A DNA stretch of 64,000 bases from an uncultured Verrucomicrobiaceae bacterium (lineage in GTDB: Bacteria > Pseudomonadota > Gammaproteobacteria > Pseudomonadales > CAMLJR01): positions 2,344 to 66,343 of the forward strand of contig CAZWBA010000003.1 in NCBI GenBank assembly GCA_964631955.1. The letters run 5' to 3'. This document shows, in pieces, positions 1 to 64,000 of this stretch (positions are counted from its first letter, which is position 1; every line of letters begins with the position of its first letter). The translations under genes were made by a program, and so were the position numbers. Below the pieces are notes generated by a model. That model ran no database searches. It saw only the letters and a list, made by a program, of their open reading frames with translations, and was not told the DNA's origin.

Positions 1-352
1 TTTCGAGCTGGCGACGCTGCTGCTTGCTCGGCCGTTCGGGGGTCAATGGCGTACTCAGCGCGGCGGCTTTTCGCGTGGCGGCATTCTGCTCGCGCCGCCG
101 GACGCTGGCCTGCGTTTCAGCATAGAGCAGCCTTGCAGCGGCTGCCGGGCCGCGCTGATCGGCCATCGCCAGCACATCGACTTCAACCTCATCCCACCCC
201 TGTTCGATGAGCAGGCGCGCGCCGATCTCGACTTCCCGACTCACCTTGCAACGCTGCGAGTCATAGCGCACGCGGCCATTTTCGATCGCCTGCTTCGCCA
301 GATTGCGCGTTTTAAAAAAACGCGCAGCCCACAACCATTTGTCTATTCGCAT
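1..352 (-). CDS. hslR: Ribosome-associated heat-shock protein Hsp15 (S4-domain); 3' end cut by window edge
   Basis: Manual minus-strand translation from the ATG at 352 gives MRIDKWLWAARFFKTRNLAKQAIENGRVRYDSQRCKVSREVEIG..., the canonical Hsp15 N-terminus. Absent from the ORF track because it runs off the window. Lies next to yrfG as in E. coli. Confidence 0.8.
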   Translation of the reverse strand, partial: MRIDKWLWAARFFKTRNLAKQAIENGRVRYDSQRCKVSREVEIGARLLIEQGWDEVEVDVLAMADQRGPAAAARLLYAETQASVRRREQNAATRKAAALSTPLTPERPSKQQRRQLE

Positions 353-410
353 AACGGGGTAAGTCACATCACCGAGTAAGTCGCATCACGGGATAAATCG
401 CATAACAGAG

Positions 411-1088
411 TCAGACGGGCGGCGGCATGATCTCGTCGAAATGCAGAATACCGGGAAATTCGGTCTGCTCCCGATGCGCCTGCCGGCTATCGGGCTGCAG
501 CAGCGTGAGCAGATAACGAATACCGAAACGCTGCGCCGCATGCAGCACCGACGCGGAATCGTCGATAAACAGCGTGCGCTCCGGATCGAACGGATGCTCC
601 GCGCGCAAACGCTGCCAGAATTCCGCGCTCTCCTTGGGACTCGCGTAATCGTGCGAGCTGATGACGCGATCGAACCAGCGATCGATACCGGTCCGCGCGA
701 TTTTGATATCCAGACTTTTCCGATGCGCATTGGTGACGAGCCACACCTGACGCGGACTGTCGTGCAGTCGCTGCAGAAAATCCTCGACATGCGGCCGGAT
801 CGCAATCAGATGCCGAATCTCGCGCTTCAGTTCGCCGATATCGAGCTGCAGCTGCTGCGACCAGTAATCGACGCAATACCAGTTCAGCGTGCCGCGCTGC
901 GCGGCAAATATTTCGGCGAGATGCACACGCGCGTGTTCTTCATGCACGCCATGCCGCTGCGCATAACAGCGCGGCAGATATTCGATCCAGAAATGATTAT
1001 CGAAGTAGAGATCGAGCAGGGTGCCGTCCATATCCAACAGCACAGTGTCGACGTTATTCCAATCGGGAAAAGAAGACGTGGTTTTCAT
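411..1088 (-). CDS. yrfG: HAD-superfamily hydrolase, GMP/IMP nucleotidase YrfG-like
   Basis: 225-aa ORF. HAD motif I (VLLDMDGTLLD) and a late FIDDS motif. Adjacent to hslR. Confidence 0.8.
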   Translation of the reverse strand: MKTTSSFPDWNNVDTVLLDMDGTLLDLYFDNHFWIEYLPRCYAQRHGVHEEHARVHLAEIFAAQRGTLNWYCVDYWSQQLQLDIGELKREIRHLIAIRPHVEDFLQRLHDSPRQVWLVTNAHRKSLDIKIARTGIDRWFDRVISSHDYASPKESAEFWQRLRAEHPFDPERTLFIDDSASVLHAAQRFGIRYLLTLLQPDSRQAHREQTEFPGILHFDEIMPPPV

Positions 1089-1222
1089 GCCGTCATTATG
1101 CCTTCACAGACGCGCAAGCGATATGTGGACACCGTATTGATACAGCAGCCACACGGTATAACAGCGACACGATGCGGCACGTTTGTGTCAATATCCGGCT
1201 GCGGCATTACTAAAGAGTAATC

Positions 1223-1543
1223 TTGCACGGTCGATACTTGACTAAGCTTTCAGAACTCACCGGTTATCAACATTCCTGGATGGAACTCGGGCGCATGAGA
1301 AAAAAAGAAGAACGCAATGCTCTGCATCTACATCGACCACCGTCCCGCCGTGAAACGCTCGCCGGTGTACGGCTGCAGAATGTCGAAGCCATCAAAGCCA
1401 AGCTGCTCGAAGAAATTGTCGAGCTCGAGACTCAGCTCGACAAGCTGAAAATCTCGGGAAAAGCAATCGATCTCGCTCTTATCGAGACCTATCGCGAGAT
1501 GATTCGCAGCCGTCGCCAGTTCTTTTCCGAACTCAATCGCTGA
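1223..1543 (+). CDS. Small hypothetical protein (basic N-terminus, helical C-terminus)
   Basis: 106-aa ORF from TTG, with in-frame ATG alternatives at 1280 and 1295. No family recognised. Sits in an otherwise empty intergenic space. Confidence 0.4.
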   Translation: MHGRYLTKLSELTGYQHSWMELGRMRKKEERNALHLHRPPSRRETLAGVRLQNVEAIKAKLLEEIVELETQLDKLKISGKAIDLALIETYREMIRSRRQFFSELNR

Positions 1544-1678
1544 AGTTCAGCCATCTCCACTGACCACAGCGCAGATACAGATACAGATACAACCCGCAGA
1601 AACTGCCACGCCGCGATAGCGCAATCGCACAGCAACGATTATTTCGCGAGCGACTCGAATTATTTCGAGCGGCAGGAA

Positions 1679-2008
1679 TTATTTCGAAGACGAACAGGGC
1701 CAGACATCGCGCCACGCGCGCAATGCCAGGTTGGCGGCCGACAGATGCCGCATCTCCGGATGATTGTCGAGATAATCGATCGCCACCTGCACCACGACCT
1801 CGTCGCGAACGACATCGGGCGCACAAATCATGCTCGCCTTCTGCTGATGCGCGCCGCCCACGGCATGCGCAATACGCAAGCCGTCGAATACGCCGACGAA
1901 ATAACCACCACAGGCATTATCGGCGCAATACCGGTGCAGTTCTTCGCCACTCAGCGCAAACGCCACCGACGAACCCGACAGCAACAACCACAAAAACCCA
2001 CGCTTCAT
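1679..2008 (-). CDS. Periplasmic Rap1a/Tai4-like (type VI immunity-like) small protein
   Basis: ATG at 2008 gives MKRGFLWLLLSGSSVAFA, a signal peptide. The mature part follows the Rap1a-family pattern as I recall it: C..C.GY..GV.DG, then ICAP, then YL..HPE, then a terminal WPC. The track ORF starts 4 codons earlier at GTG 2020. Confidence 0.5.
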   Translation of the reverse strand: MKRGFLWLLLSGSSVAFALSGEELHRYCADNACGGYFVGVFDGLRIAHAVGGAHQQKASMICAPDVVRDEVVVQVAIDYLDNHPEMRHLSAANLALRAWRDVWPCSSSK

Positions 2009-2101
2009 CGACAGCGACACATTTGCAGCAGCAATTTTTTTATCGACATCATTTCATTCCAGCGGGAATTTTTTATTTCGCCACATAGTAATTTCCGGGC
2101 A

Positions 2102-3538
2102 TTAAAACGGCGCGCTGTGCGGCACGCGGGGATATGGAATCACATCGCGAATATTGTCCATACCGGTGACGTAATTGAGCAGACGCTCGAAGCCGAGCCC
2201 AAAACCCGCGTGCGGAACGGTGCCGTAGCGGCGCAAATCGCGATACCACCATAAATCGCCGCCGATTTTCATTTCCTGCATGCGCGCATCGAGCCGGTCG
2301 AGCCGTTCCTCGCGCTGACTGCCACCGATGATTTCGCCGATACCGGGCGCGAGAATATCCATCGCCGCGACGGTTTTGCCATCGTCGTTCTGGCGCATGT
2401 AAAACGCCTTGATGTCTTTCGGATAATTCATGACGATGAGCGGCGCTTTCACGTGCTCCTCGCATAAATAGCGTTCGTGCTCGGATTGCAGATCGAGCCC
2501 CCATTGCACGGGATACTGAAACTGTCTGCCACAATTTTGCAGCACGCGAACCGCTTCGCTGTAATCCATTCGCTCGAAATTTTTCTCCGCGACATGCTGC
2601 AATCGTTCGAGCACGGTTTTGTCGACGAACTCATTGAAGAATTTCAAATCGTCTTCGCAGCATTCGAGCAGAATATGAATCAGATGCCGCAGAAAATCTT
2701 CGGCGAGCGCGGCATCGTCGTGCAGATCGGCAAACGCGATTTCCGGCTCGACCATCCAGAATTCGGCGAGATGGCGGCTCGTGTTCGAATTTTCCGCGCG
2801 AAAGGTCGGGCCGAAGGTGTAGACCTTCGACATCGCGAGACAATACGCTTCAACATTGAGCTGTCCCGAAACTGTCAGAAATGTTTGCGCGCCAAAAAAA
2901 TCCTCGCCGAAATCGACCGCGCCCCTGTCGTCGCGCGGCAAATTTGCCAGATCGAGCGTACTCACGCGAAACAGCTCGCCCGCACCCTCGCAATCGCTCG
3001 CCGTGATGAGCGGCGTGTTGATCCACTGAAAACCATGCTCGAAAAAATAATTGTGTATCGCATTCGCAAGCACGGTGCGCACGCGCGTGATCGCGCCGAA
3101 GGTATTGGTGCGCGGACGCAGATGCGCGACAGTTCGCAGATATTCGAAGGTATGCCTTTTTTTTGCGATCGGATAACTTTCGGGATCGTCGACCCAGCCG
3201 ATCACTTCGATCGCATCGGCCTGAATCTCGAACGCCTGGCCCTGGCCTTGCGAACGCACGAGTTCGCCGCTCACCGCCACGGCGCAGCCCGCCGACAGTT
3301 GCAGCACGTCGCTTTGATAATTCGCAAGCGTGGCCGGCACCACGGCCTGAACCGACACGAGGCACGAACCGTCGTTGATCGCGAGAAATGAAATGCCGGC
3401 TTTCGAATCGCGCCGCGACCGCAACCAGCCCTGCACGCGGAGGCGGCGACCGAGCAATGATTCGTCGCTCAACACCGTTTGCACCGGAAACACATCGGCC
3501 CGTGCGCCGGCCGGGGTTGTGACGATATCGATGGCCAT
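2102..3538 (-). CDS. asnS: Asparaginyl-tRNA synthetase
   Basis: 478-aa ORF with class II aaRS motifs [21 protein letters not shown] and GFGLGFERL. Confidence 0.95.
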
Positions 3539-3717
3539 GAAAATTCTCCTGAAAAACGTCGCAGGCGGATGGTGACGGAACTAATCGTCGGGGAACGCGT
3601 CATGGTAACGCACTTCACGGCGCACAAAATATCCGCGCGGTGCCGCGCGCTGTCACCGATTCTTTCCTACAATTCAGTCTCTTTATCGTGAAGCCCGTTT
3701 CTGTTGTGAAATCTGCC

Positions 3718-4734
3718 ATGTTGTCCGACTTTTTTACCCAGCCACGCAATTCGCGCTTCGCTGCCTTCATCGCCGCCGCGCTGTTATTTTTCCTGCTGCT
3801 CGAACTCAAACTGCTCGTCGTCATGTACGCGGCGATGCTGGTATACGCGCTGGTCATTCTGCTCTCTTCGCATCTCATCGATCGCGGCGCGCAGGACGGC
3901 CATTCGCGCTGGTTCGCTGTGGTCTTCGTCGCCGTTCTGGTGGCATCGACACTGGTGGCAGCGGGCTTTGGGCTGCATCTGTTCCTGCGCAATGGCCTCA
4001 ACCTGCACGCGCTGCTGCTGCAGATGAGCGACATCATCGAATCCTCGCGCTCGTGGCTGCCGGAAATCATCAGCGCGAAACTGCCACAACAGGACGATCT
4101 GCTGGTGAGCGCAGGTTCGCTGCTGCGCCAGCATGCCGCAGACATCGGCACGGTCGGCCTGGGCGCGCTCAAGAATATCGGCTACACGCTGATCGGCATT
4201 CTGCTCGGTTCGATGTTCGCGATCAGCGCGCGCGTCGAGGCACACCGCCTCGGCCCGGTCAGCACCAACCTGATGGAGCAATTCATAGCGATAGAAAGCG
4301 CGTTCTGGCGGGTGCTGTCCGCGCAGGTACGCATCTCGGCGCTCAACACCGTTCTCACGGCAATCTATCTGATCGGTATTCTGCCCATGTTTGGCATCGA
4401 CCTGCCCTTCGCGAAAACGCTCATCGTCGTCACCTTCATCGCCGGGCTGCTGCCCGTCATCGGCAACCTGATTTCCAACACTGCCATCACCATTATCAGC
4501 ATCAGCCAGTCGCTACTCGTCGCCACGGCCTCGCTGACTTTCCTGATCGTGATTCACAAGCTCGAATATTTTGTAAACGCCCGCTTCGTCGGTCAGCAGA
4601 TCAACGCGAAACCGCACGAAATTCTCGTGATGATGCTGCTTATGGAAAGATTGTTCGGCCCCGCCGGCGTGGTGGCCGCGCCGGTGTTTTACGCCTGGCT
4701 GAAAGCGGAATGGCACCGCTGGGATGCGAGATAA
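3718..4734 (+). CDS. AI-2E family (PerM/UPF0118-like) membrane transporter
   Basis: Polytopic membrane ORF with the LLPVIGNLISN segment typical of AI-2E transporters. ATG at 3718; the track ORF opens earlier at 3640. Confidence 0.6.
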   Translation: MLSDFFTQPRNSRFAAFIAAALLFFLLLELKLLVVMYAAMLVYALVILLSSHLIDRGAQDGHSRWFAVVFVAVLVASTLVAAGFGLHLFLRNGLNLHALLLQMSDIIESSRSWLPEIISAKLPQQDDLLVSAGSLLRQHAADIGTVGLGALKNIGYTLIGILLGSMFAISARVEAHRLGPVSTNLMEQFIAIESAFWRVLSAQVRISALNTVLTAIYLIGILPMFGIDLPFAKTLIVVTFIAGLLPVIGNLISNTAITIISISQSLLVATASLTFLIVIHKLEYFVNARFVGQQINAKPHEILVMMLLMERLFGPAGVVAAPVFYAWLKAEWHRWDAR

Positions 4735-4749
4735 CGGGAAATACTGCGC

Positions 4750-6075
4750 TCAGCGCCAGCGCAGCCAGCACTCCTCGGGAAACGGTCCCTCCTTGTAATC
4801 CATCGCGCCGTCGGTGCGGATATCGTTGCGGCGGAAAATCTGTCGCATCATTTCGGGAATCATCACCATGCCGATGTAACGTCCCAGGCATTCGTGCGCA
4901 CCGAAACCAAAATGAAAATGGTTGTACCAGTTGCGATCCGGAATGAATTCATCGGGATTTTCGAACGCGCGCTTATCAAACATCGCCGACTGGGTCGCAA
5001 AGAAAACGTACGTGCCCGCGGGAATCGTGGTCGCGTAATCGGTACCGAGGCCGAGTGTGAAACCGCTGGCGGATTTACGAAACAGATACGGCGTGAACGG
5101 GCGGAAACGCAACGCTTCCCACACGATGCCATCGAACTCCGCCGGGTCATCCTTCTGTGCAGCCGCTTTGGCTCGCGCGCATAACTCATCGGACTTCAAT
5201 AAATATTCGACGGCCTGCCCGACCGCCTGCGCCGTGGTTTCGATCGCGCCGACCAGCAGACCGCCGATATTCACACCGAGTCGCGTGATATCGATGCCCA
5301 TCGCATCGGGAAAATTATTGCGCAGCAGCCGCGATACGATGTCGTCGCCGAGCGGCTCGTGCATCTTTCCGCGCAGGCGATTGACCACAATTCTCAGCTT
5401 GTACCACAGCGTGCGAATCACATTCGCTTTTTCAACCTTCACGGCAAGCAGACGGCGCGCCATCAGCCCGGCGATGTACATCCCCAGCTCGTTGCTCGCG
5501 CGCTTGTGCTCGCGCTCGATCCACTGCCGCTTCTTATCGTCGATCAAATCGAACGGCTGATTGTGGAAGGTGTTGTACTGCGCCCAATAGGACCAGTCGA
5601 TCAACGCTTTGCGATCGACGCCGGTGAAACCGAAATACTCCTGCACCAGCATCGCCGGCACCGCGCGGCAATAATCGTTGACGAATTCGATCCTGCCGTT
5701 TGCCTCATCGAGAAGGGTTTTGCCGAAACGTTCGATCATGCGGCGCACATCGGGCAGATCGTCGCGATTGAGCAGACTTTGCATCAGCGGCTTTTCGCGC
5801 GAATGCAGCGCGTCATCGTCGTGCGACATCAAATACAAACCGTCGAGCATCTTTGGCTTGTACAGCTCAACGGTAAATACTTTCGGCATGTTGAGCCCCT
5901 GTGTCACATCATCGAAGCGCGTGACCAGCGTGACCAGCGGCGTGACGAGAATGGGGCGGTGCTCGCGCAATTCCTTGAAGAACGGCAAAGGCTCTTCCCA
6001 CAGCCATTTATAGACGAGCGCATATTTTTCGGACTCGGGCGCGGCATCGTAACGCTCCAGATAATGGGTGCCCAT
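4750..6075 (-). CDS. Cytochrome P450
   Basis: 441 aa. Cys-ligand loop FGFGAHECLGRYIG, I-helix GAIETT, ExxR as EALR. Confidence 0.9.
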   Translation of the reverse strand: MGTHYLERYDAAPESEKYALVYKWLWEEPLPFFKELREHRPILVTPLVTLVTRFDDVTQGLNMPKVFTVELYKPKMLDGLYLMSHDDDALHSREKPLMQSLLNRDDLPDVRRMIERFGKTLLDEANGRIEFVNDYCRAVPAMLVQEYFGFTGVDRKALIDWSYWAQYNTFHNQPFDLIDDKKRQWIEREHKRASNELGMYIAGLMARRLLAVKVEKANVIRTLWYKLRIVVNRLRGKMHEPLGDDIVSRLLRNNFPDAMGIDITRLGVNIGGLLVGAIETTAQAVGQAVEYLLKSDELCARAKAAAQKDDPAEFDGIVWEALRFRPFTPYLFRKSASGFTLGLGTDYATTIPAGTYVFFATQSAMFDKRAFENPDEFIPDRNWYNHFHFGFGAHECLGRYIGMVMIPEMMRQIFRRNDIRTDGAMDYKEGPFPEECWLRWR

Positions 6076-6171
6076 CGATTCACCTCCTATCCATTTCGGT
6101 CGTTCGACCTTTCGTCGCTCAGGGATTGCGGCGCTCAGCCATCGCCCGCAATCTGTTTCGTTAGAAAAAAA

Positions 6172-8244
6172 CTACAGCGTTTTCAAATATTCGAGCAGAT
6201 CGAGCCGCGCCTCCCTGTCGAGCACGGGCAGTATGCGACCATCGGGCTGCGCGGTTCCGCCCGTCGTATATTCATGCCCTGCATTGCTGTTGCCGGGCAG
6301 ACTCGTGTCGAAGCTGAAACCTGCATAACCTTCATGACGCAAACCGACTTTATCGGGTTCGAATTCACGCGAACCGACGACGAAAGTATCGGGACGGTAT
6401 TCGCCATCCGCGGGATCGCCCGGACGTTTCTTCGGCAGCAACAAATCGTAAAGCGTCGGCACCGAACCATTGTGCAGATACGGCGCGGTGGCCCAGATAC
6501 CATTGAGCGGACGCGCCTTGTACGCAAATAACGATTTCAGTGGCTCGACACTGGTGTCGGGATCGTAAGTGCCGCCTTTCAGCGACGGTTCGATTTCGTT
6601 GGTGAAGAACGCATAAATCAGATCGTAGGCCCAGTTCACGCCGCGTCGAATCGGATTGTCGTAGGGGTACGGCGTCGCCACGGTACCCAGCGTCACTTTG
6701 GTCAACAGGGCGGCGGCGGGCGCGCGCTGATCGAGCAACAGCGAGCCCGCATCGATATCGACATATTCATTGCGCACGATGCCGCTCCAGCCGCCGTAAT
6801 ACACGCTGTTGCTCGCCATGCGCGGATCGGTGCCGATGCGTTCGAGACTCGATAATTGCGCGACTACGCGGCGATGCGGATCGTCGCGCTCCATTTCCGA
6901 GTGACACGCCAGACAATACTGGCCGAATAATTTCTCGCCGCGCCCGACGCGCGCGCGATCGATTTTCGGCAGGACATCCTCGGGCCATTGCGGCGACTGC
7001 AATTTCCACAGACGCTGCTCGAGGCGTCGCAAATTGTGCACGTTCACCGACGATTCGAAACTCACATGCGTCTTGAAACCCTGGCCCGTGATCAGCGATG
7101 AGATCGAAAAGCCCGGCTTGCGCGTCCAGTCGAGCGTGCCGAACACGCCGATCACCTCGCCCACATTTCTGCCGACCGCACCCAGCCCCGCGTTCGACGC
7201 AAGGCCGTTCCACTGCACATAATCGTGCTGCGGGATGTCCCATAAAAATGGATAGCTCACCGGCGCATTGGGCTGGTTGGCGATTTTATTTTTGAAGGCG
7301 ACGAGCTGTTCATCGGTGAGCATGCCGAAAATCTCATCGCGCTGAATACCGCTCAGCGTATTGTTTTCGTCACCGAGAATTGCGTCGAGTTTCGCCGCCG
7401 GCACCACGCCTTCCAGTTCGCGACGCAGCAGATCCGACGTCAGCACATGTTCGAGCACGCGATTGTAAATACGTCCGAATGCATCGAGCCGCGCATAACC
7501 GTACGCGGTATCGCTGGTATTGACGATGTTGTACGTGCGCAGACTCAGATTGGCGTATCTGAGTGCATCGAGCACGGCCTGCTCGTTGCGATAATTGCCG
7601 CGCGCAATCACACGCTGCACGAAGCGGTCGCGCACCGCCGCATCGTTTTGCGTGTGCAACAACGCCGCGGCGAGATCGCGGATGAACGAATCGAGATCCG
7701 CACCGCCGGGACCACCGTCGATACGCAGGCCGATGCCGTTGTAATTGATCTGCCCCGCATGACACGCCGCACAGGTCAGACCGATGTATTCGGTGCCGCG
7801 AAAAACATCCCTGACGAAGCCGACCGGCAGACCATCGGGGTTACGCTGCGTGGGATTCTGCGGCAGGTAGCGGTAGCGGTTGATGTTTTCATTATCGCGA
7901 AACAATGCCGTCGAACCGATCTGTTCGACTTCGAGAAACAGATCGTAGGGAATGAGATTGGAGCCCTGCGTAGTCGTGTAAAACCACAGCGTTTCTTCAG
8001 GCTGCCAGCCCTGATCGAGAAAACGAGTCTCGGTGAAACTATCGTTGAATATATCCTGCGTCACCGTTGCCGCGCCGCGCGTGACGTCCTTGTCGCGGAA
8101 ATCGTAATAATTTTCCTTGATGGCGATGTAGGCGAGCGGGATACCGATGATCAGCACGATGAGCCAGAAGACGGAAAAAACAACCAGCGCGCCGACGGTT
8201 TTCTCCATCGCCCACTCTTTGAATATCCGGATGAATTTACGCAT
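6172..8244 (-). CDS. Membrane-anchored di-haem cytochrome c, peroxidase/RoxA-like superfamily
   Basis: Two CXXCH motifs: CAACH at nt 7759-7773 and CLACH at nt 6901-6915. CcP/MauG-like APYLHNGSVPTLYDLL near the C-terminus. One N-terminal TM helix (VGALVVFSVFWLIVLIIGIPLAYIAI). ATG at 8244 is preceded by AAGGA; the track ORF extends to 8346. Confidence 0.7.
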   Translation of the reverse strand: MRKFIRIFKEWAMEKTVGALVVFSVFWLIVLIIGIPLAYIAIKENYYDFRDKDVTRGAATVTQDIFNDSFTETRFLDQGWQPEETLWFYTTTQGSNLIPYDLFLEVEQIGSTALFRDNENINRYRYLPQNPTQRNPDGLPVGFVRDVFRGTEYIGLTCAACHAGQINYNGIGLRIDGGPGGADLDSFIRDLAAALLHTQNDAAVRDRFVQRVIARGNYRNEQAVLDALRYANLSLRTYNIVNTSDTAYGYARLDAFGRIYNRVLEHVLTSDLLRRELEGVVPAAKLDAILGDENNTLSGIQRDEIFGMLTDEQLVAFKNKIANQPNAPVSYPFLWDIPQHDYVQWNGLASNAGLGAVGRNVGEVIGVFGTLDWTRKPGFSISSLITGQGFKTHVSFESSVNVHNLRRLEQRLWKLQSPQWPEDVLPKIDRARVGRGEKLFGQYCLACHSEMERDDPHRRVVAQLSSLERIGTDPRMASNSVYYGGWSGIVRNEYVDIDAGSLLLDQRAPAAALLTKVTLGTVATPYPYDNPIRRGVNWAYDLIYAFFTNEIEPSLKGGTYDPDTSVEPLKSLFAYKARPLNGIWATAPYLHNGSVPTLYDLLLPKKRPGDPADGEYRPDTFVVGSREFEPDKVGLRHEGYAGFSFDTSLPGNSNAGHEYTTGGTAQPDGRILPVLDREARLDLLEYLKTL

Positions 8245-8469
8245 GACAACATCCTTTTTGGATTTATTGAACTGACTGGGTTCCAGGAAAACCGAACGGG
8301 ATTCTGTTAAATCCGGTGGGGCTCGGTGAACCTGATGATTCGGCAAAAGTTTTTGAAATTCGCCAGCACTGTACCCAAAAGCATACAGCGAAAGAAGTGA
8401 TGTTTTACCACGCGCTATATTTCTTTTTTCTCAAAATTGCGTCGTCACTGGCAGTCTTTCGACTAATTA

Positions 8470-9609
8470 TCATAGTGCCAGCCGTTGCAGACAGCGACGA
8501 AAGGCCCGCAAATCATCGACGAATAATTGCGGCTGCTCCAGCGCAGCAAAATGTCCACCGCTCGGCATCTCGTTCCACTGCACGATATTGAAACTCCGCG
8601 CCACCAGACTGCGCGGCAGCGCGGCGATTTCCTTTGGAAACAAGGCAGCGGCGGTGGGTCGCGCAACGTACGCATCGGCCGGCACCGGCTCCTTGTATAA
8701 ACCGTTGTACAGCCACGTCGACGAGCCGAAGGTGTCGGTGACGAGGTAGATCATGATGTCGGTGATAATTTCATCCCGGCTGAATGTGTTCCATAAATTG
8801 CCGTCGGGCCTGTCGCTCCAGCGATGAAATTTTTCGAGAATCCAGGCCGCGATGCCGAGCGGGCTGTCGTGCATCGCATACGACAGCGTCAGCGGTTTGG
8901 TCGCCTGCAATACCATGTAACCGTTTTCGTTTTTCCAGTCATCGCGGTTGCGCTGCATCGCCGCTTTTTCTTCGGGCGTTTCCGGCCGCGCCGCACCGGC
9001 GCGCCAGAGCATCACGAAATTCAGATGCACCGCTGCGCAGCCTTCACCTTCATAGCCGAGCCAGCTTGAAATCGCCGAACCCCAATCGCCGCCCTGCGCA
9101 ATGTAATCGCGATAACCGAGCACGTCGGTCATGAGACGGTCGAATAATTTCGCCATCGTGCGCGGGCCGATCGCGGTTTTCGGCTTTGATGAAAATCCAT
9201 AACCCGGCAGCGACGGAATCACCACCGAGAATGCATCATCGCTGCGACCACCAAATTTTTCGGGATTTGTCAGCGGCTCGATCACCTTCATGAATTCGGC
9301 GAACGAACCCGGCCAGCCATGACTGAGAATCAGCGGCTTCGGATTATTCCCGGAACCGCGCACATGAATGAAATGAATAGCGTAATCGTTGATGCGCGCG
9401 ATAAATTGCGGCAGCGCGTTGAACGCGGCTTCGCGCTCGCGCCAGTCATATTTTTCGAGCCAGTAATCGACCAGCTCGCGCAGGGTTTCATGATCGGTGC
9501 CATAAGACCACGCAGCGCCCGCGGGCACATCGGGCCACGGCGCCGAACGCAGGCGCTGCGCAATCCAGTCGAGTTTCGCCTGCGGAATATCGATACGAAA
9601 TGGCTGCAT
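8470..9609 (-). CDS. Epoxide hydrolase (microsomal-type, alpha/beta hydrolase with N-terminal EH domain)
   Basis: 379 aa. N-terminal MQPFRIDIPQAKLDWIAQRL, HGWPGSF oxyanion motif, GGDWG nucleophile elbow. Confidence 0.85.
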   Translation of the reverse strand: MQPFRIDIPQAKLDWIAQRLRSAPWPDVPAGAAWSYGTDHETLRELVDYWLEKYDWREREAAFNALPQFIARINDYAIHFIHVRGSGNNPKPLILSHGWPGSFAEFMKVIEPLTNPEKFGGRSDDAFSVVIPSLPGYGFSSKPKTAIGPRTMAKLFDRLMTDVLGYRDYIAQGGDWGSAISSWLGYEGEGCAAVHLNFVMLWRAGAARPETPEEKAAMQRNRDDWKNENGYMVLQATKPLTLSYAMHDSPLGIAAWILEKFHRWSDRPDGNLWNTFSRDEIITDIMIYLVTDTFGSSTWLYNGLYKEPVPADAYVARPTAAALFPKEIAALPRSLVARSFNIVQWNEMPSGGHFAALEQPQLFVDDLRAFRRCLQRLAL

Positions 9610-9649
9610 GATCGTATGCCGTGCAATGCTTATTAAAATTCGAGCGCCA

Positions 9650-10051
9650 TTATGCCTGAGCCTTGCTCATTGCCGCCTGCATCTGCGGGATGATTCTGTC
9701 GCGTACGACGAACTGATTCATGTACTCGATGACATTGTCGATGCGCTCATCGCGAATTCGAAATAAAAACAAATGGGTATTATCGAACGGCTCGCCGGCC
9801 AGCGTTCCACGCGATGTGATTTCGGCAACGACACGATCGTCTTCCGCCGTCAGCGATACGATGTCGTACACCAGCGTGCCGGAAAAAATCGACGACAGAA
9901 TCTTCATCGCACCGTGAAAACGCGCCCTGTCCGCCGTACCCGAATTGACCGACCAGAACGTCATGTCCGGCGTCACCAGCGCATCGGGTACCTCACCCTT
10001 CGCTATCGCCAGAAAAAAATCGCGGACGAGTTGATGATTGCGTTCACGCAT
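9650..10051 (-). CDS. SnoaL-like / NTF2-fold protein
   Basis: ATG at 10051 is preceded by AAGGAG. About 133 aa with the small alpha+beta cone pattern (VRDFFLAIAKGE ... LFLFRIRDERIDNVIEYMN). The track ORF extends to 10126. Confidence 0.6.
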   Translation of the reverse strand: MRERNHQLVRDFFLAIAKGEVPDALVTPDMTFWSVNSGTADRARFHGAMKILSSIFSGTLVYDIVSLTAEDDRVVAEITSRGTLAGEPFDNTHLFLFRIRDERIDNVIEYMNQFVVRDRIIPQMQAAMSKAQA

Positions 10052-10067
10052 GGCCTGACTCCTTTTT

Positions 10068-10889
10068 TCAGCGGTTGTTTCCGGATGGCTTTTTCCGGGC
10101 AGTGGAAGATCGTTTGGCGGCGGCAACAGTTCCGGATGTTACGGATTCCTGCAATGCAGAATCGTTGATGCTGATGCCGTGAATCATGAAAGCGATGATC
10201 GCTGCATTGATGGCGTCATCGGCAGCCATGCCTTCGGCAAAAACCCAGTCCTTGAACAGCACGCAGCCGAGCAGACCCGCGAAGGAAACGCGCACCAGCA
10301 ATGCCGGATCGACCTGCGCATTCTTATCGATGCGGCTGCTCATGGTCGCGGCGCCGCGCTCGAAATAATGACCGAGCGAATCGATGGCGGCTGCACCCTG
10401 CGTCTTTCCGCCCGGTGTCTTTCCGCCCGGTGTCTTTGCACCCGGTCCTTTCACGCCCTGCAGGCTTCCCGACGTAAACAGCTGAGAGACCACCAGCGAC
10501 AGCAATAACTTGGAATGCTCATCGAGAAATTCCTGCAGCTCGGTGATGTAGACACGGACGCGCTCGTGAATATTTTCATCGTCCGGCAGCGACGCATAGC
10601 GCGTGTTGAATTCGGAAAAATGTTTATTGAGCGGCTCGAACACCGCCTCGCGAAAGAGATCGGCCTTCGAATCGAAATAGCGAAACAATTGCGCTTCCGT
10701 CACTTCCGCATTGCGCGCAATCACCGCCGTGGTGGCGCCGACGAATCCGCAGCGCTTGAACTCCTCGCGCGCCGCCGTGATCAGGCGCTCCATGATTTCT
10801 TCGGACGACCGCCGTCTGCGGGTGACGTCTGCTGTCGCCGCTCCTTTTGCTTTCATTGCGGTTTTTTTATTTTTCGGCTGTGTGGCCAT
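10068..10889 (-). CDS. TetR/AcrR family transcriptional regulator
   Basis: HTH region EEIMERLITAAREEFKRCGFVGATTAVIARNAEVTEAQLFRYFDSKADLF. ATG at 10889; the track ORF extends to 10979. First gene of the minus-strand cluster. Confidence 0.85.
   Translation of the reverse strand: MATQPKNKKTAMKAKGAATADVTRRRRSSEEIMERLITAAREEFKRCGFVGATTAVIARNAEVTEAQLFRYFDSKADLFREAVFEPLNKHFSEFNTRYASLPDDENIHERVRVYITELQEFLDEHSKLLLSLVVSQLFTSGSLQGVKGPGAKTPGGKTPGGKTQGAAAIDSLGHYFERGAATMSSRIDKNAQVDPALLVRVSFAGLLGCVLFKDWVFAEGMAADDAINAAIIAFMIHGISINDSALQESVTSGTVAAAKRSSTARKKPSGNNR
10402..10446. repeat. In-frame 15-bp x3 tandem repeat inside the TetR gene
   Basis: GTCTTTCCGCCCGGT / GTCTTTCCGCCCGGT / GTCTTTGCACCCGGT, read directly. 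Encodes the GKTPG-type reiteration in ...GPGAKTPGGKTPGGKTQGAA.... Confidence 0.9.
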
Positions 10890-10948
10890 TTCATTGAATC
10901 CCGTGATGCAGCTTCGCCGGGCAGCCCGGACGCGCTTGCCAAAGCAAT

Positions 10949-10966
10949 TGATAGCGAATACTATCA
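10949..10966. promoter_or_regulatory. Putative TetR operator palindrome
   Basis: Perfect inverted repeat TGATAG-CGAATA-CTATCA in the 140-bp divergent region between the TetR gene (start 10889) and the VOC gene (start 11030). Confidence 0.4.
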
Positions 10967-11029
10967 TTTCAACTTTCACAGCGAAAGCCGCGTCAGTTCA
11001 TCCTGATTTTTTCGGAAAGGGGATCGATC

Positions 11030-11530
11030 GTGAAAAGACCCATCAGCACCTTCAACCCTGCCGACGGTCTGCTGCGCGCGGAGCACTTTCAGGTCGCCTA
11101 CGCCACCAACGACATCGAGCGCGCCAGACACGTTTTCAGCGAACGCTTCGGCATCCGCGCCTTCCGTCAATTAAAAGGCCCGATGCCGGGCGGCGGCCAA
11201 ATCCATATCGAACTGGCATGGCACGGCAGCACGATGTACGAACTGGTGACCGCAAGTGGAGCAGGCTCAGATACATTCATGCGCTACATAGCGGGCGATG
11301 CGTTCACGATTCGCCACCATCATCTCGGATTTCTGATTCACGACGATGACGAGTGGAACGGCATGCTCGCCAGTATCGGCAAAAATGGCTGGCAAATACT
11401 TTCGCAAAGCACCAACGCCGGCTTCATGAAAACCTGCATGGTGGAAATTCCCGAACTTGGCCATTGTTTCGAATATTTACAGCCGGAGCCGGCCGGACTC
11501 GCATTTCTCGACAGCGTTCCGGTCAACTGA
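11030..11530 (+). CDS. VOC (glyoxalase/dioxygenase-fold) family protein
   Basis: 166-aa ORF from GTG. Two beta-alpha-beta-beta-beta-like halves (HFQVAYATNDIERARHVF..., HHLGFLIHDDDEW...). First gene of the plus-strand operon. Confidence 0.55.
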   Translation: MKRPISTFNPADGLLRAEHFQVAYATNDIERARHVFSERFGIRAFRQLKGPMPGGGQIHIELAWHGSTMYELVTASGAGSDTFMRYIAGDAFTIRHHHLGFLIHDDDEWNGMLASIGKNGWQILSQSTNAGFMKTCMVEIPELGHCFEYLQPEPAGLAFLDSVPVN

Positions 11531-11582
11531 CTGTTTTAAAAAATCAAATTTCGAAACCCGTTTTTGCATCGAAGGTAATCGC

Positions 11583-12776
11583 ATGAACAAACGCACCGGT
11601 ACTTTTCCTGTCGGCAATACGCTGCTCGAATATCTCGGCGATCTCGAAGGCGCCGTGAATGAATTGAAAAACACCTGGCACCCCGATGATCCCCACTACC
11701 GTGCCGATGTGTACCGCCAGGCGATGATGAGTCTTTCGTACTCGTATTTTGCGTATTTTCACTCAACACCCGAGCATCCCGACTGGGCGCCGCTGTGGAA
11801 TCCCGTATTCACACTGCAGCCCAATCCCGACGATATTTATTTATACAGCCCGCTGCGCGGCGACCTAACGTATAAAGTCAGCGGCAATCGCGGCACCGTG
11901 AAAATTCTGAGCTTCACCACGCAGCGCTTCATGTCGGGCATGGTTGACGATATTTCACAGATCGGCGGTCATAACGAAATCGACGATTCAGATATCACGT
12001 TCGATGCCAACGGTGATTTCGAAGTGATTTTCAGTGTCGAACGCCCGCCGAATCACTCCGGCAACTGGGCGCCGATTCATCCCGAAGCCACCGGCATGAT
12101 GGTACGTTTTCGCAGTTACGACTGGGAAAATGAAATCGATCCGCGCATCTCCATCGAATGCCTCGATAACGTTCCGCCGAAACCGCGCCTGTCGCCAGAA
12201 GAAATTCTCGAACGCATTCAGGAGATGGCGAAATTCCCCGCGCGTAAAACCCGCAGCTATTACCGCATGCAAAACGGCGTCAAGGAGCGTGTCGGTTTCA
12301 ATGTGTTCGAACCGATTCGCATGAAAGGCGCGCTCGCCAAACAGGTGTACTGGCCCGCATGCTTTCAGCTCGACGAGGGCGAAGCGCTAATCATCGAAAC
12401 CGAATTGCCGGAGCAACGTCCGTACTGGAATATTCAGCTCAACGATCCCTTATTCAACGCACTCGAATATGTTTACCGCTTATCGAGCCTGAATGGACAC
12501 ACCGCAAAAATCAGTTCCGATGGAAAATTCCGCGCGGTGATTTCGCTGGTCGATCCGGGCGTGCCAAACTGGCTCGACCCCGCCGGCTACAGGGAAGGTG
12601 GCATTTACGGGCGCTGGTTCGATTGCGATACCAATCCGACGCCGATCATCAGACGCGTACCGCTCGCTGAGTTGCGCAAACATTTACCCGCCGATACGCC
12701 GGTGATTACGCCCGAACAACGCGACGAGGAATTGCGTCGACGCGTGCGCGCGTGTCAGCGCCGCCGGAGGTGGTAG
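11583..12776 (+). CDS. Conserved hypothetical protein, possibly DUF1214-type; paralogue of 59975-61246
   Basis: ATG at 11583; the track ORF opens at 11457. Shares YKVSGNRGTVKILSFTTQ, EALIIE and NWLDP segments with the ORF at 59975-61246. Family name is from memory only. Confidence 0.6.
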   Translation: MNKRTGTFPVGNTLLEYLGDLEGAVNELKNTWHPDDPHYRADVYRQAMMSLSYSYFAYFHSTPEHPDWAPLWNPVFTLQPNPDDIYLYSPLRGDLTYKVSGNRGTVKILSFTTQRFMSGMVDDISQIGGHNEIDDSDITFDANGDFEVIFSVERPPNHSGNWAPIHPEATGMMVRFRSYDWENEIDPRISIECLDNVPPKPRLSPEEILERIQEMAKFPARKTRSYYRMQNGVKERVGFNVFEPIRMKGALAKQVYWPACFQLDEGEALIIETELPEQRPYWNIQLNDPLFNALEYVYRLSSLNGHTAKISSDGKFRAVISLVDPGVPNWLDPAGYREGGIYGRWFDCDTNPTPIIRRVPLAELRKHLPADTPVITPEQRDEELRRRVRACQRRRRW

Positions 12777-12778
12777 CG

Positions 12779-13579
12779 ATGAATCTCGAATTATTTAATT
12801 TCAGCGGACGCGTGGCGATTATCACCGGCGGCGGCACCGGCATCGGCGCCGTCACTGCCACGCAACTCGCACAACGCGGTGCCGATCTGGTTTTGGCGGG
12901 ACGCAAACCCGAACCGCTGGAAAATACCGCGCAAAAAATTCGCGCAGAAACGGGGCGACGCTGCATTACCGCGCCGACCGATGTAACGAATCCCGAGCAG
13001 GTGGCGAAATTAATCGAAGCGACCATCGCTGAATATGGCCGCATCGATATTCTCATCAATAACGCCGGTAAAGGCAGCCATCGTCCGCTGCGCACGATGT
13101 CGCCAGAGCTATGGCAAAAGGATGTGAATCTGAATCTAAACGCGGCGTTTTACGTTTCGCAGGCGGCCTTCCCGCATTTGAAGGAAAGCGCGCGGCAACG
13201 AAACGGACAAAGTGCGATTGTGAATATTTCGTCGCTCGCAGGAGTTAACGGCACGCTCGGAGTCGGCGCCTACTCGGCGGCGAAATCTGGATTACAAATG
13301 TTTACGCGCGTGGCCGCTGCCGAATGGGGACCGCACGGCGTGCGCGTCAATGCGGTTGCGTGCGGAATGATAGCCACCGATCTCGCGCAGGCGGGCTGGG
13401 CGAAAACCGGCTTCGATGCTGCAGGCGCAGCGCAGGTATTTCCGCTGCGGCGCCCGGGCAAACCCGAGGAAATTGCGCAGACGGTGATCTTTCTCGCCAG
13501 CGATGCCGCAGCGTACATCACCGGCGAAACCATTACCGTCGCCGGTGGCCCGCAACTCAAAGGCATGATCGATGTATGA
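12779..13579 (+). CDS. Short-chain dehydrogenase/reductase (SDR)
   Basis: TGGGTGIG cofactor motif and YSAAK catalytic motif. ATG lies 2 nt after the upstream stop. Confidence 0.9.
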   Translation: MNLELFNFSGRVAIITGGGTGIGAVTATQLAQRGADLVLAGRKPEPLENTAQKIRAETGRRCITAPTDVTNPEQVAKLIEATIAEYGRIDILINNAGKGSHRPLRTMSPELWQKDVNLNLNAAFYVSQAAFPHLKESARQRNGQSAIVNISSLAGVNGTLGVGAYSAAKSGLQMFTRVAAAEWGPHGVRVNAVACGMIATDLAQAGWAKTGFDAAGAAQVFPLRRPGKPEEIAQTVIFLASDAAAYITGETITVAGGPQLKGMIDV

Positions 13580-13600
13580 TTGACGCAGAGAACGTATTTT

Positions 13601-14833
13601 ATGGACCTGAGCTACGATCCGCCCAAGCAATTTTCTAACGCTTCAGATCAGCTGCACGAATTGGTTGCGAGAGAAGTCGGCGGCGCCTGCCTGCATAACA
13701 ACGGGTTCGGCGACAGCGACTATCTGCCCGGCCTGAAAGTGCTGCTGCAATCGATGGATTACGATCCGCATTTTACCGAGCGCGGCCGCCGCTATGCGTG
13801 GGGCGTTGTTGTCAACGTCCTGAAAGGCCGTGCGCATGCGATTAAATCGATGCGCGAAAACCCCGGCTTCGATCGTCATCCAATAAAAAATCCTGTCGTC
13901 ATTACCGGTATTCCGCGCACCGGAACCACCGCACTGCACAAGCTGATGGCAGTCGACCCTCAGTTTCAGGGTTTGCAAACGTGGCTGCTCGATTCGCCGA
14001 TGCCGCGCCCGCCGCAACATACCTGGACAAACTATCCCGCCTTTCACAAAACCGCAGCGATTCTCGAAGCGCGCTTTAAAGCGGCGCCGGTCAAACGCGC
14101 AGCACACAATATGGTCGCCGAAGAAGTCGACGAATGTTGCCTGGTACTGCGCCAGGGTTTCGTTTCGAATTTGTGGACGGTCGGCTGGTCCGCCGCCACT
14201 TACGATGCGTGGTGGCAATGTCAGAGCGAAGCCGATGCGTATCGCCATTATTATCGCTGCATGCAATTGATCGGCAGCAACGATCTCGACAAACGCTGGC
14301 TGCTTAAAAACCCGGGGCATGTCGACAATCTCGATCTGGTATTCGCGACGTTTCCCGATGCGAAGGTGATTCACACGCATCGCGATCCTGCGAAAGCCGT
14401 GCCTTCGTTGTGTTCATTACTGATGCCACTGCACCCCATCGTCGAAGAAGGCCGCTACGAACAACGCGCGCATAATATGCTCGCGCGCGAAGTCGCAAAA
14501 TGGTCGAACGCCGTGCGCAAAGCTGAAAGTGTCAAACGCGCACATCCCGGTCAATCGCTGGATATCATTCAAAGCGATTTTCACCGCGACCCGATGGCCG
14601 TGATCGAAACTATTTATCGATTTATCGGCGCGGAATTATCCGCCGATGTCAGCGCAGCCATGCAGCAGCGCATCGCTGCCGACCCCGAACGCCAGCACGG
14701 CGCACACCGCTATGACGTTGCCGATTTCGGTATGAGCGAAGATGAAATTCGCGAACGCTTCAGCGATTACATCGAACATTTCGATCTCGCACCGAAGTCT
14801 TCTGCAAATGTAAAAACGGGAGCGAAAAAATAA
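13601..14833 (+). CDS. Sulfotransferase family protein
   Basis: 5'-PSB-like loop GIPRTGTTALHKLM and a later HTHRDPAKAVPS motif. A TTG alternative at 13580 abuts the SDR stop. Confidence 0.75.
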   Translation: MDLSYDPPKQFSNASDQLHELVAREVGGACLHNNGFGDSDYLPGLKVLLQSMDYDPHFTERGRRYAWGVVVNVLKGRAHAIKSMRENPGFDRHPIKNPVVITGIPRTGTTALHKLMAVDPQFQGLQTWLLDSPMPRPPQHTWTNYPAFHKTAAILEARFKAAPVKRAAHNMVAEEVDECCLVLRQGFVSNLWTVGWSAATYDAWWQCQSEADAYRHYYRCMQLIGSNDLDKRWLLKNPGHVDNLDLVFATFPDAKVIHTHRDPAKAVPSLCSLLMPLHPIVEEGRYEQRAHNMLAREVAKWSNAVRKAESVKRAHPGQSLDIIQSDFHRDPMAVIETIYRFIGAELSADVSAAMQQRIAADPERQHGAHRYDVADFGMSEDEIRERFSDYIEHFDLAPKSSANVKTGAKK

Positions 14834-15858
14834 TGAAAGCCGCCATCTATCGCGGAGCCGGACAACCGCTTGCCATCGAAACCCTGCCCGATCCCACTCC
14901 CGGCCCCGACGATGTGGTGATCAAAGTGCATCGCTGCGGCATCTGCGGCACTGATTTGCACATGACCGAAGGCCATTCGTGGCAATTTCCACTCGGCACC
15001 GTGCCCGGTCACGAATATTCGGGCGAAATTATCGAAATCGGTTCGAACGTTTCCGGATTCAAAAAAGGCGATTTGATTACCGCATTGCCCTCAACCGGTT
15101 GCGGTCATTGCGAAGCGTGTTATCGCGGCAATCTCGCGTTGTGCCACAACGCCCCTGGACTGATGGGTGGTTACGCAGAAATGTTGCGCATTCCGATCAG
15201 CAACGCAATTAAATTGCCGGGCATATTGTCCGCCGCCGATGGTGCGCTGATCGAACCGCTCGCCGTGGCACTGTATGCAATGCGTTTGTCTCAGATAAAA
15301 CCGGGCGACCGCGTTTTGATTCTGGGCGCAGGCTCGGTCGCACTGTGCACGATTTACTGGGCAAAGCGTTTGGGCGCAGGGCGCATCGTCGCGATGTCTC
15401 GCTCGGTACGCCGCAAAGCTCTCGTGTTAGGTATGGGCGCGAATGCGTTCGTACAGTTCTCAGAAAACAAGAGCGGAGAGAACGAAAGCAAAGAAGTTAT
15501 CGAGGCGCTCGGCGGACAACCCGATATCGTGTTCGAATGCATCGGCAGTCCCGGATTTTTAACCAGAGCCATTCAGCACGTGCGCGATTTCGGTCTGGTA
15601 AGCTCGATGGGATTTTGCACCGTGCCCGATCAAATCCTTCCAGCCATCGCGGGCTGGAAAGGCGTGACACTGCAATTTCCGGTCGGTTACTCGCTCAAGG
15701 ATTTTCAGTATGTCGCCGATGTCATGAATGCAGGGCATGTCGATCCGAAAATATTGATCAGCTCGGTCATTTCACTTGACCAATTACCGCAAGTCTTCGA
15801 TCAGCTGCGCGGCCCGAATAACGAGACCAAAATACAGGTTGCCCCAGTGGCGTTATGA
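14833..15858 (+). CDS. Zinc-dependent alcohol dehydrogenase (MDR family)
   Basis: CGICGTDLH, GHEYSGEI, and the structural zinc cysteines CGHCEACYRGNLALC. The start overlaps the upstream stop (TAATG). Confidence 0.9.
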   Translation: MKAAIYRGAGQPLAIETLPDPTPGPDDVVIKVHRCGICGTDLHMTEGHSWQFPLGTVPGHEYSGEIIEIGSNVSGFKKGDLITALPSTGCGHCEACYRGNLALCHNAPGLMGGYAEMLRIPISNAIKLPGILSAADGALIEPLAVALYAMRLSQIKPGDRVLILGAGSVALCTIYWAKRLGAGRIVAMSRSVRRKALVLGMGANAFVQFSENKSGENESKEVIEALGGQPDIVFECIGSPGFLTRAIQHVRDFGLVSSMGFCTVPDQILPAIAGWKGVTLQFPVGYSLKDFQYVADVMNAGHVDPKILISSVISLDQLPQVFDQLRGPNNETKIQVAPVAL

Positions 15859-15866
15859 TGCGCAAA

Positions 15867-15893
15867 GGGCGGACACACAGATCCGCTCCTACG
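15867..15893 (-). repeat. REP-like palindromic element (copy A)
   Basis: The minus strand reads CGTAGGAGCGGATCTGTGTGTCCGCCC: a GTAG head plus a GGCGGAC/GTCCGCC-type hairpin. Intergenic between the ADH and AKR genes. Confidence 0.6.
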
Positions 15894-15912
15894 CATTTCA
15901 GGAGTAGAGAGT

Positions 15913-16872
15913 ATGGAACAGCGTAACGTTGGCAAATCGGGCCTGCGCGTATCGAACGTGGGACTCGGCTGCAATAATTTCGGCTGGCTTATCGACGCCG
16001 ATATTTCGGAAAAAATTATTCACAAGGCACTCGATCTCGGCGTCACGCTATTCGATACGGCGCCCGTTTACGGTGTGAATGGCGGCGAATCCGAACAGAT
16101 TCTCGGCAAGGCGCTCGGTGCACGGCGTCGCGATGTAACGGTGCTGACAAAATTCGGCATGACGCTCGATCGCACGGGCCGCACCAATACCTCGCGCGCA
16201 GCGTTATTGAAGGAAATCGAAGCGAGTCTTGCGCGACTCAATACCGACTACATCGATATTTACATGCTGCACTGGCCCGACTGGAAAACGCCGCTGGACG
16301 AAACCCTGCGCGCGCTCGATGACATCATCACTTCAGGTAAAGCGCGTTATATCGGCTGCTCGAATATTCCCGCGTGGCGACTCGTCGAAGCACAATGGAT
16401 TTCGAAAGCTGATCGCCTGCATAAATTCATTGTGAGCCAGAACGAGTATTCGCTGGCGCAACGCGATGCAGAGAACAGTTTATTTCCGGCCCTACAGGAA
16501 TACGGCGTCGGCTTCATGGGTTATTCACCTCTCGCCAATGGTTTATTAACGGGTAAATTCAAGGCCGGCGTCGATGCACCGAAAGATACGCGTCTCGGAA
16601 AAAATATGTGGGGCATTGGCAAGCGTTATCTCGCCGATAACATGTTGAAACTGGCCGACGATCTCAATCGCTTTGCCAGCGAACGCGACCACACGCTCAT
16701 CGAGCTGGCGATTGCGTGGCAATTATCGAATCCGCTGGTTTGCAGCGTGATCGGCGGCGCATCGAAACCCGAACAGCTGGAAATCAATGTCGCCGCCGGT
16801 AATTGCGGCTGGCGTTTGACTACAGAAGAGCAGGCGGAAGTCGATAAGATTTGTCGCGACAATCGAAAATAG
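15913..16872 (+). CDS. Aldo/keto reductase
   Basis: N-terminal RNVGKSGLRVSNVGLGCNNFG, LFDTAPVYG, YIDIYMLHWPD. Confidence 0.9.
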   Translation: MEQRNVGKSGLRVSNVGLGCNNFGWLIDADISEKIIHKALDLGVTLFDTAPVYGVNGGESEQILGKALGARRRDVTVLTKFGMTLDRTGRTNTSRAALLKEIEASLARLNTDYIDIYMLHWPDWKTPLDETLRALDDIITSGKARYIGCSNIPAWRLVEAQWISKADRLHKFIVSQNEYSLAQRDAENSLFPALQEYGVGFMGYSPLANGLLTGKFKAGVDAPKDTRLGKNMWGIGKRYLADNMLKLADDLNRFASERDHTLIELAIAWQLSNPLVCSVIGGASKPEQLEINVAAGNCGWRLTTEEQAEVDKICRDNRK

Positions 16873-16906
16873 AAATCCGATATTAAATGCCAGGAGGGAA
16901 TACACG

Positions 16907-17992
16907 ATGACCACGCGCTCGAACCCACCAGCACTTGTTGTCGGCACCGGCTTTGGCGCGCGTATTCATGCGCCTGCTTTACGCGCTGCCGGTTTTAATG
17001 TTGTCGGCTTGGTTGGTACCAATGCAGAGCGCACAGCGAAGCGCGCCGAAGCGAACGGTGTGCCGCAATCGTTTATCGATCTCGATACAGCGATTCGCAA
17101 AACCGGCGCGGTCGCCGTCACGATTGCATCGCCGCCGCAAACACATGCCGCACTCACACTCACCGCAATTGCGCACGGCTGTCATGTGATTTGCGAAAAG
17201 CCGATGGCTAACAATATCGATGAGGCGCGCGCGATGCTACAGGCCGCCGAACGCGCGGGCATCACCCATTTAATGGGCAATCAGTTTCGCTGGCAGCCCG
17301 AGCGCGCCATTGTTGCGCGCGCAATCAAACAGGGCTTGATCGGCGAACCGCGCTTTATCACGCTGGCAGGTTACCTGCCGCTGGTCGCAGCGCCCGAAGC
17401 AACGATGCCCGACTGGTGGTTCGACGAAGGCGCGGGAGGCGGCTGGCTCGGCGCGCACGGCTCGCATCTCATCGATCAGGTACGCAGCTGGCTCGGCGAA
17501 TTCGCCAGCCTGAGCGCAGCATTGCCGATGGTTTCGGCGCGCACAGGCGTTGCTGAAGACAGTTATCTGATTCGCTTTCGGCTCGCCAGTGGTGTTGAAG
17601 GCGTGCTGCAAAATACCGCAGGTGCATGGGGACCGGTAACCGATTTCGTGCGCGTCGCCGGAACGCTGGGAACGATCTGGAGCGAAAAAGGCATTGTGTA
17701 TATCGCCGATCGCGACGGTACGCGCGAATTGCCAATTCCCGCCGATTTACTATTGCCGCCCGCGACAGGCGATAAAAATGATCCGCGCGCAGCGGTGCGA
17801 GAACCCGGACCGTATATTCGTTTATGCGAAGTATTGCGCGCCGGTGTCGATGGCCGCGCCTATATCGATGGTCGCGACGCTATTAGCGCAGTACCGCCGC
17901 CGACATTCCACGATGGTCTCGCGTGCATGCAGGTCATGGATGCAATCCGCGACTCCGCTGCCAATGATGGTGCGATTAAAAATCTTGCCTGA
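16907..17992 (+). CDS. Gfo/Idh/MocA family oxidoreductase
   Basis: N-terminal Rossmann segment VVGTGFGARIHAPALRAAGFNVVGLVG and the CEKPMA motif. Confidence 0.85.
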   Translation: MTTRSNPPALVVGTGFGARIHAPALRAAGFNVVGLVGTNAERTAKRAEANGVPQSFIDLDTAIRKTGAVAVTIASPPQTHAALTLTAIAHGCHVICEKPMANNIDEARAMLQAAERAGITHLMGNQFRWQPERAIVARAIKQGLIGEPRFITLAGYLPLVAAPEATMPDWWFDEGAGGGWLGAHGSHLIDQVRSWLGEFASLSAALPMVSARTGVAEDSYLIRFRLASGVEGVLQNTAGAWGPVTDFVRVAGTLGTIWSEKGIVYIADRDGTRELPIPADLLLPPATGDKNDPRAAVREPGPYIRLCEVLRAGVDGRAYIDGRDAISAVPPPTFHDGLACMQVMDAIRDSAANDGAIKNLA

Positions 17993-18003
17993 AATAATTT
18001 GAT

Positions 18004-18030
18004 AAAAAAGCGGAGCCAGGCTCCGCTTTC
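18004..18030. terminator. Hairpin terminator between convergent genes
   Basis: AAAAAAGCGGAGCCAGGCTCCGCTTTCC. The GC stem is flanked by an A-run and a T-run, so it is strongest for the minus-strand amidohydrolase gene. Confidence 0.6.
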
Positions 18031-18058
18031 CACTTTGCGCAAGTTAAATCGCCGGTAT

Positions 18059-19381
18059 TTATGCCGACTCGGCGATGACATCCGCGTGCTTCTGGAACAT
18101 CGCCATCAAATCGCCCGAGGTAATCGGACGCTCGGTGCCCGTTTCCACCGGACGCGCACCGCCGCTTGAAATCGGCGTGGTATCGACGCCCTTCGCTTTT
18201 GCTTTAGCGCGCAATGCATCAACAGTTAACTCTTCGCGCTTGTGATGTTTGAACGGATCGAATTTGAAAAAGCGCATTGCGTTGGCATGCGTGACCTTAT
18301 CGATCTGTGTGTCGGTCAAATGCTTGACCTGCTCCCACAAATATTCGGGCACTTCCGGCCACAGCGTATCCGAGTGCGGGTAATCCGATTCGAATGCCGC
18401 GATATCCTCGCCGATATCTTCGAGATGTTTTAAGCCGAAAGCATCGTCGATGAAGCAGCAGAGGAAATGTTTGTTGAACAATTCGCTCGGTTTGGTTTTC
18501 TGGAAAATCGAATGCGTCCACGCCTTATGTCGCCAGTTAGAAAAGTCGGCGCGTTCGCGGAAATACGGAATCCAGCCAATGCTGCTTTCCGACAGCGCGA
18601 TGCGCAGGTTCGGATAGTCGTGCAACGCCTTCAATTGCAGCCAGTCCGCCGCACCGACCGCAATCGATAACGGCATCGTGGTGATCCACGCTTCAATCGG
18701 CGTTTCCAGCGATGCGTGCGGCTGCGGATTGCCGCTGCCGATGTGCAGCGCAATCGTCATATCGTGTTCGCTGATCGCTTTGTAGAAGGGATCCCAATAT
18801 TCATTGTGAATACTCGGCAAACCCTGCTTGGTCGGATTTTCGCTCACGCTGACGACATGACAGCCCTTCGCATGCAGACGCTTGATCTCCTCGATCATCG
18901 CCTTCATATCCCACGTCGGCAGAATGCCCATCGGAACAAAACGACCGGGGTAGGCGCCGCACCATTCGTCGATGTGCCAATCATTCCACGCACGCAAATG
19001 CGTGAGCGCCAAATCTTTATCGGCGGCTTGATGGAAAGTGCGGTTATCGAAACCGATCGAATTACCGAAATTCATTTGCGCGGCGATGCCGTTCACATCC
19101 ATGTCGTCGATGCGCGCGTGCACGTTGTAACAACCGGCACGCAATTGTTCGATCGAATTCGGTTCCATGCCATATTCTTCGAGCGGACGACCCACCACGG
19201 CATTAAGGCCGATGCCGGGCTGCTGCTTGCCCTGATACGACCAATAATTCTTGCCATTTTTATCGGTCAACAATTTCGGCGCAGATTTCAGCGCATCGCC
19301 TTTTAAATGCTTGTCGAATAAATCCGGCGGCTCACAGATATGATCGTCGGTGCTGATGATAACCATGTCGTTCATGTTCAT
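18059..19381 (-). CDS. Amidohydrolase-2 (ACMSD/decarboxylase-like) family protein, copy A
   Basis: ATG at 19381 is preceded by GGAGA. MNMNDMVIISTDDHICEPP..., a metal-dependent hydrolase pattern. Differs from copy B by about 24 substitutions, counted by eye. Confidence 0.75.
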   Translation of the reverse strand: MNMNDMVIISTDDHICEPPDLFDKHLKGDALKSAPKLLTDKNGKNYWSYQGKQQPGIGLNAVVGRPLEEYGMEPNSIEQLRAGCYNVHARIDDMDVNGIAAQMNFGNSIGFDNRTFHQAADKDLALTHLRAWNDWHIDEWCGAYPGRFVPMGILPTWDMKAMIEEIKRLHAKGCHVVSVSENPTKQGLPSIHNEYWDPFYKAISEHDMTIALHIGSGNPQPHASLETPIEAWITTMPLSIAVGAADWLQLKALHDYPNLRIALSESSIGWIPYFRERADFSNWRHKAWTHSIFQKTKPSELFNKHFLCCFIDDAFGLKHLEDIGEDIAAFESDYPHSDTLWPEVPEYLWEQVKHLTDTQIDKVTHANAMRFFKFDPFKHHKREELTVDALRAKAKAKGVDTTPISSGGARPVETGTERPITSGDLMAMFQKHADVIAESA

Positions 19382-19447
19382 AGCGCTAATCTCCACAACA
19401 ATATTTTCTGAATAAATCCAACACGATGCTCAATCTACTCCCGAGCA

Positions 19448-20674
19448 TCAAGCGATGACTCCGTTCGCCTTCAACGCTTCGATGCGCTCCCATTCAAGCC
19501 CCAGTTCCAGCAGAAATATTTCGGTATGTTCGGAGGCTTGCGGCGCGCGCGTGGTTTTGACCGGCTCTCCGTCGAACTGCACGGGACCGCGCACCAGCTT
19601 GATCGGATCACCGCCATCGATCGCTTCGACTTCGAACAACATATCGTTGGCAAGCGCCTGCTCATCGCTCGCCAGATCGAGAATGGATTGCACGGGCGCC
19701 CATTGCCCCTGCAGCGTGCGCAGATGTTTGCGCCAGTAATCGAACGATTGTTTTGCAAAGGCATCGCGAATCAACGCGCTCGCTTCCTGCCAGTTTTGCA
19801 TCAGCGCTTCGGCGCTCGAAAAACGCGGATCGTCGCACGAATCTGCAAGACCGAGATGTTCGAAGGTATCGCGAATATACGGACCCGGCGTGACCATATT
19901 CAAAACGATGATGCCGCCATCGGCCGATTTGAAATTGCCGAGAAGAGGATTGCCGATCGAGCTGCCCGAACCCGGCATGCGATTGCGCCCCACCATTTTA
20001 TTTTCGATGGCGAGATCGATGGCCGAGCCTGCGGCCCACCAGCCCGTGCTCATCAGCGACACATCGATTTCGGAAGTTTCGCCGGTTCGTTCGCGCTTGA
20101 ACAATGCAGCGGCAATGCCACCGGCGATGGTCATGCCACCAATCGAGTCGCCGAATGCAGGAAGCCCCTGCATCAGCACACCATCGAGTTCGGCCGGCGT
20201 CATCGCGTGCGCGATGCCTGTGCGTGTCCAGAATGCGGTGTTGTCGAAACCGCCGGCATCGCGCTCGGCACCTTTATCGCCGTACGCACTGCCGCGCGCA
20301 TAAATAATGTCGGGATTTATTTTGCGAATATCGTCGATATCGATTTTCAGACGCGCGCGCGCGGGCGGCAGATAATTGGTGAGAAAAATGTCTGCGGTTT
20401 TCGCAATTTCGTAAATTAATTCCAGCCCTTCGGGCGTGGCGATATCGATGCCGACGCTGCGTTTGCCGCGATTGGGATGCTCCATCATGGTATTGCGATG
20501 GGGGTTGATTTTCATGCCGCCCATATTGAGGAAGCCGCGCTGCAAATCGCCGCGCACGGGATGCTCGATCTTGATGACATCGGCGCCCCAGTCGGCAAGC
20601 AGACCACCCGCTGACGGCACAAACGTGAACTGCGCGACTTCCAGCACGCGCACACCTTCCATCGCCTTCGCCAT
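19448..20674 (-). CDS. CaiB/BaiF class III CoA-transferase
   Basis: N-terminus [39 protein letters not shown] matches the family III signature. Confidence 0.85.
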
Positions 20675-20784
20675 AGCCAGACCCTGTATAAATAGCGGGC
20701 ACTATCTTACCCGGAATCGGGGGGCCGGCAAGGCGGCAATGATTACCATTGATTAATGTGCGAACTGCAGTTTCGGCAAAAAAA

Positions 20785-20806
20785 AACGGGAGCCCGAGCT
20801 CCCGTT
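20785..20806 (-). terminator. Rho-independent terminator of amidohydrolase copy B
   Basis: The minus strand reads AACGGGAGCTCGGGCTCCCGTTTTTTTTT, just downstream of the stop at 20833. Confidence 0.7.
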
Positions 20807-20832
20807 GAGGTGCAATGAATATTTTCGGAATA

Positions 20833-22161
20833 TCAGGCGGCATTGGACTCCGCAATGGTATCGGCGTGCTTCTGGAACATCGCCATCAAATCGCCCGAGG
20901 TAATCGGACGCTCGGTGCCCGTTTCCACCGGACGCGCGCCGCCCGTCGAAATCGGCGTGGTGTCGACGCCCTTCGCTTTCGCCTTGGCGCGCAACGCCGC
21001 GACCGTCAGCTCTTCGCGTTTGTAATGCTTGAACGGATCGAATTTGAAAAAGCGCATCGCGTTCGCATGCGTGACTTTATTGATTTGCGTCTCCGTTAGA
21101 TGTTTTACCTGCTCCCACAGGTATTCGGGCACTTCGGGCCACAGCGCATCCGAGTGCGGATAATCGGTTTCGTACGCCGCGATATCTTCGCCGATATCTT
21201 CGAGATGTTTTAAACCAAAAGCATCGTCGATGAAGCAGCAGAGGAAATGTTTGTTGAACAATTCGCTCGGTTTGGTTTTCTGGAAAATCGAATGCGTCCA
21301 CGCCTTATGTCGCCAGTTAGAAAAATCGGCGCGTTCGCGGAAATACGGAATCCAGCCGATGCTGCTTTCCGACAGCGCGATGCGCAGGTTTGGATAATCG
21401 TGCAGCGCCTTCAATTGCAGCCAGTCCGCAGCGCCGACGGCAATCGATAACGGCATCGTGGTGATCCACGCTTCGATCGGCGTTTCGCTGGAGGCATGCG
21501 GCTGCGGATTGCCGCTACCGATATGCAGCGCAATCGTCATGTCGTGTTCGGCAATCGCGCGATAGAACGGGTCCCAGTATTCGTTATGAATACTCGGCAG
21601 GCCCTGTTTGGTCGGGTTTTCACTAACACTCACCGCGGTGCAGCCTTTATCGGCCACACGTTTGATCTCCTCGATCATCGCCTTCATATCCCACGTCGGC
21701 AGAATCGCGAGCGGAATGAAACGTCCGGGATAGGCGCCGCACCATTCGTCGATATGCCAGTCGTTCCACGCGCGCAAATGCGTGAGCGCCAAATCCTTAT
21801 CCGGCGCCTGGTGGAAGGTGCGATTATCGAAGCCGATCGAATTGCCGAAATTCATTTGCGCGGCGATGCCGTTCACATCCATGTCGTCGATGCGCGCGTG
21901 CACGTTGTAACAACCGGCGCGCAATTGCTCGATCGAGTTCGGCTCCATGCCGTACTCTTCGAGCGGGCGGCCGACCACGGCATTCAAACCGATACCCGGC
22001 TGATTTCTGCCCTGATACGACCAATAATTCTTGCCATTCTTGTCAGTCAGTAATTTCGGCGCGGACTTCAGCGCATCGCCTTTCAGATGCTTGTCGAACA
22101 GATCGGGCGGTTCGCAGATGTGATCGTCGGTGCTGATGATCACCATGTCGTTCATGCTCAT
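20833..22161 (-). CDS. Amidohydrolase-2 family protein, copy B
   Basis: ATG at 22161 (MSMNDMVIISTDDH...) is preceded by GAGGGGA. The longer track ORF to 22488 runs across tRNA-Arg and is rejected. Confidence 0.75.
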   Translation of the reverse strand: MSMNDMVIISTDDHICEPPDLFDKHLKGDALKSAPKLLTDKNGKNYWSYQGRNQPGIGLNAVVGRPLEEYGMEPNSIEQLRAGCYNVHARIDDMDVNGIAAQMNFGNSIGFDNRTFHQAPDKDLALTHLRAWNDWHIDEWCGAYPGRFIPLAILPTWDMKAMIEEIKRVADKGCTAVSVSENPTKQGLPSIHNEYWDPFYRAIAEHDMTIALHIGSGNPQPHASSETPIEAWITTMPLSIAVGAADWLQLKALHDYPNLRIALSESSIGWIPYFRERADFSNWRHKAWTHSIFQKTKPSELFNKHFLCCFIDDAFGLKHLEDIGEDIAAYETDYPHSDALWPEVPEYLWEQVKHLTETQINKVTHANAMRFFKFDPFKHYKREELTVAALRAKAKAKGVDTTPISTGGARPVETGTERPITSGDLMAMFQKHADTIAESNAA

Positions 22162-22345
22162 AGTCTTCCCCTCGTTGTAACTGGCAGGGTTTGACGCGGT
22201 TACTGGCGCGCGCAAACCCGTGACGTGAAAACGATCATATCGCCGGGAAAATTCGACGCCTTGATTTAGCGCAGGGAAATGGCTGGGGAGGAAGTGAGCA
22301 TCGGCAGGCCGACAGCTCGCGATGTTCAGCGTTTGGAATGTACGG

Positions 22346-22422
<77 letters not shown>

Positions 22423-22588
22423 GTATTCGCGTTCGTCGACGAACGCAGGCGCGGCATGATACCGGCGGGCTCCGGCGGCGTCCATCATAGCCTTACTTTC
22501 CGATTGGTTTTAGCCCGGCTTACTGGATATAATTCGCGCCAGTTTTTTCCCGCCGCCCGCCTGTTGTAAAAGGCATGAGGATCCCAGA

Positions 22589-23026
22589 GTGAAAAATATG
22601 ATGTCAAAGAAAGCCGTTACCTTGTTCGCTGTATTCGGTCTCGGCGCATTATTGAGTCTATCGGGCCATGCATTGACGGATAAGCAGAAGAAAGAGATCG
22701 AAGGCCGTATCAAGCCGGCGGGCAGCGTTTGTCTGGAAGGCGATAGCAGCTGCGGCGGCGCGGTTGCGGCAACCGGCGGCGCGCCGAAATCTGCCGAAGA
22801 CGTGTACGCGACGACCTGCAAGATGTGCCATGACGCCGGTGTCGCCGGAGCGCCCAAAACGGGCGATAAGGCCGCGTGGAAACCGCGCCTTGCGCAAGGT
22901 CTGGATACCCTGCATCACAACGCCATTGCCGGTATTCGCGCGATGCCACCGAAGGGAACCTGCGCAAGCTGCTCGGACGATGAAGTGATAGCCGCTGTCG
23001 ATTTCATGATTGCCCAGAGCAAATAA
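22589..23026 (+). CDS. Cytochrome c5 family protein
   Basis: Signal peptide, a single CKMCH haem site, and a C-terminal CASC..DDEV segment typical of c5. GTG start, with ATG alternatives 3-4 codons downstream. Confidence 0.8.
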   Translation: MKNMMSKKAVTLFAVFGLGALLSLSGHALTDKQKKEIEGRIKPAGSVCLEGDSSCGGAVAATGGAPKSAEDVYATTCKMCHDAGVAGAPKTGDKAAWKPRLAQGLDTLHHNAIAGIRAMPPKGTCASCSDDEVIAAVDFMIAQSK

Positions 23027-23070
23027 TTTTCGCTTTCGATTACTCTCACCTCAATAATTCATCACCCATA

Positions 23071-23110
23071 AAAAAAGGCCGCCCTCTGCATAGACGGGCG
23101 GCCTTTTTTA
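23071..23110. terminator. Bidirectional rho-independent terminator
   Basis: AAAAAAGGCCGCCC-TCTGCATAGAC-GGGCGGCCTTTTTT lies between the convergent cytochrome c5 and terC genes. Confidence 0.8.
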
Positions 23111-23143
23111 TTGCTGTCGATTTTTATTATCGACGCACCGATT

Positions 23144-23905
23144 TTACGGTGCGTCGGGTTGACGCAGGTCGACCGGCGGCGTGCGTCTTTTGCGGAAGCG
23201 AATATTGAGCACTTCGACACCCAGCGAAAACGCCATTGCGAAATAGATGTAGCCTTTCGGAATGTGCAGATCGAGTCCCTCGCCGATGAGCGCGATGCCG
23301 ACCATGATCAGGAAGCTCAGCGCGAGCATTTTGACCGAGGGGTGCGCTTCGACGAAATCCGAAATCGGTTTTGCCGCCAGCATCATCACACCAACGGCAA
23401 TCACGATTGCAAGTACCATGACCGACAAATGCTTTGCCATGCCGACGGCTGTGATGACGGAGTCGAGCGAGAACACGATATCGATAATGGCGATCTGAAT
23501 CAGCGTGGCGGCGAAAGCTGCTTTCATCGCGCCGGTTGTGGCATGCCCTTCATCACCTTCGAGACTGTTGAAAATTTCCGTCGAGCTTTTCCACAGCAGA
23601 AACAAACCGCCACTCAGCAGAATGAGATCGCGACCGGAAATATCGTAGCCCGCGAACGCGAACAGCGGCTCGGTCAAACCCATCACCCACGCCAGCGACA
23701 GCAGCAACAGAATACGCGTGAACATCGCCAGACCGAGCCCCATCACGCGCGCGGATGGCTGCTGGTGTTTCGGCAGGCGACTGACGAGGATGGAAATGAA
23801 AATGATATTGTCGATACCGAGAACAATTTCCAGAGCAGTCAGCGTCACCAGGGCAATCCACGCCTGCGGGTCATGTATCCAGTCAAAGAATGTCGTTAAC
23901 TCCAT
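23144..23905 (-). CDS. TerC family integral membrane protein
   Basis: N-terminal TLTALEIVLGIDNIIFISIL and a second FSLDSVITAVG repeat, characteristic of TerC. Confidence 0.85.
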   Translation of the reverse strand: MELTTFFDWIHDPQAWIALVTLTALEIVLGIDNIIFISILVSRLPKHQQPSARVMGLGLAMFTRILLLLSLAWVMGLTEPLFAFAGYDISGRDLILLSGGLFLLWKSSTEIFNSLEGDEGHATTGAMKAAFAATLIQIAIIDIVFSLDSVITAVGMAKHLSVMVLAIVIAVGVMMLAAKPISDFVEAHPSVKMLALSFLIMVGIALIGEGLDLHIPKGYIYFAMAFSLGVEVLNIRFRKRRTPPVDLRQPDAP

Positions 23906-23936
23906 TGCTCGATTCCTCTGTGATAAAGGTTAATGG

Positions 23937-25754
23937 TTAAACCTTATTGACCCCGGCGCGCTTGCGATCGATTTCCGTCAGATATTTCTTGCGCAAACGA
24001 ATGCTCTGCGGTGTGACTTCCACCAGTTCGTCGTCGTCGATAAATTCGAGCGCCTGTTCGAGCGAGTGACGAATCGGCGGTGTCAGCACGATATTTTCAT
24101 CCGAACCCGACGCGCGCATGTTCGTCAGTTTTTTACCCTTGGTCGGATTGACGACGAGATCGTTGCCGCGCGCATGCAGGCCGATAATCTGACCTTCGTA
24201 CACTTCGACGTTCGGCTCGATGAACATGCGGCCGCGCTCCTGCAGTGCAAACAGCGAGAAACCGAGCGCCTTGCCCTCGACCATCGAGATCATCACACCG
24301 TTCTGGCGCTGCGCCACTTCGCCCACTTTCACCGGCCCGTAGTGATCGAACACGCTGGTCATGATGCCGCCGCCCTGCGTCATCGTCAGGAATTGCGAAC
24401 GGAAACCGATGATGCCGCGCGACGGCACGATGAACTCCAGACGCACGCGACCCTTGCCGTCCGGAATCATATTTTTCAGATCGGCCTTGCGGCGACCGAG
24501 TTCTTCCATCACCGCACCCTGATGCTGTTCTTCACAATCGATGACGACTTGCTCGAAGGGTTCCTGTACTTCACCGTCGATAACTTTCTGCACGACTTCC
24601 GCGCGCGATACGCCCATTTCGAATCCTTCTCGGCGCATGCTCTCGATCAGTACCGACAGATGCAGTTCGCCGCGGCCGTAAACGCGGAATTTATCAGGAC
24701 TGTCGCCCTGTTCTACGCGCAACGCCACATTCGCGATCAGTTCGCGATCGAGACGATCTTTAATATTGCGCGAGGTGACGTATTTGCCTTCCTTGCCTGC
24801 GAACGGCGAATCGTTGACCTGGAAGGTCATGCTCACGGTGGGCTCATCGACCGTCAGCGGCGGCAGGGCTTCGGGCTTTTGCGGATCGCAGATCGTGTCG
24901 GAAATTTTGAGGCCGTCGATACCGGTGATGCAGATGATGTCGCCCGCTTCGGCGAGCTCGACATCGTTGCGTTCGAGGCCCAGATAACCCATGACCTGCA
25001 ACACGCGACCATTGCGTGTCTTGCCGTCGGCGCCGACTACCGCGACCGCCGTATTCGGCTTGATCGAACCGCGGGTGACGCGACCGACGCCGATAACGCC
25101 GACGTAACTCGAATAATCGAGCGCGGAAATCTGCATCTGGAACGGGCCGTCGAGATCGACCTTCGGCGCCGGCACCTTATCGACGATCGCCTGATACAGC
25201 GGCGTGAGGTCGTCGGAGAGATTCGCATAATCCTCGCCGGCCTTGCCGAGTAAGGCGGAGGCGAAAATAATCGGGAAATCGAGCTGCTCGTCGGTCGCAC
25301 CGAGGCGATCGAACAAATCGAACACCTGATCGACCACCCAGTCCGGACGCGAACCGTCGCGGTCGACTTTGTTCACCACGACGATGGGATTCAAACCATT
25401 TTCGAACGCTTTTTGCGTCACGAAACGTGTCTGCGGCATCGGGCCGTCGACCGCATCCACCAGCAGCAATACCGAATCGACCATCGACAGCACGCGCTCG
25501 ACTTCGCCGCCGAAATCGGCGTGACCCGGCGTATCGACGATATTGATGCGGTAGCCGTTCCAGTTGATCGCGGTGTTTTTCGCGAGAATGGTGATGCCGC
25601 GCTCCTTCTCCTGATCGTTCGAATCCATGATCCGTTCGGTGTCCATGTTGCGGCGATCGAGCGTGCCCGATTGCTTGAGCAGCTTGTCGACCAGTGTGGT
25701 TTTACCATGGTCAACGTGGGCGATAATGGCGATATTGCGGAGTTTCTCGATCAC
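23937..25754 (-). CDS. typA: Translational GTPase TypA/BipA
   Basis: GTG at 25754 gives (M)[22 protein letters not shown], collinear with the E. coli BipA N-terminus. GAGG lies upstream. The track ORF extends to 25829. Confidence 0.95.
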
Positions 25755-25952
25755 AACAAAAACCTCAAATGCGGAAGGATGCGACCGCGCGCTGACATCC
25801 GGGGCGGCCGGCGAAAAAAAGCCGCGCATTATACCCTAGACCGCGTTGCGCGCATGCTAGGTATTTACCGGCCGTCCGGTCGTGCGATCCGGCACCGATT
25901 CATGAATAAATGACCCCCTCCCCCTTCGGGTACTCCCCCTATTTCATAGGGG

Positions 25953-25979
25953 GAGCGGACACACAGGTCCGCCCTACGG
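25953..25979 (-). repeat. REP-like palindromic element (copy B)
   Basis: The minus strand reads CCGTAGGGCGGACCTGTGTGTCCGCTC. A second small hairpin, TCCCCCTATTTCATAGGGGGA, is adjacent at 25935-25955. Confidence 0.6.
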
Positions 25980-26095
25980 ATTGATCGCCGCAACCCACGG
26001 GCATAATTTCTGCTTTTAAAATCAAGGCACTTACTCGAAACTAGTGCTCGCAAAAACCAGCGCGCACATAAAAATTCCGGACGGAGAATAAATGC

Positions 26096-27562
26096 ATGGG
26101 TAATCACTGGTCCCGCAAATCGGTCGAAGCGTTGCATGCAGGCATCGCCGATTGCGAACACGGTCTCAGACGTTCGCTGTCGGCATGGAATCTCGTCACG
26201 CTCGGGATCGGCTGCATTATCGGCGCAGGGATTTTCGTATTGAGCGGTCACGCCGCCGCCGAAGCCGCCGGACCCGCCGTGGTACTTTCCTTTATTGCCG
26301 GCGCGTTCGTCTGCGTATTCGCGGGCTTGTGTTACGCCGAAATGGCCTCAACGGTGCCCGTCGCCGGTTCCGCCTATACGTATGCCTACGCCACCATGGG
26401 CCAGCTGATGGCGTGGATCATCGGCTGGGATCTCATTCTCGAATACGGCGTCGCCGCCGTCTCCGTCGCCATCGGCTGGTCGGGTTATGTCGTCAGTTTT
26501 CTGAAAAATATCGGCATCGTCATTCCCTCGCAATGGGCACAGGGGCCGCTCACTTATAACGCCGTTACGGGTGACTGGGCGACGACGGGGGCACTGCTGA
26601 ATATTCCGGCGATGCTCGTCGTGCTCGCGGTGAGCGCACTGCTCGCCATCGGCACCCGCGAATCCGCGCGCGTCAACGATGTCATCGTGATCGTGAAACT
26701 CGCCGTCGTCATCGCCTTTATCGCGCTCGGTATCGGCGCCGTCGATCAGGCCAACTGGATCACCGCGGCCAATCCCGAAGGTAATTTCATCCCCCCTGTC
26801 GACGAACACGGCAAGTTCGGCTGGGGCGGCGTGCTGACCGGCGCGGGCATCGTATTTTTCGCCTACATCGGCTTCGATGCCGTTTCGTGCGCCGCGCAGG
26901 AAGCGAAAAATCCGCAGCGCGACATGCCGCTCGGCATTATCGGTTCGCTACTGCTCTGCTCGGGCCTGTACGCCGGCGTAGCGTATGTGCTGACGGGCAT
27001 CGTGCCCTACGACCAGCTCAGCGTTCCCGACCCCATCGCGGTCGGCATTGATGCGCTGGGCCTCAAATGGTTTTCGCCCATCGTCAAATTCGGTGCCATC
27101 TGCGGGCTGACCACTGTCGTTATGGTTTTACTGCTGGGACAGGCGCGAATTTTTTATTCGATGTCACGCGATGGTTTACTGCCGAAAATATTTTCCGATG
27201 TGCACCCGCGCTTTCGCACGCCATTCGCGACAACGTTGTTGACCGGCGTTGTCGTTTCGATTCTCGCCGGATTGTTTCCGATCGGCCTCGTCGGCGAACT
27301 CGTTTCGATCGGCACGCTGTTCGCATTCGTGATTGTCTGTATCGGCGTGCTCGTGCTGCGTAAAACGCGGCCGGATCTGCACCGGCCATTCCGCGCACCC
27401 GCGATCAAAATCGTGGCGCCGCTCGGGGCATTGTCCGCATTCGGATTGATGCTCGGCCTTCCGGGCGATACCTGGATGCGCCTGGTGGTGTGGATGGTGC
27501 TCGGCATGGTCATCTATTTCATATACGGCGCCCGCCGGCTCGATAAAGTGCGGCAACAATGA
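26096..27562 (+). CDS. APC-superfamily amino acid permease (cationic amino acid transporter-like)
   Basis: 488 aa and about 12-14 TM segments. N-terminal [24 protein letters not shown] signature. Confidence 0.85.
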
Positions 27563-28008
27563 ATCCATTGCGAATCATCATTGTCGTCGCGCTGTTTGCG
27601 GTCGGCTTGCTGTACTGGTATTCGAAACAGCAGGAAGCGCACTACGACGCAGCGGCTCAGCGCTACATGCAACAGGCGCTAACCGATATCGCTTCGTGGC
27701 AACGCGACAAAATCAAACAACACCTGACCGCAGCGGCGCTCGCCAATATCGACGATAAACAAATCGATGCACTGATCGGGCGCTATCGCGAACTCGGCGC
27801 ATTCAAGCGCGTCGACGATGTGCAATTCGCGCGACTCACTGCTGCACTGTCTTTTTTCAGCCGCAATATTTTATTGAGCTATCATGGCACCGCGCGTTTC
27901 GAGCACGGCAGCGCCTCGCTGGCCATCACGCTCATCGCTGGCGAAGGCCGTTTCCAAATTTACAACTTCAGTTTCGGTTCACCGCAGATTACACCGACAG
28001 CAAATTAA
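27559..28008 (+). CDS. Hypothetical membrane-anchored protein
   Basis: 149 aa with an N-terminal TM helix. The start overlaps the permease stop (ATGA). No family recognised. Confidence 0.5.
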
Positions 28009-28092
28009 TTCTGCGCAATGAGGTTGCGCGATATTTCTGCTCCCCGCAGAATGCGGTCGATTCAACTCTGAACTCAGCACAAGGAGAAAGAT

Positions 28093-28494
28093 ATGAGCCT
28101 GATAAATGAATTTAAAGAATTCGCGGTAAAAGGAAACGTCATCGACATGGCGGTCGGCGTGATCGTCGGCGCCGCTTTTGGAAAAATCGTTTCATCGCTG
28201 GTGGGCGACGTCATCATGCCACCTATCGGTGTATTGCTCGGCGGCGTGGATTTCAGCAGCCTCGCGGCCACCATTTATGAAGGCGTCGATGGCAAACCCG
28301 TCGTTATTTCCTACGGCAAATTCATTCAGACCATCGTCGATTTCACCATCGTCGCCTTCGTGATTTTCATGGCGATCAAAGGCATCAACAAACTCAAACG
28401 TCCCGCGCCCGCAACACCCGATGCACCGCCGACCTACACCAAGGATCAGGAACTGCTCATCGAAATCCGCGATCTCCTGAAAAGCCGCAATTGA
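28093..28494 (+). CDS. mscL: Large-conductance mechanosensitive channel
   Basis: [33 protein letters not shown]... is collinear with MscL. Confidence 0.95.
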
Positions 28495-30305
28495 GTGAAA
28501 GCAGCGATAGAAGCCGCGCGCGATCCGCAGGGCTGGCGCGGCTTTATCGCGATCTCTGGCATTTCGCCGGTGCCAGTCGCAAATGGATTTTCGCAGCCTT
28601 CGCGCTGCTGCTCACCTCGCAACTTCTCAAACTGTCCATTCCGTATTTAACCGGGCGCGCAATCAATGCATTGCAGCAACACGGTCTCGATGGCGTGCGC
28701 GAAGCCGGCTGGATCGTGCTCATCATTTTTTCAGTCACCGTCCTCAGCTGGCTTTTGCACGGGCCTGGCCGTGTGCTCGAACGCAATGTCGCGCTCGAAG
28801 CGCGCCAGCGCCAATCCGCCGCACTGATCGAACATGCCCTGACGCTGCCGCTGGCGTGGCACACCTCGCATCACTCCGGTGAAACATCACATCGCATTCG
28901 ACAGAGTAGCGGTGCGTTATACGATTTCGCGCAGAGCCAGTTTATTTATCTGCAAAATGCGGTGAAACTGATCGGCCCCATCATTGCGCTGTGGCTGATC
29001 ATGCCGCAGGTCGGCATTATCGCCGTGATCGGCTATTCGCTCATCGCCCTCATCATCGCGCGTTTCGATAAACGAATGGTGAAACTTGCGCACGCGGAAA
29101 ATGCGAGTGAACGTCGTTATGCAGCGGCGGTGCTCGATAGTTTCGGCAATGTGTTCAGCGTGTATGCGTTGCGCATGATTCGCGGCATTCGCGAATTGAT
29201 CGAGCGACGGTTGCTCGCCATTTACGAACCGCTGCGAAAATCGATCGTGCTCAACGAATGGAAATGGTGCAGCGTCGATATATCGAGCGTGGCTCTCAGC
29301 TCGGCACTCGTGGCTCTGTATGTGTATCTGATTGCAAAAGGCGCACATGTGCCGGTGCAGATCAGCGCCGATGCAAAACCCGAATTACCGCTGGGTAATT
29401 TATTCATGGTGTATCAGTACGCGGCGGAAGCGGGCGGTGTAATCACCGCGATCGCCGCACATTTCGCCACATTCGCGCGACAGCAGGCCGATTATGCAAG
29501 CGGCGACGACATATGGAATGAAGCGCCGTCGCATCTGGCGACGCAGGTTGCATCGAGTCAGACCCACTGGCAAACACTACGAATCAATCAACTGACATTT
29601 CGTCACAGCATCGACGCGAAACCGACGCTGCAAAATATCGATATCACTTTGCAGCGCGGCAAACGTTATGCGCTGATCGGCGGCAGCGGCTCGGGAAAAA
29701 GTACACTGCTGCGCATTCTTTCCGGATTATATTCAGCGCAGACGATTGAATTATCGCTTGACGATAAAACCATTGCCTCGCCGCTCGATGCGGCGCTGCA
29801 TCTGCGTACAACCGCGACATTGATTCCGCAGGAATCGGAAATATTCGAAGGCACGCTGCTCGAAAATTTGCAGCTGCCCGACACTGCACATGCACTCCCG
29901 CCGGAAACTCTATGGAAATTGCTTGCAACAGCACGCGCCGACAGCTTCGTCGACAGCCTCGATGTTCACGTGGCCGAGCACGGCGCCAACTGGTCGGGCG
30001 GGCAGCGCCAGCGTGTTGCACTGGCACGCGGTGTGATTGCAGCACAGCATTGCTCCCTGCTACTGCTCGACGAACCCACCGCGAGCCTCGACCCGGAAAC
30101 CGAACGCGCCGTTTACGCCAATCTCTTCACTGCGTTTGCCGATAGCTGCGTCGTCTCGTCGATTCATCGCCTGAATCTGCTCGATCGCTTCGACGAAGTG
30201 CTGCTGTTAGATCAGGGCATTCTGCGCGCGGCGGGCTCGGTCGATTATCTGCGCGAACACTCACCGGAATTTCGCGCGCTGCTCGCCGCGCAGCAACGCG
30301 AATGA
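28491..30305 (+). CDS. Fused ABC transporter permease/ATP-binding protein (exporter type)
   Basis: N-terminal six-TM domain, Walker [10 protein letters not shown], signature [13 protein letters not shown], Walker B LLLLDEP. Confidence 0.85.
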
Positions 30306-30326
30306 AGAGCGTGCTCTGAAAATATT

Positions 30327-31538
30327 TCAGCGATGCAGGGCCAGACGCCCCATCCATAGCGTTCCGATTCCGCACGCAGTGATAACCAGCGCGAGCGGTA
30401 ATTCGCTGGGTATTTGCCACACGCTGATGGCGGCACTGCTCAGCGTCGCCAATCCGAACTGCAAGGTTCCCATCAACGCCGTCGCGGCACCCGCGCGCTT
30501 TCCCTGATGCTGCAATGCCAGTGCGGTGGCATTGGGCGTAATGACTCCCAGACTGCCGACCGCGAAAAACAATGCCGGCAATAAAATCCATAAACCTGCG
30601 ATATCGCAGAGCCGCAAGACCAGCAGGATCGCACCCGCGATCAAAGGAATTGAAGCGGTACAACGTAGAATCTGTGACGGCGAATAGTGCGGCAACAAGC
30701 GTGCATTGATTTGCGAACATGCAATCAGTCCGAATGCATTCGCACCGAATATCCAGCCGTACAAATGCGCGGGAATTTCATAAATCTGCATGAGCACAAA
30801 AGGCGAACCGGCGATGTACGCGAACATGCCTGCAGTGGCGAAACCGACACAGAGCGAACAGGTCAGAAACTGCCGATCGAAAAACAGTTCGCGATAATTA
30901 CGCCAGATGGAAGCCATATTGATGGGCGCGGCGGCAGCGCGATCAACGGTTTCTTCCAGGCCGAAATAAATGGCGATAAGACAAATGACGCCGAACAGCG
31001 CCAGCACGCCGAAAATACCGCGCCAGCTGAACCAGATCAGCACCCATGAACCCAGTTGCGGCGCCAGAATAGGCGCGGCACCCACCACCAGCATGATGAG
31101 CGACAACGCACGCGCAGTGCTCACCGCATCGCAGCGATCACGAATGGCCGCACGCGGAATAATCATGCCCGCACAACCGCCCAGCGCCTGCAGCAGGCGG
31201 CCCCATTGCAGGGCCTGAATATTGGGTGCCAATAAGCAGACGAATGATGCAGCCGTATAAATCGTCATACCGATAAATAATGGCCATTTACGGCCGTAGC
31301 GATCGCTCAACGGCCCGTAGACCAGTTGCCCCAGCGCGAAGCCGATGAAAAACATCGAGAGCGTGCGCTGCACGGCACCGGCGTCGGTTTGCAATGCCGT
31401 GACGATCGCGGGAAAGCTCGGCAGATACATATCGATCGACAACGAGCCGACCGCGGTCAATACGCCGAGCAGAATGAGCCAGCCGGGAAGGCCATGAAAT
31501 GATTGTCGGGAAATATCTGAGGATGAAATCTTCGGCAT
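30327..31538 (-). CDS. MFS transporter, Bcr/CflA drug-resistance subfamily
   Basis: LSIDMYLPSFPAI and GPLSDRYGRK motifs; 12 TM segments. Confidence 0.8.
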   Translation of the reverse strand: MPKISSSDISRQSFHGLPGWLILLGVLTAVGSLSIDMYLPSFPAIVTALQTDAGAVQRTLSMFFIGFALGQLVYGPLSDRYGRKWPLFIGMTIYTAASFVCLLAPNIQALQWGRLLQALGGCAGMIIPRAAIRDRCDAVSTARALSLIMLVVGAAPILAPQLGSWVLIWFSWRGIFGVLALFGVICLIAIYFGLEETVDRAAAAPINMASIWRNYRELFFDRQFLTCSLCVGFATAGMFAYIAGSPFVLMQIYEIPAHLYGWIFGANAFGLIACSQINARLLPHYSPSQILRCTASIPLIAGAILLVLRLCDIAGLWILLPALFFAVGSLGVITPNATALALQHQGKRAGAATALMGTLQFGLATLSSAAISVWQIPSELPLALVITACGIGTLWMGRLALHR

Positions 31539-31651
31539 GACAACGGCCTTTGATAAGGCCCACCATTGTCACGCTTATTGAAATACCCGCAACGACTATT
31601 TTAAAAAATGGTTAATTTTTCAAAGCAAAAATTAACACATGATGGCGACGA

Positions 31652-33085
31652 TTATTCCTCGTCGTCGCCCTCATCGTCGTCGCCCATGCCGAGCTCCTTG
31701 ATCTTGCGCGTGAGCGTATTGCGACCCCAGCCGAGCAGCACAGCGGCATCGCGACGGCGGCCGCTCGTATGCTTGAGCGCGGTTTCGATCATGATGCGTT
31801 CGAATGTGGGGACGGCGACATCGAGTAAATTGCGGTGACCGAGTCCCAGTTCCTGATCGGCCCAGCGGCGCAAACCTTCCTGCCATTCGCCGCCTGCAGC
31901 CGCAGCGACTTCGTGACTCTGATTGAGTAATTCCGGCGGCAGATCGCTGACATGCACTTCGCGGCCCGATGCCATCACCGTAATCCAGCGGCAGGTATTT
32001 TCGAGCTGGCGCACATTACCGGGCCAATCGAGCTTCGTCAGAAAAACTTCAGCTTCGGATGTCAATGTTTTCGATTCGACGCTGAGCTCTTCTGCCGCTT
32101 TTTTGAAGAAATAACTCATCAGCTTTGGAATATCTTCGCGACGATCCGATAATTTCGGAATGTGAATGCGAATGACATTGAGGCGATGAAATAAATCTTC
32201 GCGGAATTTGTGATCCTGTACGAGCTTTTCGAGATTCTGGTGTGTCGCCGCGATGATGCGCACATCGACTTTCACCGGCGTGTGGCCGCCGACGCGATAG
32301 AACTCACCATCGGCCAGCACGCGCAATAAACGCGTTTGCGTTTCCGCCGGCATATCGCCGATTTCATCGAGAAACAAACTGCCGCCGTCGGCCTGCTCGA
32401 AACGGCCCTGACGTTGCTGCGCCGCGCCGGTGAACGCGCCTTTTTCGTGACCGAATAATTCCGATTCCATCAAATCGCGCGGAATCGCGGCCATGTTCAA
32501 CGCGATAAACGGTTTGCTCGAACGCGGGCTGTGACGGTGCAATGCGCGCGCAACGAGTTCTTTACCCGTGCCCGATTCGCCGTTAATTAAAACCGTGATA
32601 TTCGAATGCGAGAGCCGTCCGATCGCACGAAAGACTTCCTGCATCGCGGGAGCCTCGCCGATGATTTCCGGCGTCGCCTGCGGCTGTTCAGGCTCGGGAT
32701 GCACGCGGCGTTCGCGCGCATGCGACAGTGCGCGCTTGGTCACCGCGACCGCTTCGTCGATATCAAAGGGCTTTGGCAGATATTCGAACGCGCCGCCCTG
32801 GTACGAAGCCACTGCACTGTCGAGATCGGAATGCGCAGTGGTGATGATCACCGGCATGCCGGGAAAATCCTTGCCGAGCTTGCCGAGCAATTCGAGACCA
32901 TCGATGCCAGGCATGCGAATATCGCTGATCACCGCATCGGGCTGCGCATTGGCAAGTTCATGACTGATCGATTCGGCACTGTCGAATACTTCGGTGCGAA
33001 TACCCGCCTGATTCAGCGCTTTTTCCAGTACCCAGCGAATTGAGCGATCGTCATCCACAATCCATACGGTATTCGCTTTACTCAT
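31652..33085 (-). CDS. glnG: Nitrogen regulation response regulator NtrC (sigma54 activator)
   Basis: Receiver domain ([14 protein letters not shown]...D), AAA+ domain with GESGTGKE and GAFTGA, and a C-terminal Fis-type [15 protein letters not shown]. Confidence 0.95.
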
Positions 33086-33156
33086 TCCTCATTAACTCCA
33101 ATTCGATAAAACTCCAGTTCGGCAATCGGTGCGCTCAGACATCGAAAATTTTTCCA

Positions 33157-34230
33157 TCAGGTGTCCAGCGGAATATACAGCGAAAACGTCGTATTGCCCG
33201 GCTGACTGTGACACTCGATCAAACCGTTATGGCGGTTGATGATCGATTGCGAAATCGATAAGCCGAGTCCCGTGCCATCCGAACGACCGCTGACCATCGG
33301 CAAAAATATCGCTTCCTGCAAATCGGGCGGCACGCCGGGACCGTTATCGACAATATCGATTTTTATGATGAGCCGGTGCCGTTGCGTGCCGATCGTAAAT
33401 TGTCGCAGCGAACGCGTGCGCAATAAAATCGTGGGGCGCGGCGGTTTTTTTTGCATGCCGTTAATCGCTTCGACCGCGTTGCGCACCACGTTCAACACCG
33501 CCTGAATGAGCTGCTCCTTATCGCCGAGCAACTCGGGAATGCTCGGATCGTAATCGCGCACGAATGAAATAAGACCTTTCGTTTCCGCTTCCAGCAAATG
33601 CCGCACGCGTTCGATGACTTCGTGAATATTCATCGGCTTTTTGTCCGGCACTTTGTGTGGGCCGAGCATTTGATCGACGAGATTACGCAGCCGGTCGGCT
33701 TCTTCGATGATGATATTGGTGTAGTCCCTGAGCGCGTTATCGGGTAATTCGCGCGCTAACAGTTGCGCTGCGCCGCGCAATCCACCAAGCGGGTTTTTGA
33801 TTTCATGCGCGAGTCCGCGCACGAGTGCTCGCGTATTTTGTTGCGAGCTCAGCAATCCTTCTTCGCGGCTGATTCGCAACATGCGGTCGAGCGGCTGAAT
33901 TTCGAGCACGAGCGCGAAGGCGGAATCGTCCTGCAATACGGGACTGACCGCATAATCGACGGTGATGCTTTGACCACCCGGCAACTCCAGCAGCGTTTCG
34001 CGCTTGGTGTAGGCGCTGCCGGTGCGAATTGCTTCGCGCAATCCTGCCGCAACATCACCCTGCTCGATCAGCAGACTGGTGATGGGCTCGCCGAGAATCC
34101 GGCTTTTGGAAACCTCCAGCAAGGCTTCGGCGGCAGAGTTGATATACCCCACTTTGAGATCGGTCTCGACCAGCAGGATGGCCGTTCTTAAATTGTCGAG
34201 AATACGGGTATGGAGCGTTTCGGGAGCCAT
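33157..34230 (-). CDS. glnL: Nitrogen regulation sensor histidine kinase NtrB
   Basis: PAS-like N-terminus, H-box GLAHEIKNPLGG, and N/G boxes (VRNAVEA, DNGPGVP, GTGLGLS). Confidence 0.95.
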   Translation of the reverse strand: MAPETLHTRILDNLRTAILLVETDLKVGYINSAAEALLEVSKSRILGEPITSLLIEQGDVAAGLREAIRTGSAYTKRETLLELPGGQSITVDYAVSPVLQDDSAFALVLEIQPLDRMLRISREEGLLSSQQNTRALVRGLAHEIKNPLGGLRGAAQLLARELPDNALRDYTNIIIEEADRLRNLVDQMLGPHKVPDKKPMNIHEVIERVRHLLEAETKGLISFVRDYDPSIPELLGDKEQLIQAVLNVVRNAVEAINGMQKKPPRPTILLRTRSLRQFTIGTQRHRLIIKIDIVDNGPGVPPDLQEAIFLPMVSGRSDGTGLGLSISQSIINRHNGLIECHSQPGNTTFSLYIPLDT

Positions 34231-34470
34231 TGTCTGCTACTGAGATAAATGAAGGGGCATCACTGCCGGATGGGCGGTGCAATTTCCAAACCAGCTTGAA
34301 CGCTTGTGGCCTGCGCGGCAGAACGTGCCTCAAACCCGCGCCACAGCCTGACAAAACATCGAAAAACCAATCGATTTAGTGCGCGGATGCGCTTATGCGG
34401 GAGCAGATGCGCACCAATAAGGGTGTCGGAGGAATTTCACCGCGCACTACAATAGCGCAAGCGCTTCGAG

Positions 34471-34959
34471 CTATTCTCCACCCACCTGTTTTAGCCTTTC
34501 GCGAGCCGCATCGACCTCGCGCTGTAACTCCTGCAGACGCTGCAGGCGCTGCTGCGAGGGACCAACACCGCCCCCTGCCCGCCCGATAAAATCACCCGGC
34601 TGAGCTGCACTGCCCGCCTTGAACCTGGCCTCGGCTTCCTCCAGCGCAGCCCGGGCGCTGGCGATGTCGTCCACGTCCGCCCCTGACGATCCGCCATCAT
34701 GTTGTTGCGTCTGCAGCGGAGGCAGATTCAAGGGCGGTTGCGCCGGCATCACGTTCTGGTTGGGGTCAATGGTCAGCTCCTCGGTCGACTGGACCTTACC
34801 GGCCTTGTTTTTCGCAGGCGGGTTTTCCGAGTAGCTGACATTGCCTTTTTCATCGACGGATTTATAAACGGTCTGGGCCATCGACCCGTCAGCGACCAGT
34901 AGCGCTGCCGCCATCACCCAACTGCTCCACCCCCAACGACGCGACGTACGAATCATCAT
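34471..34959 (-). CDS. DUF4124 domain-containing periplasmic protein
   Basis: A signal peptide followed by VYKSVDEKGNVSYSENPP. Lies between glnA and ntrB, as in many gammaproteobacteria. Confidence 0.7.
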   Translation of the reverse strand: MMIRTSRRWGWSSWVMAAALLVADGSMAQTVYKSVDEKGNVSYSENPPAKNKAGKVQSTEELTIDPNQNVMPAQPPLNLPPLQTQQHDGGSSGADVDDIASARAALEEAEARFKAGSAAQPGDFIGRAGGGVGPSQQRLQRLQELQREVDAARERLKQVGGE

Positions 34960-35083
34960 TCACTCCAATGACAGACAGATAGCCAGATGCCGGCATTATG
35001 GGCTGTTTGAAGGCAAAAAAAAGCCCGCCACAGGGGCGGGCTCGTCGAGCCGTGCGGCAATCTGCGTAATCAGCAGAAGCCGC

Positions 35084-35137
35084 GTTTAGCCGAAGTAGTA
35101 CGTTTAGCAGGAGTAGTACGTTTAGCAGGAATAGTAC
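35084..35137. repeat. 18-bp x3 tandem repeat covering the glnA stop codon
   Basis: Units GTTTAGCCGAAGTAGTAC / GTTTAGCAGGAGTAGTAC / GTTTAGCAGGAATAGTAC, read directly. The last unit encodes the glnA C-terminus ...YYSC plus stop. Confidence 0.9.
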
Positions 35138-36528
35138 ATCGCGAACTCGACCGGGTGAGTGGTCATGTTCAGGCGCTCGACCTGCTGCCTCTTGATCTCG
35201 ATGTACGCATCGATCATATCGTTGGTGAACACGCCACCCGCGGTGAGAAAGCCACGATCGGCGTCGAGCGCTGCCAGCGACATTTCCAGCGTGTGCGATA
35301 CGGTCGGAATCGCTGCCGCCTCTTCCGGCTCCAGATCGTACAGATCTTTGTCGGCTGCATCGCCGGGGTGGATCTTGTTCTGGATACCGTCGATACCCGC
35401 CATCAACAAGGCGGCAAAGCAGAGATACGGGTTCGCCGAAGGATCCGGGAAGCGAGTTTCGATACGACGCGCTTTCGGGTTGGTCACGTACGGAATGCGG
35501 ATCGACGCCGAACGGTTGCGCGCCGAGTAAGCCAGCATGACCGGCGCTTCGAAGCCAGGAACCAGACGCTTGTACGAGTTGGTGCCCGGGTTACAGAACG
35601 CGTTCAGGGCGCGAGCGTGCTTGATGATGCCGCCGATGTAGAACAGCGCGGTTTCAGACAAGCCAGCGTACGCATCGCCTGCGAACAGGTTGACGCCGCC
35701 TTTCGAGATCGACTGGTGAACGTGCATACCCGAACCATTGTCGCCAACGAGCGGCTTCGGCATGAAGGTCGCGGTTTTGCCGTAAGCGTGCGCAACGTTG
35801 TGAATCGCGTATTTGAGGATTTGCACTTCGTCGGCTTTTTTCACCAGCGTATTCGGACCCACGCCGATTTCGCACTGACCTGCAGTCGCGACTTCGTGGT
35901 GGTGAACCTCGATATCGAGACCCATCGCTTCAGCGGCATCGCACATGGCAGCGCGGATGTCGTGCAGCGAATCGACTGGCGGAACCGGGAAATAACCGCC
36001 TTTGATGCCTGGACGGTGGCCGGTGTTGCCTTCCTCGAACTCCTTGTTCGACGACCAGGCGGCTTCCGACGAGTTGATCGAATAGCCAACGCCGGAGATA
36101 TCGGCATGCCATTTAACATCGTCGAAAATGAAGAATTCGGGCTCCGGACCGAACAGGGCGCTGTCGGCGATACCGGTGGATTTCAGATAGGCTTCGGCGC
36201 GCTGGCCCACCGAGCGGGGGTCGCGCTCATAACCCTGACCGGTCGCAGGCTCTACAACGGTGCAGCGCAAAACCACAGTCGGGTCGTCGAAGAAGGGGTC
36301 CATAAAGGAGGAGTCATCATCCGGCATGAGGATCATGTCGGACTCGTTGATGCCTTTCCAGCCCGCGATGGAGGAGCCGTCGAACATCTTGCCGTTGGTG
36401 AAGGTGCTAACGTCTACGGTTTTAGCCGGGTACGTAACATGCTGCTCTTTGCCGTGAGAATCGGTGAAACGAAAGTCGACCCACTTCGCTTCATTATCTT
36501 TAATAAGCTGCAGAGTTTTCTCTGACAT
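35122..36528 (-). CDS. glnA: Glutamine synthetase type I
   Basis: 468 aa with the conserved GSGMH, NPYL and adenylylation-region segments. Followed by ntrBC. Confidence 0.97.
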
Positions 36529-36657
36529 TTCTGGATTTCCTCCATCAGGATTTTAAGTTACGTAAGGGCTTCGGCCGCCGTGTCGTCAGGGCGAGCGATT
36601 ATAAGGCCAAATCGGGAATTTACTCACTGCTATTCAATCAGGAGCTGGGCCACTCAA

Positions 36658-36673
36658 CGCAAACTCCATGCCA
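36658..36673 (-). promoter_or_regulatory. Sigma54 (-24/-12) promoter of glnA
   Basis: The minus strand reads TGGCAT-GGAGT-TTGCG, against the consensus TGGCAC-N5-TTGCA. It lies about 130 nt upstream of the glnA ATG. TGCACC-type NtrC half-sites lie further upstream at about 36711-36775. Confidence 0.65.
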
Positions 36674-36852
36674 CGGAATCCGGACCGATAAATGATTGAA
36701 TCAGAGCCGTTTTGCACGCTGGCACGCCATCCACCAGCGCCTTTTTGCACCACGATGGACGCGGTCGCACCAAAATAGATCACCCGCAAACTGCCACATC
36801 AAATATGCCCGCGGAGTATAATCGCCGCCCTTCGCGAAACAGTGGGCGAGCC

Positions 36853-38301
36853 GTGCAGTTTCTTATCAAATTCTTTCCCGAAATCACGATCAAAAGCCGC
36901 ATCGTGCGCAAGCAGCTGGCCAAGCAGCTGCGCGACAACCTGCGTGCGCTGCTCAAGCCGATCGATCCGGATATCGAAATCATCCGGGACTGGGATCAGC
37001 TGACCATCGTCACGGCGAGCAATGAGCGCGCGCAGATGATCGACGTCTTGAGCCAGACACCCGGTATCGCCTATTTTCTCGATGTGCAGGAATACCCGCT
37101 CGTCGACCTCGACGACATCTATGCGAAAACCGCCGCGCTCTGGCTCGACCGCCTGAGCGGAAAAACATTTGCCGTACGCTGCAAGCGCACCGGCAATCAC
37201 ACCTTTTCCTCGCTCGATGTCGAACGCCAGATCGGCGGGCTGCTCAATCAAAACGGGCGGGCGCGCGGCGTTGAATTACGCAACCCTGATGAAACGGTGC
37301 GCATCGATGTGCGCGACGATCGCTTATATATCGTCAACGAACGCTTCGAAGGCATCGGCGGTTATCCACTGGGTTCGCAGGATTCGGTGGTATCGCTCAT
37401 CTCGGGCGGTTTCGATTCTACCGTTGCGAGCTTTTTTACGATGCGCCGGGGCATGCGCACGCATTTTTGTTTTTTCAATCTCGGCGGTCGTCAGCACGAA
37501 CTCGGCGTAAAGGAAGTCGCCTATTACCTATGGTCGAAATACGGCGCATCGTCGCGCGTGAAATTCATCGCCGTGCCATTCGATGAAGTCGTCGCGCAGA
37601 TTTTGAAAAATATCGACGATTCGCAAATGGGCGTCATTCTGAAACGCATGATGCTGCGGGCGGCAACGCGCGTCGCGGAAACACTCGATGCGCACGCACT
37701 CGTCACCGGCGAAGCAGTTGCGCAGGTGTCGAGCCAGACATTACTCAATCTCAGTGTCATCGATCGCGCCACCGACATGCTCGTGCTGCGCCCGCTCATC
37801 ACCATGAGCAAAGGCGAAATCATCGATAAGGCCAAGGCAATCGGCACAGCGGATTACGCCGCGCAAATGCCTGAATATTGCGGCGTCATCTCGGTGAAAC
37901 CGACGACACGCGCGAAACTGTTTCGCATCGAGCACGAGGAAACCAGGTTCGATTTCGATGTGCTCGAACGCGCACTCGCCAATGCGCAATATCTCAATAT
38001 CGACGAAGTTGCGAACGCAGAAATCGAAAAGATCGACGTTGAAGTTTTGAGTGCGCCTGTTTTCGATTCGGCTATTATCGATATCCGCCACCCGAACGAA
38101 GCAGAACGCAAACCGCTCAGCGCGGGCAATGTTCGCATCGAAAAAATCCCCTTCTACGAACTGCAGACGAAATTCGCCGCGCTCGACAAGGAAAAAACTT
38201 ATTTGCTCTATTGCGACAAGGGTGTGATGAGCAGGCTGCACGCAGCACATTTAATGGAGCAGGGTTACCGCAACGTAAAAATTTATCGCCCCGCATCATG
38301 A
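36853..38301 (+). CDS. thiI: tRNA 4-thiouridine synthase ThiI (with C-terminal rhodanese domain)
   Basis: GTG at 36853 gives (M)QFLIKFFPEITIKSRIVRKQ, collinear with E. coli ThiI. PP-loop SGGFDS. C-terminal rhodanese segment YLLYCDKGVMS. The track ORF opens at 36712. Confidence 0.9.
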   Translation: MQFLIKFFPEITIKSRIVRKQLAKQLRDNLRALLKPIDPDIEIIRDWDQLTIVTASNERAQMIDVLSQTPGIAYFLDVQEYPLVDLDDIYAKTAALWLDRLSGKTFAVRCKRTGNHTFSSLDVERQIGGLLNQNGRARGVELRNPDETVRIDVRDDRLYIVNERFEGIGGYPLGSQDSVVSLISGGFDSTVASFFTMRRGMRTHFCFFNLGGRQHELGVKEVAYYLWSKYGASSRVKFIAVPFDEVVAQILKNIDDSQMGVILKRMMLRAATRVAETLDAHALVTGEAVAQVSSQTLLNLSVIDRATDMLVLRPLITMSKGEIIDKAKAIGTADYAAQMPEYCGVISVKPTTRAKLFRIEHEETRFDFDVLERALANAQYLNIDEVANAEIEKIDVEVLSAPVFDSAIIDIRHPNEAERKPLSAGNVRIEKIPFYELQTKFAALDKEKTYLLYCDKGVMSRLHAAHLMEQGYRNVKIYRPAS

Positions 38302-38765
38302 ACCTAGACGTCGTCCTGTTCGAGCCTGAAATTCCGCCGAATACCGGCAACGTCATTCGCCTGTGCGCGAACACGGGCACAAAACTGCACTTGATCGAAC
38401 CGCTCGGTTTTGAACTCGACGACAAGAAATTGCGGCGTGCGGGACTCGATTATCGCGAGTGGGCCGATGTACAAATTCACAAAAGCTTGAATGCGTATAC
38501 AGAGGTTCGCAAACCCGGACGTCTATTTGCTTTCAGCACCAAAGGCACACGGCATTTTGGCGAAGCCCGATATCTGCCGGGGGATGCATTATTGTTTGGA
38601 CCCGAAAGTCGGGGGCTGCCTCGCGAAATCCTGCAATCGCTTCCTGCCGAAAACGTATTGCGTTTACCGATGCGCGCTGAAAGCCGCAGTTTGAATTTAT
38701 CGAATACCGTGGCCATCGCCGTATTCGAAGTCTGGCGGCAATGGGAATATATAGAGGGGCGATAA
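38298..38765 (+). CDS. trmL: tRNA (cytidine/uridine-2'-O)-methyltransferase TrmL (SpoU family)
   Basis: MNLDVVLFEPEIPPNTGNVIRLCANTG... and the C-terminal SLNLSNTVAIAVFE knot motif. The ATG overlaps the thiI stop (ATGA). Confidence 0.9.
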   Translation: MNLDVVLFEPEIPPNTGNVIRLCANTGTKLHLIEPLGFELDDKKLRRAGLDYREWADVQIHKSLNAYTEVRKPGRLFAFSTKGTRHFGEARYLPGDALLFGPESRGLPREILQSLPAENVLRLPMRAESRSLNLSNTVAIAVFEVWRQWEYIEGR

Positions 38766-38792
38766 CGTAGGGGCAGACCTGTGAGTCTGCCC
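38766..38792 (+). repeat. REP-like palindromic element (copy D, inverted relative to copy C)
   Basis: The plus strand reads CGTAGGGGCAGACCTGTGAGTCTGCCC, directly after the trmL stop. Confidence 0.55.
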
Positions 38793-38835
38793 TTGTTTTG
38801 CCTGTTTAAAATCATTTATCTGTTTTAAATAAAAA

Positions 38836-38863
38836 GGGCGGACACACAGGCCCGCCCCTACGG
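38836..38863 (-). repeat. REP-like palindromic element (copy C)
   Basis: The minus strand reads CCGTAGGGGCGGGCCTGTGTGTCCGCCC. Forms a head-out inverted pair with copy D, 43 bp away. Confidence 0.6.
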
Positions 38864-38875
38864 CATAGATATAAA

Positions 38876-39340
38876 TTAATGCTGGGGAGCTGCAGCCTCC
38901 TGCTGCTGTTGCGATTGCAGATACACTGCTTCGAAATTCACCGGTTGCAGCGCTAACGGAGGGAAGCTGCCGCGCGATGCCAGCGAATCGATCGCTTCGC
39001 GTGCGTAGGGGAAAAGGATATTCGGACACACGATCATCAATACGCGACGCAATTGTTCGCCTTCGAGCCCTTTGATATGGAAGACACCGGCCTGATGAAC
39101 TTCGATCAGGAACGCAGTTTCTTCACCCAGCTTCGCAGTGATCGTAATGGTTAGGACCACCTCGAAATTATCGCCTTCAATGCGCTCGGCATTGGTATTC
39201 AAATCAACCTGTACTTGCGGCTGCCACTGTTTGGTAAATGCTTTCGCACCCAGCGGAGCTTCGAATGAAAGATCTTTCATGTAAATCCGCTGCAATGCGA
39301 ATTGCTGTTCCTGGCCCGCTGCTGGTTGGTTGTCGCTCAT
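38876..39340 (-). CDS. secB: Protein-export chaperone SecB
   Basis: FALQRIYMKDLSFEAP... is collinear with SecB. grxC and a rhodanese gene lie upstream, as in Pseudomonas-type synteny. Confidence 0.95.
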   Translation of the reverse strand: MSDNQPAAGQEQQFALQRIYMKDLSFEAPLGAKAFTKQWQPQVQVDLNTNAERIEGDNFEVVLTITITAKLGEETAFLIEVHQAGVFHIKGLEGEQLRRVLMIVCPNILFPYAREAIDSLASRGSFPPLALQPVNFEAVYLQSQQQQEAAAPQH

Positions 39341-39458
39341 CGAGAAATTCCTCTGGTCATTATGAAATAGCTGCTTTTATGTAAGGCTAACACTGTAAAA
39401 AAAAACGTTCGTATCAAAACCGCCACTCACTGCTTTTGCTCATCGTACAAACAGTTCA

Positions 39459-39722
39459 TTACGGTTTCAGCGAATTTAACAAGCCGTCGAGCTGCCCCGC
39501 ACGCTCCAGCGCATGCAGATCGTCGCAGCCACCGACGTGCTGCTCGCCAATCCAGATTTGCGGCACAGTGTAGCGACCGCTGCGCTGCTCCATCTCCGCG
39601 CGCAGTGCGGAATTGCCGTCGACGGCAATTTCGTTGTATGCCACGCCCTTGCGATCGAGCAAGCGTTTGGCTGCAATGCAGTAGGGACACGTGCGCGTTG
39701 TGTAAATCGTTACGCCGTTCAT
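39459..39722 (-). CDS. grxC: Glutaredoxin 3
   Basis: 87 aa with the CPYC active site (VTIYTTRTCPYCIAAKRLL). Confidence 0.95.
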   Translation of the reverse strand: MNGVTIYTTRTCPYCIAAKRLLDRKGVAYNEIAVDGNSALRAEMEQRSGRYTVPQIWIGEQHVGGCDDLHALERAGQLDGLLNSLKP

Positions 39723-39732
39723 TTAAAACATA

Positions 39733-40143
39733 CTAGGCCTTGATCAATGGCAATTGCGCTCCCTGCCATTCGCTGATGCCGCCGCTCAAGCGATATACCT
39801 GCCTGAATCCCTGCTGCTGCAATTGCTTGCCTGCCGCCGAGGCATACTGTCCCAGCTTGCATACGAGAATCACGGGGCGCTCTCGCAGATTTTCGAGTTC
39901 GCCGATACGCTCGTTCAATTTGGCATAGGGAATATTGATCGCATCGACGATATGACCCTTGCGAAAATCCGCCTGATCACGCAGATCGATAACCGCCGCC
40001 TGCTGCTGGTTCACGAGATTGGTCAGTTGTTGCGGCGTCACCGTTGCGCCGGCGCGGCGCGACTCGTGAAATATCAGCAGAATTACTGTAACTGCAAGTG
40101 CACCGACCAGCGGCCATTGCTGCAATACAAATTCGAGAAACAT
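39733..40143 (-). CDS. Rhodanese-like domain protein with N-terminal TM helix
   Basis: ATG at 40143 (MFLEFVLQQWPLVGALAVTV...). Rhodanese core with the active-site loop VCKLGQYAS. The track ORF extends to 40191. Confidence 0.8.
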   Translation of the reverse strand: MFLEFVLQQWPLVGALAVTVILLIFHESRRAGATVTPQQLTNLVNQQQAAVIDLRDQADFRKGHIVDAINIPYAKLNERIGELENLRERPVILVCKLGQYASAAGKQLQQQGFRQVYRLSGGISEWQGAQLPLIKA

Positions 40144-40354
40144 CGGAATACGACCGGTACCTAGTGAGTTCATCATTCGGAGAGCTCGCAATGTGCGAGT
40201 GAGAGCACATGCCCCCCGCGGGGCGGTAAGTATACACGCCGGTTCGCGCTTTCATCGATAGTCGTGGACACATTGATCTCACCGTGCGCGGCGTGGTTAT
40301 TCGTTGAGCGCCAAGCTACAATCCAACCTCTCGCTGCTGTGTAGTTGAAACGCC

Positions 40355-41911
40355 ATGGAATCCCGCAAAAAACCGCATGTGCTGATCATTCTCGATGGCT
40401 GGGGCTATCGCGCCGAACCCGAAGACAACGCCATTCATCACGCCAACACACCCACCTGGGACAAGCTCTGGATCGAATGCCCCGCCACGCTGATTTCGGG
40501 ATCGGGACTCGACGTCGGCCTGCCTGAGGGCCAGTTCGGCAACTCGGAAGTGGGACATATGGCGCTCGGCTCGGGGCGCGTCGATTTTCAAAGCATCACA
40601 CGCATCGATCAGGAAATCGCCTCGGGTGCATTCTTTAAAAATCCGGTTTACATCGCAGCGATCGACAAGGCGATTGCCAGCAATGGCGCCGTGCATGTAC
40701 TCGGCTTGCTCTCGACAGGCGGCGTGCACAGCCACGAACAGCATATCCACGCCATGGTCGAGCTCGCGGCGCAGCGCGGCGCCAGACGCGTGTATGTGCA
40801 TGCGTTTCTCGATGGTCGCGATACACCGCCGCGCAGCGCGGAAAATTCGCTGCGAGCACTCGCGCAGAAATTCGAGCAATTGCACTGCGGCCGCATCGCT
40901 TCGATCATCGGTCGCTACTACGCGATGGACCGCGACAATCGCTGGGACCGCGTGCAGCAGGCTTACGATCTGCTCACACAAATGCGCGCCGATTATCGCG
41001 CCGATAATGCCGTCGATGCGCTGCGCGCTGCCTACGAGCGCAACGAAAACGATGAGTTCGTCAAAGCCACGGTGATACAAAACAAAGACGAAGCCAATGC
41101 CGCCATCAACGATGGTGATGCCGTGATCTTCATGAATTTCCGCGCCGATCGCGCGCGCGAAATCACACGCGCCTTCACTGAAAGGAATTTCGATGGCTTC
41201 GTGCGCGAAAAAATGCCACGGCTCGCCGACTTTGTGATGACGACCGAATACGCCGCCGACATCACCGCAAGCTGCGCCTATGCACCGCAATCGATGAAAA
41301 ATTCGCTCGGCGAATATTTATCGAACCTGCACAAAACGCAATTGCGTATCGCTGAAACTGAAAAATATGCGCACGTGACATTTTTCTTCAGCGGCGGTCG
41401 CGAAGAATTATATGCCGGCGAAGATCGCATTCTGGTGCCATCTCCGAAAGTGGCGACTTATGATCTGCAGCCGGAAATGAGCGCGCCTGAAGTCACCGAC
41501 AAGCTGGTCGAAGCCATCAAAAGTGGCAAATACGATTTAATCGTCTGTAATTACGCCAACGGTGACATGGTCGGACACACCGGCGTTTTCAGCGCCGCCG
41601 TGAAAGCGGTCGAAGCAGTGGACGCCTGCCTGCGCCGGGTGGTCGTTGCCGTGCGCGAAGTGGGTGGCGAAGCACTTATCACCGCCGATCACGGCAACTG
41701 CGAACAGATGCAGGATTACGCAAGCAATCAGCCGCACACCCAGCACACCACCGATCTGGTGCCACTCATCTATATTGGTGACCGTAAACTGAAGTTACAG
41801 GAAGGCAATGGCAAGCTGGCGGATATCGCACCGACTCTGCTGGCGCTTATGCACATTGCACAACCGGCGGAAATGACTGGCAACAATTTAATAACTGGCG
41901 AATTTAATTAA
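40355..41911 (+). CDS. gpmI: 2,3-bisphosphoglycerate-independent phosphoglycerate mutase
   Basis: 518 aa. ILDGWG near the N-terminus, NSEVGH, and the ADHGN metal-site motif. Confidence 0.95.
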
Positions 41912-41949
41912 AAAGCCGTATCGAATCATTCGCGCGAAAGGATTTATTC

Positions 41950-43161
41950 GTGTCACAAAGATCAGTCAGTTTTTTTCGCACGCTCTGCAGCGTGATGATT
42001 TTTGTTGCGGCGGGCATTGGCTTCTCCGTCGAGACCACCGCAGCGGACAAGACCGAAACGCGCGATCAGCTCGATCAGCTCAAAAGCGAAATGAACAAAC
42101 TGCAGCAAATGCTGCAGCAATTTAAAGACGAGCGCTCAAAGCTGCGCGGTGATCTGAAAAAATCTGAAACCGATATCAGCTCAACGCAAAAGAAAATCCA
42201 GCAAATCGAACAGCAGTTACGCGAGCAGCAACAGCAGCTGGAAAAGCTGCAACAGCAGCGCCAGAGCCTGCAGAAAAACAAATCCGAACAGCAGAACCAG
42301 ATCGCCCAGCAGGTTCGCGCCGCCTACGAGCTGGGAAAGGAAAACAAACTCAAGGCGCTACTCAACCAGGAAGACCCCAATAAAATCGGCCGCGCAATGG
42401 CGTATTACGATTATTTCAATCGCGCGCGCGCCGAACAGATCGACGCCTACATCGATCTGGTCAGCAAGCTCGATTTGATTCAGCCGCAAATCGAGCAAAA
42501 AGCACAGGAATTGAGCGCAGCAAAGGTCGAACTCGATGCACAGCGCAAAGAACTGTTGAGCGCGCGCAACGAGCGTCAACGCACGCTGGCTCAGATCAAT
42601 AGCTCCATTCAGGGCAAGAGCGAAGAGCTGCGCCAGCGTCAACGTGATCGCCAGGCCCTGGAACAGGTGCTGCGCAAAATCGAGCGCGATGCAAAAGAGC
42701 GCGAAACCAGACAGCGCACGACAATTGCCCGCACGCAACTGGAACCCATTCTCAGCGGACAACCATTTCGTGAATTGCGCGGTCAGCTGCCCTGGCCAAC
42801 CAATGGCAAACTGGCAAATCAGTTCGGCGCATTGCGCGAGGGCAGCGACATGCGCTGGCAGGGCATCAATATCGATGCGCGCGAAGGCGAACCGGTGCGT
42901 GCAATTCACAATGGTCGCGTCGTATTCGCAGATTGGCTCCGCGGTTCGGGCCTGCTCATCATCGTCGATCATGGCAACGATTATTTAAGCCTGTACGCCC
43001 ACAATCAGACGCTATTGAAAAATGTTGGCGATGTCGTGAAGGGCGGTGAACAGATTGCCACCGTCGGCGACACCGGCGGTGAGCAGCACACAGGTCTTTA
43101 TTTCGAAATCCGTCACAAAGGCGCACCGACCAATCCTGCAGATTGGTGTCGACGCGGCTGA
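41950..43161 (+). CDS. envC: Murein hydrolase activator EnvC-like (coiled coil plus M23/LytM domain)
   Basis: A signal/TM segment, a long Q/E/K-rich coiled coil, and a C-terminal M23 domain (VDHGNDYLSLYAHN...GDTGG). The gpmI-envC adjacency matches E. coli. Confidence 0.8.
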   Translation: MSQRSVSFFRTLCSVMIFVAAGIGFSVETTAADKTETRDQLDQLKSEMNKLQQMLQQFKDERSKLRGDLKKSETDISSTQKKIQQIEQQLREQQQQLEKLQQQRQSLQKNKSEQQNQIAQQVRAAYELGKENKLKALLNQEDPNKIGRAMAYYDYFNRARAEQIDAYIDLVSKLDLIQPQIEQKAQELSAAKVELDAQRKELLSARNERQRTLAQINSSIQGKSEELRQRQRDRQALEQVLRKIERDAKERETRQRTTIARTQLEPILSGQPFRELRGQLPWPTNGKLANQFGALREGSDMRWQGINIDAREGEPVRAIHNGRVVFADWLRGSGLLIIVDHGNDYLSLYAHNQTLLKNVGDVVKGGEQIATVGDTGGEQHTGLYFEIRHKGAPTNPADWCRRG

Positions 43162-43216
43162 TGACAGGTAATATCTTGTTTTTTTCCTAACGCTATTTCT
43201 CCGCCTGAGGGCAATC

Positions 43217-44557
43217 ATGATCAAGCAGTATCGGCATTGGTTCGGCGCCCTCGCTTTCGCGGTTTGCACTATCAGCTCCGCATGCGCCCAGGATGTAAAT
43301 CCTGACGAAGGCAAATTGCCGCTCGACGAGCTGCGCCGATTCGCCGATGTGTTTAATCAGATCAAACAGAGCTATGTCGAAGAGGTCGACGACACAACGC
43401 TGCTGGAAAATGCGATTCGCGGCATGTTGTCGGGACTCGATCCGCACTCGACGTATCTGGACGCCAAATCGTTCGACGAATTGCAGATGAATACCACCGG
43501 CGAATTCGGCGGTCTCGGCCTGGAAGTCGGACTCGAAAACGGTTTCGTCAAAGTCATCAGCCCGCTGGACGATACGCCAGCGCAAAAAGCAGGCATCGAA
43601 GCCGGTGACCTGATTATCAAGATCGATGGCAAACCTGTTAAAGGAATGAGTCTGAACGACGCTGTCGATAGCATGCGTGGACCGCGTGGCAGCGAAATCG
43701 AACTGACGATTGTGCGCGAACGCGTGCATCAACCCTTCGATGTGAAATTGAAGCGTGACATGATCAAGGTGCTTTCGGTGAAAAGCCGTACGCTGCAACC
43801 GGGCTATGGTTATATCCGTGTCGCGCAATTTCAGGCTAACACAGGAACCGAGGTGCGCCGCGCAGTCGATAAACTCAAAAAGGAAAACAAGGAGCTCAAC
43901 GGCTTCGTGATCGATCTTCGCAACAATCCGGGCGGAGTTCTGCAGGCCGCTGTCGATGTAGTCGATGCATTCGTGCGCGAAGGCCTGATCGTATACACCG
44001 AGGGACGCCTGCCCAATTCGAAATCGCAGTTCAAAGCAACGCCGGATGACGCGGCCAATGGCAAACCGATCGTTGTACTGATCAATGGCGGCTCGGCCTC
44101 TGCGTCCGAAATCGTCGCGGGTGCGCTGCAGGATCACAAGCGTGCCGTGATCATGGGCACTGACAGTTTCGGTAAGGGGTCGGTGCAAACGGTCATGCCG
44201 CTATCCGAAACCAGCGCCATCAAACTCACCACCGCGCGCTATTACACGCCCAACGGCCGCTCGATTCAGGCGCACGGCATCGAACCGGATATTCTGGTCG
44301 AGCGCGCAAAAATCGAAACACTGCCACGCGGCGACAACATCACCGAAGCCGACCTGGAAGGGCATCTGCGCAATGGCACCAGCAAGGAAAGCGATAGCAA
44401 ATCGCGCAAGGACGAACCGCAGGACAAACTGCTCAGCAGCGACAATCAACTCTATGAAGCATTGAACCTGCTCAAGGGGCTCAATGTATTGGGCCTCATT
44501 CCAAAACTCGAAGGCCCTGCCATCGCCACGCAAGCGATTGAACCGCCGTCGCCATAG
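43217..44557 (+). CDS. ctpA: Carboxy-terminal processing protease (S41 family)
   Basis: PDZ segment (GDLIIKIDGKPV), DLRNNPGG, and GGSASASEI containing the catalytic Ser. Confidence 0.9.
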   Translation: MIKQYRHWFGALAFAVCTISSACAQDVNPDEGKLPLDELRRFADVFNQIKQSYVEEVDDTTLLENAIRGMLSGLDPHSTYLDAKSFDELQMNTTGEFGGLGLEVGLENGFVKVISPLDDTPAQKAGIEAGDLIIKIDGKPVKGMSLNDAVDSMRGPRGSEIELTIVRERVHQPFDVKLKRDMIKVLSVKSRTLQPGYGYIRVAQFQANTGTEVRRAVDKLKKENKELNGFVIDLRNNPGGVLQAAVDVVDAFVREGLIVYTEGRLPNSKSQFKATPDDAANGKPIVVLINGGSASASEIVAGALQDHKRAVIMGTDSFGKGSVQTVMPLSETSAIKLTTARYYTPNGRSIQAHGIEPDILVERAKIETLPRGDNITEADLEGHLRNGTSKESDSKSRKDEPQDKLLSSDNQLYEALNLLKGLNVLGLIPKLEGPAIATQAIEPPSP

Positions 44558-44746
44558 CGACAATATTCCGGCTCTCCACGCATGATGGCACCAAGCAATA
44601 TTTCGTCAGTCACGCGATTGATGGCTAAGAACGGTTGATTTAGCCAAGTCTTTGGCGGTCGATGAAAATGCTTCGATGTACAAATTGCAATTCGTCAGTA
44701 CAATTATGAAGACTTTGGTTATATCAATCTCTGGCGAGAGCTGACC

Positions 44747-44977
44747 ATGCCTATTCATATCAATCGTGCTGGCGAAATGAGCACCGACATCCCTCCACGA
44801 CGTAATCGCTTCTTTGTCGTCGGCGGGGATTGGTATTTCAAAACTCGCGAAGGCGCCCCGATGGGCCCCTTCGATGATCGTCGCGAAGCCGAACAGGGCC
44901 TTTACGATTTCCTCGAATTCATGACGCTGGCAGAGCCGAAAACGCTGTCGCGCCTCTACGCCGCACTGACTCAGTAG
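44747..44977 (+). CDS. Small conserved hypothetical protein
   Basis: 76 aa. The motif RNRFFVVGGDWYFKTREGAPMGPFDDRREAEQGL resembles a small family I recall in pseudomonads; the family name is uncertain. Confidence 0.5.
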   Translation: MPIHINRAGEMSTDIPPRRNRFFVVGGDWYFKTREGAPMGPFDDRREAEQGLYDFLEFMTLAEPKTLSRLYAALTQ

Positions 44978-44998
44978 TTTTTTCCGGAGGGCGCCTCA

Positions 44999-45760
44999 TC
45001 AGAGACGCACTTCAACGCCTCGCTCTCGCATGAAGCGCTTCGCTTCAGGCACGCTGAACTGCCCGAAATGAAAAATGCTCGCCGCCAGGACGGCATCGGC
45101 GCCGCCGAGCTTCACGCCATCGACCAGATGCTGAAGATCGCCGACGCCGCCTGAAGCGATAACCGGCACGGGTACGGCATCGCTGATCGCTCGCGTCACT
45201 GCCAAATCAAAACCCGCCTTCGTGCCGTCACGATCCATACTCGTCAGCAGTAATTCGCCCGCGCCATTTGCGACCATTTTTCTTGCCCATTCGATGGCGT
45301 CAATTCCTGTTGCGCGACGACCGCCGTGCGTAAAGATTTCCCAGCGATTTTCCGCGACCTGCTTCGTGTCGATCGCGACAACGATACATTGCGAACCGAA
45401 TTTCTCCGCAGCTTCCTTGACGAAATCGGGATTGTGAATTGCAGCAGTATTGATGCTGACCTTGTCAGCGCCCGCATTGAGCATGGTGCGAATATCTTTC
45501 ACCGTGCGAATACCACCACCGACGGTGAGCGGAATAAACACCTCCTCGGCGATTCTCTCCACCGTGTGCACGGTGGTACCGCGCTCTTCATTGCTTGCGG
45601 TGATATCGAGAAAGGTAATTTCATCCGCGCCCTGATCGTTGTAACGCCTGGCGATTTCGACCGGGTCGCCCGCATCGCGAATATCGACGAAATTGACGCC
45701 TTTGACGACGCGACCTTTATCGACATCGAGACACGGAATGATGCGCTTGGCGAGACCCAT
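44999..45760 (-). CDS. hisF: Imidazole glycerol phosphate synthase, cyclase subunit
   Basis: [24 protein letters not shown]... is collinear with HisF. Confidence 0.97.
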
Positions 45761-45781
45761 ATAAAATCCTGAAAAAAGAGA

Positions 45782-46978
45782 TCACAGTTCCACTTGAACA
45801 GCGTCGATAATTGCTCGCGCCTTTTCGCGTGCCTGCTCGATATTTTCTGCGCGCGCAAGCCCCACACCCATACGGCGCTGACCGCGCACCTCGGGTTTAC
45901 CGAATAAACGCAATGCAGTATCGGGTTGCGCGAGCGCCTTATCGAGATTGCTGAAGCGCACACAATCCGAATCACCTTCCACGAGCAATGCACACGAAGC
46001 CGACGGCCCCTGCTGACGAATGACGGGGATCGGCAAATCGAGAATCGCACGAACGTGTAACGCGAACTCGGATAGCTCCTGCGAAATCAGCGTGACAAGT
46101 CCGGTGTCGTGCGGGCGCGGCGATACCTCGCTGAAAATCACTTCATCGCCGCGCACGAATAACTCGACACCGAACAAGCCCACACCGCCTAACGCATCAG
46201 TAATGTCGCGAGAGATTTTTTCTGCTCGCTGCAAGGCGAGCACAGACATCGGTTGCGGCTGCCACGATTCACGATAATCGCCGGCGACCTGCAAATGACC
46301 GATCGGTGCGCAGAATTGCGTACCGAATGTATTGCCATCAAGAATGCTGCGCACCGTCAGCAACGTGATTTCGTAGTCGAATTCGACAAAACCTTCGACG
46401 ATGACACGACCTGCACCTGCCCGCCCACCCTCTTGCGCATAACGCCAGGCATAATCGATATCGGCTTCGCTTTTAACGACCGACTGCCCCTTGCCCGACG
46501 AGCTCATAATTGGCTTGACGACACAAGGGATACCGATTGCACCTATCGCGGCACGAAACTCCGCTTCGCTCTCAGCAAAACGATAAGGTGATGTGGGCAG
46601 CTTCAGTTCTTCCGCGGCAAGACGGCGAATGCCCTCGCGGTTCATTGTGAGCTTCGCCGCGCGCGCTGTCGGTATGACGCGAAAACCTTCACTCTCCAAT
46701 TCAAGCAGTGTATCGGTCGCGATCGCTTCGATTTCGGGAACGATTAAATCGGGTTGTTCGCTTTCAATAATTTTTCGTAGCGCTGCGCCATCGAGCATCG
46801 ATACCACATGGCTGCGATGTGCAACCTGCATCGCGGGAGCATTCGCATAACGATCGATGGCAATGACCTCGACGCCGAAGCGCTGCGCCTCGATCGCAAC
46901 TTCCTTGCCGAGCTCACCCGAACCCAGCAGCAGGATTTTTTTCGCGGATTTTCTCAGCGGCGTACCGATGCAGGCCAT
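45782..46978 (-). CDS. purT: Formate-dependent phosphoribosylglycinamide formyltransferase
   Basis: ATP-grasp protein. [41 protein letters not shown] is the PurT N-terminus. Confidence 0.9.
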
Positions 46979-47009
46979 GACTAACGCTCTATTTCAGCCG
47001 CAATCAATT

Positions 47010-47750
47010 TCATTGATCACAGAAGGCTTGCGCCTCGGTGAGACTCAAGGTGTTTTCGTAAATCGCACGACCGGTGATCGCACCGAGAATCCCTTTCGCA
47101 GCGACGGTTTTGAGCGCACGGATATCGTCCATATTGGTAACGCCACCCGATGCGATAACGGGGATCGTCGATGCCTCAGCCAATGCGACTGTCGCTTCGA
47201 CATTCACCCCCTGCATCATGCCGTCACGACTGATATCGGTGTACACAATCGCGGTGACTCCATCCTGCTCGAAACGTTTCGCCAGATCGGTAGCTTTTAC
47301 ACTCGACACTTCCGCCCAGCCATCGGTGGCGACCAGACCATTTTTCGCGTCGATGCCGACGATAATTCTGTTCGGAAATTTCTTGCAAACTTCAGCGATG
47401 AATTGCGGCTCTTTCACCGCCTTGGTGCCGATGATGACGTAGCTCACACCGGCATTTAAATATTGCTCGATGATTTCGATACTGCGAATTCCGCCGCCGA
47501 TCTGAATCGGCAATTTCGGAAATTTTTTTGCGATCGCGGTAACCGCTTCACCGTTTACCGGCGTACCCGCGAATGCGCCGTTGAGATCGACGAGATGCAG
47601 ACGGCGCGCGCCAGCATCGACCCAACGCTGCGCCATCGAAACGGGATCATCGCCGTACACCGTCGAATCATCCATCAAACCCTGGCGCAAACGCACGCAC
47701 TTGCCGTCTTTCAAATCGATCGCGGGAATAACTAACATAAAACGATTCAA
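47010..47750 (-). CDS. hisA: ProFAR isomerase HisA
   Basis: [14 protein letters not shown]... and GGGIRS motifs. Confidence 0.95.
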
Positions 47751-47816
47751 CTCACTCTATTAATGCACTGAACCAATCCCCCTCTTTGTTTAGAGGGGCC
47801 AGGGGAGATTTGAAAA

Positions 47817-48473
47817 TTACTGCCTGCCATCCCACGCCAGGAAATTTTGCAGCAGACGCAAACCGGCATCGCTGCTTTTCTCGGGGTGAAATTGCACGGC
47901 GAACAGGTTGTTGTGCGCGAGCGCAGCGTGGATCTGCACGCCGTACTGCGCGGTTGCAGCAACGTAATCGGGCGTGTCGCAATGAATATAAAAACTGTGC
48001 ACGAAGTAAAAGCGACTGTCCTGCGCTATGCCATCCCATAAGGGATGTGCAATCGTTTGTTGTACCTGATTCCATCCCATATGCGGCACTTTCAATTTTT
48101 CGCCGCTGGCATCCTTGAGCGGGTCACCGAAAAACTTCACCTTCCCCGGCAGTATCGACAGACAATCAACGCCACCATTTTCTTCGCTGTGCTGCATGAG
48201 CGCCTGCATGCCAACGCAAATAGCGAGTAACGGCTTGCCGCTCGCGATGACGTCGCGCACAACCTTGTCGATATTCAGACGCAGAATTTCCGCCATGCAG
48301 TCGCGAATCGCACCGACGCCCGGGAATACCACGCGGTCGGCTTTCGCGATGATGTGTGCATCGCTCGTGATGAAAACCTCGATACCGGGATTCACTTTAC
48401 GCAGCGCACTCGCAACCGAATGCAGGTTGCCCATACCGTAATCGATTACCGCAACGCTCGATTTGTCAGGCAT
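47817..48473 (-). CDS. hisH: Imidazole glycerol phosphate synthase, glutaminase subunit
   Basis: [14 protein letters not shown], catalytic AICVGMQ, and the C-terminal FHPEKS. Confidence 0.95.
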
Positions 48474-48494
48474 AAATTACCATGCACCTTTTAA

Positions 48495-49085
48495 TTACAG
48501 CGTACCTTTTGTTGATGGCGTGACTCCCGCCATGCGCGGGTCGAGTTCGCACGCCATGCGCAACGCGCGACCGAATGCCTTGAACACGGTTTCAGCCTGA
48601 TGGTGACTGTTCACGCCGCGCAAATTGTCGATATGCAATGTCACCTTCGCGTGATTGACGAAGCCGCGAAAAAATTCTCCAAATAAATCAACATCGAAAT
48701 TACCGATGCGACCGCGCGTGAACGGCACCTGCAATTCGAGACCGGGGCGTCCTGAAAAATCGATAACAACACGCGACAACGCTTCATCGAGCGGCACATA
48801 GGAATGGCCGTAACGGGTCATGCCTTTTTTATCGCCGACCGCCTGCGCGAACGCCTGCCCCAGTGTGATGCCGACATCTTCAACGGTGTGGTGATCATCG
48901 ATATGCAGATCACCTTTGGCCTGAATATCGATATCGATAAGGCCGTGGCGGGCGATCTGATCAAGCATGTGTTCGAGGAACGGCACGCCGATGGCAAAAC
49001 GGGATTGGCCGGTGCCGTCGAGGTTGATGCTGACCGTGATTTGCGTTTCGAGGGTATCGCGGGTGACGGTGGCTTTACGAGCCAT
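48495..49085 (-). CDS. hisB: Imidazoleglycerol-phosphate dehydratase
   Basis: [22 protein letters not shown]... and the [11 protein letters not shown] motif. Confidence 0.95.
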
Positions 49086-49157
49086 GTCGATCTCCAGATA
49101 AGGAAATCGGTATTATAAGGAACTCCCTTTGGAATTGCCTCCCGGTGCCCCGCTCCC

Positions 49158-49550
49158 ATGCCAGTTATTCTTGAAGTCATCAATCGCCCCGACGCTAACG
49201 ATCTCGCCGATCTTGAAAAAATCTATGCGGACTATCCGCTTCCACCCGTGAAATCGCTATCGGACTGGATCGACGCACAACGCGAGGCGGGACAAACGCT
49301 GATCGCGGGCCGCTTCAACGGTCATTTGCTGGCATCACTTTTTGTCGACAAAAACGGGCAGATCACTCACCTCTGCGTGCGCGCCTCGACGCGCCGACGC
49401 GGCACCGCCCGTCAGTTGCTGCAATTACTGCAGGCCAGCGCGGCGCAATTTCAGCTTCCCAAACTCGAAGCGCGCGATGAAACACTGGCGCCACTGTGGC
49501 AGCAGCTCGGATTCACCCATGTCGTCAACGGTTGGCAATGGGTACATTGA
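49158..49550 (+). CDS. Small GNAT-like acetyltransferase-fold protein (possibly PanZ-type)
   Basis: 130 aa. The segment HLCVRASTRRRGTARQLL resembles the acetyl-CoA-binding Q/RxxGxG/A motif. Confidence 0.45.
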   Translation: MPVILEVINRPDANDLADLEKIYADYPLPPVKSLSDWIDAQREAGQTLIAGRFNGHLLASLFVDKNGQITHLCVRASTRRRGTARQLLQLLQASAAQFQLPKLEARDETLAPLWQQLGFTHVVNGWQWVH

Positions 49551-49566
49551 TTACGCGGAAACGTGA

Positions 49567-50652
49567 TTGCCTGGAAACAATGATCCCGTGGACACACTGA
49601 ATCGCTACGAAATCGATATCGCCATGCGCGTGCTCGCGTGGTTCGATCGACATGGCCGCAAGAATCTGCCGTGGCAGCAGGCGATTTCGCCCTATCGCGT
49701 CTGGGTTTCCGAAATCATGCTGCAGCAGACGCAGGTGCAGACCGTCATTCCCTACTATGAGCGGTTTATGCGGGAATTGCCGAGCGTGCAGGATCTCGCC
49801 ACAGCGAACCCCGATCACGTCATGCACCTGTGGACCGGTCTCGGCTATTACAGTCGAGCGCGCAATCTGCAACGCACCGCACAGATCGTTTGCGAGCAAT
49901 ACAGCGGCGAATTTCCCGATGACGTCGAACGGCTGAGCGATCTGCCCGGTATCGGCCGCTCGACTGCAGGTGCGATTGCATCGATCGCTTTCGGTAACCG
50001 GGCGGCGATTCTCGATGGCAACGTCAAACGCGTGCTCGCCCGTTTTCACGGCGTCGAGGGCTACCCAGGCGAAACCGCTGTGCATAACAAGCTATGGGAT
50101 TTCGCGGAAAAGCACACACCGCAGAAACGTATCGAAGCCTATACGCAGGCGATGATGGATCTCGGTGCGACCCTCTGCACACGCAGCAAACCCGCTTGCG
50201 GTATTTGTCCGCTGACCGGGGATTGCGTCGCACGACAAGAAAGCCGCACCGCAGAGTTTCCCAGTAAAAAGCCCAAAAAAGCACTACCGGTAAAAAGCGC
50301 GCAGATGCTTATCATCCTCGACAAGCACGGCGATATTCTTCTCGAAAAGCGCCCCCCCACGGGAATCTGGTCAAGCCTGTGGGTATTTCCCCAGATCGAA
50401 TCGGGCGATGACCCGATTGCCTACTGTGCGAACCATTTACAGCTCGAAACCGATATCCTCGAACGCTGGGACAGCTATCGGCATACCTTCAGCCACTATC
50501 ATTTCGATATTGAACCCGTGCGACTGCGATTAAAAAAGCAACCCACCGCAATTAGCGAGAACGAGCGCCAGCTTTGGTATAACCTGCGCAACCCGGCAGC
50601 GATTGGCCTGGCGGCGCCAGTCGTAAAACTGCTGAAACAGCTCGAACAGTGA
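49567..50652 (+). CDS. mutY: A/G-specific adenine DNA glycosylase MutY
   Basis: HhH-GPD core (LPWQQ...YRVWVSEIMLQQTQV), a 4Fe-4S cluster loop (C..C..C...C) and a C-terminal NUDIX-like domain. The start is uncertain: TTG 49567, GTG 49588 or ATG 49624. Confidence 0.9.
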   Translation: MPGNNDPVDTLNRYEIDIAMRVLAWFDRHGRKNLPWQQAISPYRVWVSEIMLQQTQVQTVIPYYERFMRELPSVQDLATANPDHVMHLWTGLGYYSRARNLQRTAQIVCEQYSGEFPDDVERLSDLPGIGRSTAGAIASIAFGNRAAILDGNVKRVLARFHGVEGYPGETAVHNKLWDFAEKHTPQKRIEAYTQAMMDLGATLCTRSKPACGICPLTGDCVARQESRTAEFPSKKPKKALPVKSAQMLIILDKHGDILLEKRPPTGIWSSLWVFPQIESGDDPIAYCANHLQLETDILERWDSYRHTFSHYHFDIEPVRLRLKKQPTAISENERQLWYNLRNPAAIGLAAPVVKLLKQLEQ

Positions 50653-50661
50653 GATCACACG

Positions 50662-50952
50662 ATGGCGCGCATGGTGCTCTGCAGAAAATATCAACGCGAA
50701 ATGGAAGGCCTCGGTGCCCCGCCTTATCCAGGGGCTAAAGGCCGGGAAATTTTCGAACACGTATCGAAACAGGCCTGGCAGGAATGGCAGGAACATCAAA
50801 CGCAACTCATCAATGAGAAGCGCCTGTCGATGATGGACCCCGCCGCACGCAAATTCCTGCAGGAAGAAATGGATAAATTCTTCGCCGGCGAAGAATTCGC
50901 ACGAGCGGAAGGATATGTGCCTCCAGAAAACCCGCTTCCGCCGAAAAATTAA
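50662..50952 (+). CDS. yggX: Fe(2+)-trafficking / oxidative-damage protection protein YggX
   Basis: [17 protein letters not shown]...[21 protein letters not shown] is collinear with E. coli YggX. The mutY-yggX adjacency is conserved. Confidence 0.9.
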
Positions 50953-50978
50953 CCATCGCCCGGGGCATTTCTTTCAAC

Positions 50979-51007
50979 TTGACTCGCACGAGGCATAACG
51001 GTTTAAT
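50979..51007 (+). promoter_or_regulatory. Sigma70-type promoter for tRNA-Phe
   Basis: TTGACT-17 nt-TTTAAT, ending about 30 nt upstream of the tRNA 5' end. Confidence 0.55.
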
Positions 51008-51038
51008 ACGCGCCTCTCGCGATCAGGCGAGCCTTCAA

Positions 51039-51114
51039 GCCCAGGTAGCTCAGTCGGTAGAGCAAAGGATTGAAAATCCTTGTGTCGGCAGTTCGATTCT
51101 GCCCCTGGGCACCA
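51039..51114 (+). tRNA. tRNA-Phe (anticodon GAA)
   Basis: GCCCAGGTAGCTCAGTCGGTAGAGCAAAGGATTGAAAATCCTTGTGTCGGCAGTTCGATTCTGCCCCTGGGCACCA. Cloverleaf folded by hand. The 3' two-thirds is the prophage attachment core. Confidence 0.95.
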
Positions 51115-51772
51115 TCTTGTTTATGTCTACGATTGTTTTTAATTCTTCCCACATTTTCGAAAGCGTCGGGTCTTTTTCACGCTCTGCGTGTTGATCGAAT
51201 ATTACTTCGCCATGTGGTAGCTTCAGTTCGGTTTCAATTCTGAAAGCGGTTTTGTCGTCTAGTGTCGTGACTTTTCCGACGCGATGTTGCGATATCGCCC
51301 CTCGCGTTAATCCGAGAACCATAGCTATTTTGTAGTCGCTCTCAATCCCCTTGTCCGCTTTTAAGCGGTCGATCCATTCAATGCTTTTCATTTTCGCACC
51401 TCTTTCCGTTCGTCGCTCATGGGGCCGTATAGCGGCCTTTGCGTCAATTATCGCTTGACGTATCGCCAAGTCAACGTCTAGGCTCCTATCCGTATAGTCA
51501 ACTATCCGGTTTTGAGCATGGAAATCCGCTTTTCGCCATATAACTCGCCATTCGTGCCCGCTGGCCCCCCGGGTGTCCATTGGATCGGTCGCGAATTCCG
51601 CGATATGCCCCATAGCGCGCACGTTTATGAATATCAACGCGAGCTTGGTCGCCGGCATGTCGAGCAGCTCAATCTTGAGCTGACGTCTGCCGTTGCCCTT
51701 CTTCCAATGCTCGACGAAATGGCTGCTGACGGCATCAAGGCTGCTGCGCGTCGTGCTAAAGACATTCGCCAT
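51050..51772 (-). CDS. Prophage repressor-like protein with phage 186 CI-type HTH
   Basis: 240-aa open frame. The central segment MKSIEWIDRLKADKGIESDYKIAMVLGLTRGAISQHRVGK resembles the CI-repressor HTH. The internal ATG at 51391 has a strong AAGAGG RBS and would give 113 aa. The last about 22 codons are antisense to tRNA-Phe. Confidence 0.5.
   Translation of the reverse strand: MANVFSTTRSSLDAVSSHFVEHWKKGNGRRQLKIELLDMPATKLALIFINVRAMGHIAEFATDPMDTRGASGHEWRVIWRKADFHAQNRIVDYTDRSLDVDLAIRQAIIDAKAAIRPHERRTERGAKMKSIEWIDRLKADKGIESDYKIAMVLGLTRGAISQHRVGKVTTLDDKTAFRIETELKLPHGEVIFDQHAEREKDPTLSKMWEELKTIVDINKMVPRGRIELPTQGFSILCSTD
51070..51115 (+). repeat. attL core (46 bp, part of the intact tRNA-Phe)
   Basis: TTGAAAATCCTTGTGTCGGCAGTTCGATTCTGCCCCTGGGCACCAT is identical to 58234-58279. 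The flanking bases differ on both sides. Confidence 0.9.
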
Positions 51773-52038
51773 TTTTTGAATCCCTATAAATCTTCATCGG
51801 TGAACCATTCATCTGATTCACGTAATGCGAAAGGGATACGTAGGGCATCGTCCCCGCAGGGGATGGAGCGAAGCGAAACCCGTAGCAGCCCGGTCGGCGA
51901 AGCCGATTCGCCAAACAAGTTTATTAATTCAAAAAGTAAAAAAATTAAATCGCAAAAAAATAACGATAAACCTGTTCTTCAAATTGTCCCTAAAAAACCT
52001 TGTGTAATTCCTGAATTTTGGAAGGGTGGATTGCCTAT

Positions 52039-52194
52039 ATGAAAGTCCGTGTTGATCTTATTGAAATTTTGAAAAGATATCGGCTTGAAAACTGGATGGG
52101 TTTTGATTCTGGCCATTATATCGGTCGATTGATTCAGGAATTAGAAGTCGAAGAGGAAATGGAAAATCCTGATCGGCCATGTGGGGATTCTTGA
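52039..52194 (+). CDS. Small phage ORF (51 aa) upstream of rep
   Basis: Manual translation gives MKVRVDLIEILKRYRLENWMGFDSGHYIGRLIQELEVEEEMENPDRPCGDS. GGAAGGGTGGA lies upstream. The stop is 2 nt before the rep ATG. Below the ORF-track length cut-off. Confidence 0.4.
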   Translation: MKVRVDLIEILKRYRLENWMGFDSGHYIGRLIQELEVEEEMENPDRPCGDS

Positions 52195-52196
52195 TC

Positions 52197-53234
52197 ATGC
52201 CGAAAAATCGCGATGCGATAGGAACCCCGTCAGTAATACGGGGTGAAAGTCCAGCCGGGGAAGTGCGAATCGATACGCTGTCCTTCACGTTGCTTAAGTC
52301 GAAGCTCGAAATGATCGTTGGCAGCGTGTCGGGCTGGACACAAACCTCAGAAGAAATGCTTTTTTCTTTTCAGAAGTTTTTGAATTTTGTTTTCGGTGCT
52401 CACGTTTTTAAAGTCGGTACTGAAATTAAGGGCGGTCGTAATTTTTTCAATCATTCGATTCAGCTCGAAAATAAAGCCGGATTTATAGCTTTTGGTGGCA
52501 ATAACAAAGTTATGGATTTCGACGGCGAAACAACGCGCGTTGTTGAAGAGCGTGTTCAGGTTTATTTGCCCGGTGAAGGTTGCATGCAGGTGCCGGATTG
52601 GCGGCGCGTCCATGATCGATTGAAAAAGCTGGATGCCCGCATCACTCGCGTCGATCCGTGCTTTGACGATCACGAAGGCGCAACCAATATTCAACAAATT
52701 CGCGCATGGTTTACGGGTGGATTATTCGAAGGTCAGGGGCGGCCGCCGAAAGCAAAATTTATCGATGACTGCGGTTCGGATAAGGGCTGCACTTTTTACG
52801 TAGGTTCTCGTGAAAATGGCAAACAATATCGCGGCTATGAAAAAGGAAAACAGCTTGGTGATCCATTGTCACCGTGGATTCGTCATGAGGTCGAAATACA
52901 CGCGACGGATCGAGAAATTCCACTTGCAATCTTGGTCGAACCGGGCAAGTTTTTGGCGGGGACATATAACGCGCTCGCATGGATATCCACTATTGCGGAA
53001 AAGATTAAAACTGCGCGCTTAAAGCTCGATATTCAATATTTAAAACTGCGCAAAATCATGCGCACGCAATACGGCAAGCTTCTGAATTTTGCATATCACA
53101 ATATCACGCAAGATTTTGAGGCGTTGTTTTACGAATTTTTAAATCCGGTTGGATTTCCCGACCGTCTCAAATGGGCTGCTGCCCCACAACCTAAAGAGGT
53201 GTTAAATCATGTTGCTGCTCAAAGGCATCGTTAA
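52197..53234 (+). CDS. Rolling-circle replication initiation protein (Rep_trans / RstA-like)
   Basis: ITRVDPCFDD, YVGSRENGKQYRGYEKGKQLG and WIRHEVEIH match the pattern of filamentous-phage replication initiators. ATG at 52197; the track ORF opens at 52179. Confidence 0.75.
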   Translation: MPKNRDAIGTPSVIRGESPAGEVRIDTLSFTLLKSKLEMIVGSVSGWTQTSEEMLFSFQKFLNFVFGAHVFKVGTEIKGGRNFFNHSIQLENKAGFIAFGGNNKVMDFDGETTRVVEERVQVYLPGEGCMQVPDWRRVHDRLKKLDARITRVDPCFDDHEGATNIQQIRAWFTGGLFEGQGRPPKAKFIDDCGSDKGCTFYVGSRENGKQYRGYEKGKQLGDPLSPWIRHEVEIHATDREIPLAILVEPGKFLAGTYNALAWISTIAEKIKTARLKLDIQYLKLRKIMRTQYGKLLNFAYHNITQDFEALFYEFLNPVGFPDRLKWAAAPQPKEVLNHVAAQRHR

Positions 53235-53556
53235 AGGCGTTCGTGTCGAGGAAGGCAAAGTAAATACTCAAACCGGGCAGATTACTGTGAAGCATTTTGT
53301 CGGTATTGCCTCTCCGAAGTCTGGCGGATATGACGGCGAAGAAATTATTACTGAGCTGCGTGTTTCTGCAAAACAATTGCAAACGGGTCTTGGCGCGTTT
53401 TACGAATCATTGCGCGGTCAGGAAGTTGTTGTGCCGGTTTTCCCGCAATCGCGTGCGTATAAGGATCGGGTTTATACGGACTGGTATTTTTCGAATGATG
53501 GAAAGCCTTTGCAGTTGGATCGCCAGGCTAAACCGTCTGTGTCAGCTGCAAAATAA
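53209..53556 (+). CDS. Putative ssDNA-binding protein (gene V position)
   Basis: 115 aa, immediately after rep and overlapping it, preceded by AGAGG. Size and position match inovirus gene V/RstB-slot proteins. No diagnostic motif was recognised. Confidence 0.45.
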   Translation: MLLLKGIVKGVRVEEGKVNTQTGQITVKHFVGIASPKSGGYDGEEIITELRVSAKQLQTGLGAFYESLRGQEVVVPVFPQSRAYKDRVYTDWYFSNDGKPLQLDRQAKPSVSAAK

Positions 53557-53559
53557 ATC

Positions 53560-53778
53560 GTGGCCGGTTTATCACTTTATTGCGCTGGTGTTATCGACAC
53601 CGAAGCGCTCACGTGTTCGTCAGGGTGGCAGCAGATTGTTGCGCAGCCCCCTTTCGATCCGTCACAGCTCGATCCCGCGCAAGTTGTGGCGTATTTATCC
53701 TCTGGACTATTTGCAGGAACCACGGTTTTTGCAGCGGTCTGGTCAGCGCGGATTCTCCTTAATTTTCTGAAGAGGTAA
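53560..53778 (+). CDS. Small phage membrane protein (72 aa)
   Basis: GTG start 4 nt after the previous stop. C-terminal hydrophobic helix VVAYLSSGLFAGTTVFAAVW followed by basic residues. Confidence 0.4.
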   Translation: MAGLSLYCAGVIDTEALTCSSGWQQIVAQPPFDPSQLDPAQVVAYLSSGLFAGTTVFAAVWSARILLNFLKR

Positions 53779-53783
53779 TTAAA

Positions 53784-53912
53784 ATGGCATGGGTTGCAGA
53801 TGTTGATTTCGCAGCAGTTGTAACGGCGATTGGTACTCTCGCTGGCGCTCTGGCGGTCGTTTATGTCGCTATCAAGGGCGCAAAGATTGGTCTCAGTTTC
53901 ATTCGTGGCTAA
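53784..53912 (+). CDS. Major coat protein (42 aa, leaderless, Pf3-like organisation)
   Basis: Manual translation gives MAWVADVDFAAVVTAIGTLAGALAVVYVAIKGAKIGLSFIRG: acidic N-terminus, hydrophobic core, basic C-terminus. AGAGG RBS upstream and a hairpin downstream. Below the ORF-track cut-off. Confidence 0.7.
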   Translation: MAWVADVDFAAVVTAIGTLAGALAVVYVAIKGAKIGLSFIRG

Positions 53913-53920
53913 TCGGGATA

Positions 53921-53945
53921 GGGCCGGATTTCCGGCCCGATCTTT
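53921..53945 (+). terminator. Hairpin terminator/attenuator after the coat gene
   Basis: GGGCCGG-ATTT-CCGGCCC followed by GATCTTT. This position is typical of inoviruses, which over-express the coat gene. Confidence 0.55.
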
Positions 53946-53948
53946 ATC

Positions 53949-54026
53949 ATGGATCAAATTTATTATTTTTCATTTTTCGTTCTCGGTTTAGTTTCCGCGT
54001 ATCAATTATTTTTCGGGCGTTCGTGA
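53949..54026 (+). CDS. Possible 25-aa hydrophobic minor virion protein
   Basis: MDQIYYFSFFVLGLVSAYQLFFGRS. The stop overlaps the next gene's start (GTGATG). No clear RBS. Confidence 0.25.
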   Translation: MDQIYYFSFFVLGLVSAYQLFFGRS

Positions 54027-55480
54027 TGCTCCGTTTTTTTCTGATCGTGCTGCTCGCTGTTTTTTCGTTTGATGCCGTTGCTGGTTATAAAGTTGAGACA
54101 ACTCAGGGCTGTTTTGAAACGCGTGAAGAGGCCTGCGGAACTGGTGCAATTGTTTATGGCGCTGGTGGGTATGCCGTGCAAATTACTGGTGTCGGTTTCC
54201 AAATCTATCGGTGTAATGCTGTTTGGCTTGAAGGGCCTAATCAGGGCTATGAGCGTACGTTTACGTTACTTAGTTGCTCTACGTCTTGTCCTGCGGGTGA
54301 GCAGCGATATAACGGTATATGTGCTGCGCCTGTGTCATGTAATGGCGGCACGGTCGACGCGAATAATGTTTGTCAGTGTCCGTCCGGTCAGTCTGTTGTT
54401 AATGGTCAATGTCTAGATGATTGTGAAGAGGGCGCATCTCGCGGAAATGGCGATAAAGCTTACTCTCTGCGTACTGGTGTTAGCCTTTCGAATGAATGTC
54501 GTTCGTTGTCAGGCCAGTGTGCTGCGCAAGCGTCCGCTGGTGGTTCTTTCGGCTCTGCGAAATTGTTGACATCGTTGCTTGGTTGCGGCGTTTCTTGTCA
54601 GCTTTCTGTTTCTGGTGATTTTAAATATGCGTGTAAATACACTGGTGGAGTACCAGAAGCTTATACATGCATTGGTGATGAAATTTCTTGCGGTAAGGCG
54701 GTCGGGAGTAATGTGCCCGAATCACAAAATACGAATGTAACTGCTCCTGAGAACGGCTCTTGTCCTGCGGGTACTTCGGCGGGTACGGTGAATGGTCAGC
54801 CTTATTGCGCATCGTCGGCTAATACAAACATTTCAAATAGTGGTAATACTGGCCAGAATCCAAACGGCTCCACTACTGAGGTTGAAACGACTATTACGCA
54901 AACCGCTACTAATCCTGACGGCTCGACGTCGACTACAACAATTACAACACGTAGCGGTGCTGTCGGTACGTCGTCTAATCCCAGTGTTGTAAAAATCGAT
55001 CCTAATTCGGTTTCTAACGTATCGATTAAGGGGTCCGGAAATTGTGACCCTACTAAATCCGATTATGCGCAATGTATTGGAATGCCGAGCGGCTCAGGTT
55101 CTGGCAGTGGAACAGGTGATGGTGATGGTGACGGCGATGGTGAGGGTGGTGAGTGCGATCCAGAATCGTCAGACTATTTACAGTGTTTGGCCGGCGAACA
55201 ATCAGCATATGGAGATTTCGGTAACGGCGAAAAGACGTTGCAAACAGTTGCCGATAATTTTTATACCGGTGTTGAAGAAAGCTCTATCGGTCAATTAGCG
55301 AGTTCCATTTCCGGTGGTCTGCCGGCTGGTTCGTGTCCGGTTGTAAATTTCGAAATGTTTGGTCGAAATTTTACAATGGATTTCTGGTGCGAAATTTACA
55401 GTGATAATGGCGACGTTATTTCTACGGTTGCCCGCGCTGGCTGGGTGTTAATGGGCATTCTGATTATTCTTGGTGCTTGA
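54023..55480 (+). CDS. Adsorption / minor coat protein (pIII analogue)
   Basis: Signal peptide MMLRFFLIVLLAVFSFDAVA, Cys-rich N-terminal domains, S/T/N-rich region, linker GSGSGSGTGDGDGDGDGEGGE, and a C-terminal anchor AGWVLMGILIILGA. Confidence 0.75.
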   Translation: MMLRFFLIVLLAVFSFDAVAGYKVETTQGCFETREEACGTGAIVYGAGGYAVQITGVGFQIYRCNAVWLEGPNQGYERTFTLLSCSTSCPAGEQRYNGICAAPVSCNGGTVDANNVCQCPSGQSVVNGQCLDDCEEGASRGNGDKAYSLRTGVSLSNECRSLSGQCAAQASAGGSFGSAKLLTSLLGCGVSCQLSVSGDFKYACKYTGGVPEAYTCIGDEISCGKAVGSNVPESQNTNVTAPENGSCPAGTSAGTVNGQPYCASSANTNISNSGNTGQNPNGSTTEVETTITQTATNPDGSTSTTTITTRSGAVGTSSNPSVVKIDPNSVSNVSIKGSGNCDPTKSDYAQCIGMPSGSGSGSGTGDGDGDGDGEGGECDPESSDYLQCLAGEQSAYGDFGNGEKTLQTVADNFYTGVEESSIGQLASSISGGLPAGSCPVVNFEMFGRNFTMDFWCEIYSDNGDVISTVARAGWVLMGILIILGA

Positions 55481-55776
55481 TTATGGCCGCTACGCAATGT
55501 GATTTATTAGATATTCCTTGTCATTACAACAATGGCATCGAAAAACTAAAAGATTTTGTGTTGTTTGTTTGGGATTGGATTCTCGACGGCGCGCTGTATT
55601 TGCTGAACTTGGTCCCTGTCCCTGAATGGGCTATTTCGCAGGGTGGTATTTTTGCGCAAGTGCCATCCGGCGTGGCTTTTTTCATGTCGATCTTTGAAAT
55701 TAATTTCGGGCTGAGTGTTCTTGCGTCGGCGTATTTAATTCGATTCATTATTCGTCGCTTGCCGGTGGTGGGGTAG
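55477..55776 (+). CDS. pVI-like minor coat membrane protein
   Basis: 99 aa with 2-3 hydrophobic helices. Lies between the pIII-like and Zot genes with overlapping stop/start codons. Confidence 0.55.
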   Translation: MIMAATQCDLLDIPCHYNNGIEKLKDFVLFVWDWILDGALYLLNLVPVPEWAISQGGIFAQVPSGVAFFMSIFEINFGLSVLASAYLIRFIIRRLPVVG

Positions 55777-55778
55777 TC

Positions 55779-56879
55779 ATGACGATATCGATTTATTCCG
55801 GTTTACCCGGATCGGGTAAAAGCTACACTGTCGTTTCGAACGTTATAATTCCGGCGCTTAAAGAAAAGCGAAAAATATATACAAATATTCCGCTTGATCT
55901 TGATTCGATTAAATCCGAATACGGACAGGATGTTTTTCAGTTTGAAACGCGGGATATTATTGATAATCCGCGATGGTTCGATGAGGTTTTGCCGGCTGGT
56001 GCGCTGATCGTTCTTGATGAGGCTTGGCGCTTGTGGCCTTCCGGTCTTAAAGCGAATCGTGTTGAGGAATCTCATAAAGCTTTCCTTGCTGAGCATCGTC
56101 ACAGGGTTGGCGCTGATAATCGATCGACCGAAATTGTTTTAGTTTCTCAGGATGCCGCGCAGCTCGCGGCATTTGTGCGCCAGCTCATTGAAAAAACATA
56201 TCGAGCTAAAAAGCTCGATGTGGTAGGTCAGGCGAAAAAATATCGGCTAGATATTTATGAGGGCGCTGTTACTGGGGCAAACCCGCCGCTTGATAAACGT
56301 GTTAGGGAAATTTATGGTGAATATAAGCCGGAAATTTATAGACTCTATAAATCCCATACGCAATCGCAGACGGGCGAGGCTGGAAATGAAGAAAGAGCGG
56401 ATAATCGCGCAAATGTTCTCAAGGGCGGCACGTTCAAAGCAATACTTGTTGCTATTGTCGTGCTTCCTGTGCTGGTGTTTTTTGGTGCTCGTCAAACGTA
56501 TAAAAATTATCATCCGGAAGAAACGAAAATCGAGGCAGCGCAAAATTCGGATTTGCAATTGCAGCAACAACCTGTTGAGCCGCGCAAGCCTAAGAATAAA
56601 TTCTTCGATGGCAAGAATGTTCGGATTGTTTACAACAACACCAGCGCGCAAACGGTAGATTATCGAGTTGAAGTTAAAGGCGATGGACAGCGTGTTGTTC
56701 TTGGGCTTAACGATCTTGCTCTTTTGGGTGTTGAGGTTTCTCCGATAAATGAATGTTTAATTAAATTAATCGGAGATGGTTTTGTGTTGTTTGTCATGTG
56801 CACTGATTACGAATATCGATCCACGTTCGCAAGGGTCGGCGACGGTATTACTGGCAAGGATTCAGCGGCATCAATGTGA
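55779..56879 (+). CDS. Zot / pI-like phage assembly ATPase
   Basis: Walker A at the extreme N-terminus (IYSGLPGSGKSY), LDEAW Walker B, and a central TM helix (FKAILVAIVVLPVLVFFGA). Confidence 0.85.
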   Translation: MTISIYSGLPGSGKSYTVVSNVIIPALKEKRKIYTNIPLDLDSIKSEYGQDVFQFETRDIIDNPRWFDEVLPAGALIVLDEAWRLWPSGLKANRVEESHKAFLAEHRHRVGADNRSTEIVLVSQDAAQLAAFVRQLIEKTYRAKKLDVVGQAKKYRLDIYEGAVTGANPPLDKRVREIYGEYKPEIYRLYKSHTQSQTGEAGNEERADNRANVLKGGTFKAILVAIVVLPVLVFFGARQTYKNYHPEETKIEAAQNSDLQLQQQPVEPRKPKNKFFDGKNVRIVYNNTSAQTVDYRVEVKGDGQRVVLGLNDLALLGVEVSPINECLIKLIGDGFVLFVMCTDYEYRSTFARVGDGITGKDSAASM

Positions 56880-56924
56880 CAATGCGCGGCTGCGGAGCGA
56901 GCCGTCGCATGTCACATCGATCTA

Positions 56925-57134
56925 TTATTTTTTCAATGCGGCGTAAATTATTGCTGTAAAAATGAGCCATAAAATCGTACTCGTTGCCGCGAGCGCAATT
57001 CCGCCAATGTAAACGCCTATGGCTATTTCTTTCCATGTGATTTGAGCTGCCTGACCAATTGCGATTGGTTTTTCTTTTTCGTTTTTTATAAATTCGCGTA
57101 GTTCGGCGATTGCTTGAAGGTTTTCTTCGTTCAT
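56925..57134 (-). CDS. Small antisense-oriented membrane protein (69 aa), prophage cargo slot
   Basis: GGAGA RBS 8 nt upstream. Charged helical N-terminus and a hydrophobic C-terminal region of about 30 residues (IAIGVYIGGIALAATSTILWLIFTAIIYAAL). Confidence 0.55.
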   Translation of the reverse strand: MNEENLQAIAELREFIKNEKEKPIAIGQAAQITWKEIAIGVYIGGIALAATSTILWLIFTAIIYAALKK

Positions 57135-57388
57135 TTTTTTCTCCGGCCTATCGATTGGACAAAGTGTAGGTCGTCAAGCTCGATCCGTCAGCTGCTTGCA
57201 GGTGATGGGCGGGCTTGATCAGTCTCCGGATTAAAAACGCTCATTGGCGGGGTGCCGGTGTCTTTTCGCCGGCATCCCTGCCTAGCGGCGAGCGTAATAG
57301 TGTTTTCTGTTGATTTAAGATCTTGTTCGATAGCGAAATCCTATTTTCTGACTATATTTTCTTGCGGGTCGTTGTTGGGATTTGGCTC

Positions 57389-58237
57389 ATGGATCGCTAT
57401 ACGTGGAATCAGGCCGCGCTCCGCTGGCTTCGGGAAAAATCGCATAAAGCGGATATAAAACACGATGGGGAAAAGCTCGCGTGGCTTGAAAATATACTTG
57501 GTGAATATTTTCTTGATGAGATAACGCGCGACGTTGTCGAGCGCGTCATTGAATTAAAAATTCAGACTTGTGCGGCTTCTACGGTGAATCGTTACCTTGC
57601 TTTGATTCGCGCAATTTTGCGCATGGCCCGAGATGACTGGGAATGGTTGCATCGCGTGCCGCGAATCCGAATGCTTAAAGAGCCGCCTGCACGTGTTCGG
57701 TGGCTCGCCCCATCTGACGCGGTCCGGTTGTTATGTGAGTTGCCGGATCATTTGCGTTCTATGGCGGTTTTCGCGCTGGCGACGGGTTTGCGGCAAAGCA
57801 ATGTGACGCGCTTGCGCTGGGAACAGGTAGATACTGCTCGATCGATGGCGTGGATACACGCCGAGCAATCCAAAAACCGAAAGTCTTTCCCGGTGCCGCT
57901 CAATGCTGACGCAATGGCTGTGATTCATGCGCAGCGCGGTCGGCATCGCGAATGGGTGTTTGTGTATAACGGGAAGCCGGTATCAAGGACCAGTACGAAG
58001 GCTTGGGCGAAGGCGAAAGAGCGCGCGGGGATTTCAGATTTTCGATGGCATGATCTGCGGCATACATGGGCGTCATGGCACGCCCAAAATGGTACGGGCT
58101 TGCGGGAATTAATGGAGTTGGGCAGCTGGTCGACTATGCAAATGGTGTTGCGCTATGCGCATTTGGGTGGCGAGCATTTGAAGCGGCCAGCGTCGCATAT
58201 TGAGGGTATTTTGTCGCGTGCCGGTCGATCTTCTTGA
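57389..58237 (+). CDS. Tyrosine recombinase / phage integrase
   Basis: ATGLRQSN (Arg I), WHDLRHTWAS (HxxR), GSWS, and VLRYAHL (catalytic Tyr). The stop codon lies inside the attR repeat. The track ORF opens at 57323. Confidence 0.9.
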   Translation: MDRYTWNQAALRWLREKSHKADIKHDGEKLAWLENILGEYFLDEITRDVVERVIELKIQTCAASTVNRYLALIRAILRMARDDWEWLHRVPRIRMLKEPPARVRWLAPSDAVRLLCELPDHLRSMAVFALATGLRQSNVTRLRWEQVDTARSMAWIHAEQSKNRKSFPVPLNADAMAVIHAQRGRHREWVFVYNGKPVSRTSTKAWAKAKERAGISDFRWHDLRHTWASWHAQNGTGLRELMELGSWSTMQMVLRYAHLGGEHLKRPASHIEGILSRAGRSS

Positions 58238-58279
58238 AAATCCTTGTGTCGGCAGTTCGATTCTGCCCCTGGGCACCAT
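58234..58279 (+). repeat. attR core (46 bp, partial tRNA-Phe copy)
   Basis: Identical to 51070-51115. Lacks the tRNA 5' half, so it is not a functional tRNA. Confidence 0.9.
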
Positions 58280-58287
58280 TCCCACCA

Positions 58288-59469
58288 CTACTCCTTGTCG
58301 TTTTTCTGATCCGATGCCTTCACATCGGTCGTATCGTTTTCGTTCACCACATCCTTCAAACTCACGCTGCGCTCAAGAGAACTTGAAAATGCATTAACAA
58401 ATGCGTTGCGCAGAATATTTACGATGGTTACCCATACATCCGCATCGGGGTTATCAATGGTGCCGCTGAAGGGAATTTGCGTCGCCAGCTGATCGTGCGG
58501 ATGATTCTTGAATATTGTTGCGGCGAGCTGCACCAGGCCGGTCCACATGCGATTGAAAATATTGCCCTGCTTATCGGGAGGTGTGACAACCTCGATCTCT
58601 TTGGCGACCGGTTTTACATAGCCCTTGAATTTTCCTTCCGCCGCAGCGAATTCAGTAAATACGGAAAACTGCCCCGACTCGGCGTTGACGCTGGCATACG
58701 TGTCGAGCCATGGATTCAATTCGGGCAATGACACGTCCTTCAGTTCAGCCGCCACCTCAAATGTGGGGACTTCGACAGCGGTATTCAATTTACCATCGAT
58801 GCGCAGTGCGCCTTTATCGAGTGCGCGGCCCTGCAAGTCGAAACTGGCAAAGGCATTGGGGTCGTCAGCGGGTAATGCGTTGGTGAGATTGCGTAGCGAG
58901 AAATGAATATCCCGCAATACCAATGCCTGCTCGCGCTCTATGCCCGGCGCCCGAAAACGCACGATGCAATTGTCGCCACGAATTTCGTTAAACGTGAATG
59001 GAAATAACTTTTGCAGTGATGCATTCCAGTTATTTTCATTACCCAACTGGCGCTGCGAGCCATCTTCACTCTGAATGAAGCTCAATTGGGCATGATGAAA
59101 ATATGCCTTCCCCACCACCGAACCGTGCCACAAAGCCCGCCACTGAATAGCCAGCTCCAAACGCTCGGCATCGAGAAACGGTTCATTCTTTGCTGCACCT
59201 TTCTTTTCGATAACGATATTTTCAATTGCGTAGGCACCACGCCATAACGCGATATGAATCTTATCGACATGACCCGTGTAGCTATCGAGATTTTGCAATT
59301 GCCTGTTGACGTAGCGCTCGACGAGGGTCGGCAAGGCCAGCCGAAAACATATCAGCAATACGAGAGCTACCGCCACGCCGATGAAAAACCTGTTACGCAG
59401 CAGCGAAGAAAGCGATCGTGAACGCCGTGGAGTTAGCGTCAAAGCAATACCCATGATTGTCGATGTCAC
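58288..59469 (-). CDS. DUF748-like (AsmA-related) membrane-anchored protein
   Basis: N-terminal TM helix followed by LPTLVERYVNRQLQNLDSYTGHVDKIHIALWRGAYAIENIVIEKK. The family is recalled from memory. Confidence 0.55.
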   Translation of the reverse strand: MTSTIMGIALTLTPRRSRSLSSLLRNRFFIGVAVALVLLICFRLALPTLVERYVNRQLQNLDSYTGHVDKIHIALWRGAYAIENIVIEKKGAAKNEPFLDAERLELAIQWRALWHGSVVGKAYFHHAQLSFIQSEDGSQRQLGNENNWNASLQKLFPFTFNEIRGDNCIVRFRAPGIEREQALVLRDIHFSLRNLTNALPADDPNAFASFDLQGRALDKGALRIDGKLNTAVEVPTFEVAAELKDVSLPELNPWLDTYASVNAESGQFSVFTEFAAAEGKFKGYVKPVAKEIEVVTPPDKQGNIFNRMWTGLVQLAATIFKNHPHDQLATQIPFSGTIDNPDADVWVTIVNILRNAFVNAFSSSLERSVSLKDVVNENDTTDVKASDQKNDKE

Positions 59470-59535
59470 TTACCATGACAATTTATGAAAACCGCCCGGT
59501 GCTTTATCAAAGCCTTCTTGCAAAAGACACAAATA

Positions 59536-59775
59536 CTATCGGTGATTGCCGAGCGGAACGTGTTGAGGATGCCGCAGCAATCTGCGATAACGACCGCGCA
59601 GCCGGAATATCTGCAACCCTGTCACTATCAACAATGCACTGCTCAAAACTGCCAGCAGCCCCTCGACATTCAGCCCTACCCAGCATCCCGCAGCGATGTA
59701 AATGAGCGGCAGCAACTCGTAAAGCCATGCCGGAGTGGTGATGTCGATTGTGTTTCCCACGCGATGGATGGACAT
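59536..59775 (-). CDS. Small hypothetical membrane protein
   Basis: ATG at 59775 gives 79 aa with two hydrophobic helices and a basic tail (RLRGRYRRLLRH). The track ORF extends to 59883. Confidence 0.4.
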   Translation of the reverse strand: MSIHRVGNTIDITTPAWLYELLPLIYIAAGCWVGLNVEGLLAVLSSALLIVTGLQIFRLRGRYRRLLRHPQHVPLGNHR

Positions 59776-59974
59776 GATGTCATTCTCGGTTTTCAGTCCT
59801 GAGGAACTCAGTTGAAGCAATAAGCAGACCTGAAACCGAAAATGCTTGCGGACCAACAGATTGGAAAAAATGACAGCCTTCACGATTTCCCCATCAGGAA
59901 AAAAGCCCGACAGTTTTACCGCCTCTGCGACATTTTTTCTGGAAAAACCCGCGTATTTTTTTCAGAACAAATGA

Positions 59975-61246
59975 TCAGAATTGATAGCGCCGGCGAATCG
60001 CATCGAAACGCGTGTGCATCTGCTGAATGCGCTGCGCAGGCCCTGCCTTCGCACTATCGACTGGAAGATGCCGTGCCAACTCAGCCTGCTTGACGAGTTG
60101 CGTGCGAAAGGTGGTCGCCGCGTTACTGAGGAATGCGCGATAGGTGAGATTGCCACTCTCGAAACCCTGCGTATCGAGCCAGTTGTGATAACCGGGATCG
60201 TCGTGACAAAGAATCAGACGGATCCTGTTATCGCTATCGACATGCGTGCGGCTCGGCGTATAGCTAACCGGCCGATACAGATAGTCCATGCTATTAAAAA
60301 ACACACCCATGTTCGTCACCATCCAGAAATCGCTATGGCTATCGAACTCGATGATTAGCGCTTCGTTGGGCGCCAGCTTCCAGCATAAGTGCGCGACCGC
60401 ACGGCCACGCCGGGTATCCGCATTATCGGCAGCTGAATCGGTAGGGAATTGATTGACATTAATCGCGTCGACCATTGGACTGTATCGATACGGATGCTCG
60501 GGCCAATCATTCATCACGCCGGTAACAAACCGTCCCGCCCACGCCATCGCATCGATCATCGTTTGCGGCGTCGGCAATGGTCGTGGCGCATGCATATCGA
60601 TGCGTTCGATATGTATGCGCGCGGGAATTTCATCCCAGCGATCGAAACCCTGCCGAATAAATAATTTTCGGGAACCGCGCGTGGTCGGCAACCAGTTTTT
60701 TTTGTGCCCGTTCGTTTTTTTAGGCCCGCCTGCATTCTTAGGCTCAGGCCCGCCGATAAACAATTCAAAACTGCCATCGGCTTCGGCATGCAATTGATGC
60801 CCGAATAAATTGGCTTCGGGAATATCGCCGAACGGTTCGTGCAAGCTCGGTATATCGGTGCCCGGCTGCTTTTCGGGGCGAGCGCCCTGCACGGTAAAAT
60901 TCAAAAAGCGCGCGGTGCCTTTATTGCCGGTAATTTTATAAATCGACTCGCCATCGATCCACGCCTGCAAATACACCAGATCCGCCGCATCGCCGCCCAG
61001 TTTGCGATCAGGCGCGCAGAACGCGTGCAATGCGGGATATTTAGTGTCTTTGGTCTCCAGCGCCAAATCGAAAGCCTGCGACAGATTCTGCGTTAAAAAC
61101 CGCAATGCATCGGCGCGATGCAAGGGTGTTGCGGGATTATGGTCTTTGAATATGCGCTCACCGGCATCTTGCAGCTGCTGACAAAATTGTCGCCAAGCAT
61201 CGCGCAGTGCAGCATCATCCCGACCATCGCCAAACGCCATTGTCAT
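59975..61246 (-). CDS. Conserved hypothetical protein, possibly DUF1214-type; paralogue of 11583-12776
   Basis: Shares YKITGNKGTARFLNFTVQ, EALIIEF and HNWLDTQG segments with the first copy. Confidence 0.6.
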   Translation of the reverse strand: MTMAFGDGRDDAALRDAWRQFCQQLQDAGERIFKDHNPATPLHRADALRFLTQNLSQAFDLALETKDTKYPALHAFCAPDRKLGGDAADLVYLQAWIDGESIYKITGNKGTARFLNFTVQGARPEKQPGTDIPSLHEPFGDIPEANLFGHQLHAEADGSFELFIGGPEPKNAGGPKKTNGHKKNWLPTTRGSRKLFIRQGFDRWDEIPARIHIERIDMHAPRPLPTPQTMIDAMAWAGRFVTGVMNDWPEHPYRYSPMVDAINVNQFPTDSAADNADTRRGRAVAHLCWKLAPNEALIIEFDSHSDFWMVTNMGVFFNSMDYLYRPVSYTPSRTHVDSDNRIRLILCHDDPGYHNWLDTQGFESGNLTYRAFLSNAATTFRTQLVKQAELARHLPVDSAKAGPAQRIQQMHTRFDAIRRRYQF

Positions 61247-61261
61247 TCACCGTTCAAAAAA

Positions 61262-62074
61262 TTATGCGGATAATTCATCCAGTATTTTATCAAGGTAATT
61301 CGCCGCGCGTTGCGCTGCAGCAAAATGACCCTCGCGATCGATACGTGGACCGATCAATTCCAAATCGAAAGCGCCGCGATAACCCACTTCCTGCAACCAC
61401 GCGATAATCTGCCGCAGCGGTATTACACCATCGCCGGGCACTGCGCGTGCCGGTAACGCGCGATCGCCATAGACATAATCGCTCAATTGCACGAGACAAC
61501 AGCGCGGCAGCGCTCGCTCGAACAATGCGCGCAAGTTCGCCTCGGCCCAGCATGCGAATATTTCGATACACACACCGACGTTCGCCATTTCCGCGAGTGT
61601 CAATGCATCATTCAATGTGTGTGCGATATGCACATCGGCATACACCGCCGGCGCATTTTCGATGGCGAGAGTAATGCCAGCGTCTTTCGCCTGCGCGAGA
61701 CATGGAGCAATCGCTTCGCCAAAATTATTCGCTGCCTGCTCCCAACTTAAATTGCCGCGCCCACCCGTCATCATATAAATCGAACGCGCGTTAACCCGCT
61801 CGGCTTTTTGGATCAATTCAGTGAGGCGCACACGCCCGGCGCGGACCGATTCAGCTATCGATAAATCACCGCCAGGCAAAAAAACATGTGCGACGGTTTC
61901 AAGCTGAAAATTATTGCGCGTTAGCACATCGCGCAACGCATCGAAATTATTATCGAGCAATGGCGAGCTCAGGCAGCCGACGCGGCTAACGTGCAGCTCG
62001 CGCCAATGATTTTCCAGCTGGGCGAGGCCCGCACCCATAAAGCAGATTTGATTGATGGACAGACGTTCGTGCAT
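61262..62074 (-). CDS. Sugar phosphate isomerase/epimerase (xylose isomerase-like TIM barrel)
   Basis: 270 aa with alternating beta/alpha pattern. LAIEN and VCIEIF metal-site-like strands. Confidence 0.65.
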   Translation of the reverse strand: MHERLSINQICFMGAGLAQLENHWRELHVSRVGCLSSPLLDNNFDALRDVLTRNNFQLETVAHVFLPGGDLSIAESVRAGRVRLTELIQKAERVNARSIYMMTGGRGNLSWEQAANNFGEAIAPCLAQAKDAGITLAIENAPAVYADVHIAHTLNDALTLAEMANVGVCIEIFACWAEANLRALFERALPRCCLVQLSDYVYGDRALPARAVPGDGVIPLRQIIAWLQEVGYRGAFDLELIGPRIDREGHFAAAQRAANYLDKILDELSA

Positions 62075-62079
62075 GGTTA

Positions 62080-63267
62080 TTATCCGCGCTGCTCGATATC
62101 GAGGCCGAAACGTTTGCGATACGGTTCGAACTCCGCGTGCAATGCTTCGATATCCTCACCGATGATATCGGTCGAGTATTTGAATTTACCGTAGCGATCG
62201 CCTTTGTTATTGCGCAGATAATCGCGCATTGCATGTTCTGTTTCTGGTCTGAACGGCACTCCTGCAAACTCATAGTAGCCGCGAATCGTGCCGACGGGAT
62301 CGGCGACGAAATCGGGATAGCGCACGTGATGAATGCGCGCATCGTCGACGAGTGGATTGTTCATCGTTGCCCTGAAACTGGCGCGCGCCATATCGAGCTG
62401 CAATTTCGCCTGCGCCTTCCAGTCGACATGGCCCGATAACCCGCCGACCAGTTCGCCGGTCAACACGATGCGCGACGCGATGGTTTGCACGGGATCGCGA
62501 TGCGTCCAGATAATGCGGGCATCGGGATATGTCTCGAATAATTCCTTCAATCGAAAACTGTGGAAACCTTTCAGCACCCAATATTTTTTTTCGCGCCCAC
62601 CCATTCTCGACAAATCAGCCTGGCAGTGCTGCAACATCATCTTGTGAATACGGTATTGCGCACGCGCATCGGTCGGCAGCCCGCCCACCACCATCCCCAT
62701 CGGCACACGCCACCACGCGGTCGGTGTCATCACGCGAAAATCAAAAGCCCAGGTGCGCTCGCATTCGGGCAAGCCATTGCCGAGCATGTCGTTGTAGGGA
62801 TGACTGATCAGCCAGAACGGCAGCCGCTGCAAAATTTCGCGCCAATCGTTATCGGCGCGCACGCGACGTGGATCGTCCGGCGCAGCCATACCCGATGGCG
62901 GCGACGGATACATCACTTCCCAGAAACGCAGTGCGCGTGCATGCGGATCGACCGCTAACAATGCGTGCAATAACGTCGTGCCCGCGCGCGGTTCGCCCGT
63001 TGCGAATAATGGCCGTTCGATTTTTTCCTTTTCGAGATCGTAGCGTTTGTGATCATCGAAAAACTGCAATCGCGAAGTGAGCAACCAATGACAAACATCG
63101 GCGGCTTTTTGCTGGCCTACTGCATCCATATCGGCATTTCGCAATAACTCAACAGCCATGCTAAAACGCTCAGGCAGGGTGTCATCGCCCCAATCGGAAA
63201 AACCCGTTACCGCCTGCGCGGCATTCAACAATTTATCGGCGTTCAGGATATCGCTATCTGCATTCAT
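62080..63267 (-). CDS. Sulfotransferase family protein (paralogue of 13601-14833)
   Basis: TGEPRAGTTLLHALLAVDPH loop and WTHRDPVQTIAS motif. Confidence 0.75.
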   Translation of the reverse strand: MNADSDILNADKLLNAAQAVTGFSDWGDDTLPERFSMAVELLRNADMDAVGQQKAADVCHWLLTSRLQFFDDHKRYDLEKEKIERPLFATGEPRAGTTLLHALLAVDPHARALRFWEVMYPSPPSGMAAPDDPRRVRADNDWREILQRLPFWLISHPYNDMLGNGLPECERTWAFDFRVMTPTAWWRVPMGMVVGGLPTDARAQYRIHKMMLQHCQADLSRMGGREKKYWVLKGFHSFRLKELFETYPDARIIWTHRDPVQTIASRIVLTGELVGGLSGHVDWKAQAKLQLDMARASFRATMNNPLVDDARIHHVRYPDFVADPVGTIRGYYEFAGVPFRPETEHAMRDYLRNNKGDRYGKFKYSTDIIGEDIEALHAEFEPYRKRFGLDIEQRG

Positions 63268-63293
63268 TTTTATTTATCCACAGCTGGCAATCT

Positions 63294-64000
63294 TCATTGG
63301 TTAACGAGACGCAATAATTCATCTTCCGCTTCACGCACTTTTTGCGCGGAGCTTGCCGAATACTTCAAACCCGCCATGCCGCTGTAATCGAGAATCTTTG
63401 GTACGCGCAAACCGGCATCGACAAAGCTCTTCACGATACCCGCCACCTGTTTGGGCGTGCCGTGCGGCGTCACCGCGAGAATCATTTCAGGCCGCGTTTT
63501 TTCCAGCATCGCCAAAATGCGCTCGCGATTGAGAATGGCGGGATTGATATCCTGGTAACCGCGCCAGTTTTCGCCGAGTGGATGTTCGAAGCCATGCGCT
63601 TTGAGAATGTCGGCCGAAATCTGCATGATCAGCGCCCTCACGAGTGGCGCGCTGGCAATTTCCGCCAACTCCGCCTCATCGTTGCCAATCAGACAGGTTT
63701 GAATAAAAGCCGGTACGATCGCGAAAGGATCGCGGCCCGCACGCTCGGCGGAATCGCGTACCACTTTTAATTTCGCTGCATATTCCTCCGGGGAATACGC
63801 ACCTGCCGGCCACCAGCCATCGGCGAAACGCCCGGTAATTTCCAGCATGCGCGGACCGCTCGCACCGATCCAGATTTTTGGAAATTGTTTTTCGAACGGT
63901 TCGGTGTCGAGACGCGCGTGATGCAGCTGATAAAACTGCCCGTCGAAATCGACCGGGCCTTCGCTTTCCCACAATAATTTCATCACGGTAAGCGCTTCTT
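63294..64000 (-). CDS. LLM-class (luciferase-like) flavin/F420-dependent oxidoreductase; N-terminus beyond window
   Basis: The open frame runs to the window edge. PKIWIGASGPRMLEITGRFADGWWP is typical of LLM oxidoreductases. Confidence 0.65.
   Translation of the reverse strand, partial: EALTVMKLLWESEGPVDFDGQFYQLHHARLDTEPFEKQFPKIWIGASGPRMLEITGRFADGWWPAGAYSPEEYAAKLKVVRDSAERAGRDPFAIVPAFIQTCLIGNDEAELAEIASAPLVRALIMQISADILKAHGFEHPLGENWRGYQDINPAILNRERILAMLEKTRPEMILAVTPHGTPKQVAGIVKSFVDAGLRVPKILDYSGMAGLKYSASSAQKVREAEDELLRLVNQ

Follow-up and report, generated by a model that had tools for sequence, protein, structure and literature searches.

A widely conserved gene pair encoding a RoxA-like di-haem cytochrome c and a cytochrome P450, and its lineage-specific neighbours

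Background

Those large monomeric di-haem enzymes of the RoxA type that have been characterised act on olefinic lipids, either as oxygenases or as hydroperoxide isomerases (PMC6311187, PMC4496055). For example, RoxA and RoxB of Steroidobacter cummioxidans 35Y (PDB 4B2N) are secreted c-type cytochromes of ~70 kDa, and the motifs by which they are defined include a MauG motif, PY[FLM]HNGSVP (PMC6311187). Further features of these rubber oxygenases are F317 above the active-site haem and, in RoxA alone, W302. Production of RoxA-type proteins in E. coli does not succeed (PMC6311187). Similarly, PA2077 and PA2078 of Pseudomonas aeruginosa, which belong to the FadCcp subfamily and are periplasmic proteins of about 65 kDa, act as a 10S-dioxygenase and a 7,10-diol synthase, the second enzyme converting the product of the first (PMC4496055). 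Two c-type haems, a periplasmic location and a MauG-type motif are also features of the classical CcP/MauG proteins (PF03150). Finally, the coupling of a haem dioxygenase to a cytochrome P450 as one genetic unit is known from the fungal linoleate diol synthases (Ppo), in which both are fused. The dioxygenase domain of these enzymes belongs to the animal-peroxidase type, and their P450 domains are isomerases that require neither oxygen nor a reductase.

Here we compare these systems with a locus in a 64-kb stretch of DNA (hereafter the window), the closest named relative of which is a Spongiibacteraceae MAG. A sequence-only reading of the window had described a row of five genes headed by a TetR-family regulator and had proposed that they are candidates for one pathway of lipid or polyene oxygenation. 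Our analysis suggests instead that the interval 4750-10966 consists of two juxtaposed units and not of one pathway; to this reading as a whole, i.e. the two units together with the mechanism that we propose for one of them, we assign a joint probability of about 0.6.

Results and discussion

Organisation of the locus

Five open reading frames (ORFs) on the minus strand of the window follow one another in the order TetR, SnoaL-like protein, epoxide hydrolase (EH), di-haem cytochrome c and P450, with gaps of 16, 40, 225 and 96 bp between successive genes. The ORF coordinates agree with the gene order, co-orientation and gaps described previously, and Pfam and NCBIfam matches to all five products likewise uphold the gene families that had been named. 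The starts of the five genes are backed by ortholog alignments.

The TetR-family regulator (10068..10889, minus strand, 273 aa; PF00440, TetR_N helix-turn-helix domain, 42 bits) is 65% identical to the TetR protein of a relative, locus L010. A 15-bp tandem repeat insertion was observed within its gene. The SnoaL_2 / NTF2-fold protein (9650..10051, minus strand, 133 aa) matches PF12680 (36 bits, cutoff 27); its ATG, with AAGGAG upstream, lies 16 bp past the TetR stop. The third gene (8470..9609, minus strand) encodes a protein of 379 aa with matches to PF06441 (EHN, 123 bits) and PF00561 (Abhydrolase_1, 49 bits), and its translation contains the motifs HGWPG (oxyanion), GGDWG (nucleophile elbow) and GGHFAA (C-terminal His). 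This combination of an EHN and an alpha/beta hydrolase domain fits a microsomal-type epoxide hydrolase, as judged from domains and motifs.

A large di-haem cytochrome c of the RoxA superfamily

The fourth gene (6172..8244, minus strand) encodes a di-haem cytochrome c of the RoxA superfamily with 690 aa, and starts with an ATG (MRKF) that is also the start in P0002 and P0005. Model NF040606 matches the protein over its entire length (profile positions 1-524 of 524) with 581.5 bits against a cutoff of 150, and gives 442 bits with a divergent partner protein from Methylomonas. Pfam returned PF21419 (RoxA-like_Cyt-c, 72 bits) and sub-threshold cytochrome c matches only; PF03150 (CCP_MauG) was absent. 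An exact-sequence look-up of the window protein retrieved no gene record, and the wider RoxA-type family comprises 1195 clusters (50% identity) at E <= 1e-30. NCBI labels NF040606 'di-heme-cytochrome C peroxidase', a name given by annotation.

The protein resembles RoxA and RoxB in being a large c-type cytochrome with two CxxCH motifs (CAACH162 and CLACH448), in its MauG motif (PYLH591NGSVP, identical to the RoxB form), in its C-terminal GNxNxGH histidine region and in the collinear order of these motifs. GNSNAGH657 aligns to GNDNGGH of 4b2n and may provide the distal histidine of the C-terminal haem. By sequence, RoxA is the only solved relative: its alignment with the window protein consists of three collinear segments (N-terminal haem, MauG motif and C-terminal His), which a PDB profile search recovered weakly, along with a marginal match to the di-haem enzyme 6e1c. 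A Foldseek search with the AF2 model of the protein (pLDDT 75) recovered neither RoxA nor any other structure. The differences are considerable as well. Only about 35 residues are confidently aligned, and the scores of the RoxA, RoxB and RoxC models (45.4, 56.6 and 52.9 bits against cutoffs of 900-1000) all stem from a single 35-residue stretch at the MauG motif. Moreover, the two haem motifs are 286 residues apart, compared with 199 in RoxA and an intermediate spacing of 235-245 residues in PA2077/PA2078, a pair that we compare by description.

With classical CcP/MauG proteins the window protein shares the two c-type haems, the (predicted) periplasmic location and a MauG-type motif, but it is about twice as large, it has no PF03150 match, and in its second haem region the alignment is to the RoxA type, not to CcP. 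Together with the hallmarks listed above, these observations sustain the earlier view that it is no ordinary periplasmic peroxidase, and its profile matches and motifs support an assignment to the RoxA type.

The N-terminus consists of basic residues followed by a long hydrophobic helix, in which no small-x-small cleavage site was seen by eye; orthologs have at this end a helix of the same kind or else a lipobox (LSAC, LPAC or ISGC). We therefore predict that the body of the protein is periplasmic and is tethered to the membrane, in the window by the helix and in some other lineages by a lipoprotein anchor. A location outside the cytoplasm would be common to RoxA, RoxB and the window protein; in contrast to the secreted enzymes, however, the window family appears to be membrane-anchored or lipidated and to be devoid of a recognisable cleavable Sec signal peptide.

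A cytochrome P450 with canonical O2-activating residues

The fifth gene (4750..6075, minus strand) encodes a cytoplasmic P450 of 441 aa, which matches PF00067 (50.3 bits, cutoff 22.8) and in which no signal peptide was found. Foldseek matches of its AF2 model (pLDDT 82) are class-I bacterial P450s, with TM scores of 0.65-0.72, E values of about 1e-14 and identities of <= 22%. Three motifs are invariant in the comparisons with 17 and 33 orthologs, namely GGLLxGAIETT in the I-helix, WEALRF with the ExxR motif (E320-A-L-R323) and the Cys loop FHFGFGxHxCLG. In the window, the Cys-ligand loop reads FGFGAHECLG and has the canonical length, and the I-helix segment G276-A-I-E279-T280-T281 is unchanged in all 33 orthologs.

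In reductase-independent P450s that transform hydroperoxides (CYP74, CYP8A and the fungal diol synthase domains), the acid-alcohol pair of the I-helix is lost or replaced, typically by Asn, and CYP74 additionally has an insertion in the Cys loop. Because the Glu-Thr pair is invariant here, the protein appears to be an ordinary O2-activating P450 and not one of the partner-independent type that transforms hydroperoxides or forms epoxides. A role as hydroperoxide isomerase was rejected in view of the retained E279-T280 pair and the canonical Cys loop, and so was one as CYP152 peroxygenase, since model NF053744, the cutoff of which is 600 bits, gives 16.6 bits. That no redox partner of the P450 is encoded nearby had been remarked before and agrees with our scan, a weak test, which found no ORF with a ferredoxin-type Cys pattern in the entire window. 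The sequence of the P450 argues against taking this missing reductase as a sign of a partner-independent enzyme.

The di-haem/P450 pair is conserved across phyla

At 72 loci of GTDB species, sufficient sequence follows the di-haem gene for the comparison to be informative, and at 48 of these the next gene downstream, on the same strand, is a P450 ortholog. The gap between the two genes ranges from 17 to 285 bp, with a median of 55 bp, and the linked P450 orthologs are 56-74% identical to that of the window (about 60% across phyla). The pair occurs in Nitrosomonadaceae, Methylococcaceae, Rhodocyclaceae, Uliginosibacterium and Acidobacteriota, where the flanks are otherwise unrelated, and look-ups of gene calls found the di-haem gene followed by the P450 gene in 10 different contexts. 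Cultured carriers include Nitrosomonas ureae, N. oligotropha, Nitrosospira spp., Nitrosovibrio tenuis and Uliginosibacterium sediminicola. Likewise, an all-against-all comparison of neighbours at 18 diverse loci revealed the di-haem and P450 genes as the only common genes; no third conserved gene was found around the pair at these loci, other shared ORFs being shadow frames of the two. Di-haem protein and P450 are thus a strongly and widely conserved two-gene unit, and because their adjacency is conserved across phyla, we regard them as functionally linked. The pairing proposed by the sequence-only reading hence stands for these two proteins, but does not extend to the EH and the NTF2-fold protein, which are not part of the conserved unit. 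Pairing with a P450 also sets the window-type di-haem protein apart from RoxA and RoxB, as does its presence in autotrophic nitrifiers, which do not degrade rubber.

Not every copy is linked. Unlinked di-haem copies belong mostly to one paralogue clade of Nitrosomonadaceae that is nested within the linked family, and the P450 is missing at five non-paralogue di-haem loci. Tandem di-haem genes ahead of the P450 were found only in L016 and L017 among the 18 diverse loci. We found no di-haem/P450 operon in the literature on RoxA-like proteins, on di-haem peroxidases with P450, on P450s of Nitrosomonas and Nitrosospira, or on oxylipin clusters.

One further case is the P450 ortholog of Methylovulum psychrotolerans, which is followed by a multicopper oxidase of periplasmic type, while a di-haem gene is lacking over a distance of 8 kb. 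This replacement hints at interchangeable periplasmic oxidases and, with the family name used by NCBI, could be taken to indicate a di-haem protein that works as a peroxidase or oxidase bound to the membrane, which handles peroxides or oxidises and polymerises a phenolic or otherwise activated periplasmic product that the P450 makes or consumes, the substrate being aromatic or xenobiotic and not an olefinic lipid. We consider this unlikely: the multicopper oxidase case is one locus and the name an annotation, whereas the protein fails to match PF03150 and resembles the bis-His RoxA type in the alignment of its C-terminal haem region.

The distribution of the pair invites another explanation. 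Nitrosomonadaceae make up the majority of the 80 best genome loci, an excess that may partly reflect which genomes score best, and often possess two di-haem paralogues per genome. Given this abundance in ammonia oxidisers, and the occurrence in Methylococcaceae, the pair could act on small intermediates of nitrogen or C1 oxidation (NO, hydroxylamine), with the P450 as a P450nor-like reductase. Yet the pair is found equally in Rhodocyclaceae, Uliginosibacterium and Acidobacteriota, and also in Spongiibacteraceae; furthermore, the P450 retains the monooxygenase-type Glu-Thr pair and its structural neighbours are generic class-I enzymes, so that we regard such a function as very improbable.

The TetR, SnoaL-like and EH genes are local neighbours

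The other three genes have a much narrower association with the pair. TetR, SnoaL-like and EH genes are missing beside a di-haem gene of 86% identity and beside every di-haem gene at <= 69% identity, and a SnoaL-like ortholog was found only in L010 and L014 among the loci compared. Conversely, at none of 80 EH-homologue loci (47-83% identity) was a homologue of any of the other four genes found over a distance of 6 kb. Conservation of the five-gene row elsewhere is limited: the order is retained in the Spongiibacteraceae MAG 5N210, but beyond very close relatives just the di-haem and P450 genes persist. Even in close relatives its conservation carries little information, because synteny covers the whole region including the housekeeping flanks. 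TetR, SnoaL-like and EH are lineage-specific local neighbours of the pair.

The 225-bp intergenic region between EH and di-haem genes (8245..8469, minus strand) contains islands that are conserved with L010, namely ATTTTGAGAAAAAAGAAATATAG and ACTTCTTTC..TTTTGGnTACAGTGC. The second of these is also kept in L174, where the EH is absent and the upstream gene is an unrelated HsdR. (A 378-aa gene at the end of L174 had been considered as an EH but turned out to encode a Fic-domain protein.) The region probably holds a promoter or regulatory region of the di-haem gene itself, as its pattern of conservation suggests; a scan for consensus promoters and terminators performed no better than on shuffled sequences and was not used.

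Upstream of the TetR gene, between it and a divergent VOC/glyoxalase-like gene (11030+), the palindrome that had been reported for the divergent promoter region is indeed present. This perfect 6-N6-6 repeat, TGATAG-N6-CTATCA (10949-10966), lies 60 bp upstream of the TetR ATG, is unique in the window and was matched in none of 100 shuffles. It is perfectly kept as ATGATAGTATTCGCTATCAA in the relative L010, where a 20-bp core is identical although the intergenic flanks have diverged. Regulator and inverted repeat fit a TetR repressor with a palindromic candidate operator. A second copy was sought in the 225-bp gap upstream of the di-haem gene, and none was found.

These results bear on the proposal of a single TetR-controlled operon, in which the di-haem protein would oxygenate an unsaturated lipid or polyene, the P450 would epoxidise it and the EH would convert the epoxide to a diol, with the NTF2-fold protein as a helper. 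The co-oriented genes with their short gaps, the catalytic motifs kept in the EH and the gene order in MAG 5N210 all agree with such an operon; besides, close relatives of the EH, di-haem and P450 proteins come from one NCBI contig of 7250 bp, and the adjacency of these three persists in at least three close relatives, where a local functional link of the EH to the pair may exist. Against it stand the region-wide synteny of these relatives, the loss of the association at 86% di-haem identity and at all more distant loci, its absence from the EH-homologue loci, the conserved element of the 225-bp gap, which tracks the di-haem gene and not the EH, and the single operator. In addition, the di-haem protein is predicted to be periplasmic, whereas EH, SnoaL-like protein and P450 have no export signals. 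A single operon thus appears improbable to us.

We favour the division into two units. Unit A (4750-8244, probably with the 225-bp upstream region) would be a two-gene operon of the di-haem gene followed by the P450 gene, and Unit B (8470-10966) a lineage-specific unit of TetR, SnoaL-like and EH genes. Unit B would more likely belong to the oxidoreductase-rich island that it faces, with divergent VOC, DUF1214, SDR, sulfotransferase, ADH and AKR genes, than to Unit A, and the palindromic operator would sit in the promoter region common to Unit B and the divergent VOC cluster.

A possible role of the pair

In the mechanism that we propose for the two-gene unit, the di-haem protein would be held at the inner membrane, facing the periplasm, by its uncleaved N-terminal helix, and would there use O2 to oxygenate a C=C or allylic position, in the manner of RoxA, RoxB and 10S-DOX. 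On the cytoplasmic side, the P450 would work as a monooxygenase that receives its electrons from a ferredoxin system with genes elsewhere. A single lipophilic substrate that partitions into the membrane, or its successive intermediates, would be oxidised by both haem enzymes; an olefinic lipid or isoprenoid is the likeliest candidate. By analogy, oxygenation of a lipophilic substrate is the most likely function of the pair; this role is extrapolated from relatives with about 35 clearly alignable residues and a common motif architecture. Since the two proteins occupy different compartments, their direct coupling is not obvious.

Among the known systems, PA2077/PA2078 likewise form a two-gene operon with a RoxA-related di-haem enzyme, but the second gene there is a paralogous di-haem gene and here a cytoplasmic P450. 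The closest conceptual analogue for how the pair could work is provided by the fungal diol synthases, even though these have an animal-peroxidase-type dioxygenase in place of a c-type di-haem protein and are fusions, while the window proteins are separate and in different compartments; the window P450 also keeps Glu279-Thr280.

Conclusions

The row of five genes should not be annotated as a single pathway. To our knowledge, rubber cleavage and oleate diol synthesis are the only chemistries known for RoxA-type di-haem proteins, and the wider family is large yet annotated merely as 'peroxidase'; a di-haem subfamily with so firm a tie to a highly conserved P450 offers a concrete two-gene target for a new function. 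In the literature that we searched, no assigned role was found for the P450s of obligate chemolithoautotrophic ammonia oxidisers. Tentatively, and with more doubt than confidence, we suggest that the pair is an unrecognised but widespread bacterial module of lipid oxidation, in which an oxidised lipid or isoprenoid is produced or modified jointly by a P450 and a membrane-tethered dioxygenase of the RoxA type. If so, its products might be, for example, a signal resembling an oxylipin or an altered membrane lipid, the module would span nitrifiers, methanotrophs, Acidobacteria and marine Gammaproteobacteria, and the pair would be what the fungal dioxygenase-P450 fusions are, but in bacteria, split into two proteins and divided between two compartments.

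Composition and conservation of the gene row

The sequence-only reading had proposed five minus-strand genes of the window as a single TetR-headed candidate pathway of lipid or polyene oxygenation. The row is present in the order given, and all five proteins match their proposed families in Pfam and NCBIfam: with starts set by ortholog alignment, the genes encode a TetR regulator (10889..10068), a SnoaL-like protein (10051..9650), an epoxide hydrolase (EH, 9609..8470), a di-haem protein (8244..6172) and a P450 (6075..4750), separated by 16, 40, 225 and 96 bp. Within the TetR gene, a 15-bp tandem repeat (10402-10458, 3.8 copies, consensus GTCTTTCCGCCCGGT) codes for GAKTPGGKTPGGKTQG in the ligand-binding half; the 15 residues it encodes are missing from the TetR of a Spongiibacteraceae MAG closely related to the window organism.

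As one conserved pathway, the five genes are largely unsupported when the neighbourhoods of di-haem homologues are compared at falling identity. The full row recurs in the Spongiibacteraceae MAG (loci L010/L014; di-haem protein 90% identical, P450 directly downstream), but is of little information there because the whole region is syntenic between these close relatives, including the flanking AsnRS, AI-2E transporter, VOC, DUF1214, SDR and sulfotransferase genes. From 86% di-haem identity downwards the row is lost and only the directly downstream P450 is kept: locus L174 (86%) is flanked by genes for a Fic protein and a subunit of a type I restriction system, and at 69-56% (L001, L003, L005, L007, L008, L172 and a JGI contig) all other context differs. 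With each GTDB species represented by one genome, a scan yielded at least 545 di-haem loci, and in the best 80 of these no homologues of TetR, SnoaL or EH accompany the pair beyond the Spongiibacteraceae MAG. Similarly, none of 80 metagenomic loci with EH homologues (47-83% identity) carries, within 6 kb, a homologue of TetR, the SnoaL-like protein, the di-haem protein or the P450. From these comparisons and the regulatory evidence below we conclude that the interval 4750-10889 is best read as two juxtaposed units.

The two-gene di-haem/P450 unit, in turn, is conserved across phyla. Of the best 80 loci, 72 were informative, extending 1400 bp or more past the di-haem gene, and in 48 of these the di-haem gene is immediately followed by a co-oriented P450 ortholog (56-74% identity), 17-285 bp away (median 55 bp). 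When the neighbours in 18 diverse loci were compared all against all, no genes other than these two were shared. Loci devoid of the P450 belong mostly to one Nitrosomonadaceae paralogue clade, which is nested inside the linked family and adjoins efflux genes; the exceptions outside this clade are five and scattered.

Several of these neighbourhoods have features of their own. The P450-less Nitrosomonas paralogue (L056, L061, L073, L080, L086, L088; about 4200-12000 each) has a conserved context, with a divergent outer-membrane factor and membrane-fusion efflux pair on one side and, on the other, two genes, a conserved one of about 120-130 aa (LILGVTPEGRPFRPSDWAERLCG...) and one of 360-400 aa. 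In two Nitrosomonadales genomes (L016 354-6025, L017 4688-10345), the P450 comes after a tandem pair of di-haem paralogues, recalling the tandem PA2077/PA2078 genes of Pseudomonas aeruginosa. Methylomonas paludis (L011 6068-7933) combines a P450 ortholog (63% identity) with a far more divergent di-haem protein (621 aa, about 31% identity to that of the window, 442 bits to the di-heme-cytochrome C peroxidase model NF040606), so that the P450 is the more constrained of the two. Finally, the clade at 64-69% identity shares a very conserved 72-aa ORF (MDxGNxDK..PVDPETILFTLDQLGQTVxVMNKVIxRLRGYVMQNMAAQRQSEFDF..GKIGPSGLH) that is co-oriented with the di-haem gene and located 300-3500 bp upstream of it (L001 6260-6478; L003 4161-4379; L172 8474-8692; also the JGI contig). 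In L001 and L003 the ORF is followed by a DUF2442 gene; it has no Pfam match and no counterpart in the window.

Candidate regulatory elements

The palindrome TGATAG-N6-CTATCA was indeed found, at 10949-10966, flanked by TetR and the divergent VOC/glyoxalase-like gene at 11030. It is unique in the window, without a second copy even when mismatches are permitted, and 0 of 100 shuffles match. Its 20-bp core is identical in the Spongiibacteraceae MAG despite divergence of the intergenic sequence around it, the pattern expected of an operator, for which it is a candidate. Sharing this region are seven co-oriented plus-strand genes (11030-17992: VOC/glyoxalase-like, DUF1214, SDR, sulfotransferase, Zn-ADH, aldo-keto reductase, GFO/IDH/MocA oxidoreductase), syntenic in the MAG at least to the aldo-keto reductase, where the MAG locus ends. 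The main TetR regulon may be this divergent row with SnoaL and EH, rather than the di-haem/P450 pair. Upstream of the di-haem gene, the 225-bp gap also contains islands conserved with the MAG, one of which (ACTTCTTTC..TTTTGGnTACAGTGC) is kept in L174 behind an unrelated upstream gene, so that the element belongs to the di-haem gene and not to EH; transcription may nonetheless read through from EH into the di-haem gene.

Properties of the two proteins

The di-haem protein gives a full-length match to NF040606 (581 bits, cutoff 150) and falls outside the RoxA, RoxB and RoxC rubber oxygenase families, whose models it misses by a wide margin (45-57 bits, cutoffs 900-1000). Nor is it an ordinary peroxidase: the classical peroxidase family is unmatched in Pfam, where a 35-residue RoxA-like domain is the sole match, and RoxA (4b2n) is the sole solved sequence relative. 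Three segments are collinear with 4b2n, namely the first haem motif, the MauG motif (PYLHNGSVP, the RoxB form) and the C-terminal GNxNxGH..LxEYxKxL end, elements that are hallmarks of RoxA/RoxB (PMC6311187), whereas the haem motifs are spaced by 286 residues instead of the 199 of RoxA. A Foldseek search of the PDB with an AF2 model (pLDDT 75) returned no match. The wider family is large, with 1195 clusters (50% identity) reaching E <=1e-30. A basic N-terminus leads into a long hydrophobic helix, replaced by a lipobox in about 10 of 46 orthologs, which suggests that membrane tethering outside the cytoplasm is conserved in two forms; the protein is predicted not to be secreted.

From Proteobacteria to Acidobacteriota, orthologs of the P450 retain about 60% identity, with invariant I-helix GGLLxGAIETT, ExxR motif and Cys loop, and the P450 lacks an export signal. 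Its model (pLDDT 82) resembles generic class-I bacterial P450s, including CYP116, CYP125, CYP153 and CYP199 (Foldseek, TM about 0.7, at most 22% identity). As had been noted, no ferredoxin partner is evident nearby: a pattern search of the 64 kb found no ferredoxin-like ORF. A reductase-independent, hydroperoxide-transforming P450 would have been the neatest account of the missing redox partner. The retained Glu-Thr pair argues against that type and for an ordinary O2-activating monooxygenase using a redox partner encoded at another locus.

Possible function of the pair

Judged by these features, the pair is shown to encode a predicted extracytoplasmic, membrane-tethered di-haem cytochrome of the RoxA superfamily and a predicted cytoplasmic P450. 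Literature searches retrieved no description of such a pair; the closest known systems include RoxA/RoxB and the PA2077/PA2078 diol synthase operon, and fungal dioxygenase-P450 fusion enzymes are close conceptually. Every large RoxA-type enzyme characterised to date acts on olefinic lipids, either as an oxygenase or as an isomerase (PMC6311187, PMC4496055). By analogy, the di-haem enzyme is probably an oxygenase whose substrate is lipophilic and partitions into the membrane. That it is instead a peroxidase or oxidase of an aromatic substrate is unlikely, although Methylovulum psychrotolerans (CP022129.1; L175 8001-11146) points that way: its P450 ortholog (61% identity) lacks a di-haem gene within 8 kb, and the gene 120 bp downstream of it encodes a three-domain multicopper oxidase. 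A role of the pair in nitrogen-oxide chemistry seems very improbable. On the lipid-oxygenating reading, the P450 would hydroxylate or epoxidise the substrate or product of the di-haem enzyme on the opposite side of the membrane. Strong conservation of the pair, together with its presence in obligate autotrophs, speaks against a polymer used for growth and favours as substrate either an endogenous lipid or a lipophile common in the environment.

Follow-up and report, generated by a model that had tools for sequence, protein, structure and literature searches.

A probable temperate filamentous phage with its own short tyrosine integrase, inserted at a tRNA-Phe gene

Does the DNA that follows a tRNA-Phe gene in this uncultured bacterium constitute an intact temperate filamentous phage, and does the integrase at its far end belong to that phage? 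The window, which is the whole 64,000-nt stretch of DNA that was analyzed, contains an exact 46-bp direct repeat at 51070-51115 and 58234-58279, with no further occurrences; zero such 46-mer repeats are expected by chance (100 shuffles of the window). As the first-pass annotation had proposed, the left copy is the 3' part of a tRNA-Phe gene, which was confirmed by ARAGORN and Rfam. The boundary features are:

51039..51114, + strand: intact host tRNA-Phe (GAA), whose 3' part is attL (ARAGORN; Rfam tRNA, 73 bits)
51070..51115, + strand: attL, the 46-bp core identity block, from anticodon-loop position 32 to 1 base beyond CCA (exact repeat, differing flanks)
58234..58279, + strand: attR, second copy of the 46-bp tRNA-Phe 3' part (exact repeat, differing flanks)

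Placement of tRNA-Phe(GAA) by ARAGORN and Rfam puts the left end of the repeat at tRNA position 32, where the anticodon loop begins; its right end is CCA plus one base. The ends are as sharp as had been claimed, with unlike adjacent bases on either side (a/c on the left, c/t on the right). As in other elements that target tRNA genes, the direct repeat equals the tRNA 3' part and the tRNA is left intact. The element itself (51116-58279) has a unit length of 7,164 nt. It is AT-richer than its flanks, as had been noted (GC 42-50% compared to 53-57%), and GC skew changes from negative in the flanks to positive within it. The mutY-yggX-tRNA-Phe arrangement is widely conserved in hosts, and therefore the left boundary is host DNA; the MutY of this host is at most 62% identical to that of species representatives, among the matches listed. 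We conclude that the element is very probably an integrated, apparently intact temperate filamentous phage (Tubulavirales) with its own integrase. This conclusion is based on the repeats, the tRNA, the gene families, the intact catalytic residues of the integrase, and the circular attP of close relatives.

Every gene of the inovirus set listed at first reading was found in its expected place, and Pfam and PHROG searches matched all four predicted families (Zot, Rep_trans, Phage_integrase, and HTH). Between the repressor and the integrase, the element contains:

52039..52194, + strand: 51-aa ORF immediately 5' of the replication gene (ORF list; gene call also in public contig L084)
52197..53234, + strand: Rep_trans rolling-circle replication initiator, 345 aa (PF02486, 2.1e-14; PHROG 453, 3.3e-75)
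53209..53556, + strand: ssDNA-binding protein, gene V analogue (PF17426 Putative_G5P, 30.3 bits)
53560..53778, + strand: 72-aa small virion or membrane protein in a gp7-like position (PHROG 4800, 3e-9)
53784..53912, + strand: major coat protein, 42 aa, without signal peptide (PHROG 2186, 1.9e-6)
53921..53948, + strand: GC-rich hairpin with a T-rich tail, just 3' of the coat gene (seven G-C pairs)
53949..54026, + strand: 25-aa hydrophobic ORF in a gp9-like position (68% identity to L086 over 25 aa)
54026..55480, + strand: pIII-like adsorption protein, 485 aa (PHROG 7187, 2.4e-11; PHROG 815)
55483..55776, + strand: pVI-like minor coat protein (PHROG 974, 4.3e-18)
55779..56879, + strand: Zot/pI assembly ATPase (PF05707, 6.6e-29, 101 bits; PHROG 197, 2.7e-65)
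56925..57134, - strand: 69-aa antisense membrane ORF (PHROG 16286, 2e-5)

This tightly packed content is that of an inovirus. There is a pI/Zot-type morphogenesis ATPase (transmembrane segment, residues 213-240; Pfam cut-off for PF05707, 20.3 bits), Rep_trans and Putative_G5P score above their Pfam cut-offs (25 bits for PF17426), and the small hydrophobic coat gene lies 5' of that for a large pIII-like protein with a signal peptide, 26 Cys, a Gly/Ser/Asp linker, and a C-terminal membrane anchor (hydrophobic segments, residues 1-24 and 465-485). The unit length falls within the inovirus range of ~5-15 kb, as expected. Rep has an alternative ATG at 52179 and is 73% identical to the Rep of relative L093. 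The 51-aa ORF had no family match in Pfam or PHROG searches. The 72-aa ORF, previously called a membrane ORF, is present and 72% identical to that of L086, but its hydrophobicity is only moderate; the ORF in its position in Pseudomonas phage 36-2 carries a gp7-like annotation. The coat protein (hydrophobic core, residues 7-32) matches the mature part alone of PHROG 2186 (positions 42-79 of 80). Hydrophobic stretches are found at residues 6-23 of the 25-aa ORF and 41-68 of the 69-aa antisense ORF. The latter has positional equivalents in L094-L097, and all short-integrase relatives have a small antisense gene in this slot.

As stated at first reading, no pIV-type secretin is encoded: no ORF of the element matched one in profile searches, and no unassigned ORF is big enough. 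Because none is encoded, extrusion would require a host secretin; the window does not contain one, and a crude search that used a phage secretin as query gave no hit. CTXphi, whose extrusion uses host EpsD, also lacks a secretin, and Pf phages are not known to encode one.

The last gene before attR is:

57389..58237, + strand: short tyrosine integrase, 282 aa, stop codon inside att (PF00589 Phage_integrase, about 7e-31 to 8.4e-31)

The integrase had been predicted correctly, but its start is most likely ATG 57389 and not TTG 57323. All catalytic residues of a tyrosine recombinase (R..K..HxxR..H/W..Y) are present, and R135, K162, H221, R224, W247, and Y256 are invariant in an alignment of 20 sequences. 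Alignment to 344-aa homologues starts at homologue residue 56; the N-terminal ~55 aa are absent, and no remnant was found upstream in any frame. Sixteen short integrases, 60-79% identical to that of the window, share a common start position and invariant catalytic R-K-H-R-W-Y residues, which implies conservation of the short form rather than recent truncation. All members of this ~280-aa clade with inspected contigs (5 of 5) sit in filamentous-phage genomes. The N-terminal region of lambda- and P2-type integrases binds arm sites. We infer that the missing region would likewise be arm-binding, because it resembles the P2 integrase N-terminus; Pfam and PDB sequence searches gave no name to this region of the 344-aa homologues. 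Coding sequence leaves no space for arm sites beside att, and no excisionase was recognized in the element. A lambda/P2-type integrase with arm-site control was considered and rejected, given the absent ~55 residues and the coding sequence that flanks att.

For this exact element, the search revealed neither a circular form nor an empty site, and its sole other public copy (L084) is a contig broken inside the repeats and uninformative on integrated versus circular state. Among the matches listed, no close host relative without the prophage appeared. By contrast, relatives L095, L096, and L240 do occur as attP circles. L094 is a sibling prophage from another genome at the same hisB-panZ-mutY-yggX-tRNA-Phe locus, with a 46-bp repeat and a short integrase that is 79% identical to that of the window and reads into attR. 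The circular contig L095 (unit of 7,567 nt, reported from three samples) connects the two ends of L094, integrase side to repressor side, through a single att copy, exactly as predicted for attP. An identical short integrase (P0124) is present in both an integrated element (L094) and a circular attP contig (L095). L096 is also circular (7.3 kb, 121-nt terminal overlap), with the order integrase, tRNA-Phe 3' half, repressor. The order Zot, small antisense gene, short integrase, att, and convergent repressor recurs in five relatives (L094-L097 and L240), three of which are circular contigs. The element is mosaic: its Rep-to-Zot block is nearest to the integrase-less phages L086 and L093, and its integrase and repressor are nearest to the L094-L096 lineage. 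The 7,593-nt genomes L086 and L087 are circularly permuted and keep the Rep-to-Zot order of the element (coat 93% and Zot 59% identical). Relatives carry the core between integrase and repressor in one orientation or the other, and their specificity is for tRNA-Phe or tRNA-Asn. The short integrase, the tRNA-derived att, and the convergent, att-crossing repressor form a conserved module that is shared by filamentous phages with different replication proteins and that occurs integrated and circular in public data.

These observations bear on two other explanations. If excision had been lost together with the integrase N-terminal DNA-binding domain, real phage genes would persist as chromosomal DNA only, or at most as a template for excision-free replication. 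Such a grounded or domesticated prophage would account for the alignment from residue 56 on, the lack of an upstream remnant, and the lack of a circular copy of this exact element. We consider it improbable, because the short form is a conserved clade, P0124 occurs in both states, the repeats are exact, and the core genes are all intact. The mosaic composition would also be expected if an integrase/att islet had settled first at tRNA-Phe and an unrelated integrase-less inovirus had landed inside it later, which implies that the integrase is not the phage's own. This composite is highly improbable: the Zot-to-repressor order is shared by relatives that include circles, the repeats enclose no non-phage content, and module exchange between phages explains the mosaic better.

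The att-crossing repressor is encoded next to attL:

51050..51391, - strand: HTH repressor, prophage form, 113 aa (PHROG 4441, 6.3e-18; PHROG 638, 4.3e-15)
51392..51772, - strand: conserved segment of 127 codons that precedes the repressor in the same frame (tblastn)

A divergent HTH repressor had been claimed and is supported by PHROG (E-value about 6.3e-18 to 2.2e-17), but the protein comprises 113 aa from 51391 inside a raw 240-aa ORF that includes the upstream segment. Its start, MKSIEW, is kept in 26 homologues, NCBI-sourced records include an identical 113-aa protein (P0243), and a sigma-70-like promoter (TTGACT-16-GATAAT, 51474-51447) is predicted for it. The 127-codon segment lacks a Pfam or PHROG match; relatives encode it as an ORF of its own, with tblastn identities of 41% to L086/L087 (101 aa) and 33% to L093 (73 aa). 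The last 22 repressor codons come from att and the tRNA 5' half (ending in MVPRGRIELPTQGFSILCSTD and a stop). Since the frame crosses att, the 113-aa prophage form has a predicted 148-aa excised counterpart, and integration is predicted to exchange the C-terminal 41 residues for six tRNA-encoded ones. Repressor lengths in relatives are 110/145 (L094/L095), 146 (L096), 173 (L097), and 174 aa (L240).

In mycobacteriophage BPs, attP likewise lies within the repressor frame, and the prophage form is C-terminally shortened (103 aa compared to 136 aa in the free phage) (PMC4557955). However, BPs belongs to the tailed dsDNA phages of Actinobacteria and has co-directional repressor and integrase genes and an ssrA-like tag on the long form (PMC4557955), whereas repressor and integrase of the element converge and overlap. 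No consistent ssrA-like end is visible in long-form tails, which end in -QLH, -PAA, -PTA, or -HQFV. Conservation of the tail is uninformative because the tail is antisense, codon for codon, to a conserved integrase motif; codon identity is 0.46 in the overlap compared to 0.34-0.39 elsewhere.

For the intact temperate phage that we favor, these features suggest the following cycle. The attP of the circular replicative form would be a copy of the host tRNA-Phe 3' 46 nt, and the 282-aa recombinase would swap strands in the anticodon loop, with integration restoring an intact tRNA at attL and leaving a partial copy at attR. The 113-aa repressor, transcribed from its own promoter towards the tRNA, would silence the rightward operon. 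Upon induction, and if this copy is active, the same integrase would excise the element, Rep_trans would then launch rolling-circle replication, and G5P would coat the ssDNA. The Zot/pI ATPase would extrude virions of the 42-aa leaderless coat, pIII, pVI, and small proteins through a host secretin.

It is conceivable, although doubtful, that the clade runs a minimal lysogeny switch, in which an arm-less ~280-aa integrase uses the tRNA-derived core alone and attP lies inside the repressor gene. If the two repressor forms indeed differ in stability or activity, then immunity may depend on integration, by analogy to BPs, and would do so in a Gram-negative ssDNA phage. To our knowledge, integration-dependent immunity has been described only for actinobacteriophages. 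The module offers a compact, testable model of minimal site-specific integration and possibly of integration-dependent repressor control, and its family context is a more useful by-product than the element itself.

Inoviruses that carry an integrase and sit at tRNA genes had been described before (Pf phages; Roux 2019). The kind is well documented (PMC7549136, PMC6813254); the lineage is undescribed, with an attachment site inside its own repressor gene. Calling it an undescribed inovirus was fair, because the nearest deposited phages are 38-44% identical in Zot and a phage-database search returned no whole-genome nucleotide match. Like the element, Pf prophages (Pf4, Pf6, and others) are filamentous, encode a tyrosine integrase of their own, and target the tRNA 3' part; their sites are tRNA-Gly, -Met, -Sec, tmRNA, or direct repeats, the Pf6 attP is a 46-bp fragment of tRNA-Met, and they possess excisionases XisF4/XisF5 (PMC7549136). 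The element differs in its tRNA-Phe site, its ~280-aa integrase, and the lack of a recognized excisionase, and the phage-database search detected no integrase or Rep relationship to Pf phages. It adds a well-delimited temperate inovirus, to all appearances intact, from a gammaproteobacterial lineage that has been sampled poorly, and places tRNA-Phe beside mutY-yggX alongside the Pf tRNA sites, without overturning the current understanding of inoviruses.

The nearest deposited genomes, Pseudomonas phages 36-2 (OR621019) and PMBT54 (OR047306), are of the same size (7.1-7.3 kb) and share the order ssDNA-binding protein, small protein, coat, pIII, pVI, Zot. Their Zot proteins are 38-44% (by aligned stretch) and their coats 43-45% identical to those of the element, with no Rep match or nucleotide-level similarity; both lack an integrase, and PMBT54 has its own PilQ-like secretin. 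An inovirus prophage of Microbulbifer sp. (L091, CP116898; Zot 45% identical) occupies the same mutY-yggX-tRNA-Phe site. Its bounding repeat is 49 bp long and covers the tRNA 3' part from within the anticodon stem on. Unlike the element, this prophage is 11.5 kb long, and it encodes a 330-aa integrase with Int_N on the tRNA side (only 28% identical), a Phage_GPA-type Rep, and a RelE/MqsA-like toxin-antitoxin pair. The parallel to CTXphi drawn by the first-pass annotation holds for gene order, which CTXphi and other Vibrio inoviruses share (repressor, Rep, small proteins, coat, pIII analogue, pVI-Ace analogue, Zot), but not for integration: CTXphi-type phages have no integrase and use host XerC/D at dif (PMC12715192). 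An XerC/D-dependent type was rejected for the element, which has its own integrase and sits in a tRNA gene. The hairpin at 53921..53948 is the strongest terminator-like site of the whole element and, judged from its sequence, is likely an attenuating terminator; Ff phages also have a strong hairpin right behind the coat gene.

The two copies of the 46-mer TTGAAAATCCTTGTGTCGGCAGTTCGATTCTGCCCCTGGGCACCAT that delimit the element (51070-51115 and 58234-58279) are the only ones in the window, against 0 expected in shuffled sequence, and the bases adjoining them are unlike on both sides. In the tRNA gene, the repeat extends from the first base of the anticodon loop to one base beyond CCA. GC content is 42-50% across the 7.1 kb between the copies versus 53-57% outside, and GC skew is negative in the flanks and positive between the repeats. 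MutY and YggX are encoded at the left and a DUF748 protein at the right. The mutY-yggX-tRNA-Phe arrangement is conserved across dozens of genomes of Gammaproteobacteria, which marks the left boundary as host DNA. Thus, the repeat in the 3' part of tRNA-Phe, the flanking genes, and the AT-richer interior, which the first-pass annotation had described, were all confirmed. In a scan of species representatives with MutY, no relative closer than 62% was present among the matches listed; none of 80 loci from the MutY-based scan had a DUF748 neighbor, which precluded an empty-site (attB) comparison. The public mutY-yggX contig L001 (window 48069-51075) stops six bases into the repeat and not at the 30 predicted from the assembler's k; a second variant of tRNA-Phe in the sample, as in a mixed community, is suggested by this early stop.

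Pfam and PHROG profile searches of the element genes, together with tRNA searches, gave the following features.

51039-51114, intact tRNA-Phe(GAA) (ARAGORN and Rfam)
HTH regulator (PHROG 4441/638)
Rep_trans initiator (Pfam, 2.1e-14; PHROG 453, 3.3e-75)
G5P-like ssDNA-binding protein (score exceeding the Pfam cut-off)
72-aa protein (PHROG 4800)
42-aa coat protein (coat family PHROG 2186)
485-aa pIII-like protein (signal peptide, 26 cysteines, Gly/Ser/Asp linker, C-terminal anchor)
pVI-like protein (PHROG 974)
Zot/pI ATPase (Pfam, 6.6e-29; transmembrane segment present)
antisense, 69-aa membrane ORF (PHROG 16286)
tyrosine integrase (Pfam, 8.4e-31)

These genes are packed, abutting or overlapping by a few bases. 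Because the PHROG 2186 match is confined to the mature part, the coat protein lacks a leader peptide. Of the terminator-like hairpins in the element, the strongest (53921-53938) lies directly 3' of the coat gene, a placement also seen in Ff phages. No ORF in the element matched a secretin, and the unassigned ORFs are all too short to encode one. Hence the proposed inovirus-type gene set without a secretin held up, and the reading as an integrated filamentous prophage is supported by the repeats, the tRNA, the gene families, and the relatives described below. Neither a query with the secretin of Pseudomonas filamentous phage PMBT54 nor Pfam searches of ten long host ORFs detected a host secretin in the 64-kb window, which is too small for a conclusion. 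A 107-aa low-complexity ORF (51719-52042, plus strand), which is a gene call in the public contig, overlaps the 51-aa ORF at its end by the bases ATGA; it is probably spurious, because it is antisense to a conserved leftward segment and nearly without homologues.

The mechanism is most likely ordinary for a filamentous prophage. The integrase would recombine a tRNA-derived attP with the anticodon loop of tRNA-Phe, and the HTH protein would repress the phage operon; induction would lead to excision, replication by a Rep_trans rolling-circle mechanism, and extrusion by Zot through a host secretin. Filamentous prophages that encode a tyrosine integrase and occupy a tRNA gene are already well described. 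Pf phages, which resemble the element in these respects, use tRNA-Gly, -Met (46-bp attP), and -Sec genes and tmRNA (PMC7549136), and in a large survey of hundreds of inovirus prophages the canonical criterion for att was "direct repeats in a tRNA or next to an integrase" (PMC6813254). By contrast, Vibrio inoviruses integrate via XerC/D at dif (PMC12715192). The element is therefore a predicted temperate filamentous prophage that adds a further example of a described kind.

For the integrase, the likeliest start codon is the ATG at 57389, which gives 282 aa and agrees with the gene call in the public contig. Its nearest full-length homologues (54-58% identical, 342-344 aa), which adjoin tRNA-Phe in other genomes, align to it only from their residue 56 onward, and no remnant of the missing N-terminus lies upstream of the gene. 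The closest homologues (60-79% identical) are without exception 275-285 aa long and share the start position, and the catalytic residues are invariant among the short integrases aligned, implying that the short form did not arise as an isolated truncation. Pfam and PDB sequence searches with the absent N-terminal region returned no match; by analogy to P2/lambda-type enzymes, we infer that it binds arm sites. Since this region is absent and att is flanked by coding sequence on both sides, recombination would involve the core only, without arm sites. Such a reaction fits the circular contig L240, in which a tRNA-Phe-like core is inverted between repressor and integrase (3885-3933). A metagenome scan with short-integrase patterns yielded mostly the 344-aa type, at identities of at most 61%.

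The five short integrases whose contigs we inspected all lie in filamentous-phage genomes, where Zot is followed by a small antisense gene, the short integrase, att, and a convergent repressor. L094 is a sibling prophage with a 46-bp repeat at the same locus of a related host (left-flank DNA 79% identical). In L095, a circular contig of 7,567 nt reported from three samples, one att copy links the L094 integrase end to the L094 repressor end, which is the predicted attP. Contig L096 is likewise circular (121-nt terminal overlap) and carries integrase, tRNA-Phe 3' half, and repressor in sequence. Thus, L095, L096, and L240 document the circular form for close relatives, though not for the window copy. 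In contig L097, att (about 5240-5290) is an apparent tRNA-Asn 3' half, read by eye with no tRNA-finder call.

The repressor frame is open up to att in each of the short-integrase phages examined. In the prophages, it closes six codons inside the 5' half of the tRNA, giving 113 aa in the window and 110 aa in L094, whereas in the circular form it runs on antisense to the integrase 3' end, giving a predicted 148 aa for the window element, 145-146 aa in L095 and L096, and 173-174 aa in L097 and L240. Two repressor lengths set by integration state recall the integration-dependent immunity of mycobacteriophage BPs, whose repressor forms are 136 and 103 aa (PMC4557955), compared to a predicted 148 aa and to 113 aa here. 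Functional evidence for a parallel is weak, because the circular-form tail is read, codon for codon, antisense to a conserved integrase motif, no ssrA-like tag is common to the tail ends of the phages compared, and synonymous-codon identity in the integrase/repressor overlap rises only slightly (0.46 versus about 0.36). It is unlikely that immunity would depend on integration as in BPs. The difference in codon identity is also too weak to argue for selection on double coding in the overlap.

The repressor lies in a leftward 240-codon ORF composed of two conserved pieces, each a separate ORF in relatives. The repressor proper starts with MKSIEW at 51391, a start common to 26 homologues, and has a good Shine-Dalgarno sequence and an upstream promoter match (TTGACT-16-GATAAT); an identical 113-aa protein (P0243) has been recorded from NCBI data. 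On the minus strand at 51050-51772, the repressor is in frame downstream of a conserved 127-codon segment, which is a separate ORF in contigs L087 and L093, and the window may also make a 202-240-aa fusion of the two. Their join is the border between the integrase/repressor and Rep_trans modules. In most members of the repressor family (P0245-P0269), the 85-aa HTH domain is followed by a variable tail and a hydrophobic segment resembling a membrane anchor; tethering to the membrane would be unusual for a phage repressor. The window and L094 repressors lack this segment, and att stands in its place.

The element also proved undescribed among deposited phages, as had been proposed. A whole-element nucleotide search found no relative, only an uninformative 146-nt integrase match to Burkholderia phages, and the best Zot matches were Pseudomonas phages 36-2 and PMBT54 (38-44% identity), the latter of which, unlike the element, encodes a PilQ-like secretin. 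Searches for exact matches to window proteins yielded no more than two short Logan contigs, both from a single run. One of them, the phage contig L084, ends at either side after k-1 bases of the repeat and is uninformative on circular versus integrated state. Single-protein scans of IMG/VR found no close relatives; Zot alignment there gave 48 UViGs whose morphogenesis block is more distantly related; several are circular, some have unrelated integrases, and none of the 48 had the short integrase. Many Zot relatives in a large protein collection lie on 5-8 kb contigs. Two of these contigs, L086 and L087, are one circularly permuted 7,593-nt genome with 30-nt closure overlaps, which has no integrase and a Rep-to-Zot block like that of the element (coat 93%, orf72 72%, Zot 59%, Rep 53%). 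The closest Rep is in L093 (73%).

The same mutY-yggX-tRNA-Phe site holds an 11.5-kb inovirus prophage with a 49-bp tRNA repeat in Microbulbifer sp. CP116898 (L091, 1482-13012), which differs from the element in its 330-aa Int_N-type integrase, Phage_GPA Rep, and RelE/MqsA-like toxin-antitoxin pair. To the right of attR, DNA is unlike between the window (58280-59535, DUF748 gene) and the related host of L094 (10895-12293, EthD and an F420H2-quinone-reductase-like gene), and the two are syntenic again from a gene for a small membrane protein (59536-59883 in the window). The region downstream of tRNA-Phe seems to be a variable spot.
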